Program-made: the position numbers and the translations under genes
The notes under the pieces: generated by a model
Told to the model about the DNA's origin: nothing
Databases searched by the model: none
Seen by the model: only the letters and a program-made list of their open reading frames with translations
Part shown: piece by piece, positions 1 through 11,600 of the stretch
Layout of the letters: each line of letters begins with the position of its first letter
How positions within the stretch are numbered: the first letter of the stretch is position 1
Source: a virus
Lineage: Duplodnaviria; Heunggongvirae; Uroviricota; Caudoviricetes
Strand: one strand, 5' to 3'
Virus record (IMG/VR): IMGVR_UViG_2778261569_000001
Location: 1 to 11,600 of that record
Length of the DNA: 11,600 nt

Positions 1-138
1 TGCAAATACCTTCCAACGAAACGCTCCAGAAATAAACGCAAGCCAATCCCAAAAGAATCTGACGTAAAAACCTTCAACTACACGGCTCACCTGTGGGATA
101 TCCGGTGGCTAAGACATCGTGCGAGGAATACAAGGTGA
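1..138 (+). CDS. NinE-like protein, C-terminal fragment (5' end lies outside the window)
   Basis: Frame 1 is open from base 1 to TGA at 136-138, translating ...[45 protein letters not shown]. This resembles my recollection of the lambda NinE C-terminus. Its stop overlaps the NinF start. Recall-based, not search-verified. Confidence 0.45.
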
Positions 139-305
139 TTGACCCAAATCGAAGTTACGAACAAGAAAGCGTCGAGCGAGCTTTAACGTGCGCTAACTGC
201 GGTCAGAAGCTGCATGTGCTGGAAGTTCACGTGTGCTCCGATTGCTGCGCAGAACTGATGAGCGATCCGAATAGCTCAATGTACGAGGAAGAAGACGATG
301 AGTGA
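135..305 (+). CDS. ninF: NinF-like small Cys-rich protein
   Basis: The track ORF 93..305 has no ATG. I place the start at GTG 135, preceded by GAGGA at 124-128, giving about 56 aa ([56 protein letters not shown]). This closely matches recalled lambda NinF (57 aa) and has a CxxC...CxxCC motif. Confidence 0.65.
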
Positions 306-516
306 TTCGTTTAGTAGCTCTGATTATTTGTATTTGGTTTTAGTACCTGTGGCAGAAGTATTCCGCTCTCGATTTCCTGAAGGCTCAGCACCATTTAATG
401 CCATTAGCACTTACTCAAAATGCAGAGTGAAATTTACAGGTAAGAGGCTGGAAAGAGAGTGGCAGCAATTCTGCAAAAAACATGACCTAAAAAATGACCC
501 TGAACTGGAGTATTAA
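298..516 (+). CDS. hypothetical small nin-region protein (72 aa)
   Basis: ATG at 298 overlaps the NinF stop (ATGA), and the TAA at 514-516 directly abuts the next ATG at 517. Tight packing in the operon suggests a real gene. I recognise no family. Confidence 0.45.
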   Translation: MSDSFSSSDYLYLVLVPVAEVFRSRFPEGSAPFNAISTYSKCRVKFTGKRLEREWQQFCKKHDLKNDPELEY

Positions 517-807
517 ATGGCTAATCTACGCAAAGAAGCGCGCGGCAGAGAATGCCAGGTACGTATTTACGGCATATGCAATGGCAATCCTGAAACTACA
601 GTTCTGGCACATTACCGGATGGCTGGAATTTGCGGAACGGGAATGAAGCCTGACGACCTGATCGGCGCATGGGCTTGTAGCGCGTGTCACGATGAAATCG
701 ACCGACGCACCCATAACCTCGACAACAAAGACACCAGACTTTACCACCTCGAAGGCGTTATCAGGACGCAGGCGATACTGCTGAAGGAGGGGAAGATTAA
801 GTCATGA
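517..807 (+). CDS. DUF1364 family protein (YbcO-like putative nuclease)
   Basis: 96 aa; N-terminus MANLRKEARGRECQVRIYGICNGNPETTVLAHYR with conserved Cys/His (CSACHDEID) resembles YbcO/DUF1364 proteins of lambdoid nin regions. Its stop overlaps the rusA start. Confidence 0.65.
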   Translation: MANLRKEARGRECQVRIYGICNGNPETTVLAHYRMAGICGTGMKPDDLIGAWACSACHDEIDRRTHNLDNKDTRLYHLEGVIRTQAILLKEGKIKS

Positions 808-1166
808 ACGAATATCAGTTTGTGCTTCCATACCCGCCGTCGCTGAACACCTACTGGCGAAGACGGGGAAGCCAATACTACATCAGCGATAAAGGCCAGA
901 AATACCGAAAAGACGTTCAGCAAATCATCCGCCAACTTAAGTTAGACATTTTCACCAAATCACGACTCCGCATCAAAGTCATCGCAGACGTTCCAGACTC
1001 CCGCCGCCGCGACCTCGACAACATCCTGAAAGGTTTACTCGACTCCCTTATCCACGCCGGATTTGCGGAAGACGACGAGCAATTCGATGACATTCGCGTA
1101 ATTCGTGGTGTGAAAGTACCAGGCGGACGGCTTGGAATAAAAATCACCGAACTGGAGAACGTATGA
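804..1166 (+). CDS. rusA: RusA Holliday junction resolvase (crossover junction endodeoxyribonuclease)
   Basis: 120 aa; motifs LPYPPSLNTYW, PDSRRRDLDNILKGLLDSL and DDEQ..D...I match the RusA family (DLP12/phage 82 type). ATG 804 overlaps the upstream stop (ATGA). Confidence 0.85.
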   Translation: MNEYQFVLPYPPSLNTYWRRRGSQYYISDKGQKYRKDVQQIIRQLKLDIFTKSRLRIKVIADVPDSRRRDLDNILKGLLDSLIHAGFAEDDEQFDDIRVIRGVKVPGGRLGIKITELENV

Positions 1167-1351
1167 ACGCCACAATTCAAACGATACCAGAGCTTCTTAT
1201 ACAGACACGAGGCAATCAGACCGAAGTGGCGAGGATGCTTTCCTGCGCAAGAGGAACGGTGCTCAAGTACAACCGAGACAGCAAAGGCGAACGTCACGTA
1301 ATAGTTAACGGCGTCCTGATGGTCAAACAGGGCAAGAGAGGAAGACGATGA
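1163..1351 (+). CDS. ninH: NinH-like protein
   Basis: 62 aa; IPELLIQTRGNQTEVARMLSCARGTVLKYNRDSKGERHVIVNGVLMV matches the recalled lambda NinH pattern (YGNQTEVARRL...RGTV.KY...HAIVNDVLMV). Overlapping start/stop codons with both neighbours. Confidence 0.75.
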   Translation: MNATIQTIPELLIQTRGNQTEVARMLSCARGTVLKYNRDSKGERHVIVNGVLMVKQGKRGRR

Positions 1352-1971
1352 GACTCGAAAGCGTAGCTAAATTTCATTCGCCAAAAAGCCCGATGATGAG
1401 CGACTCACCACGGGCTACGGCTTCTGACTCTCTTTCCGGTACTGATGTGATGGCTGCTATGGGGATGGCGCAATCACAAGCCGGATTCGGAATGGCTGCA
1501 TTCTGTGGTAAGCACGAACTCAGCCAGAATGACAAACAAAAGGCTATCAACTATCTGATGCAATTTGCACACAAGGTATCGGGGAAATACCGTGGTGTGG
1601 CAAAGCTTGAAGGAAATACTAAGGCAAAGGTACTGCAAGTGCTCGCAACATTCGCTTATGCGGATTATTGCCGTAGTGCCGCGACGCCGGGCGCAAGATG
1701 CAGAGATTGCCACGGTACAGGCCGTGCGGTTGATATATCAAAAACAGAGCTGTGGGGGAGAGTTGTCGAGAAAGAGTGCGGAAGATGCAAAGGCGTCGGC
1801 TATTCAAGGATGCCAGCAAGCGCAGCATATCGCGCTGTGACGATGCTAATCCCAAACCTTACCCAACCCACCTGGTCACGCACTGTTAAGCCGCTGTATG
1901 ACGCTCTGGTGGTGCAATGCCACAAAGAAGAGTCAATCGCAGACAACATTTTGAATGCGGTCACACGTTAG
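1348..1971 (+). CDS. Q: Late gene antiterminator Q (lambda type)
   Basis: 207 aa, the same length as lambda Q, and the translation appears near-identical to recalled lambda Q, including the Cys cluster CRDCHGTGR...CGRCKG (zinc finger). Followed by a pR'-like promoter. Confidence 0.9.
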   Translation: MRLESVAKFHSPKSPMMSDSPRATASDSLSGTDVMAAMGMAQSQAGFGMAAFCGKHELSQNDKQKAINYLMQFAHKVSGKYRGVAKLEGNTKAKVLQVLATFAYADYCRSAATPGARCRDCHGTGRAVDISKTELWGRVVEKECGRCKGVGYSRMPASAAYRAVTMLIPNLTQPTWSRTVKPLYDALVVQCHKEESIADNILNAVTR

Positions 1972-2013
1972 CAGCATGATTGCCACGGATGGCAACAAAT
2001 TAACGGCATAATA

Positions 2014-2055
2014 TTGACTTTTTGAATAAAGTTGGGTAAATTTGACATCAACGAT
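2014..2055 (+). promoter_or_regulatory. Late promoter pR' with qut element and promoter-proximal pause signal
   Basis: TTGACT at 2014-2019, 17-bp spacer, TAAATT at 2037-2042; AACGAT at 2050-2055 corresponds to the -10-like pause-inducing element of lambda pR'. The region is near-identical to recalled lambda pR'/qut. Confidence 0.7.
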
Positions 2056-2078
2056 GGATAAATGCACTCGTTAAATAA

Positions 2079-2114
2079 AGCCCTGAGTTAATAGCTCGGG
2101 GCTTTTTGCGTTTT
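2079..2114 (+). terminator. Intrinsic terminator (tR'-like) ending a short pR' leader RNA
   Basis: Stem AGCCCTGAG (2079-2087) pairs with CTCGGGGCT (2095-2103) over 9 bp with one G-U, 7-nt loop, then TTTT-GCG-TTTT. It lies about 30-60 nt downstream of the predicted pR' start. Confidence 0.7.
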
Positions 2115-2250
2115 AATCACGACCTTTCTGAAAGCACATCAAACCAAATACCAGACAGACAAAAATAATCACCTTATCCGCTGTGGCTACGGTGCGGTGT
2201 GCTTTGCATAAAAGAAAACCAGCGCAATGGCTGGCTTCGTGAAAGCGGGT

Positions 2251-2286
2251 GGCAAGAGGTTGCGCTAACAACCTCCTGCCGTTTTG
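2251..2286 (+). terminator. Terminator-like hairpin between tR' and S
   Basis: GGCAAGAGGTT (2251-2261) pairs with AACCTCCTGCC (2270-2280): 11-bp stem with one mismatch, 8-nt loop, followed by GTTTTG. Function uncertain (second terminator or RNA structure). Confidence 0.35.
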
Positions 2287-2385
2287 CCCGTGCATATCGG
2301 TCACGAACAAATCTGATTACTAAACACAGTAGCCTGGATTTGTTCTATCAGTAATCGACCTTATTCCTAATTAAATAGAGCAAAT

Positions 2386-2399
2386 CCCCTTATTGGGGG
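2386..2399 (+). promoter_or_regulatory. sdi-like stem-loop occluding the S Shine-Dalgarno
   Basis: CCCCT-TATT-GGGGG hairpin immediately upstream of the dual-start ATG-AAG-ATG of S, as in the lambda sdi structure that sets the S107/S105 ratio. Confidence 0.5.
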
Positions 2400-2405
2400 T
2401 AAGAC

Positions 2406-2729
2406 ATGAAGATGCCAGAAAAACATGACCTGTTAGCCGCCATTCTCGCGGCAAAGGAACAAGGCATCGGGGCAATCCTTGCGTTTGCAATGGCGTACCT
2501 TCGCGGCAGATATAATGGCGGTGCGTTTACAAAAACAGTAATCGACGCAACGATGTGTGCCATTATCGCCTGGTTCATTCGTGACCTTCTCGACTTCGCC
2601 GGACTAAGTAGCAATCTCGCTTATATAACGAGCGTGTTCATTGGCTACATCGGTACTGACTCGATTGGTTCGCTTATCAAACGCTTCGCTGCTAAAAAAG
2701 CCGGAGTAGAAGATGGTGGAAATCAATAA
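2406..2729 (+). CDS. S: Holin S (class I; S107 antiholin from Met1, S105 holin from Met3 at 2412)
   Basis: 107 aa [34 protein letters not shown]... essentially the lambda S sequence; dual-start motif Met-Lys-Met; predicted transmembrane segments. Confidence 0.9.
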
Positions 2730-3189
2730 TCAACGTAAGGCGTTCCTCGATATGCTGGCGTGGTCAGAGGGGACTGATAACGGACGTCAGAAAACCAGAA
2801 ATCATGGTTATGACGTCATTGTAGGCGGAGAGCTATTCACTGATTACTCAGATCACCCTCGCAAACTTGTCACGCTAAACCCCAAACTCAAATCAACAGC
2901 TGCAGGCCGTTACCAGCTTCTTTCCCGTTGGTGGGATGCCTATCGTAAGCAGCTTGGCCTGAAAGATTTCTCTCCGAAAAGCCAGGACGCTGTGGCATTG
3001 CAACAGATTAAAGAGCGTGGCGCTTTGCCGATGATTGATCGCGGTGATATCCGTCAGGCAATCGACCGTTGCAGCAATATCTGGGCTTCATTGCCGGGAG
3101 CTGGTTATGGTCAGTTCGAGCATAAGGCTGACAGTCTGATTTCAAAATTCAAAGAAGCAGGCGGAACGGTCAGAGAGATTGAGGTATGA
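2713..3189 (+). CDS. R: Endolysin R (lytic transglycosylase)
   Basis: 158 aa [24 protein letters not shown]... matches lambda R, including the catalytic Glu in WSEGT. Start overlaps the S 3' end; GGAG at 2703-2706. Confidence 0.9.
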
Positions 3190-3623
3190 GCAGAGTCACC
3201 GCGATTATCTCCGCTCTGGTTATCTGCATCATCGTCTGCCTGTCATGGGCTGTTAATCATTACCGTGATAACGCCATGACCTACAAAGAGCAGCGCGATA
3301 AAGCCATATCCATCATCGCTGATATGCAGAAGCGTCAACGTGATGTAGCAGAACTTGACGCCAGATACACAAAGGAGCTTGCTGATGCTAACGCGACTAT
3401 CGAAAGTCTCCGTGCTGATGTTTCTGCTGGTCGTAAGCGCCTGCAAGTCGCCGCCACCTGTGCAAAGTCAACGACCGGAGCCAGCAGCATGGGCGATGGA
3501 GAAAGCCCAAGACTTACAGCAGATGCTGAACTCAATTATTACCGTCTCCGAAGTGGAATCGACAGGATAACCGCGCAGGTTAACTACCTGCAGGAATACA
3601 TCAGGACGCAATGCCTTCGATGA
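3186..3623 (+). CDS. Rz: Rz i-spanin
   Basis: 145 aa; the N-terminal TM anchor [30 protein letters not shown] matches lambda Rz, followed by a coiled-coil-like periplasmic domain whose C-terminal half diverges from lambda. ATGA overlap with the R stop. Confidence 0.8.
3385..3570 (+). CDS. Rz1: Rz1 o-spanin (outer-membrane lipoprotein) embedded in Rz in the +1 frame
   Basis: ATG 3385 preceded by AAAGGAG at 3371-3377. 61 aa [27 protein letters not shown]... with signal peptide, lipobox LVVSAC and a Pro-rich segment. It lies entirely inside Rz. The track ORF 3355..3570 is the same frame with an earlier start. Confidence 0.7.
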
Positions 3624-3797
3624 TAGCGATAATTTTACTCATCATCCTTCACATCTAGCTCTGTAGACAGGGTGATGATCACTTCTGGAGTGAATCCAGA
3701 TTAAACATCTCATTGCTGATGCTTGATATTGAGCATCTGGCGCGCGGTAAGGGGCTGCGTTGAGATAAGAGCCAGTCATTACAAATACCAGGATTTA

Positions 3798-3821
3798 GCC
3801 TCGCATTTGCGGGGCTTTTTT
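3798..3821 (+). terminator. Intrinsic terminator downstream of Rz
   Basis: GCCTCGC (3798-3804), loop ATTT, GCGGGGC (3809-3815): 7-bp GC-rich stem with one G-U, followed by TTTTTT (3816-3821). Confidence 0.6.
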
Positions 3822-3969
3822 ACATCTGCAGTAAACCGCGCATCGCAGCGCGTAACAATCCCGAGTCTTTCAGAAAGCTGAGCCTGAGAATTGCCGTATA
3901 TGGTGGCGACCATCTCGGGGACGGCTTTTCTGTGCGAACAGGCTCATCTTTCTAAAAGGTAAAGACGCA

Positions 3970-4512
3970 ATGAACTACCCAACCGTTGTTAACGATATAG
4001 ATTTCAGAGACCTAATTTTTGTAGCAAACAACGATCCGGTTACAGATTCTTTTATGGTGGCAAAAGCATTTGGAAAGCTGCCGAAGAACGTGGTTCGTGA
4101 CATTGAACGAACCATAGAAGCTTGCCCTCCTGAGTTTGATACAAAGCTCAACTTTGAGCTTTGCTATAAAAACAATGAGTTACAGAATGGTAAGCCGCAA
4201 AAATTCTACCGTCTCCGCAAGGATGGGTTGATGCTTTTGGTTATGTCCTACACCAAAAAAGAAGCAATGCGTATCAAAATTGCTTACATCAACGCATTCA
4301 ACTGGATGTACGCCATGCTTCAGGTTGGTCATCGTCAATTTGAAGAAGAGAGAAATGCCGTAATGCTGGAGTACATGAAAGAGAAGGATGTTGCCAGCAT
4401 GTCAGGCCGCCTGCTTAATCGCTGGGGAAAAATTAAGAAGCCTCAGCTACTGGCGAGAATTGAACGCCTTGAACAGCACGGGCAAACCGTAATCCCCGGA
4501 CTCACCAATTAA
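3970..4512 (+). CDS. rha: Rha family phage regulatory protein
   Basis: 180 aa; the N-terminal domain matches the Phage_pRha pattern (..VAKAFGK...NVVRDIER......EF...NFE......G.....YRLRKDG.MLLVMSYTKKEA...K.AYINAFN.M). It occupies the position of P22 orf201/rha between the lysis genes and terminase. Confidence 0.7.
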   Translation: MNYPTVVNDIDFRDLIFVANNDPVTDSFMVAKAFGKLPKNVVRDIERTIEACPPEFDTKLNFELCYKNNELQNGKPQKFYRLRKDGLMLLVMSYTKKEAMRIKIAYINAFNWMYAMLQVGHRQFEEERNAVMLEYMKEKDVASMSGRLLNRWGKIKKPQLLARIERLEQHGQTVIPGLTN

Positions 4513-4739
4513 CGGCAGTACAGCGAAACAACCCAAGCCAGTAAGTGGGGAAATAACACTGGCAGCCACTGAAAGATGAACCTCCAGCCTTATGGCAAAA
4601 AAGATTCTTTGTGGTGGCGGACTGATGGAAAGACATCGGTTATTGCAGAGGCCATTCAATGAGTGGTCTCGACAATGGCTTATACCCTACACGGGATAAC
4701 TTAACTGATATCCCTTTTAACGGATAAACGGAGCCAACA

Positions 4740-4982
4740 ATGGCAGAGATTATTCCCATGACTGAAGAACAGAAATTCCAGTTAGAGATTTACAAACTGG
4801 TCATGAACCAGAACGCAGCCGCAGAAGAAGCATTTCAGTTCATTGGCACTGACGAGCTGAAGCTTGAGTTATTCAAAATTCACTTCCAGTCAGGCGGCGC
4901 TAATTCGGATATCACGACCCGCACTATCGAAGCGGTGCGTAAATCGAAGGAAGCTTTAGACCTGTTCACCACCGGAGCATAA
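4740..4982 (+). CDS. hypothetical protein (80 aa)
   Basis: ATG ORF of 80 aa with no recognisable domain. Its position and length resemble P22 orf80 upstream of the small terminase gene. GGAG-like sequence upstream. Confidence 0.5.
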   Translation: MAEIIPMTEEQKFQLEIYKLVMNQNAAAEEAFQFIGTDELKLELFKIHFQSGGANSDITTRTIEAVRKSKEALDLFTTGA

Positions 4983-4984
4983 AC

Positions 4985-5056
4985 ATGGCAACTCAAGGTT
5001 TCGACAACCCATCCAAATTCCGCGATGAATGGGATAAGCAAGCAGAAGGGAAATAA
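4985..5056 (+). CDS. possible micro-ORF (23 aa, MATQGFDNPSKFRDEWDKQAEGK)
   Basis: ATG at 4985 lies 10 nt after GGAG (4972-4975) and fills the gap between the 80-aa ORF stop and the small terminase start. Too short to support by composition alone. Confidence 0.15.
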   Translation: MATQGFDNPSKFRDEWDKQAEGK

Positions 5057-5061
5057 TCAAT

Positions 5062-5487
5062 ATGGCGACTGAGAAAAAGAATGTCGGTCGCCCTTCGGAT
5101 TACCTGCCGGAGGTGGCTGATGATATCTGTGCGCTGCTTGCCTCCGGGGAAAGTCTGGTTAAGGTTTGCAAGCGCCCCGGCATGCCAGCAAAGGCTACTG
5201 TATTTCGCTGGCTGTCAGAGCATGAAGAATTTAGAGACAAGTACGCGAAGGCAACTGAGGCACGAGCTGATTCTATTTTCGAAGAGATATTCGAAATTGC
5301 TGACACTGCGATTCCAGATGCTGCTGAGGTGGCAAAGGCAAGACTTCGCGTTGATACCCGCAAATGGGCGCTGGCCAGAATGAATCCCCGTAAGTATGGC
5401 GACAAGGTAACTAATGAGCTTGTCGGCAAAGACGGCGGCGCAATCCAGATTGAAACATCACCGATGAGCACTCTGTTCGGAAAATGA
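5062..5487 (+). CDS. Terminase small subunit (Sf6 gp1-like)
   Basis: 141 aa; GRPSDYLPEVADDICALLASGESLVKVCKRPGMPAKATVFRWLSEHEEFRDKYAKA is the characteristic HTH DNA-recognition N-terminus of Sf6/P22-like small terminases. Its stop overlaps the large subunit start. Confidence 0.8.
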   Translation: MATEKKNVGRPSDYLPEVADDICALLASGESLVKVCKRPGMPAKATVFRWLSEHEEFRDKYAKATEARADSIFEEIFEIADTAIPDAAEVAKARLRVDTRKWALARMNPRKYGDKVTNELVGKDGGAIQIETSPMSTLFGK

Positions 5488-6899
5488 CCTCGATTAATCC
5501 TATCTTTGAACCGTTCATTGAGGCGCATCGCTACAAAGTCGCCAAAGGCGGTCGAGGTAGCGGTAAGTCATGGGCAATTGCTAGGCTGCTTGTTGAAGCG
5601 GCGCGTCGTCAGCCAGTGCGTATTCTCTGCGCTCGTGAACTGCAAAACAGTATCAGCGATTCGGTAATCCGGTTGCTTGAAGATACCATCGAGCGTGAAG
5701 GGTATTCGGCCGAGTTTGAAATTCAGCGTTCAATGATTCGTCATCTCGGAACGAATGCTGAATTCATGTTCTACGGCATAAAAAACAACCCGACTAAGAT
5801 TAAATCGCTCGAAGGCATTGATATCTGCTGGGTGGAAGAAGCGGAAGCGGTAACGAAGGAATCATGGGATATCCTGATACCGACCATCCGTAAGCCGTTC
5901 TCTGAAATATGGGTGAGCTTTAACCCGAAAAACATCCTCGACGATACCTATCAGCGATTCGTTGTAAATCCTCCCGATGATATTTGCCTGCTGACGGTGA
6001 ACTACACCGACAACCCGCACTTTCCTGAAGTTCTCCGTCTGGAGATGGAAGAGTGCAAACGCAGAAATCCGACACTGTATCGTCACATCTGGCTTGGTGA
6101 GCCAGTGAGCGCAAGTGATATGGCAATCATCAAACGTGAATGGCTTGAAGCCGCAACCGATGCGCACAAGAAACTCGGATGGAAGGCGAAAGGCGCTGTT
6201 GTCTCTGCGCATGACCCGTCAGATACAGGACCGGATGCTAAAGGTTATGCATCGCGTCACGGTTCGGTGGTTAAGCGCATTGCCGAAGGTCTGCTGATGG
6301 ACATCAACGAGGGTGCTGACTGGGCTACTTCGCTGGCGATTGAAGACGGCGCTGATCATTACCTGTGGGATGGCGATGGTGTCGGTGCAGGGCTACGCAG
6401 ACAGACAACGGAAGCGTTCTCCGGCAAGAAAATCACCGCCACGATGTTCAAGGGCAGCGAATCGCCATTCGATGAAGACGCGCCGTATCAGGCCGGAGCA
6501 TGGGCTGATGAAGTCGTACAGGGTGACAACGTTCGCACTATTGGCGATGTTTTCCGCAATAAGCGAGCGCAATTCTATTACGCACTGGCTGATAGGCTGT
6601 ATCTGACATATCGGGCGGTTGTTCACGGTGAGTATGCAGACCCCGACGACATGCTGAGTTTCGACAAAGAAGCGATAGGCGAGAAGATGCTGGAGAAGCT
6701 GTTTGCAGAACTGACGCAGATTCAGCGCAAATTCAATAACAACGGGAAGCTTGAGCTAATGACTAAGGTCGAAATGAAGCAGAAGCTCGGTATTCCATCT
6801 CCTAACCTGGCTGATGCGCTGATGATGTGTATGCATTGCCCGGAGTCGGCTGCGCAACCCGACTATTCCAGTTACTCAATTCCTTGTGGTGTAGGTTGA
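5484..6899 (+). CDS. Terminase large subunit (ATPase/nuclease)
   Basis: 471 aa; Walker A VAKGGRGSGKSWA near the N-terminus and a Walker B-like ICWVEEAEA; C-terminal nuclease domain. The length matches Sf6-type large terminases. Confidence 0.9.
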   Translation: MTSINPIFEPFIEAHRYKVAKGGRGSGKSWAIARLLVEAARRQPVRILCARELQNSISDSVIRLLEDTIEREGYSAEFEIQRSMIRHLGTNAEFMFYGIKNNPTKIKSLEGIDICWVEEAEAVTKESWDILIPTIRKPFSEIWVSFNPKNILDDTYQRFVVNPPDDICLLTVNYTDNPHFPEVLRLEMEECKRRNPTLYRHIWLGEPVSASDMAIIKREWLEAATDAHKKLGWKAKGAVVSAHDPSDTGPDAKGYASRHGSVVKRIAEGLLMDINEGADWATSLAIEDGADHYLWDGDGVGAGLRRQTTEAFSGKKITATMFKGSESPFDEDAPYQAGAWADEVVQGDNVRTIGDVFRNKRAQFYYALADRLYLTYRAVVHGEYADPDDMLSFDKEAIGEKMLEKLFAELTQIQRKFNNNGKLELMTKVEMKQKLGIPSPNLADALMMCMHCPESAAQPDYSSYSIPCGVG

Positions 6900-6900
6900 T

Positions 6901-9099
6901 ATGGCAGAAAAAAAGATGACTGACTGGCATCGCAAGGTGCTGTGCAACTTTGATAATGCCTGGTCAGCAACGCAGGATATGCGTGAGCAGATTATTGAGG
7001 CTCAACGTTTCGTCCGGGTATCCGGCGCACAGTGGGAAGGCAGCACAAACGCTGGTTACTCATTTGATGAAGGCAGGTTTGAGCATTACCCGCGCTTTGA
7101 ACTGAATAAGATTGCCCGTGAATGTGATCGCATCATTGGCGAGTATCGACAGAATCGCATCAGCGTTAAATTCAGGCCGAAGGACGATAAGGCATCGGAA
7201 GCGTTAGCCGAAAAGATGAATGGTAAATTCCGCGCTGACTATCAGGAAACATCCGGTGGTGAAGCGTGTGATAACGCATTTGATGATGCTGTAACGGGCG
7301 GATTCGGTTGTTTCCGCATGTGTGCCGATTACGAAGATGAAATGGATCCGAGTAACGAGCAACGCCGTATAAGCCTTCTCCCTGTTTACGACCCAGCGAC
7401 ATGCGTCTTCTTCGATCAGGACAGCAAGCAATATGACCGCTCTGATGCTATGTGGGCTATGGAAATGTTCTCCATGACGCCTAAAGCGTTCGAAGCTGAA
7501 TACCCTGATTCCATCGCGGCAAGCCTTTCTCGTGATGACACTGGTACTCAGTATGACTGGTCAACGCCCGATGCCATCTATGTTGGACGCTACTACGAAG
7601 TTCGCATAGAGAAGGTGAAGCTCACAGCATGGCGTAACCCTGTTAGCGGAGAAACGGCAATCTATGATGAAGATCAAATCAAAGATATTGTCGACGAGCT
7701 GACCGATGGCGCATTCGAACTGATTGGTGAGCGGACAGTGAAGAAACGCCGAGTTTATTGCGGTCTTCTGTCTGGCGCTGAATGGCTGGAAGAACCGAAG
7801 CGTATTCCGGGCGAACATATTCCTCTCATCCCGGTATATGGGCGTCGCTCATTTGTTGATAATCAGGAGCGAATCGAAGGTCACGCAGCAAAAGCGATGG
7901 ATGCACAGCGTCTTGAGAACCTGATGGTTTCCATGATTGCAGATAACGCTACTCAGGCTGGCGGTGATGGCATTCCTGTAGTTGATGTTGACATGATTCC
8001 TGGTCCTCTCGCCACTCATTGGGCGGAGCGCAACAAAAAGCGCCCGGCGTTCCTGCCGATGGTCAGTCTGAAAAACAAAAACGGAGATATTACTGCGCAG
8101 GCTCAGGTCAGCAGTTATACACCTCCGACACAAATGCCTCCTGCTCTTGCCGGGCTATTGCAGTACACCGGAACGGCTATTCAGCAAATTACAGGTGCGT
8201 CGCAGCTTGAGAACATGCCGAGCAACGTCGCCACCGATACCGTTGATAGCATCTTTAACCGGATGGACACGCAGTCCTATATCTACATGGACAATATGGC
8301 TAAATCCATGCGCCGCGCTGGCGTCGTGTGGCTTTCTATGGCTCGTGAAGTCTATGGCAGTGATACGCCGATGCGTATCGTTAATGAGGACGGCAGCGAT
8401 GACGTGGCGCTGATGACTGGTGAAGTGGTTGACCGTCAGACAGGGCAGGTTATCGCGCTTAACGACCTTTCGCAGGGTAACTATGAAGTGACTGTCGATG
8501 TCGGTCAGTCGTTCGCTACTCGCCGTGACGCAACGGTTAAGTCGTTACTTTCCATGCTGGCACTTATCCCACCAGGAACGCCGAAGCACGACCTTGTATC
8601 GTCGATGATTCTCGACAATATGGACGGCGAAGGGATGGACGACCTTAAAGAATACAACCGCAATCAGTTGCTTCTGTCTGGAGTTATCAAGCCGAGAACG
8701 CCAGAAGAGCAGCAAATGGTTGAGCAGGCGAAACAACAACAGGCCAGTCAGCCAGATCCGGCTATGGTTGCTGCGCAAGGTCAGCTTCTTGCTGGTCAGG
8801 CTGAATTGCAGAAAGCGCAGAACGAACAGGCATCCATTCAGGTTAAAGCATTCCAGGCACAGACTGATGCTCAGGTTGCAGCGGCAAATGTTGTGAAAAT
8901 CCTCGCATCTGCCGATAGCCAGCAGAAATCTGATATCCGCGAGGCTCTGAAACTGCTAGGACAGTTCCAGCAACAGCAAGGAGACAATGCCCGTGCTGAT
9001 GCAGAGCTTGTCCTGAAAAGTCAGGCACAGGGCCATGCGCAGCGCATGGACATCAGCAGTATCCTGCAAAAACCAACTCAGCAACAACCACAGCAGTAA
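6901..9099 (+). CDS. Portal protein (P22/Sf6-like) with long C-terminal helical barrel
   Basis: 732 aa; conserved segments RRVY...GEHIPLIPVYG and C-terminal TPEEQQ..E.A...Q..DPAMV.AQG.LL.GQAEL.KAQN ... ARA.AEL.LK......QRMDI..ILQ resemble P22 gp1. ATG one base after the terminase stop. Confidence 0.9.
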   Translation: MAEKKMTDWHRKVLCNFDNAWSATQDMREQIIEAQRFVRVSGAQWEGSTNAGYSFDEGRFEHYPRFELNKIARECDRIIGEYRQNRISVKFRPKDDKASEALAEKMNGKFRADYQETSGGEACDNAFDDAVTGGFGCFRMCADYEDEMDPSNEQRRISLLPVYDPATCVFFDQDSKQYDRSDAMWAMEMFSMTPKAFEAEYPDSIAASLSRDDTGTQYDWSTPDAIYVGRYYEVRIEKVKLTAWRNPVSGETAIYDEDQIKDIVDELTDGAFELIGERTVKKRRVYCGLLSGAEWLEEPKRIPGEHIPLIPVYGRRSFVDNQERIEGHAAKAMDAQRLENLMVSMIADNATQAGGDGIPVVDVDMIPGPLATHWAERNKKRPAFLPMVSLKNKNGDITAQAQVSSYTPPTQMPPALAGLLQYTGTAIQQITGASQLENMPSNVATDTVDSIFNRMDTQSYIYMDNMAKSMRRAGVVWLSMAREVYGSDTPMRIVNEDGSDDVALMTGEVVDRQTGQVIALNDLSQGNYEVTVDVGQSFATRRDATVKSLLSMLALIPPGTPKHDLVSSMILDNMDGEGMDDLKEYNRNQLLLSGVIKPRTPEEQQMVEQAKQQQASQPDPAMVAAQGQLLAGQAELQKAQNEQASIQVKAFQAQTDAQVAAANVVKILASADSQQKSDIREALKLLGQFQQQQGDNARADAELVLKSQAQGHAQRMDISSILQKPTQQQPQQ

Positions 9100-9189
9100 T
9101 TAACCCATAACGTGCAATGGCTGTCTTTATGAGGCCTGGCACCCTATTGCCTTCCGATGGGCTGAACATCGAGTAAACAGGGGTAACAA

Positions 9190-10110
9190 ATGGACCAGAT
9201 GGCAGAAAACACACCAGAAGTTGAAATCGAAACCGACGCGTCAGAGCAGATTCCTGATGATGTCGAACTGGCTGAAGAAGTCGAAACAGAAGATGGCAGT
9301 GAGTCCTCCGGCAATGATGCAGAGGAAGCTACTGAAACTGATGACGACGAATCAGAACAGGAATTCTACTTTGGTGACGAAAAGCTGGATTCGCCAACCA
9401 GCGAAGATGGCGCAGAGCATGGACTGGTAAAACACCTGCGCAAGACGATTAAAGAGAAAGACCGCGAGCTGAAAGAGCTGATGCGTCAGTCTCAGAAACC
9501 CGTCGAGCAGCAGCCGGTAATCACTCAACCACCGCGAATGCCAAAACTGGATGATGAGGACATCGGTTTCGATGAAGAAATCTACCAGCAACGCATGGCT
9601 AAGTGGGCAGAGGATAACGGCAAGTACCAGCAACAGGAGATGGCTCGCAAGCAGAAGGAGCAGGAGCTTCAGGCTGCCTATCAAGAGCGATTATCCAAAT
9701 ATCAGCAACGTGTTAAGGCTCTCAAAGTTCCTGGCTATCAGGAAGCAGAACAGGCCGTACTCGAGGAAATCCCCATCGAGACACAAAACGCGATCCTGTT
9801 TGAGTCAGAGAAGCCGGAAATCGTTGTTCTGGCACTCGGTCGCAACGCTGAACTGCGCAAGCAACTGGCAGAAGCTACCAACCCCGTAGCAATTGGTCGT
9901 CTGCTGGAACGTATCGAATCGAAGGCCAGAATCATGCCAAAAGCAAAAACCACGGCAGCCACAACCCCGACAGTTAAGGGGAGCAACGGCGCAGTAATCA
10001 ACAACCTCGGCAAATTGAAAGCCAAGGCGCTGGAAACTGGTGACTGGACGCCGTATTTCGCCGCTAAAAAGGCAAAAAAAATAACCTATCGGAGCATTAA
10101 GCATGGCTAA
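9190..10110 (+). CDS. Scaffolding protein (P22 gp8-like)
   Basis: 306 aa; highly acidic N-terminus, central coiled-coil-like region rich in Q/E/K/R, basic C-terminal helix-turn-helix-like tail (KAKALETGDWTPYFAAKKAKK). Sits between portal and coat as in P22-like phages. Stop overlaps the coat start. Confidence 0.7.
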   Translation: MDQMAENTPEVEIETDASEQIPDDVELAEEVETEDGSESSGNDAEEATETDDDESEQEFYFGDEKLDSPTSEDGAEHGLVKHLRKTIKEKDRELKELMRQSQKPVEQQPVITQPPRMPKLDDEDIGFDEEIYQQRMAKWAEDNGKYQQQEMARKQKEQELQAAYQERLSKYQQRVKALKVPGYQEAEQAVLEEIPIETQNAILFESEKPEIVVLALGRNAELRKQLAEATNPVAIGRLLERIESKARIMPKAKTTAATTPTVKGSNGAVINNLGKLKAKALETGDWTPYFAAKKAKKITYRSIKHG

Positions 10111-11229
10111 CCAATTAGCAAAAGACCTTGAAATCATGTTCGAAAACTACGTTGAAGGCTTTGAGGCCGCCTGCGTAGTTTCCCGTAACGCTAAAAAATT
10201 CCGTCCCGGTGATACAGCAATGCAGCGAGCAGGTGATGTTCTGTATCGTCCGCAGCATTACCACATGAATATTGAGGAAGGCCTAGACCTCAGCGGCAAA
10301 ACGCCAACAGCACTGGTTCAGCGCCTTGTTCCTTCTGTGTTCAAGGAGCCGAAAAACATTCTGTACACTCTGGATGCGCGTGAAATGCGTGACCCGGAAC
10401 ATAAAACTGAAGCTGGTCGAGCCGCAGGTATGCGCCTTGCTGCACAGATTGACTCTGACCTGATTTCCATGGTCACGCAGCGTGCTACTAACGTGATCAC
10501 GATGGCTGACTCAACCACAGGTTCACAGGGCCGTGATTTGTGGAACTGTGCGGCAGGTATTGATGCCACCATGACGGCGATTGGTGTACCGCAGGGTATC
10601 AACCGTCGCTCTTTCTGGAACCCCTTCAACTACAAAGACCTTGCTGGCGAGCTTGGTCACCGTGCCTACGCTCAGGGCGCAACCCTGACAGCATACGAAA
10701 AAGCGCAGATCCCTCCGGTTGCTTCCTTTGATAGCTACAAGACCGATATTTCTGGTCGATTACCGAAAGGAAGCGCTGAATCCTTGACAGTATCAGGCCA
10801 ACCTGAACACAAGGTTGAAGCGAAAGATTCAAATGGTATGCCAGTTGATAACCGACAGGGGACTATTACGGTATCTGCATCTGGCTTGCAGGTTGGTGAT
10901 GCGTTCACCATTGCCGGTGTGAATTCCGTACACCAGATCACAAAAGATACCACCGGGCAACCGCAGGTATTCCGTGTTCTGGCTGTTAGCGGAACTACCG
11001 TAACAATCTCTCCAAAGATTCTCCCTGTTGAAAATACCGATGTTGCGAGTCGTCCATATGCAAACGTCGATGCCAAACCGGCAGCATCAGCAGCAATCAC
11101 CATTCTCAACAAGAACGCAGCACCTGCTAACCTGTTCTGGGCTGATGGTTCTGTTGAGCTGATGTACGGCAAACTGGCGTTCCCGACTGGTCAGGGTCCA
11201 CAGGTAATGACAGCAACCACCGAGCAGGG
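10103..11229 (+). pseudogene. Major coat protein gene (P22/Sf6 gp5-like), 3' end displaced by IS insertion
   Basis: Reading frame from ATG 10103; the C-terminal region contains NLFWADGSVEL, resembling the P22 coat motif NVFWADDAIRI. The frame runs into IS sequence at about 11230 and stops at 11278 after 15-16 IS-encoded residues. About 45 C-terminal residues are missing compared with P22-like coats of roughly 420-430 aa. Confidence 0.75.
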
Positions 11230-11600
11230 TGAACCGCCCCGGAAATCCTGGAGACTAAACTCCCTGAGAAAGAGGTAAACAGGATGACTAAAAATACTCG
11301 TTTTTCCCCCGAAGTCCGTCAGCGGGCGATTCGTATGGTTCTGGAAAGTCAGGATGAATATGACTCACAGTGGGCGGCAATTTGTTCCATTGCCCCAAAG
11401 ATTGGCTGTACGCCGGAGACTCTGCGTGTCTGGGTTCGCCAGCATGAGCGGGATACCGGGGGCGGTGATGGTGGGCTCACCAGCGCTGAACGTCAGCGTC
11501 TGAAAGAGCTGGAACGTGAAAATCGTGAACTGCGCCGCAGTAACGATATCCTTCGCCAGGCTTCCGCTTATTTTGCGAAGGCGGAGTTCGACCGCCTCTG
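11230..11600 (+). mobile_element. IS3-family insertion sequence (IS629/IS1203-like), left end; continues past window edge
   Basis: Terminal sequence TGAACCGCCCCGG... beginning at 11230 (typical IS3-family TG end), followed by an RBS and the OrfA start at 11284. The coat-gene homology breaks exactly here. Confidence 0.8.
11284..11600 (+). CDS. IS3-family transposase OrfA (partial, 3' end outside window)
   Basis: [60 protein letters not shown]...[41 protein letters not shown]: HTH plus leucine-zipper OrfA typical of IS629-like elements. RBS AGAGG at about 11271. Confidence 0.85.

Follow-up and report, generated by a model that had tools for sequence, protein, structure and literature searches.

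P22-like phages of Escherichia coli and the sequence considered here

The P22-like phages belong to the lambdoid group and are mosaic, with extensive mosaicism in the early operons; some carry a late antiterminator Q that is 99% identical to lambda Q (PMC2629481). Three coat-protein groups are represented by P22, Sf6, and CUS-3 (PMC12502783). A lambda-like Q and lysis region beside a P22-like head module is the standard, long-published layout of the E. coli P22-like (Lederbergvirus) phages.

The sequence considered here (the window) is a stretch of 11,600 nt that makes up one entire draft contig, both ends of which lie in repeated sequence (ninE at the left, IS1203 at the right); the window ends are contig ends in repeated DNA and not biological boundaries. 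Very probably, the window comes from a defective prophage of P22-like (Lederbergvirus) type with a head of the CUS-3 subtype, of which it spans the right-hand portion of the early-right operon and the opening half of the late operon; the prophage would belong to a lineage that resides in Shiga-toxin-producing E. coli O111. The genes named in an earlier note on this DNA are present at or near the positions it gave, as judged by Pfam and PHROG family matches (Table 1), and the BLAST E-values of the homology matches are about 0, so that chance is not at issue.

Table 1. Genes and sites of the 11,600-nt window, with family matches (E-value) and amino acid (aa) identities, the proteins having been compared with those of six reference phages and two O111 prophages.
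Feature	Position	Strand	Evidence
NinE, C-terminal 45 codons (5' cut by contig start)	1..138	+	91-100% aa to NinE of lambda, P22, CUS-3, HK620; PF05322 in source contig
NinF	135..305	+	PF05810, 8e-14; 93% aa to lambda NinF
orf72, small nin-region gene	298..516	+	PHROG 3379 ('endonuclease'), full-length, 5e-50; 100% identical in O111 prophages
YbcO-like putative nuclease (HkbD / HK97 gp66 homologue)	517..807	+	PF07102, 4e-44; 95-98% aa to HK620, CUS-3, Kapi1
RusA Holliday-junction resolvase	804..1166	+	PF05866, 2e-16; 98% aa to HK620 and CUS-3 rus
NinH, HK97/HK620 allele	1163..1351	+	PF06322, 2e-24; 100% aa to HK620, CUS-3; 56% to lambda
Late antiterminator Q, lambda allele	1348..1971	+	PF03589, 1e-57
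Late promoter pR' (TTGACT, 17-nt spacer, TAAATT), Q-binding region between hexamers	2014..2042	+	consensus scan and alignment
tR' intrinsic terminator of short late leader, predicted Q antitermination target	2077..2105	+	13-bp stem then T run
Holin/antiholin S, starts MKM (lambda dual-start motif)	2406..2729	+	PF05106, 2e-30
Endolysin R, lambda-type	2713..3189	+	PHROG 90, 6e-64; 98% aa to lambda R
Rz spanin	3186..3623	+	PF03245, 3e-36; 97% aa to Sf6, 90% P22, 59% lambda
Rz1 lipoprotein spanin, inside Rz, +1 frame	3385..3570	+	PF06085, 4e-20; 99% aa to Sf6, 96% P22, 41% lambda
Sf6 gene 65 homologue, pseudogene (internal stop at codon 16)	3611..3763	+	translation vs Sf6 gene 65; 'internal stop' annotated in O111:H8 CP077531
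Rha-family regulator, CUS-3 allele	3970..4512	+	PF09669, PF10549; PHROG 518, 2e-81; 100% aa to CUS-3, 56% P22 Rha
DUF2560 protein (HkbM / P22 orf80)	4740..4982	+	PF10834, 1e-43; 99-100% aa in P22, Sf6, HK620, CUS-3, Kapi1
Small terminase TerS, Sf6 family, divergent N-terminal segment	5062..5487	+	PF20901 (Sf6_terminase), 1e-44; 91% aa to Sf6, HK620, Kapi1
Large terminase TerL, headful type	5484..6899	+	PF04466, 3e-41; 99-100% aa to Sf6, HK620, CUS-3, Kapi1
Portal, CUS-3 type	6901..9099	+	PF16510, 2e-170; 99% aa to CUS-3, 56% Sf6, 35% P22
Scaffolding protein, CUS-3 type	9190..10110	+	PHROG 648, 6e-119; 99% aa to CUS-3, 33% Sf6, no P22 match
Coat, CUS-3 type, cut after codon 375/417	10103..11229	+	PF11651, 3e-72, profile 1-383/423; 99% aa to CUS-3, 32% P22, no Sf6 match
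IS1203 left end (IS3 family), orfA start at 11284, cut by contig end	11230..11600	+	371/371 nt identical to annotated O111 copies; orfA PF01527, 2e-12

Relatives among phages and prophages

Among phage records, two that are classified in Lederbergvirus match best: Kapi1 covers 84% of the window at 96.8% nt identity, and CUS-3 covers 83% at 97.6%. Uniform similarity to one known phage, which the earlier note had set against its mosaic reading, is not seen among isolated phages, since coverage by any single record reaches 84% at most. CUS-3 (CP000711; from E. coli K1 strain RS218) matches the window unbroken over 2235-4989 and 5399-11229; aa identity is 96-100% for S, R, Rz, Rha, DUF2560, TerL, portal, scaffold, and coat, and CUS-3 has the same junction of an Sf6-like terminase with its own portal, scaffold, and coat type. 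It differs in having another Q allele (172 aa) and Q-S region, roi in place of orf72, another N-terminal part of TerS (no match over 4990-5398), and intact coat and scaffold genes.

HK620 (NC_002730) and Kapi1 (MT813197) share the overall layout, the lambda-type Q, S, and R (99-100% aa), the block of YbcO-like, RusA, and NinH genes, and TerL. Unlike the window, both carry another Rz allele (54-55% aa) and have KilA-N or other genes instead of Rha; in addition, HK620 has Sf6-type portal, scaffold, and coat, while Kapi1 has two tRNA genes between Q and S, where the window has none.

At least 80% of the window is present in 178 of 5,426 complete E. coli genomes, the best being O111:H8 genomes (96% coverage, 99.3% identity), and two finished O111:H8 chromosomes jointly cover positions 1-11229 at 99.5% identity or more. 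It is from such similarity that we infer the O111 assignment; prophage status follows from the IS insertion together with near-identical integrated copies in finished chromosomes, and the 11,600-nt window itself holds no host flank, integrase, or att site. In CP077531 (O111:H8 strain 2009C-3675), 1-4637 has three differences and about 5850-11229 is identical except at 6107 and 10074, but between 4639 and 5850 this chromosome carries additional genes (Gp49 family; two small ORFs) along with another allele of TerS and the 5' part of TerL. In CP077519 (O111:H8 strain 7-16 37A), 1-3614 has three differences and 4282-11229 has 33, but the Rha allele in 3615-4281 is another one. The window is thus near-identical to these two prophages except for swapped patches at 3615-4500 and 4639-5850.

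These chromosomes also bear on whether the mosaic was made by a short-read assembler that stitched co-resident lambdoid prophages together at shared repeats. Shiga-toxin-producing E. coli genomes do carry many lambdoid prophages (the matching places per genome have a median of 4 and reach 50), and a whole draft contig that begins and ends in repeats is where such stitching might be suspected. Every internal stretch is nevertheless backed, with overlap, by finished chromosomes (1-4637 and 4282-11229), and an independent second assembly reproduces 1539-11278 exactly, which makes an assembly artefact very improbable.

The nin region, Q, and the late promoter

The prophage segment opens in the nin region, from which early-right transcription through NinE, NinF, orf72, the YbcO-like nuclease, RusA, and NinH would lead to the production of Q. 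The small gene orf72, which has no Pfam match and no megablast match among 50,697 phage records, sits where HK620 and HK97 have roi and lambda has ninG. RusA and a YbcO-like gene had been read in place of NinG, and this is borne out: neither a NinG nor a NinI homologue was found between NinF and Q.

HK97 (NC_002167), a siphovirus, is the single phage that best matches the left part of the window, with an unbroken match over 516-3616 at 96.4% nt identity (YbcO-like, RusA, NinH, Q, pR', short leader, S, R, and Rz); its head/tail module is wholly different, and it packages by cos. Lambda (NC_001416) is the poorer match. The near-identity of Q, S, and R to lambda that the earlier note gave is real (100, 99, and 98% aa, respectively), NinE and NinF are at 91-93%, and in nt sequence 1341-2072 matches lambda at 97.3% and 2235-3434 at 92.7%, but orf72, YbcO-like, and RusA stand in the window where NinG and NinI stand in lambda, and lambda has a long 6S leader with its own tR'. 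Q is also 99% identical in aa sequence to Q of HK620 and Kapi1 and 97% to P22 gp23 (the gene 23 protein), and has no match among CUS-3 and Sf6 proteins.

Directly downstream of Q, the pR' region aligns column by column with the pR' regions of lambda, P22, and HK620, including AACGATGG; pR'/qut is annotated in P22 and HK620. One extra A follows the -10 hexamer, as in HK97-type phages, and a pause-inducing AACGAT element is present in the early transcribed region. The lambda alignment of pR' and this region reaches 2072. The promoter is lambda-like, as had been proposed, but by alignment the late leader and tR' are the short P22/HK97 version instead of the lambda 6S leader and terminator. The tR' fold (-23.3 kcal/mol, z -4.3) aligns with the annotated P22 tR' at 37917-37945. 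By analogy with these phages, Q would engage RNA polymerase at pR' and allow it to read through tR' into one long late transcript, which would encode the lysis proteins, the Rha-family regulator, the DUF2560 protein, the headful terminase, portal, scaffold, and coat.

The lysis cassette

The lysis genes have lambda-type architecture, with a class I dual-start holin, a 17-nt overlap of R with S, a 4-nt overlap of Rz with R, and Rz1 embedded in Rz (its position was set by collinearity with P22 Rz1 at 39187-39372). The alleles are not lambda's throughout. S is 100% identical in aa sequence to S of Sf6 and CUS-3 and 90% to that of P22, and R has no match to P22 gp19. In Rz, all references share about the first 30 codons, and the remainder is the P22/Sf6/CUS-3 allele; the lambda-like Rz N-terminus that had been noted is therefore lambda-like only to about 3280, where the identity switches, and both Rz and Rz1 diverge from lambda beyond it.

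Terminase and head genes

The gene order TerS, TerL, portal, scaffold, coat is that of P22, with portal and coat of the P22 family. The P22/Sf6 podovirus organization described in the earlier note therefore stands for gene order, but not for the head sequence, which is of the CUS-3 subtype; only TerS and TerL (the latter at about 100% aa) are Sf6-like. At the nucleotide level, portal, scaffold, and coat resemble Sf6 and P22 little or not at all, and scaffold and coat lack any Sf6 match. The change falls near 6840, 60 nt short of the TerL stop codon: the match to Sf6 and HK620 is 100% in nt sequence upstream of this point and about 60% downstream.

Within TerS, nt identity to Sf6, HK620, and Kapi1 is 70-78% over 5080-5240, then 98-100% from 5240. 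At megablast level (roughly 85% identity or more), the N-terminal segment (about 5067-5240) finds no match in the 50,697 phage records, and the whole protein is 100% identical to TerS of O111:H8 strain 7-16 37A. A very recent cassette exchange between co-resident prophages, recorded in the two swapped patches of the O111 lineage, might be imagined, and the divergent N-terminal segment, which one of these patches carries, could then specify a new pac recognition specificity, although we consider this unlikely.

Mosaic joints

Along the window, nt identity to each reference phage turns on and off. The sharpest breakpoints are those near 3280 (Rz), near 5240 (TerS), and near 6840 (the 3' end of TerL). 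Others lie at 300-516, 1341-1352, and 2072-2235. Two of all these breakpoints are coincident with depositor-annotated 'boundary sequences' (CUS-3 bsq3, equivalent to 2165-2405; Sf6 bsq7, equivalent to about 3255-3302). The patchwork of lambda, HK97, P22, Sf6, HK620, and CUS-3 similarity would reflect the ordinary horizontal mosaicism of lambdoid phages through recombination between related phages or prophages, often at conserved linker sequences.

The earlier note had located the module junctions at about 3190-3970 and 4513-5061. Breakpoints do occur in both: the first interval has those at about 3280, at about 3600, at 3785-3820, and at 3974, and the second those at 4503, 4637/4639, 4821, 4980-4989, and 5056-5062. 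Apart from 3280 these are softer, and the sharpest lie partly outside the intervals, near 5240 and 6840. A recent, local recombination that brought a lambda-type Q and lysis module together with a head module of P22/Sf6 type in these intervals would account for the end of lambda similarity at 3434 (there is none beyond), for the end of HK97 similarity at 3616 and, after a gap, at 4821, and for the start of Sf6, HK620, and Kapi1 similarity in the packaging genes at 5056-5062. The same joints are nevertheless present in HK620, Sf6, CUS-3, and Kapi1, and the join is therefore shared and old instead of local; CUS-3 matches unbroken over 2235-4989, and DUF2560, encoded immediately upstream of the terminase, is near-identical in all P22-like references (Table 1). 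P22 itself has a lambda-like Q and S, which are therefore not foreign to P22-like phages, and the head module to be joined is neither Sf6- nor P22-type. A local join thus seems improbable: the mosaicism that the earlier note saw is real, but the same layout is found in HK620, CUS-3, and Kapi1.

Most joints, then, are common to published phages and by that comparison appear old. The window represents one of three or more combinations that O111 strains show of two patches which vary, namely the Rha region (3615-4500) and the region of DUF2560, TerS, and the TerL 5' part (4639-5850).

Interruption of the coat gene by IS1203

Phage homology stops exactly at 11229 because a copy of IS1203 (IS3 family, IS1203/IS629 group) interrupts the coat gene; the contig ends 371 nt into this element, and matching O111 copies are annotated as 'IS3-like element IS1203 family transposase'. 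The coat frame loses the last 42 of its 417 codons and runs into IS sequence to a stop at 11278, whereas the CUS-3 coat gene extends 127 nt further. Two independent public assemblies show an identical junction at 11229/11230. In CP077531 and CP077519 the coat gene carries no IS, and IS1203 copies elsewhere in both chromosomes are 100% identical to the IS end in the window. A second lesion is a one-base insertion in the scaffold gene (A7 to A8 by a slip at 10067-10074), which lengthens the protein by 9 residues at its C terminus; it is absent from both finished O111:H8 genomes. Among the genes through coat, therefore, the structural set is not complete and uninterrupted.

Were the window instead part of an intact, inducible temperate phage, the sequence after 11229 would be a phage-borne cargo gene and not a disruption. 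The genes upstream of coat are all open, save the small Sf6 gene 65 homologue, but the shortened coat frame that ends within IS sequence, the nature of the inserted DNA (the left end of an IS3-family element with transposase orfA), and the frameshift extension of the scaffold gene leave this reading with next to no probability. A defective prophage is the reading to keep: with the last 42 coat codons removed, this copy would be unable to build capsids.

Implications for prophages of Shiga-toxin-producing E. coli

The mosaic is an instance of already-known lambdoid mosaicism in an E. coli prophage of an ordinary kind, related to P22 and of CUS-3 type, and its importance beyond correct annotation is small. 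For annotation, the head module is to be labeled CUS-3-type and the prophage flagged as defective. The locus is a small, clean illustration of mosaicism among lambdoid phages and of IS1203-driven prophage decay in Shiga-toxin-producing E. coli.

Relatives of the Prophage

Judged from its sequence, this is a P22-like prophage of CUS-3 type; its lineage is common in E. coli, and O111:H8 strains carry nearly identical versions. Of 50,697 phage records, 646 have some match to the window and only five cover at least 80% of it. The best isolated phage, Kapi1, covers only 84% (96.8% identity), followed by CUS-3 (83%, 97.6%); uniform similarity to one known phage is not found, consistent with the mosaic proposed in an earlier note. 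At least 80% of the window is present in 178 of 5,426 complete E. coli genomes, the closest of which are O111:H8 (96% coverage, 99.3% identity).

Finished O111:H8 strain 2009C-3675 (CP077531) has three differences from the window over 1-4637 and differs at two positions over ~5850-11229; strain 7-16 37A (CP077519) has three differences over 1-3614 and 33 over 4282-11229, 31 of these within 4284-4416. The three prophages are thus told apart by two patches that have been swapped: the Rha region (3615-4500) and the stretch from DUF2560 through the 5' part of the large terminase gene (4639-5850). The siphovirus HK97 is matched unbroken over 516-3616 at 96.4% and again over 4502-4821 at 97%, so the left half as a block is HK97-like rather than lambda-like, and in nature this block is found joined to head modules of quite different kinds.

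The window makes up the whole of draft contig NJZZ01000066.1 (GCA_002462085.1; 11,600 nt), which starts within ninE and ends within an insertion sequence; both ends reflect breaks of the assembly in repeated DNA rather than biological limits. That the mosaic itself is an assembly chimera or artefact is unlikely, as every internal stretch is supported with overlap by finished chromosomes and a second assembly (FAWR01000178.1, an exact substring spanning window positions 1539-11278) agrees base for base.

Gene Content

ORF calling in the window places all substantial ORFs on the plus strand, in a single tightly packed series with some overlaps. The genes listed in the table were assigned by profile searches (Pfam, PHROG), and functions are predicted from homology throughout.

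Features of the window (positions in nt; TerS and TerL, small and large terminase)
Feature	Position	Strand	Remarks
NinE, C-terminal part	1-138	+	
NinF	135-305	+	
orf72	298-516	+	72 aa; PHROG 3379 only
YbcO-like putative nuclease	517-807	+	
RusA	804-1166	+	
NinH	1163-1351	+	
Q	1348-1971	+	
Holin S	2406-2729	+	
Endolysin R	2713-3189	+	
Rz	3186-3623	+	Rz1 embedded at 3385-3570
Rha-family regulator	3970-4512	+	
DUF2560	4740-4982	+	
TerS	5062-5487	+	Sf6_terminase family
TerL	5484-6899	+	
Portal	6901-9099	+	P22 family
Scaffold	9190-10110	+	
Coat	from 10103	+	P22 family
IS1203 left end	11230-11600		orfA start 11284; PF01527

A tRNA scan of the window gives zero tRNA genes; the tRNA-Asn/tRNA-Thr pair found between Q and S in Kapi1, Sf6, and O111 strain 11128 is absent. 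An Rfam scan of both strands gives no match at gathering score. The frameshift pseudoknot annotated in RefSeq copies of IS1203 would be severed by the window end. A minus-strand ORF at 2113-2310, between the late-leader terminator tR' and S, carries the label 'hypothetical protein' in RefSeq O111 genomes; neither Pfam nor PHROG gives a match, a minus-strand terminator-like hairpin (2238-2215) lies within it, and it is probably not a gene.

The nin Region and Lysis Genes

The lambda-like character that the earlier note recognized in Q, S, and R is evident at the protein level, with identities to lambda of 100, 99, and 98%, respectively (tblastn vs. lambda, P22, Sf6, HK620, CUS-3, and Kapi1). 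Nucleotide matches to lambda are confined to 1-300 (95%), 1341-2072 (97.3%), and 2235-3434 (92.7%). Rz is 97% identical in protein to that of Sf6 and 90% to that of P22, but only 59% to that of lambda. A 40-nt identity profile locates an allele switch at ~3280: before it all references are 90-100% identical, and past it lambda, HK620, and Kapi1 drop to 55-80% whereas Sf6, P22, and CUS-3 remain at 92-100%, until all reconverge at ~3600. The N-terminus of Rz is therefore lambda-like, as had been suggested, and lambda falls away thereafter.

The replacement of NinG by RusA and a YbcO-like gene was likewise correctly read from the sequence; no NinG or NinI homologue is present in the window, and the space between NinF and NinH is filled by orf72 and these two genes. 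HK97 and HK620 have a corresponding arrangement, but with roi in the position of orf72. The orf72 gene has no megablast match in phage records (query 296-520) and its product no Pfam family; the product matches PHROG 3379, labelled 'endonuclease', over its full length, and is 100% conserved in O111 prophages.

Overlapping the Rz stop codon is a homologue of Sf6 gene 65 (3611-3763) that has an internal stop at codon 16 and is a pseudogene in the RefSeq annotation of CP077531. Truncation of the Rha-like gene, which is 543 nt here and annotated as 612 nt in CUS-3, was considered and rejected: over 180 aa the product is 100% identical to CUS-3, and CP077531 has the same 543-nt gene in its RefSeq annotation, so the length gap reflects start-codon choice only.

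Late Control Region

A consensus scan gives a candidate late promoter pR' at 2014-2042 (TTGACT, 17-nt spacer, TAAATT), and a tR' hairpin with a 13-bp stem and a T run lies at 2077-2105 (fold -23.3 kcal/mol, z -4.3; 0 of 200 shuffles fold as well). All four aligned sequences (window, lambda, P22, and HK620) keep the promoter with its inter-hexamer region and the AACGATGG element. Past window position 2072 the lambda sequence enters the long 6S leader, whereas in P22 and HK620, as in the window, the short-leader terminator follows directly; the Q-S interval of P22 is collinear with the 435-nt interval of the window. Q and pR' are thus lambda-like, and the leader with its tR' belongs to the P22/HK97 type.

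At position 2047, after the -10 hexamer of pR' and before the AACGAT pause element, the window has one A more than lambda, P22, and HK620. A pR' defect was rejected as its meaning: the 21-mer is shared by 23 viral contigs, four of which are taken as HK97, mEpX2, mEpX1, and HK542, and also occurs in three O111 prophages. Its occurrence in HK97-type phages marks the extra A as a natural variant of viable phages.

Terminase and Head Module

The packaging and head genes had been described as P22/Sf6-type, which holds for gene order and for the Sf6-like terminase but not for the sequence type of the portal, scaffold, and coat. TerL is 99-100% identical in protein to those of Sf6, HK620, CUS-3, and Kapi1, and TerS is 91% identical to those of Sf6, HK620, and Kapi1 (tblastn). 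Sf6 and HK620 are 93-100% identical in nucleotides from ~5240 to ~6840; there, about 60 nt before the TerL stop codon, their identity plunges from 100% to about 60%, whereas CUS-3 and Kapi1 hold 100% across the switch. Position ~6840 is the terminase/portal module border, which CUS-3 shares. Beyond it, the portal, scaffold, and coat proteins all have 99% amino acid identity to CUS-3 (tblastn); the corresponding values are 56%, 33%, and no match vs. Sf6, and 35%, no match, and 32% vs. P22. P22-like phages have three coat-protein groups, represented by P22, Sf6, and CUS-3 (PMC12502783). On these comparisons the head is of CUS-3 type and is coupled to an Sf6-like terminase, exactly the combination present in CUS-3.

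Over the first ~180 nt of TerS (5080-5240), nucleotide identity to Sf6, HK620, and Kapi1 is only 70-78%; CUS-3 lacks a match, as does the phage collection by megablast, and O111:H8 strain 7-16 37A is 100% identical. This distinct N-terminal allele (5067-5240) may point to recognition of a different packaging site.

Inside the coat gene, over 10650-11100, nucleotide identity to Kapi1 falls to 82-88% and that to CUS-3 remains 97-100%, a small patch of mosaicism within a structural gene.

Insertion of IS1203 and Other Lesions

Phage homology ends at 11229. The sequence from 11230 opens TGAACCGCCCC and is identical at 371 of 371 nt to 'IS3-like element IS1203 family' copies in O111 genomes. The coat frame is severed after codon 375 of 417, 127 nt before its stop, and then runs 16 codons into the insertion sequence; this prophage copy would thus be defective, inactivated by IS1203. 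An exact search of one-genome-per-species contigs with a 35-mer across the coat-IS junction gives zero matches, and megablast against the 5,426 complete E. coli genomes gives no unbroken match; in O111:H- strain 11128 the halves lie about 180 nt apart because IS1203 sits just downstream of an intact coat gene. An exact-protein look-up finds the junction in two draft assemblies, and its presence in the second makes it reproducible.

Both draft assemblies also have an A8 run in the scaffold gene (10067-10074); this run is A7 in CUS-3, in Kapi1, and in the two finished O111:H8 genomes. In the A8 form the stop codon is lost and nine residues (ITYRSIKHG) are gained, overlapping the coat start.

The strain 11128 prophage locus (L008, in NC_013364.1) carries two other IS1203 copies (11197-12410 and 14388-15601), of which one splits the scaffold gene and the other follows immediately after the coat gene; in strains 110512, 2009C-3675, and 7-16 37A, IS1203 copies occupy the helicase gene, a site next to cro, and the DNA-transfer gene. 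IS1203 hits on this prophage lineage are repeated and independent.

Module Borders and Mosaicism

Against the reference panel, homology starts or stops at 300-305, 516, 1341-1352, 2072-2107, 2181-2235, ~3280, ~3600, 3785-3820, 3974, 4503, 4637/4639, 4821, 4980-4989, 5056-5062, ~5240, and ~6840. Each of the two junction intervals proposed earlier (3190-3970 and 4513-5061) contains several of these breakpoints; the proposal left out the sharp breaks at 5240 and 6840, along with the ones around Q.

Boundary sequences are conserved segments that flank modules and allow otherwise different phages to undergo homologous recombination. Two stretches so named by their depositors, bsq3 of CUS-3 (window 2165-2405) and bsq7 of Sf6 (about 3255-3302), each coincide with a breakpoint.

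P22-like phages belong to the lambdoid group, within which they are mosaically related; mosaicism is high in their nin and early regions, and some of these phages have a Q that is 99% identical to that of lambda (PMC2629481). The patchwork of the window is ordinary lambdoid mosaicism of the kind previously described, with nothing new in kind.

Follow-up and report, generated by a model that had tools for sequence, protein, structure and literature searches.

The window analysed here, a stretch of 11,600 nt, was found to contain the nin-Q-lysis-head region of a P22-like lambdoid prophage. According to its ORF list and Pfam matches it encodes YbcO, RusA, NinH, a Q protein of the lambda family, a lambda-type holin S, R and Rz, along with a Rha-like antirepressor, a small terminase of the Sf6 type, a large terminase and a portal protein. 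Over the full window the nearest sequences were Kapi1, CUS-3 and their relatives, at 83-84% coverage and about 97% identity. Gene Q (1348-1971, plus strand) codes for a late antiterminator of 207 aa (PF03589 Antiterm, E = 1.2e-57) which is nearly invariant among 108 related loci. The first late genes, controlled by Q by homology, occupy 2406-3623 on the same strand and comprise the S holin (2406-2729), the R endolysin (2713-3189) and Rz (3186-3623). Pfam matches in these lysis genes were to Phage_holin_3_1 and Phage_lysis; R gave no Pfam match, and in the annotation of an identical prophage of E. coli O111 it is a protein of glycoside hydrolase family 24.

Some further signals were observed around these genes. 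Within Q, on the minus strand, a terminator-like hairpin lies at 1393-1411, where the P22 record annotates the terminator of the a23 antisense RNA, and a TTGC-N6-TTGC motif lies at 1635-1648, where the same record annotates the C1-activated a23 promoter; this antisense promoter of P22 is the equivalent of lambda paQ. After Rz, inside the late operon, a strong terminator-like hairpin of 8 pairs followed by TTTTTT is present at 3797-3816 (plus strand), and downstream of it lies the Rha/ORF11CD3 antirepressor-like gene (3970-4512, plus strand). Together the two give a moron-like layout reminiscent of anrP in Gifsy-1.

The interval between Q and S carries the signals for late transcription. Scanning located the late promoter pR' at 2014-2042 (plus strand), with a -35 hexamer TTGACT (2014-2019), a spacer of 17 bp and a -10 hexamer TAAATT (2037-2042). 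Of its 29 bases, 27 agree with lambda pR' and all 29 with the sequence annotated as 'P late or P R'' in P22, and the HK140 and mEp records label the matching sequence as PR' promoter. The Q-binding part of qut, TTTTGAATAAAGTTGGGTAAA, was recognised between the -35 and -10 elements (2020-2040, plus strand) by its similarity to lambda Qut; set against the lambda Qut string given in the records of mEp234 and HK140, it has two changes in 21 positions, both of them also present in P22. Further downstream is the -10-like, sigma-70-dependent pause element AACGAT (2050-2055, plus strand), identical in lambda and P22, whose first A is the RNA 5' nucleotide in the P22 record. By analogy, the transcript most likely starts at A2050, possibly at C2049, and a pause is predicted near C2065/A2066 (+16/+17).

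These signals are followed by an intrinsic terminator, tR' (2077-2114, plus strand), which was identified through scanning, folding and homology and consists of a stem-loop at 2077-2105 and a T-run at 2103-2107, then GCGTTTT. The stem has 13 pairs, 6 of them G-C, with a G-C core at 2080-2102 and a 3-nt loop AAT, and it was both the best terminator site and the longest terminator-like stem of the window. Predicted folding energies are -19.1 kcal/mol for the hairpin (z = -4.9), a stability that none of 200 shuffled sequences reached, and -23.4 kcal/mol for the whole leader (z = -4.0). The initial annotation, which had placed a strong terminator at 2079-2111 and expected a short RNA of about 55-60 nt, agrees well with this, as the terminated RNA predicted from the sequence extends from A2050 to 2107-2110 (58-61 nt) and the terminator annotated in P22 ends 59 nt from +1.

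The leader, AACGATGGATAAATGCACTCGTTAAATAAAGCCCTGAG...CTCGGGGCTTTTT, ends about 58-60 nt from +1 and is identical or nearly so in 75 related loci. The terminator stem is almost invariant across these loci, with the loop alone varying while the stem is kept, and hence covariation support for it is unobtainable. Its annotated counterparts are 't late or t R'' in P22 and 'rho-independent terminator' in Emek. Immediately 3' of the T-run, the related loci fall into at least four unrelated sequence classes, one of which is the post-tR' sequence of lambda, joined at slightly different points. Comparison of these sequences indicates that tR' is the last element of a conserved Q-qut-tR' module, placed before a mosaic joint; and as some phages join the short terminator directly to the post-tR' sequence of lambda, the comparison also speaks for a position equivalent to that of lambda tR'.

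Consensus scans taken alone carried little weight: the window gave 4 promoter-like sites where 11.6 were expected and 14 terminator-like sites where 11.4 were expected, neither count being significant. It is homology instead that indicates that the pR'-tR' unit is no chance match, since 68 phage records and hundreds of E. coli genomes contain homologous units that share 95-100% identity with it. Of the components of a lambda-type Q antitermination cassette, a Q gene, a promoter with a Q-binding element, AACGAT and an intrinsic terminator ahead of the lysis genes are present.

Downstream of tR', the read-through leader contains a structured segment (2126-2225, plus strand), which from sequence and coordinates of P22E, alignment and RNAalifold was found to be the homologue of P22E, a plus-strand RNA of 101 nt that is abundant in P22-infected cells. 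Across 12 variants RNAalifold recovered 33 pairs, 5 of them with compensatory double changes, and all of the compensated changes split the P22 lineage from the HK022 lineage. An imperfect direct repeat of 12 nt, CTTTCTGAAAGC (2124-2135) and CTTCGTGAAAGC (2235-2246), flanks the segment. Lambda has a single copy of this repeat (CATGACCTTCGTGAAAGC), as if the segment of ~100 nt were an insertion, and at the analogous position it has a different long stem, the apical part of which is the target of the LPR2 probe. Loci L018 and L040 have a further insert of ~270 nt with a small ORF inside the P22E-like segment. A second G+C-rich hairpin of 12 bp, followed by GTTTTGCC, was detected as an inverted repeat at 2251-2288 (plus strand), about 120 nt upstream of S; it is shared with lambda upstream of S (locus L004, 1229-1265) and may act in the late leader either as a back-up terminator of low strength or in processing. 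The minus-strand ORF at 2113-2310, a 'hypothetical protein' in E. coli records, was rejected as a gene since it is interrupted by stops in P22, and a plus-strand ORF at 2199-2354 is annotated in HK140. No tRNA genes were found in the leader, though some lambdoid phages have them there.

As the leader had been described as much shorter than that of lambda, we compared the two in detail. In lambda, +1 of pR' is at 44587 and the T-run of tR' ends near 44780, giving a leader of 193-194 nt, and an independent paper places the termination site at +193; the figure of roughly 190 nt given for 6S RNA in the initial annotation was accordingly sound, and the alignment makes clear that lambda does not have the arrangement of the window. 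Positions +1 to +8 are identical in both, +9 to +17 carry four substitutions and +18 to +23 (CTCGTT) are again identical, and beyond +23 the sequences are unalignable apart from a loose resemblance of both terminators, in keeping with the divergence soon after the pause region that had been noticed earlier. Among these substitutions are GGA in place of the lambda GGG at +7 to +9 and A in place of the lambda G at +17, which could weaken or shift the pause. The window therefore resembles lambda in its Q family, its promoter, its Q-binding site, AACGAT and positions +18 to +23, and in the logic of a constitutive promoter followed by an intrinsic terminator that Q suppresses. It differs in leader length and in its terminator, as lambda has a larger, two-tier hairpin of -26.9 kcal/mol; in addition, tR' and S stand about 400 nt further apart in lambda, with orf-64 and the LPR2 region lying between them.

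The closest match to the short leader is that of P22. On the matching sequence, the P22 record BK000583 annotates 'P late or P R'', qut and the RNA 5' nucleotide, and further 't late or t R'; antiterminated by gene 23 protein'. The window and P22 are identical in the 29-bp promoter, in AACGAT and in the leader to +23 and beyond, they have the same terminator stem, T-run and leader length, and they share a Q protein of 207 aa of the lambda family and a P22E-like structured segment downstream. P22 differs in the sequence preceding the pause element, in its terminator loop (TTTAACCG against TTAATAG in the window), in the post-terminator segment, which is only about 75% similar, and in having lysis genes of another type. 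P22 gp23 and lambda Q have been reported to be of the same specificity and mutually substitutable. The proposal of a constitutive pR' whose very short leader, with its sigma-dependent pause element, stops at an intrinsic terminator unless Q loads at qut and reads through finds support in homology.

Other phages carry the same arrangement. The Emek record annotates a qut site and the HK140 and mEp records annotate Qut beside the PR' promoter. The Q-to-S interval of 434 nt is matched at 80% coverage or more by 68 phage records, including ECP1, HK140, HK106, mEp234, HK544, Sf101, HK022, HK97 and Emek, and identity ranges from 94.7 to 98.4% among the matches listed at this coverage, which include the viable ECP1, HK140, HK022 and HK97. 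Over this interval HK97, HK022, HK140 and the mEp phages are 94.7-98.2% identical to the window and have lambda-type S and R downstream; they differ in being siphoviruses with other head and tail modules, and most of them have TTGACT or TTGACC upstream of AACGAT with a spacing of 1 bp. In a passage of Sy et al. (PMC7547250), short RNAs regulated by antitermination are cited from the late promoters of phages 21, phi80, 82 and P22, the one from the P22 late promoter being cited from 1976. The short leader is the standard P22/HK022/HK97 form and was already known, and the novelty implied for it by the initial annotation does not stand, as the same unit is annotated in P22 and is about as common as that of lambda.

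To gauge how common the two forms are, IMG/VR was scanned for the lambda-type qut string, which gave at least 119 loci, known phages included; with the annotated records and the window, this made 126 sequences. Among the matches listed, the lambda-type qut was followed by the short leader in 77 of these 126 and by the lambda leader in 49, figures that describe a sample and not a prevalence. About 329 of 5,426 complete E. coli genomes, roughly 6%, have the short leader and about 416 have the lambda leader. The species distribution of the leader as drawn from a one-genome-per-species collection was discarded as uninformative, since 22 of its 24 matches were lambda-type leaders suspected to be contaminants. 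These lambda-type leaders (among loci L127-L150) were mostly on short or low-coverage contigs from unrelated taxa, including Kitasatospora, Paenibacillus and Segatella MAGs, and 21 of them had the promoter-proximal sequence of lambda itself; laboratory lambda DNA contamination is the most likely source of lambda-type leaders in such unrelated assemblies.

Having determined the sequence anatomy, homology, distribution and predicted RNA fold of the region, we read it as the late-gene antitermination cassette of a P22-like prophage with a lambda-type Q, in the common short-leader form, and give this reading a probability of about 0.88. If start site, pause, termination efficiency and Q dependence are taken over from P22 and lambda, the cassette would work as follows. 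The sigma-70 RNA polymerase would start constitutively at pR', most likely at A2050, and would pause at about +16 when sigma region 2 re-binds to the -10-like AACGAT. When Q is lacking, the polymerase would resume, stop at the hairpin and U-run and free an RNA of 58-61 nt, and this termination at tR' would keep the lysis and morphogenesis genes off. Q, supplied by the early right operon, would bind between the -35 and -10 elements and contact sigma region 4 repositioned on TTGACA, and together with NusA it would form a nozzle on the RNA exit channel, threaded by a transcript of 12-16 nt. A polymerase modified in this manner would be unable to form the hairpin that starts at +28/+31 and would read through into S, R, Rz and the head genes.

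These steps follow what has been described for lambda. There sigma engages AACGAT when the RNA is about 13 nt long and the pause falls at +16/+17, and the 5' end of the RNA threads the nozzle formed by Q-lambda with NusA at 12-16 nt. Complexes modified by Q exit the pause by scrunching, from about +17 to +28. Q bound between -35 and -10 contacts the repositioned sigma region 4 upstream of the pause element (PMC9388147). A long leader is not needed at any point of the Q-lambda mechanism; by analogy, with the stem starting here at +28/+31 and release near +58, the polymerase would be modified before any hairpin could form.

We next asked what else the short RNA might do. A trans-acting regulatory role of the ~60-nt RNA, made constitutively in lysogens as StxS and IsrK are and adding to the function of the cassette, appears doubtful to us, though it has precedents in StxS of Stx phages, in IsrK of Gifsy-1 and in lambda 6S RNA, which is Hfq-bound and has a few targets. 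The predicted fold would suit such a role, in that a weak stem at the 5' end is joined by an A/U-rich single-stranded linker (UAAAUAAA) to the terminator hairpin and its U-tail, although the tail has only 5 uninterrupted U. The transcribed sequence is also almost invariant across mosaic phages, but this would be expected in any case, because +1 to about +25 is bound by pause and Q-escape signals and the rest is terminator. A search of the window for targets complementary to the single-stranded part of the leader returned only the self match. Moreover, the short leader is absent from the ten abundant phage RNAs reported in a small-RNA survey of P22-infected cells, a survey which sampled lytic infection, with Q active; its absence there counts against the short RNA of the main reading as well. 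StxS and IsrK resemble the leader in being prematurely terminated transcripts of antitermination-controlled phage promoters that are present in lysogens; they differ in belonging to other Q families and show no sequence similarity, and RNase E produces StxS, of 74 nt, from a leader of 258 nt. That the ~60-nt RNA of the P22/HK97 type is regulatory in lysogens in the way of StxS is a proposal we hold at the same low level.

At gathering thresholds no Rfam family was found anywhere in the window. A permissive search gave only isrJ (RF01393) at 2035-2105 (plus strand), a match to an Hfq-binding RNA that would favour a regulatory role, but its score of 28 bits lies below the family cut-off of 37 and its E of about 0.001-0.003 refers to a search of a few hundred bases. 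The likeness to isrJ, a 74-nt Hfq-binding RNA of Gifsy-1, covers the full length of the model and includes the 5' string GUAAAU-UGA-AUC--CG, the terminator hairpin and the setting in a prophage late region. In Gifsy-1, however, the 5' string is made from an upstream promoter of its own (TTGCAA-17-TATATT), whereas here it overlaps the -10, and the Gifsy-1 RNA follows an antirepressor-like gene and not Q, lying downstream of antQ-isrK-orf45-anrP. Membership in isrJ was rejected on account of the score, the separate promoter and the different context.

The position of the hairpin raises another explanation, by which it mainly ends the early right (Q) transcript or insulates the late region against read-through from nin and Q, the short RNA being incidental. 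Counting from Q, whose stop codon lies 106 nt before it, the hairpin is the first terminator, and polymerase arriving from Q without N-modification would stop there too. Against this, the hairpin is separated from Q by the promoter, qut and pause element, with which it forms a single conserved unit, and in P22 the terminator is annotated as belonging to the late promoter. We regard it as unlikely that ending the Q transcript is the main role; it is compatible with the late-leader role, but secondary to it.

The late antitermination cassette of the window carries a departure from both lambda and P22. Conservation of the -35/-10 and AACGAT with lambda had been claimed at the outset, and it holds for the two elements themselves (27 of 29 promoter bases, AACGAT identical) but not for the joint between them, where the alignment reveals an inserted A2047 which the initial annotation overlooked; because of this 1-bp insertion the promoter-proximal region is not strictly lambda-like. 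The window has TTGACATCAACGAT where lambda and P22 have TTGACTCAACGAT, so that TTGACT-C-AACGAT becomes TTGACA-TC-AACGAT. The insertion falls in a -35-like element (2042-2047, plus strand), the putative site of sigma region 4 in the Q-loading complex as judged from alignments with lambda, P22, HK022, Emek and HK140. In lambda this element stands 1 bp upstream of the pause element. With A2047 it becomes a perfect TTGACA, standing 2 bp instead of 1 bp upstream of AACGAT, and 1 bp is also added between the -10 and AACGAT. The sigma region 4 site has been placed immediately upstream of the pause element (PMC9388147).

An insertion affecting both the sequence that sigma region 4 contacts and the spacing of that sequence might suggest a decayed cassette, in which A2047 disables the correct start, pausing or Q loading and the late switch is dead. 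Five E. coli O111 genomes are the only ones with copies of the 131-nt promoter-terminator unit at 100% identity; the one of them that was inspected is E. coli O111:H- 110512 (NZ_AP019761, locus L006), where IS1203 insertions disrupt the prophage, one of them lying within the DnaB-like helicase gene, and the erf gene is truncated. That copy of the prophage is probably defective and, because IS1203 disrupts an O111 prophage with the identical unit, the copy in the window may lie within a defective prophage as well. Decay of the switch itself is nevertheless very improbable, because the plaque-forming phage HK97 carries exactly the same variant. Apart from the window it is also present in 12 further loci, which represent four or more flanking haplotypes and all have the short leader, and Q shows no compensating or degenerative change, no residue of it being found to co-vary with the insertion among the related loci. 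As HK97 is viable with the identical sequence, the A2047 variant is probably functional. A separate proposal, that the TTGACA-plus-2-bp variant shows Q-lambda loading to tolerate a shifted sigma region 4 site, is put forward only tentatively and with low confidence.

Lastly, the idea that the hairpin is a bidirectional terminator whose main job is to stop leftward (antisense) transcription from the late region is scarcely credible, since, for all that its A-rich left flank (AAATAAA) gives the minus strand a hairpin followed by TTTATTTAAC, this minus-strand tail is interrupted after 3 T and the conserved T-run is that of the plus strand, and to the right of the hairpin neither genes nor conserved ORFs run leftward, the minus-strand ORF of the read-through leader being broken in P22.

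The late antitermination cassette described here is a textbook regulatory cassette in the form annotated for P22 and common to HK97, HK022 and many prophages, and as such it has little discovery value. Its use lies in annotation, where it shows at which point the late operon of a P22-like prophage begins and that the 194-nt leader of lambda has a short counterpart, both forms being common. The natural variant with 1 bp of added spacing, which HK97 has also, bears on the recent structures of the Q-lambda loading complex.

Follow-up and report, generated by a model that had tools for sequence, protein, structure and literature searches.

The interval behind the lysis genes of this phage is probably a conserved module of the lambdoid late operon, made up of an intrinsic terminator, a 135-nt structured mRNA leader and an exchangeable cargo gene that encodes a DNA-binding protein (rha in this case), and not an autonomous moron. 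The window (the whole stretch of phage DNA analysed, 11,600 nt) is a P22-like late region that shares 99% identity with Sf101 and CUS-3, and a Pfam search showed that it carries a Q gene. Every coordinate in the original prediction (the end of Rz at 3623, a palindrome, a terminator hairpin, rha and 227 bp downstream) was correct on recount. Its description of the 345 bp after Rz as a non-coding stretch did not hold, as we found a small ORF at 3611-3763 and a conserved structured leader at 3835-3969. The features of the region are:

2014-2042, pR′-like promoter (scan)
2077-2105, tR′-like terminator (scan)
3186-3623, + strand, Rz (i-spanin), the last lysis gene (Pfam Phage_lysis, E 2.8e-36; annotated in Sf101 and CUS-3)
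about 3385-3570, Rz1, embedded in Rz (annotated in Sf101 and CUS-3)
3611-3763, + strand, 50-codon small ORF of the Sf6 gene 65 / epsilon34 gene 67 family (annotation in relatives)
3718-3737, no strand assigned, imperfect palindrome GATGCTTGATATTGAGCATC (8 of 10 pairs), inside the small ORF, with no functional evidence
3797-3822, + strand, intrinsic terminator (scan), with a stem of 8 pairs at 3797-3816, loop AUUU and a U-tract at 3817-3822
3835-3972, + strand, structured mRNA leader of the rha-slot gene, including the ATG (covariance-model match, 134.8 bits)
3970-4512, + strand, rha, 180 aa, with a Rha N-terminal domain and an ORF11CD3 C-terminal domain (ATG 3970, TAA 4512; Pfam)
4513-4739, + strand, conserved, strongly folding intergenic stretch of 227 bp, with a second cassette-insertion point at 4637|4639
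4740-4982, + strand, DUF2560 gene (P22 orf80, HK620 hkbM), the next late gene (Pfam, E 1.1e-43)

The intrinsic terminator had been proposed from the window alone, and we confirmed it by a scan and by comparison with relatives. The hairpin reads AGCCTCGC-ATTT-GCGGGGCT followed by a T-run (TTTTTT), and six of the eight stem pairs are G-C. It is annotated as a terminator in the records of epsilon34, phi80 and HK639. At least five stem sequences occur among the relatives (GCCUCGC/GCGGGGC, GCCUGAC/GUCGGGC, GCCUCAC/GUGGGGC, GCCUUGC/GCAGGGC and AGCCAGC/GCUGGCU), and compensatory changes keep all of them paired. In Pantoea phage PA-1 a hairpin is present at the terminator position and the U-tract is missing. 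In most of the phages examined the terminator has a fixed place immediately before the leader, and it probably acts against unmodified polymerase. It would bar polymerase without Q modification from rha, which fits the suggestion made in the original prediction. We propose that rha would be transcribed only within the late transcript made by Q-antiterminated polymerase, and that unmodified polymerase would stop at the terminator.

The leader proper (135 nt, 3835-3969) forms the 3′ part of the supposed non-coding DNA. Covariance-model scores were 45-146 bits on the plus strand vs 14-24 bits on the reverse strand, and the predicted fold has an energy of −67.2 kcal/mol with a moderate z score of −3.16. 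A helix that sequesters the Shine-Dalgarno (SD) sequence was predicted by RNAalifold on plain MAFFT alignments that were not fitted to any structure. Two further alignments (A4 and A5) were built to fit the structure, and for one helix, H1, we chose the register by a best-helix rule of our own, which biases the pair counts in favour of the structure: 93-94% of the cells in the structure alignments are paired, vs 31-49% with the partners slid. Changes on both sides affect 21-23 pairs, and the observed values were reached in none of 500 shuffles. The leader alignment has 29 G.U cells vs 12 A.C cells, and the signal is strand-specific. Two unpaired motifs are invariant, GAG at the end of helix L and CUG before its 3′ strand. 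The leader matched 168 phage records and was present in 915 of 5426 complete E. coli genomes (~17%); most of its sequences are of two closely related types, and the real diversity is about 12-15 lineages. Pairing is kept across phi80, P22, Stx phages and prophages of about 13 Enterobacterales genera. We rejected the leader as a coding sequence on either strand because its variants differ by one-base indels. The predicted leader structure is well supported by comparison of the sequences. A rha gene behind the lysis genes is a known and unremarkable arrangement; the RNA element before it appears to be unrecorded, as Rfam 15 searched at permissive E-values over 3600-4000 gave best scores of 10-20 bits vs gathering thresholds of 35-70, all on the terminator hairpin, and no description of the leader was found in the searchable literature. 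The parts of the leader are:

3838-3851, + strand, hairpin P1 (GCGC 3838-3841 with GCGC 3848-3851)
3860-3865, + strand, 5′ arm of H1, CCCGAG, adjoining helix L (partner 3914-3919)
3866-3886, + strand, 5′ strand of helix L, with the anti-SD UCUUU at 3866-3870 (partner 3939-3959)
3887-3890, + strand, 5′ strand of helix L2, AGAA (partner UUCU 3928-3931; RNAalifold and minimum free energy (MFE) fold)
3893-3925, + strand, apical domain, in which P4 encloses P3 and the 3′ arm of H1
3893-3896 with 3922-3925, P4, GCCG with CGGC (3 of 4 pairs change on both sides)
3900-3904 with 3909-3913, P3, AUGGU with ACCAU, loop GGCG (4 of 5 pairs change on both sides)
3914-3919, + strand, 3′ arm of H1, CUCGGG, in the P3/P4 internal loop (partner 3860-3865), crossing L and P4
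3939-3959, + strand, 3′ strand of helix L, containing the SD AAGG at 3956-3959

Helix L, which together with L2 makes a long imperfect helix capped by P4 and P3, comprises about 19 pairs over 21 positions, 14 of the 19 pairs change on both sides, and 93% of its cells are paired vs 31-49% when the partners are slid. The MFE fold, RNAalifold and the model alignment all pair the SD (AAGG, 3956-3959) with 3866-3869. The anti-SD changes together with the SD (UA to AU, UA to CG and CG to UA changes), and three lineages with the SD variant UAGG carry CCUA as its partner. H1 measures 6-8 bp in every lineage and has at least 13 different arm sequences, with positions 2-6 pairing in all 21 distinct arm combinations. 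With the register set by our own rule, 6 of 7 H1 pairs change on both sides, 92.5% of the cells are paired, and per-lineage shuffles gave p = 0.004-0.056. H1 is a conserved helix that crosses the nested structure, as a pseudoknot or switch would, in a self-fitted register. P1 occurs in nearly all members examined (one Stx2 phage is without it), and its pairs never vary, which makes it uninformative. Comparison thus showed compensatory changes that preserve the predicted pairing in L, P4, P3 and H1, but not in P1, which is invariant.

From this anatomy we infer both the function of the leader and its trigger. Occlusion of the ribosome-binding site would provide translational control, so that a DNA-binding protein with the potential for harm would be made at low levels or only under certain conditions. 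H1 may be a pseudoknot that locks the fold, or it may be an alternative fold that forms first on the nascent RNA and delays closure of L. The helix could be opened by cleavage with RNase III, by a factor from the host or the phage, or by a ligand. Together, L and L2 form an imperfect duplex of 19 + 4 bp, about two turns long, with two conserved 1x1 mismatches and the SD inside, and the duplex sits between two functional blocks of one long transcript. These properties would suit an RNase III site, at which cleavage frees or destroys the ribosome-binding site and separates the lysis and rha messages. The apical three-part domain, which is conserved, and H1 go beyond what such a site needs, and we consider it possible, but not the leading explanation, that the long helix serves mainly for RNase III.

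The leader is also part of the mosaic structure of these phages. Recurrent breakpoints occur at 3616|3797, 3974, 4503 and 4637|4639, with junctions seen in dozens of loci; the one at 3974 directly follows the ATG, and that at 4503 coincides with the stop. The gene behind the leader is always one of Rha, KilA-N, ANT, T5orf172/MUG113 or HNH-like, and the encoded proteins often share the C-terminal ORF11CD3 domain. Comparison of these loci showed the terminator and leader to be conserved before unrelated cargo genes. In Pragia, the leader has moved together with rha into a tail-gene context. Iyer, Koonin and Aravind are said to have described in 2002 a set of domain-shuffled viral regulators with KilA-N, Bro-N, Rha, T5orf172, ANT/KilAC and ORF11CD3 domains, which is exactly the set of cargo genes found here; as far as we found, they described the proteins and no shared 5′ RNA leader.

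Such a pattern raises the question of whether the leader acts only at the DNA level. Clark and colleagues reportedly described lambdoid “boundary sequences” at module junctions in 2001, in work on HK620. The leader block resembles these in being conserved and intergenic, in flanking exchangeable genes and in having junctions at its edges, which fall exactly at 3974 and 4503; many different cargo genes have identical flanks, and the CUS-3 and Sf6 records carry “bsq” features at other places but do not mark the leader block as one. If the block were no more than homology for cargo swaps, it would have no RNA role. However, recombination homology needs no pairing, yet four helices and the SD/anti-SD covary, the signal is strand-specific, and the divergent versions in P22, Erwinia, Providencia and Xenorhabdus keep the structure with little of the sequence. 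Base-pair covariation and the buried ribosome-binding site thus indicate that the block is more than recombination homology, and a DNA-level role on its own is very unlikely. Most likely, the leader also serves as recombination homology in addition to its RNA role.

The assignment of the 180-aa protein to the Rha family was borne out by HMM search. Residues 25-113 matched Phage_pRha (PF09669) with 77.1 bits vs a cut-off of 29.9 (E 1.6e-21), and residues 125-176 matched ORF11CD3 with 91.2 bits vs a cut-off of 25 (E 4.7e-26). The protein is 100% identical to that of CUS-3 and about 56% identical to the Rha alleles of Salmonella phages, and the P22 translation contains a C-terminal domain with 63% identity to it. 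No relative was found among PDB sequences. Its AlphaFold model (pLDDT 75) gave no Foldseek match to the PDB with E <0.8, only faint winged-helix-like matches. The rha genes of phi80 and P22 (Mozola and Friedman, 1985; Henthorn and Friedman, 1995, as cited in PMC4936722) are of the same family and occupy the same late-region place after the lysis genes, with the terminator and leader upstream of these original genes as well. They differ from the window in that their annotated starts extend into the leader. This is also the case for CUS-3 (203 aa); the P22 gene concerned is orf201. The window ORF starts at the conserved ATG, and the RefSeq start of rha is likewise 3970. The original Rha phenotype is a block of phage growth or DNA synthesis in IHF-defective hosts (as cited in PMC4936722), and a note in the phi80 record gives the phenotype in the same hosts.

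Toxicity that hinges on host IHF status (PMC4936722) would agree with a leader that senses the host, either riboswitch-like or as a site for a protein or sRNA, with a host-state signal toggling H1 vs L. H1 and L cross each other and both are under selection, and the invariant unpaired GAG and CUG could belong to such a sensor. However, no riboswitch or other Rfam family matches the leader, no candidate ligand or factor emerged, and a search of the whole window for the IHF consensus WATCAANNNNTTR found no match. In addition, the H1-only fold (−34 kcal/mol) is much weaker than L by itself (−47 kcal/mol), a gap of 13 kcal/mol. On balance we regard a sensor as unlikely. Similarly speculative, and in our view doubtful, is the broader reading of the leader as an undescribed class of cis-regulatory RNA, in which a pseudoknotted switch would respond to a host-state signal (a metabolite, the level of RNase III or an IHF-dependent factor) and gate late synthesis of interchangeable Rha, KilA-N, Ant, T5orf172 and HNH proteins in lambdoid phages across Enterobacterales. 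Were the switch reading true, it would give a molecular basis for the 40-year-old IHF-dependence phenotype of Rha.

The original prediction had taken the interval as an accessory (moron) region and the most likely place in the window for autonomously expressed exclusion or lysogen-benefit functions, with the palindrome as a possible operator; rha would then have a private promoter. Several observations are compatible with this. Sf6 is without window positions 3786-4502, so the module is dispensable and is “more DNA” in that sense; Huey, epsilon34 and HK620 have other genes in the same slot; and the terminator could shield the gene from upstream transcription. However, promoter prediction over 3624-3970 found no sigma-70-like site with at least 9 of 12 matches, in a simple scan that may miss a weak or non-sigma-70 promoter. 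The only terminator-like site near rha is the upstream one (3797-3822), as a scan of 4513-4739 revealed none. With no promoter-like site before rha and the terminator upstream of the gene, autonomous expression is unsupported. In addition, a conserved helix encloses the ribosome-binding site, and P22 rha is called a late-operon gene in the literature (PMC4936722). Compared with morons in the sense of Juhala and Hendrix (PMC2629481), the rha module is likewise patchy extra DNA unrelated to morphogenesis or lysis. It differs in that no promoter of its own was found, in that its terminator is 5′ and not 3′, and in that most lambdoid phages have genes of a single functional class in the slot.

The palindrome does not support an operator either. 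The window contains 7 comparable 20-mer palindromes, vs 4.5 +/− 2.2 in shuffles, which is no more than chance would give, and one of them, within rha at 4143, is better. Alignment showed an altered centre in HK620. Moreover, the palindrome lies inside the small ORF, and segment 3617-3796, which includes it, is an indel; many phages have the terminator, leader and gene but not this segment. On shuffle statistics and phage distribution we reject the operator reading, and an autonomous moron is extremely unlikely overall.

The small ORF around the palindrome overlaps the Rz stop and encodes a hydrophobic N-terminus. It is annotated in Sf6, epsilon34, Sf101, Huey and E. coli 88-3493, and 41 related loci (25 distinct sequences) have it uninterrupted. 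In the window only, it is broken by an amber codon (TAG 3656-3658, at A3657), where the relatives have TGG. The 25 distinct sequences have 12 synonymous vs 16 non-synonymous substitutions and a third-position bias, and no Pfam family matches the 50-aa product. Nearly all homologues are from E. coli (plus one Enterobacter fragment) and are mostly 80-100% identical, and thus a coding status is weakly supported by these comparisons. We also considered an sRNA ending at the terminator. It was rejected, as 3617-3796 is replaced by unrelated sequence in many phages and the upstream DNA folds no better than shuffles (z −1.47).

Two known systems of RNA-level control offer parallels to the favoured reading of a late-operon module with a structured leader. 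The lambda N leader forms an RNase III-sensitive hairpin that occludes the N ribosome-binding site. As in the leader described here, a long imperfect helix contains the SD of a regulator gene; the two share no sequence similarity, and the apical domain and the crossing H1 belong to the rha leader. In P22 sar-ant and P1/P7 c4-icd-ant (Rfam C4), antirepressor genes are under the control of a separate antisense RNA. Those systems also involve post-transcriptional restraint of ANT/KilA-type regulators in phage late regions (PMC2629481). The regulator there is a separate RNA, whereas the pairing partner in the rha leader is in cis, and the leader has no match in Rfam, including C4.

If confirmed, the leader would be a new structured-RNA family for phage annotation, and start codons annotated too far upstream (P22 orf201, CUS-3 and phi80 rha) could be corrected. 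It would also represent one post-transcriptional control device common to domain-shuffled phage DNA-binding regulators, and mutants of the SD/anti-SD and of H1 would offer a handle on the harm done by Rha in IHF-defective hosts.

Downstream of rha, the 227 bp at 4513-4739 had been described as non-coding. We found only ORFs of up to 35 aa in this stretch. It is 94-98% conserved among P22-like phages, and its predicted fold is unusually stable (z −4.0).

A 173-base stretch running from the terminator up to the rha ATG is 77-100% identical ahead of all the genes that occupy the rha slot in related phages (the "cargo"), and its differences come in pairs. The elements concerned are as follows.

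3797-3822, terminator
3835-3972, structured RNA leader, with the Shine-Dalgarno (SD) sequence AAGG at 3956-3959
3970-4512, rha

Using plain MAFFT alignments unfitted to structure, RNAalifold predicted a hairpin (P1), a long helix (L) in which 3866-3886 pairs with 3939-3959 and encloses the SD, and a 4-bp extension (L2). Folding of the single sequence is in agreement, with P4 and P3 added at the apex (-67.2 kcal/mol, z -3.16). A covariance model built on P1, L, P4 and P3 scored 45-146 bits on the plus strand versus 14-24 bits on the minus strand. In the model alignment, which was fitted to the structure so that pair counts lean towards it, 93.4% of cells are standard pairs (31-48% with partners slid by 1-3 columns), and 21 of 32 pairs are altered on both sides; 500 column shuffles never reached the observed values. 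The unfitted RNAalifold result and a direct reading of divergent copies say the same. Cronobacter, Enterobacter and one lineage of E. coli have UAGG as the SD, with CCUA and not CUUU as its partner. The inner helix differs in sequence yet pairs in P22 (GGGCCUUUG/CAAAGGUUC), Erwinia, Pantoea, Providencia and Xenorhabdus. Across the leader there are 29 G.U cells versus 12 A.C cells. One-base indels between variants rule out protein coding on either strand.

A further helix, H1, serves as an independent test because it is absent from the covariance model. Its 5′ arm, six or seven bases that abut L on the 5′ side (CCCGAG at 3860-3865), is complementary to CUCGGG at 3914-3919, on the 3′ flank of the internal loop that separates P3 from P4. 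Every lineage has a 6-8 bp helix at this place, with at least 13 different sequences overall: CGAGAG/CUCUCG in phi80 and HK620, CCACCGA/UCGGUGG in P22, and elsewhere CCCUAAG/CUUAGGG, CCGAAGA/UCUUCGG, CCAAGAG/CUCUUGG, CUCAGAA/UUCUGAG, CGUCGAA/UUCGACG, CACCGA/UCGGUG, CCCAGAG/CUCUGGG and more. Shuffle p values per lineage were 0.004-0.056. In a curated alignment, with the H1 register set by our own fixed rule and N used as padding, 92.5% of cells are paired and six of seven pairs are altered on both sides. Because H1 cuts across L as well as P4, it represents a pseudoknot or else an alternative fold. The H1-only fold is 13 kcal/mol less stable than L; on nascent RNA, however, H1 can form while the 3′ strand of L is still to be made. 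The predicted structure, a conserved, covarying RNA with a crossing helix, is well supported. Such a leader appears to be unrecorded: no Rfam family matches it, and the literature searched, outside the key 1995 rha paper, gave no description; dyad symmetry upstream of rha may have been mentioned earlier.

About 94 related loci were retrieved by a 15-mer from the ribosome-binding region and mapped onto the window. The following breakpoints are all recurrent among them.

3588, inside Rz
3616|3797 (3616 joined to 3797), an indel of the small-ORF segment
3974, just past the cargo ATG
4503, at the rha stop
4637|4639, another insertion site, occupied by Sf6 gene 66 in other phages
4980

In many phages Rz is followed by ~38 unrelated bases and then the terminator, without the small-ORF segment. 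Because these breakpoints recur and Sf6 lacks 3786-4502 entirely, the unit gained or lost is terminator, leader and gene, and within it the gene is swapped between fixed flanks. When each locus was translated from the ATG that aligns with 3970, the cargo proved to be several highly divergent Rha alleles, KilA-N proteins with or without ORF11CD3, an ANT/KilAC antirepressor, T5orf172/MUG113 (GIY-YIG-like) proteins, one HNH-like protein and one unknown. This is reportedly the set of domain-shuffled viral DNA-binding regulators that Iyer, Koonin and Aravind described in 2002. The conserved blocks also fit the idea of lambdoid boundary sequences for module exchange, a role that probably holds in addition to the RNA role.

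The leader was detected in 168 phage records, including Stx phages, HK639, HK106 and phages of Klebsiella, Enterobacter, Citrobacter, Hafnia, Cronobacter, Pantoea and Erwinia. Among 5426 complete E. coli genomes, 915 carry it, with as many as four copies in a genome. Together with the terminator it precedes the original phi80 rha (83.7% identity) and, in divergent form, P22 rha (68.7 bits). Rha genes of Providencia, Xenorhabdus and Pragia have it upstream as well. In Pragia fontium CP010423 (locus L264, 1366-2040), leader and rha lie between major-tail (Big_2) and tape-measure-side genes and not behind the lysis genes. Since this gene keeps its leader among tail genes, the leader belongs to the gene and not to the junction of lysis and packaging genes. 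Tandem pairs of leader-gene cassettes occur in some phages. Two leaders on one locus were seen in phages and prophages, each leader ahead of its own gene (KilA-N types and one unknown 141-aa protein).

Paired leaders, in the coordinates of each locus
L007: 7322-7457 and 8512-8625
L208: 3516-3648 and 4843-4974 (copies in L007 and L208 are 1.1-1.3 kb apart)
L083: 13001-13134 and 341-462, ~12.5 kb apart

The 180-aa product of 3970-4512 is a Rha family member, as originally predicted, because both defining domains are present (Pfam Phage_pRha, E 1.6e-21; ORF11CD3, E 4.7e-26). It is identical to the CUS-3 protein. Three annotated starts fall inside the structured leader.

P22 (locus L258), 1076-1681, orf201 (201 aa)
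CUS-3 (locus L002), 2001-2612, Rha (203 aa)
phi80 (locus L246), 1632-2186, rha

The conserved ATG with its SD lies downstream of these starts and gives ~179-180 aa in P22 and CUS-3 and ~172 aa in phi80; the N-terminal extensions are therefore probably annotation artefacts.

The window represents the late region of a phage or prophage of the P22-like (Lederbergvirus) type; over 3400-5100 its identity is 99.2% with Shigella phage Sf101 and 98.9% with coliphage CUS-3.

1348-1971, Q antiterminator, heading the gene order
2014-2042, plus strand, pR′-like promoter (TTGACT-17-TAAATT), just 3′ of Q
2077-2105, plus strand, tR′-like terminator (13 pairs), just 3′ of Q
between Q and 3623, holin, endolysin and Rz/Rz1 (ending at 3623)
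4740-4982, DUF2560 gene, followed by Sf6-type small and large terminase genes

Given Q followed by these two signals, late transcription should be Q-dependent as in lambda, by analogy with the family, and 2014-2105 presumably corresponds to the Q target and to the short late leader RNA that is made constitutively. A weak isrJ-like Rfam match (28 bits, below the gathering score) accompanies these signals.

We suggest that rha would be made from the Q-dependent late transcript, with the terminator stopping polymerase that lacks Q modification; the original prediction had proposed such shielding, and it is plausible. The leader would keep the ribosome off the message until L is opened. RNase III cleavage of the ~23-bp duplex, a bound factor or a ligand-driven H1/L switch would each be compatible with opening. 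In the lambda N leader a duplex is cleaved by RNase III, and the logic is alike. We infer a regulatory function; the leader behaves like an SD-sequestering translational leader. Restraint would matter for rha because Rha is reported (PMC4936722) to block phage growth in IHF-defective hosts, and for the remaining cargo because these genes encode DNA binders or nuclease-like proteins. The phi80 record notes DNA-synthesis inhibition. The IHF consensus has no match anywhere in the window.

All coordinates of the original prediction proved exact when rechecked on the sequence. The terminator scan detected its terminator (hairpin 3797-3816 plus U-tract), and in the records of epsilon34, phi80 and HK639 this hairpin carries a terminator annotation. 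The palindrome at 3718-3737, proposed as an operator, does have 8 of 10 pairs; this is chance level (7 comparable 20-mers in the window versus 4.5 ± 2.2 in shuffles), and the operator reading is not supported. One of these 20-mers, AAAGCTCAACTTTGAGCTTT at 4143-4162 (9 of 10 pairs), is the best palindrome in the window and lies within the rha coding sequence. The 345 bp after Rz, taken as non-coding, consist of a broken small gene, the terminator and the structured leader.

3611-3763, plus strand, small ORF (50 codons) of the Sf6 gene 65 family, overlapping the Rz stop and containing palindrome 3718-3737

The records of Sf6, epsilon34, Sf101, Huey and E. coli 88-3493 include this ORF, which is intact in 41 related loci (25 distinct sequences), where 12 synonymous versus 16 non-synonymous changes give a mild excess of third-position and synonymous change. 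Codon 3656-3658 is amber TAG (A3657) in the window only; it is TGG in the 41 loci and in the prophage of E. coli 88-3493, which shares its leader with the window at 100% identity. The interval had also been read as an autonomously expressed moron. A promoter scan found no promoter-like site between Rz and rha, and a downstream terminator was likewise lacking, so the autonomous reading is not supported, and the interval does not qualify as a moron if that means a unit expressed independently; dispensability is the one moron property it has. Most of what was predicted is unremarkable: rha is a known gene in an already known position, the terminator is genuine, and the palindrome is no more than chance.

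The 227 bp after rha contain no ORF longer than 35 aa; one ORF within that length is orf25 in the P22 annotation. Among P22-like phages it is 94-98% conserved, with too little difference between sequences to test for covariation, and 4510-4745 folds into a row of hairpins (-73.8 kcal/mol, z -4.0 versus shuffles). The 4637|4639 insertion point falls in the 3′ arm of one of them; Sf6 and Huey have a ~126-aa gene there, labelled anti-CRISPR in the Huey record. In P22 (L258 ~1900-2515), ~600 bp between orf25 and orf80 carry no annotated gene. At the start of this gap is a hairpin with an A-run just before it, which resembles a minus-strand terminator, and for that reason the gap may hold an unannotated leftward gene.

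At the window end, the 5′ part of the ALIL pseudoknot (RF01497) matches 11565-11600 on the plus strand (39.2 bits, E 2e-7) and runs off the end. ALIL is the frameshift element of IS3-family insertion sequences, and an IS element is probably inserted after ORF 10103-11278.

What the first reader, a model, noticed from the sequence alone, without database searches (positions are those of the whole stretch)
10103..11600. Coat protein gene interrupted by an IS3-family (IS629-like) element
Coat-like coding sequence is replaced abruptly at about 11229/11230 by an IS terminus (TGAACCGCCCCGG...) followed by an IS OrfA gene. The major capsid gene therefore lacks its last ~45 codons at this locus, so the prophage is probably unable to form capsids (a cryptic or defective prophage) unless the IS excises precisely. 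The insertion also places an outward-facing mobile element inside the structural operon, which could be polar on downstream head and tail genes.
Basis: partly seen in the sequence, partly recalled or inferred. Interest (0 to 1): 0.6.

Follow-up and report, generated by a model that had tools for sequence, protein, structure and literature searches.

The report
IS1203 insertion splitting a prophage coat gene
A common jumping-gene element (IS1203, the IS629 type) has landed inside the capsid gene of a P22/CUS-3-like prophage of an E. coli O111-type strain, cutting off its last 41 codons. This is a real but ordinary way for prophages in these strains to be disabled.

Summary
A P22-family coat gene starts at 10103 and is in frame through 11229. 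At 11230 the left end of IS1203 begins (TGAACCGCCCCGG...), followed by the orfA gene from 11284. The window is an entire draft contig (NJZZ01000066.1, GCA_002462085.1) that stops 371 bases into the IS.

I found the partner contig of the same assembly (NJZZ01000056.1). It carries the last 558 bases of the IS, a second copy of GGG (a 3-base target duplication), the missing 41 coat codons and intact downstream head and DNA-ejection genes. Removing the IS and one GGG in silico restores a 417-residue coat. That protein differs at one residue from the coat of E. coli O111:H- 11128 and is about 98% identical to the structurally solved phage CUS-3 coat.

So this is a simple insertion, not a deletion or a naturally short gene. 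The ORF in the window encodes 376 coat residues plus 15 residues read from the IS. It lacks the conserved C-terminal segment equivalent to P22 residues 388-430, which includes L401, where L401D is lethal. Loss of capsid formation is therefore a strong inference but untested.

The undisrupted site is present in 406 of 5,426 complete E. coli genomes, and none has this junction. Minor corrections: 41 codons are displaced, not about 45, and polarity is unsupported. The case is ordinary and of low interest.

The parts
10103..11229 (+). 5' part of the P22/CUS-3-type major capsid (coat) gene. It holds codons 1-375 plus the first two bases of codon 376. Gly376 is preserved because the first IS base completes GGT.
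   Evidence: PF11651 at 244 bits, profile positions 1-383 of 423. One residue differs (P35 versus S35) from the 417-aa coat of O111:H- 11128 over residues 1-376. The intact 11128 orthologue matches the CUS-3 coat of PDB 8skg at E = 1.5e-275.
11227..11229 (.). Left copy of the 3-bp target-site duplication, GGG.
   Evidence: The same GGG follows the IS right end on the partner contig (L005 559-561). The uninterrupted site in 11128 and in other genomes has a single GGG.
11230..11600 (+). Left 371 bases of IS1203 (an IS3-family element of the IS629 type), running to the contig end.
   Evidence: 371/371 identical to L001 6314-6684, a 1,310-bp element annotated as IS1203. The query 11100-11600, mostly this IS stretch, matches 25,124 places in 3,825 of 5,426 E. 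coli genomes.
11230..11255 (+). Left terminal inverted repeat (IRL), TGAACCGCCCCGGAAATCCTGGAGAC.
   Evidence: Compared with the reverse complement of the right end: the first 13 of 13 bases are identical and 22 of the first 25 match. The termini are 5'-TG...CA-3'.
11230..11278 (+). IS-derived tail of the truncated coat ORF. After the first IS base completes codon 376, 15 foreign codons follow ([15 protein letters not shown]) and then a TAA stop at 11276-11278.
   Evidence: Translation and the alignment with intact coats.
11284..11600 (+). IS1203 orfA (helix-turn-helix transposase N-terminal protein), incomplete at the contig end.
   Evidence: PF01527 HTH_Tnp_1, E = 2.3e-12. The ATG is at 11284. 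The identical copy in 11128 is annotated as a transposase with a programmed frameshift.
9190..10110 (+). Scaffolding protein gene immediately upstream. It is context, and it carries a possible second lesion: an A8 run at 10074-10081.
   Evidence: It aligns with the P22 and O111 scaffolding proteins. The window and L003 have A8 where six relatives have A7.

Best explanation
A single copy of IS1203 (1,310 bp, IS3 family, IS629 type) transposed into codon 376 of the major capsid gene of a P22/CUS-3-like (Lederbergvirus-type) prophage. The host is an E. coli strain of, or close to, the O111:H8 STEC lineage. The IS lies in the same orientation as the late operon and duplicated the 3-bp target GGG.

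The gene is split in two. The upstream part now encodes 376 coat residues plus 15 residues read from the IS left end, and it stops 5 nt before the orfA start. The last 41 codons sit just beyond the IS right end on another contig, followed by intact gp4, gp10, needle and ejection-protein genes.

The truncated protein lacks the conserved C-terminal part of the HK97-type fold, equivalent to P22 coat residues 388-430. The prophage therefore most likely cannot build procapsids (inferred). It could be rescued only by exact IS excision, by recombination with an intact coat allele, or by a helper phage.

The window ends inside the IS only because short-read assembly breaks at this multicopy repeat.
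For: Shown:
- The junction is at 11229/11230, and the IS part is 371/371 identical to the 11128 IS1203 copy.
- The window equals the whole contig NJZZ01000066.1.
- I predicted the right-junction ORF under the simple-insertion model and found it exactly (P0002, 68 aa, 100% identity). It lies on contig NJZZ01000056.1 of the same assembly.
- That contig reads: IS positions 753-1310 (558/558 identical), then GGG, then the coat remainder.
- Removing the IS and one GGG in silico gives a 417-aa coat identical to the 11128 coat except S35P.
- The intact coat covers Pfam profile positions 1-423, the truncated one only 1-383.
- The solved CUS-3 coat (8skg, 416 residues) aligns to the very end of the intact protein.
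- The breakpoint G376 aligns with P22 G387, so the lost segment covers P22 L401 and W410.
- The uninterrupted site is present in 406 of 5,426 complete genomes, including at least 16 at 100% identity, mostly O111 strains.
- Downstream genes on the partner contig have normal lengths.

From the literature:
- P22 L401D is lethal, and W410 and I366 form a stabilising pocket in the P-domain (bioRxiv 10.1101/626804).
- IS629, IS1203 and IS600 are amplified in O111:H8 and related STEC. The IS-excision enhancer (IEE) can remove IS3-family elements and reactivate genes (PMC9397093, PMC9943667).
Against: No experiment shows that the truncated coat is non-functional or that the prophage is non-inducible.

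IS positions 372-752 are not assembled. Physical linkage of the two contigs through one intact IS is therefore inferred from the matching duplication and orientation, not read directly. With 35-40 IS1203 copies in related genomes, later recombination between IS copies could have separated the two halves.

The rest of the prophage in this strain (integrase, immunity and replication genes, tailspike) was not examined.
Confidence: 0.93

Rival explanations
1. IS-adjacent deletion. The IS first sat just downstream of the coat gene, as in O111:H- 11128, and a deletion from its left end then removed the last 182 bases. On this view the 3' coat codons are absent from the genome.
For: In 11128 an IS1203 in the same orientation lies 183 bp further downstream (L001 6314). 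IEE-associated deletions next to IS3-family elements are documented (PMC9397093).
Against: The partner contig of the same assembly has the IS right end abutting GGG and the exact coat remainder. It does not abut the ATG-flanked site used in 11128. The small ORF after the coat gene, which is split in 11128, is intact here (L005 730-918).
Confidence: 0.01
2. Assembly artefact. A chimeric contig was produced by mis-joining coat reads to a repeat, and the real gene is intact.
For: The window is a draft short-read contig that ends inside a high-copy repeat.
Against: The identical junction is present in contigs from at least two assemblies. The reciprocal right junction, with a matching 3-bp duplication, is in the same assembly. 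The left and right junctions fit together to the base.
Confidence: 0.02
3. A simple insertion occurred, but the two halves are no longer adjacent. Later recombination between IS1203 copies, an inversion or translocation, separated the left and right junctions.
For: Related O111 genomes hold 35-40 IS1203 places. IS positions 372-752 are unassembled, so linkage is not read directly.
Against: Both junction contigs carry the same prophage in the same orientation. Together they are collinear with the closest complete prophages. Nothing suggests a rearrangement.
Confidence: 0.04
4. A naturally shorter, functional coat variant.
For: RefSeq names the 391-aa product 'P22 phage major capsid protein family protein' without a pseudogene flag.
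Against: Its last 15 residues are encoded by the IS inverted repeat. The cluster members listed are 417 aa, apart from one of 419 aa. Pfam profile positions 384-423 are missing.
Confidence: 0

Closest known systems
IS1203 / IS629 (IS3 family) insertions in prophage genes of STEC O157, O26 and O111
   Same: The element sequence is identical to IS1203 copies in O111:H- 11128. It has the same 3-bp duplication and TG...CA ends, and it inactivates a prophage gene in the same way. The same prophage carries IS1203 at other sites in other O111 strains: scaffold and the post-coat ORF in 11128, gp4 in E2863, ninH in 05-3004, and the gp16-like gene in 7-16 37A.
   Different: Only the insertion site differs (coat codon 376). 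None of the 5,426 complete E. coli genomes searched has this junction. It is seen only in a few draft assemblies.
Phage CUS-3 coat protein (PDB 8skg; I-domain 6mnt) and the P22 coat protein gp5
   Same: The restored 417-aa protein is near-identical to the CUS-3 coat and about 30% identical to P22 gp5. The gene order is the same: terminase, portal, scaffold, coat, gp4, gp10.
   Different: At this locus the gene ends at residue 376. It lacks the segment equivalent to P22 residues 388-430.
IEE-mediated IS excision that reactivates a gene (IS600 in lacZ of O121:H19)
   Same: An IS3-family element with a 3-bp duplication sits inside a coding sequence in an STEC lineage reported to carry iee. Exact excision would restore the gene (PMC9397093).
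   Different: Whether this strain has iee was not tested, and no excised allele from this strain was seen. There is also no obvious selection for reversion of a prophage coat gene.

Membership tests
IS3 family, IS1203 (IS629 type) | Near-identity of the nucleotide sequence to a named IS1203 copy | tested here: met
   371/371 bases (window) and 558/558 bases (partner contig) are identical to L001 6314-7623, annotated as an IS1203 family transposase. No ISfinder reference was available, so IS1203 versus IS629 rests on the RefSeq name.
IS3 family, IS1203 (IS629 type) | Imperfect terminal inverted repeats ending 5'-TG...CA-3' | tested here: met
   IRL is TGAACCGCCCCGG... The reverse complement of the right end is TGAACCGCCCCGG... 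The first 13 of 13 bases are identical and 22 of the first 25 match.
IS3 family, IS1203 (IS629 type) | 3-bp direct target-site duplication | tested here: met
   GGG at window 11227-11229 and at L005 559-561, with a single GGG in empty sites. The 11128 copy has the duplication ATG.
IS3 family, IS1203 (IS629 type) | orfA with a helix-turn-helix domain, and orfB with a DDE (rve) integrase domain | tested here: met
   orfA matches PF01527 in the window. The 3' part of orfB on the partner contig matches PF00665 rve.
IS3 family, IS1203 (IS629 type) | A -1 programmed frameshift joining orfA and orfB, and a full length of about 1,310 bp | not testable with these tools
   IS positions 372-752 of this copy are not assembled. 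The identical-ended reference copy is 1,310 bp and is annotated with a programmed frameshift.
P22-type major capsid protein (Pfam PF11651) | Profile match above the curated cutoff | tested here: met
   244 bits against a cutoff of 24.
P22-type major capsid protein (Pfam PF11651) | Full-length protein including the conserved C-terminal segment | tested here: not met
   The truncated protein covers profile positions 1-383 of 423, the intact orthologue 1-423. Residues 377-417 are replaced by 15 IS-encoded residues.
P22-type major capsid protein (Pfam PF11651) | Position in a P22-like head module (terminase, portal, scaffold, coat, gp4, gp10) | tested here: met
   Gene order in the window and on the partner contig, compared with CUS-3 and P22.

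The most novel reading that the evidence does not exclude
The coat-gene IS could act as a reversible switch rather than a dead end. O111:H8-lineage strains are reported to carry the IS-excision enhancer, so exact removal of IS1203 and one GGG would restore a perfect coat gene. The scattered, strain-specific IS1203 hits in this one prophage (at least six sites across O111 strains) might then reflect ongoing selection to silence, and occasionally revive, a P22-like prophage. A second speculative reading is that the expressed 391-aa truncated coat interferes with capsid assembly of superinfecting CUS-3-like phages.
Probability: 0.07. Interest if true: 0.4.

Novelty: already known. Interest (0 to 1): 0.1.

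Why it matters
The practical value is for annotation and for judging whether a prophage is viable. This P22/CUS-3-like prophage should be scored as carrying a disrupted major capsid gene. The RefSeq protein WP_077886741.1 is a truncation-fusion product, not a genuine capsid variant.

The case also shows that a contig ending inside an IS can be resolved by predicting the reciprocal junction ORF and finding it on another contig of the same assembly. Biologically it is one more example of IS1203/IS629 eroding prophages in STEC, which is well documented.

Tried and rejected
- **Adjacent deletion.** I first suspected a deletion from the left end of the IS, because 11128 has a co-oriented IS1203 183 bp further downstream. 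The partner contig ruled this out.
- **Junction in complete genomes.** I looked for the exact junction in 5,426 complete E. coli genomes and found none. The two full-coverage hits were each two separate pieces.
- **RNA families.** An Rfam scan of the window at gathering thresholds found nothing. The AL1L frameshift pseudoknot of the IS lies mostly beyond the contig end.
- **RNA fold.** Folding across the junction and the orfA start pairs AUCCUG in the IRL with CAGGAU at the orfA start codon. It is no better than shuffled sequence (z = -1.2), so I make no claim from it.
- **Terminators in the IS.** A scan of the full IS found only one weak terminator-like site on the operon strand. Polarity by intrinsic termination is therefore not supported.
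- **Scaffold protein.** Pfam has no model that matches it.
- **Literature.** A search for a published description of this prophage in O111 returned nothing specific.

Full report
**Observation.** The ORF at 10103..11278 encodes 391 residues. It matches Pfam PF11651 (P22 coat protein) at 244 bits but covers only profile positions 1-383 of 423. At 11230 the sequence becomes TGAACCGCCCCGG..., and an ORF starting at 11284 matches the transposase helix-turn-helix family PF01527.

A BLAST comparison with E. coli O111:H- 11128 (locus L001) splits the region cleanly. Window 9543..11229 is the scaffold and coat genes, with 1 substitution and 1 indel in 1,687 bases. Window 11230..11600 is 371/371 identical to the start of a 1,310-bp element annotated 'IS3-like element IS1203 family transposase'.

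**What the window is.** An exact-protein look-up shows that the window is the whole of draft contig NJZZ01000066.1 (11,600 bases) of assembly GCA_002462085.1. The same 391-aa protein is called on four contigs, including one from GCA_900015835.1 (L003) that carries the same junction.

The contig ends inside the IS because the element is highly repeated. The query 11100-11600, mostly IS sequence, matches 25,124 places in 3,825 of 5,426 complete E. coli genomes, with 35-40 places in O111 chromosomes.

**Insertion or deletion.** In 11128 the coat gene is intact (417 aa, L001 5004-6257). A co-oriented IS1203 sits 183 bp further downstream, flanked by the duplication ATG. This raised the possibility that the window allele arose by a deletion from the left end of that IS.

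I tested the alternative by building the right junction expected from a simple insertion with a 3-bp duplication. In that model an IS-internal reading frame runs in frame into the coat remainder and gives a 68-aa ORF. A protein search recovered exactly this sequence (P0002, 100% identity). It is encoded on contig NJZZ01000056.1 of the same assembly (L005).

That contig reads as follows: IS positions 753-1310 (558/558 identical to the 11128 copy), then ...GGTTCA | GGG | CGCTACGCTGATC..., then the coat remainder through its stop. After that come the small post-coat ORF, gp4, gp10, needle, gp14-like, gp7, gp20 and gp16 homologues at normal lengths.

Joining window 1-11229 to L005 562 onward restores a 417-aa coat identical to the 11128 coat except S35P. 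The event is therefore a simple IS1203 insertion with target duplication GGG (window 11227-11229 and L005 559-561). The deletion model is refuted. The one gap is IS positions 372-752, which are unassembled, so linkage of the two contigs through one IS is inferred rather than read.

**Identity of the phage and its host lineage.** The closest complete-genome matches to the window are prophages of O111:H8 strains (2009C-3675, 7-16 37A and others, 99.3-99.9% identity). The closest phages are Kapi1, CUS-3, vB_EcoP-720R6 and Sf101, all P22-like; CUS-3 is classified in Lederbergvirus.

The intact coat aligns over all 416 residues with the solved CUS-3 coat (PDB 8skg, E = 1.5e-275). Its I-domain matches 6mnt.

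**Consequence for the protein.** The truncated product keeps residues 1-376 and adds [15 protein letters not shown], read from the IS inverted repeat. In an alignment with P22 gp5, the breakpoint G376 corresponds to P22 G387. The lost residues 377-417 correspond to P22 388-430.

That segment includes P22 L401 and W410. These are P-domain residues that make inter- and intra-capsomer hydrophobic contacts with W61 of the E-loop. L401D is lethal, and charged substitutions at W410 give cold- and temperature-sensitive phenotypes (bioRxiv 10.1101/626804). Losing the whole segment should abolish proper folding or assembly. This is an inference from homology, not a test.

**Reversibility and polarity.** Exact removal of the IS and one GGG restores the gene. 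The literature reports that IS629, IS1203 and IS600 are amplified in O111:H8 and related STEC. It also reports that the IS-excision enhancer, found in O111:H8 among other serotypes, promotes excision of IS3-family elements and can reactivate a gene (PMC9397093, PMC9943667). Whether this isolate carries iee was not testable here.

The polarity suggestion is not supported. The IS is co-oriented with the operon. A consensus scan finds only one weak terminator-like site on that strand inside the IS. The window also encodes the late antiterminator (1348..1971, PF03589).

**Population context.** A 400-base probe across the restored site is uninterrupted in 406 of 5,426 complete genomes. At least 16 are 100% identical, nearly all O111 or related bovine and veal isolates. 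No complete genome has the window's junction.

The same prophage carries IS1203 at other places in other O111 strains: the scaffold gene and the post-coat ORF in 11128, gp4 in E2863, ninH in 05-3004, the gp16-like gene in 7-16 37A, and one copy in 02-3334. Many O111 genomes have an IS-free head module. The coat insertion is one of several sporadic, strain-specific hits.

**Verdict.** The finding is an ordinary, well-understood kind of event: an IS1203/IS629 insertion that inactivates a prophage structural gene in an IS-rich STEC lineage. Novelty is 'already known' and interest is low.

Noticed in passing
window 10074-10081 (3' end of scaffold gene 9190..10110): There is a run of 8 A here where CUS-3, 11128, E2863, 05-3004, 7-16 37A and 2009C-3675 all have 7. 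The extra A removes the normal stop after ...AAKKAKK and adds ITYRSIKHG, giving 306 aa instead of 297. The scaffold gene then overlaps the coat start. The second assembly (L003) shares it. It could be a real second lesion in the coat-binding C-terminus of the scaffold or a homopolymer sequencing error.
   Followed up: partly
L001 3177-4390 and 6314-7623; L004 about 6890-8160; L007 about 600-1900; L008 about 30205-31500: The same P22-like prophage carries IS1203 at different sites in different O111 strains: scaffold, post-coat ORF, gp4, ninH and the gp16-like gene. Many other O111 genomes have none in the head module. The hits look repeated and independent.
   Followed up: partly
window 10103-11278: The 391-aa truncation-fusion product is in RefSeq as WP_077886741.1, 'P22 phage major capsid protein family protein', with no pseudogene flag. 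The cluster members listed are 417 aa, apart from one of 419 aa.
   Followed up: yes
L005 482-688 (partner contig NJZZ01000056.1): The right junction creates a 68-aa ORF (P0002). It fuses 27 residues read from an alternative frame of the IS right end to the last 41 coat residues. It is probably meaningless, but it is called as a gene.
   Followed up: yes
window 11276-11286: The stop of the truncated coat ORF (TAA, 11276-11278) lies 5 nt upstream of the orfA ATG (11284). Late-operon transcription and translation would therefore run right up to the transposase start. A predicted pairing of IRL AUCCUG with CAGGAU at the start codon is not better than shuffled sequence (z = -1.2).
   Followed up: partly
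L001 6262-6281 (equivalent to L005 about 693-712): A GC-rich hairpin followed by a T-run lies directly after the coat stop codon. A stem-loop is annotated at the same position in P22. In this strain it is displaced downstream of the IS together with the coat remainder.
   Followed up: no
window 10205 (coat codon 35): The window, L003 and CUS-3 have Pro35, whereas O111:H- 11128 has Ser35. This is the only coat residue that differs from 11128.
   Followed up: yes
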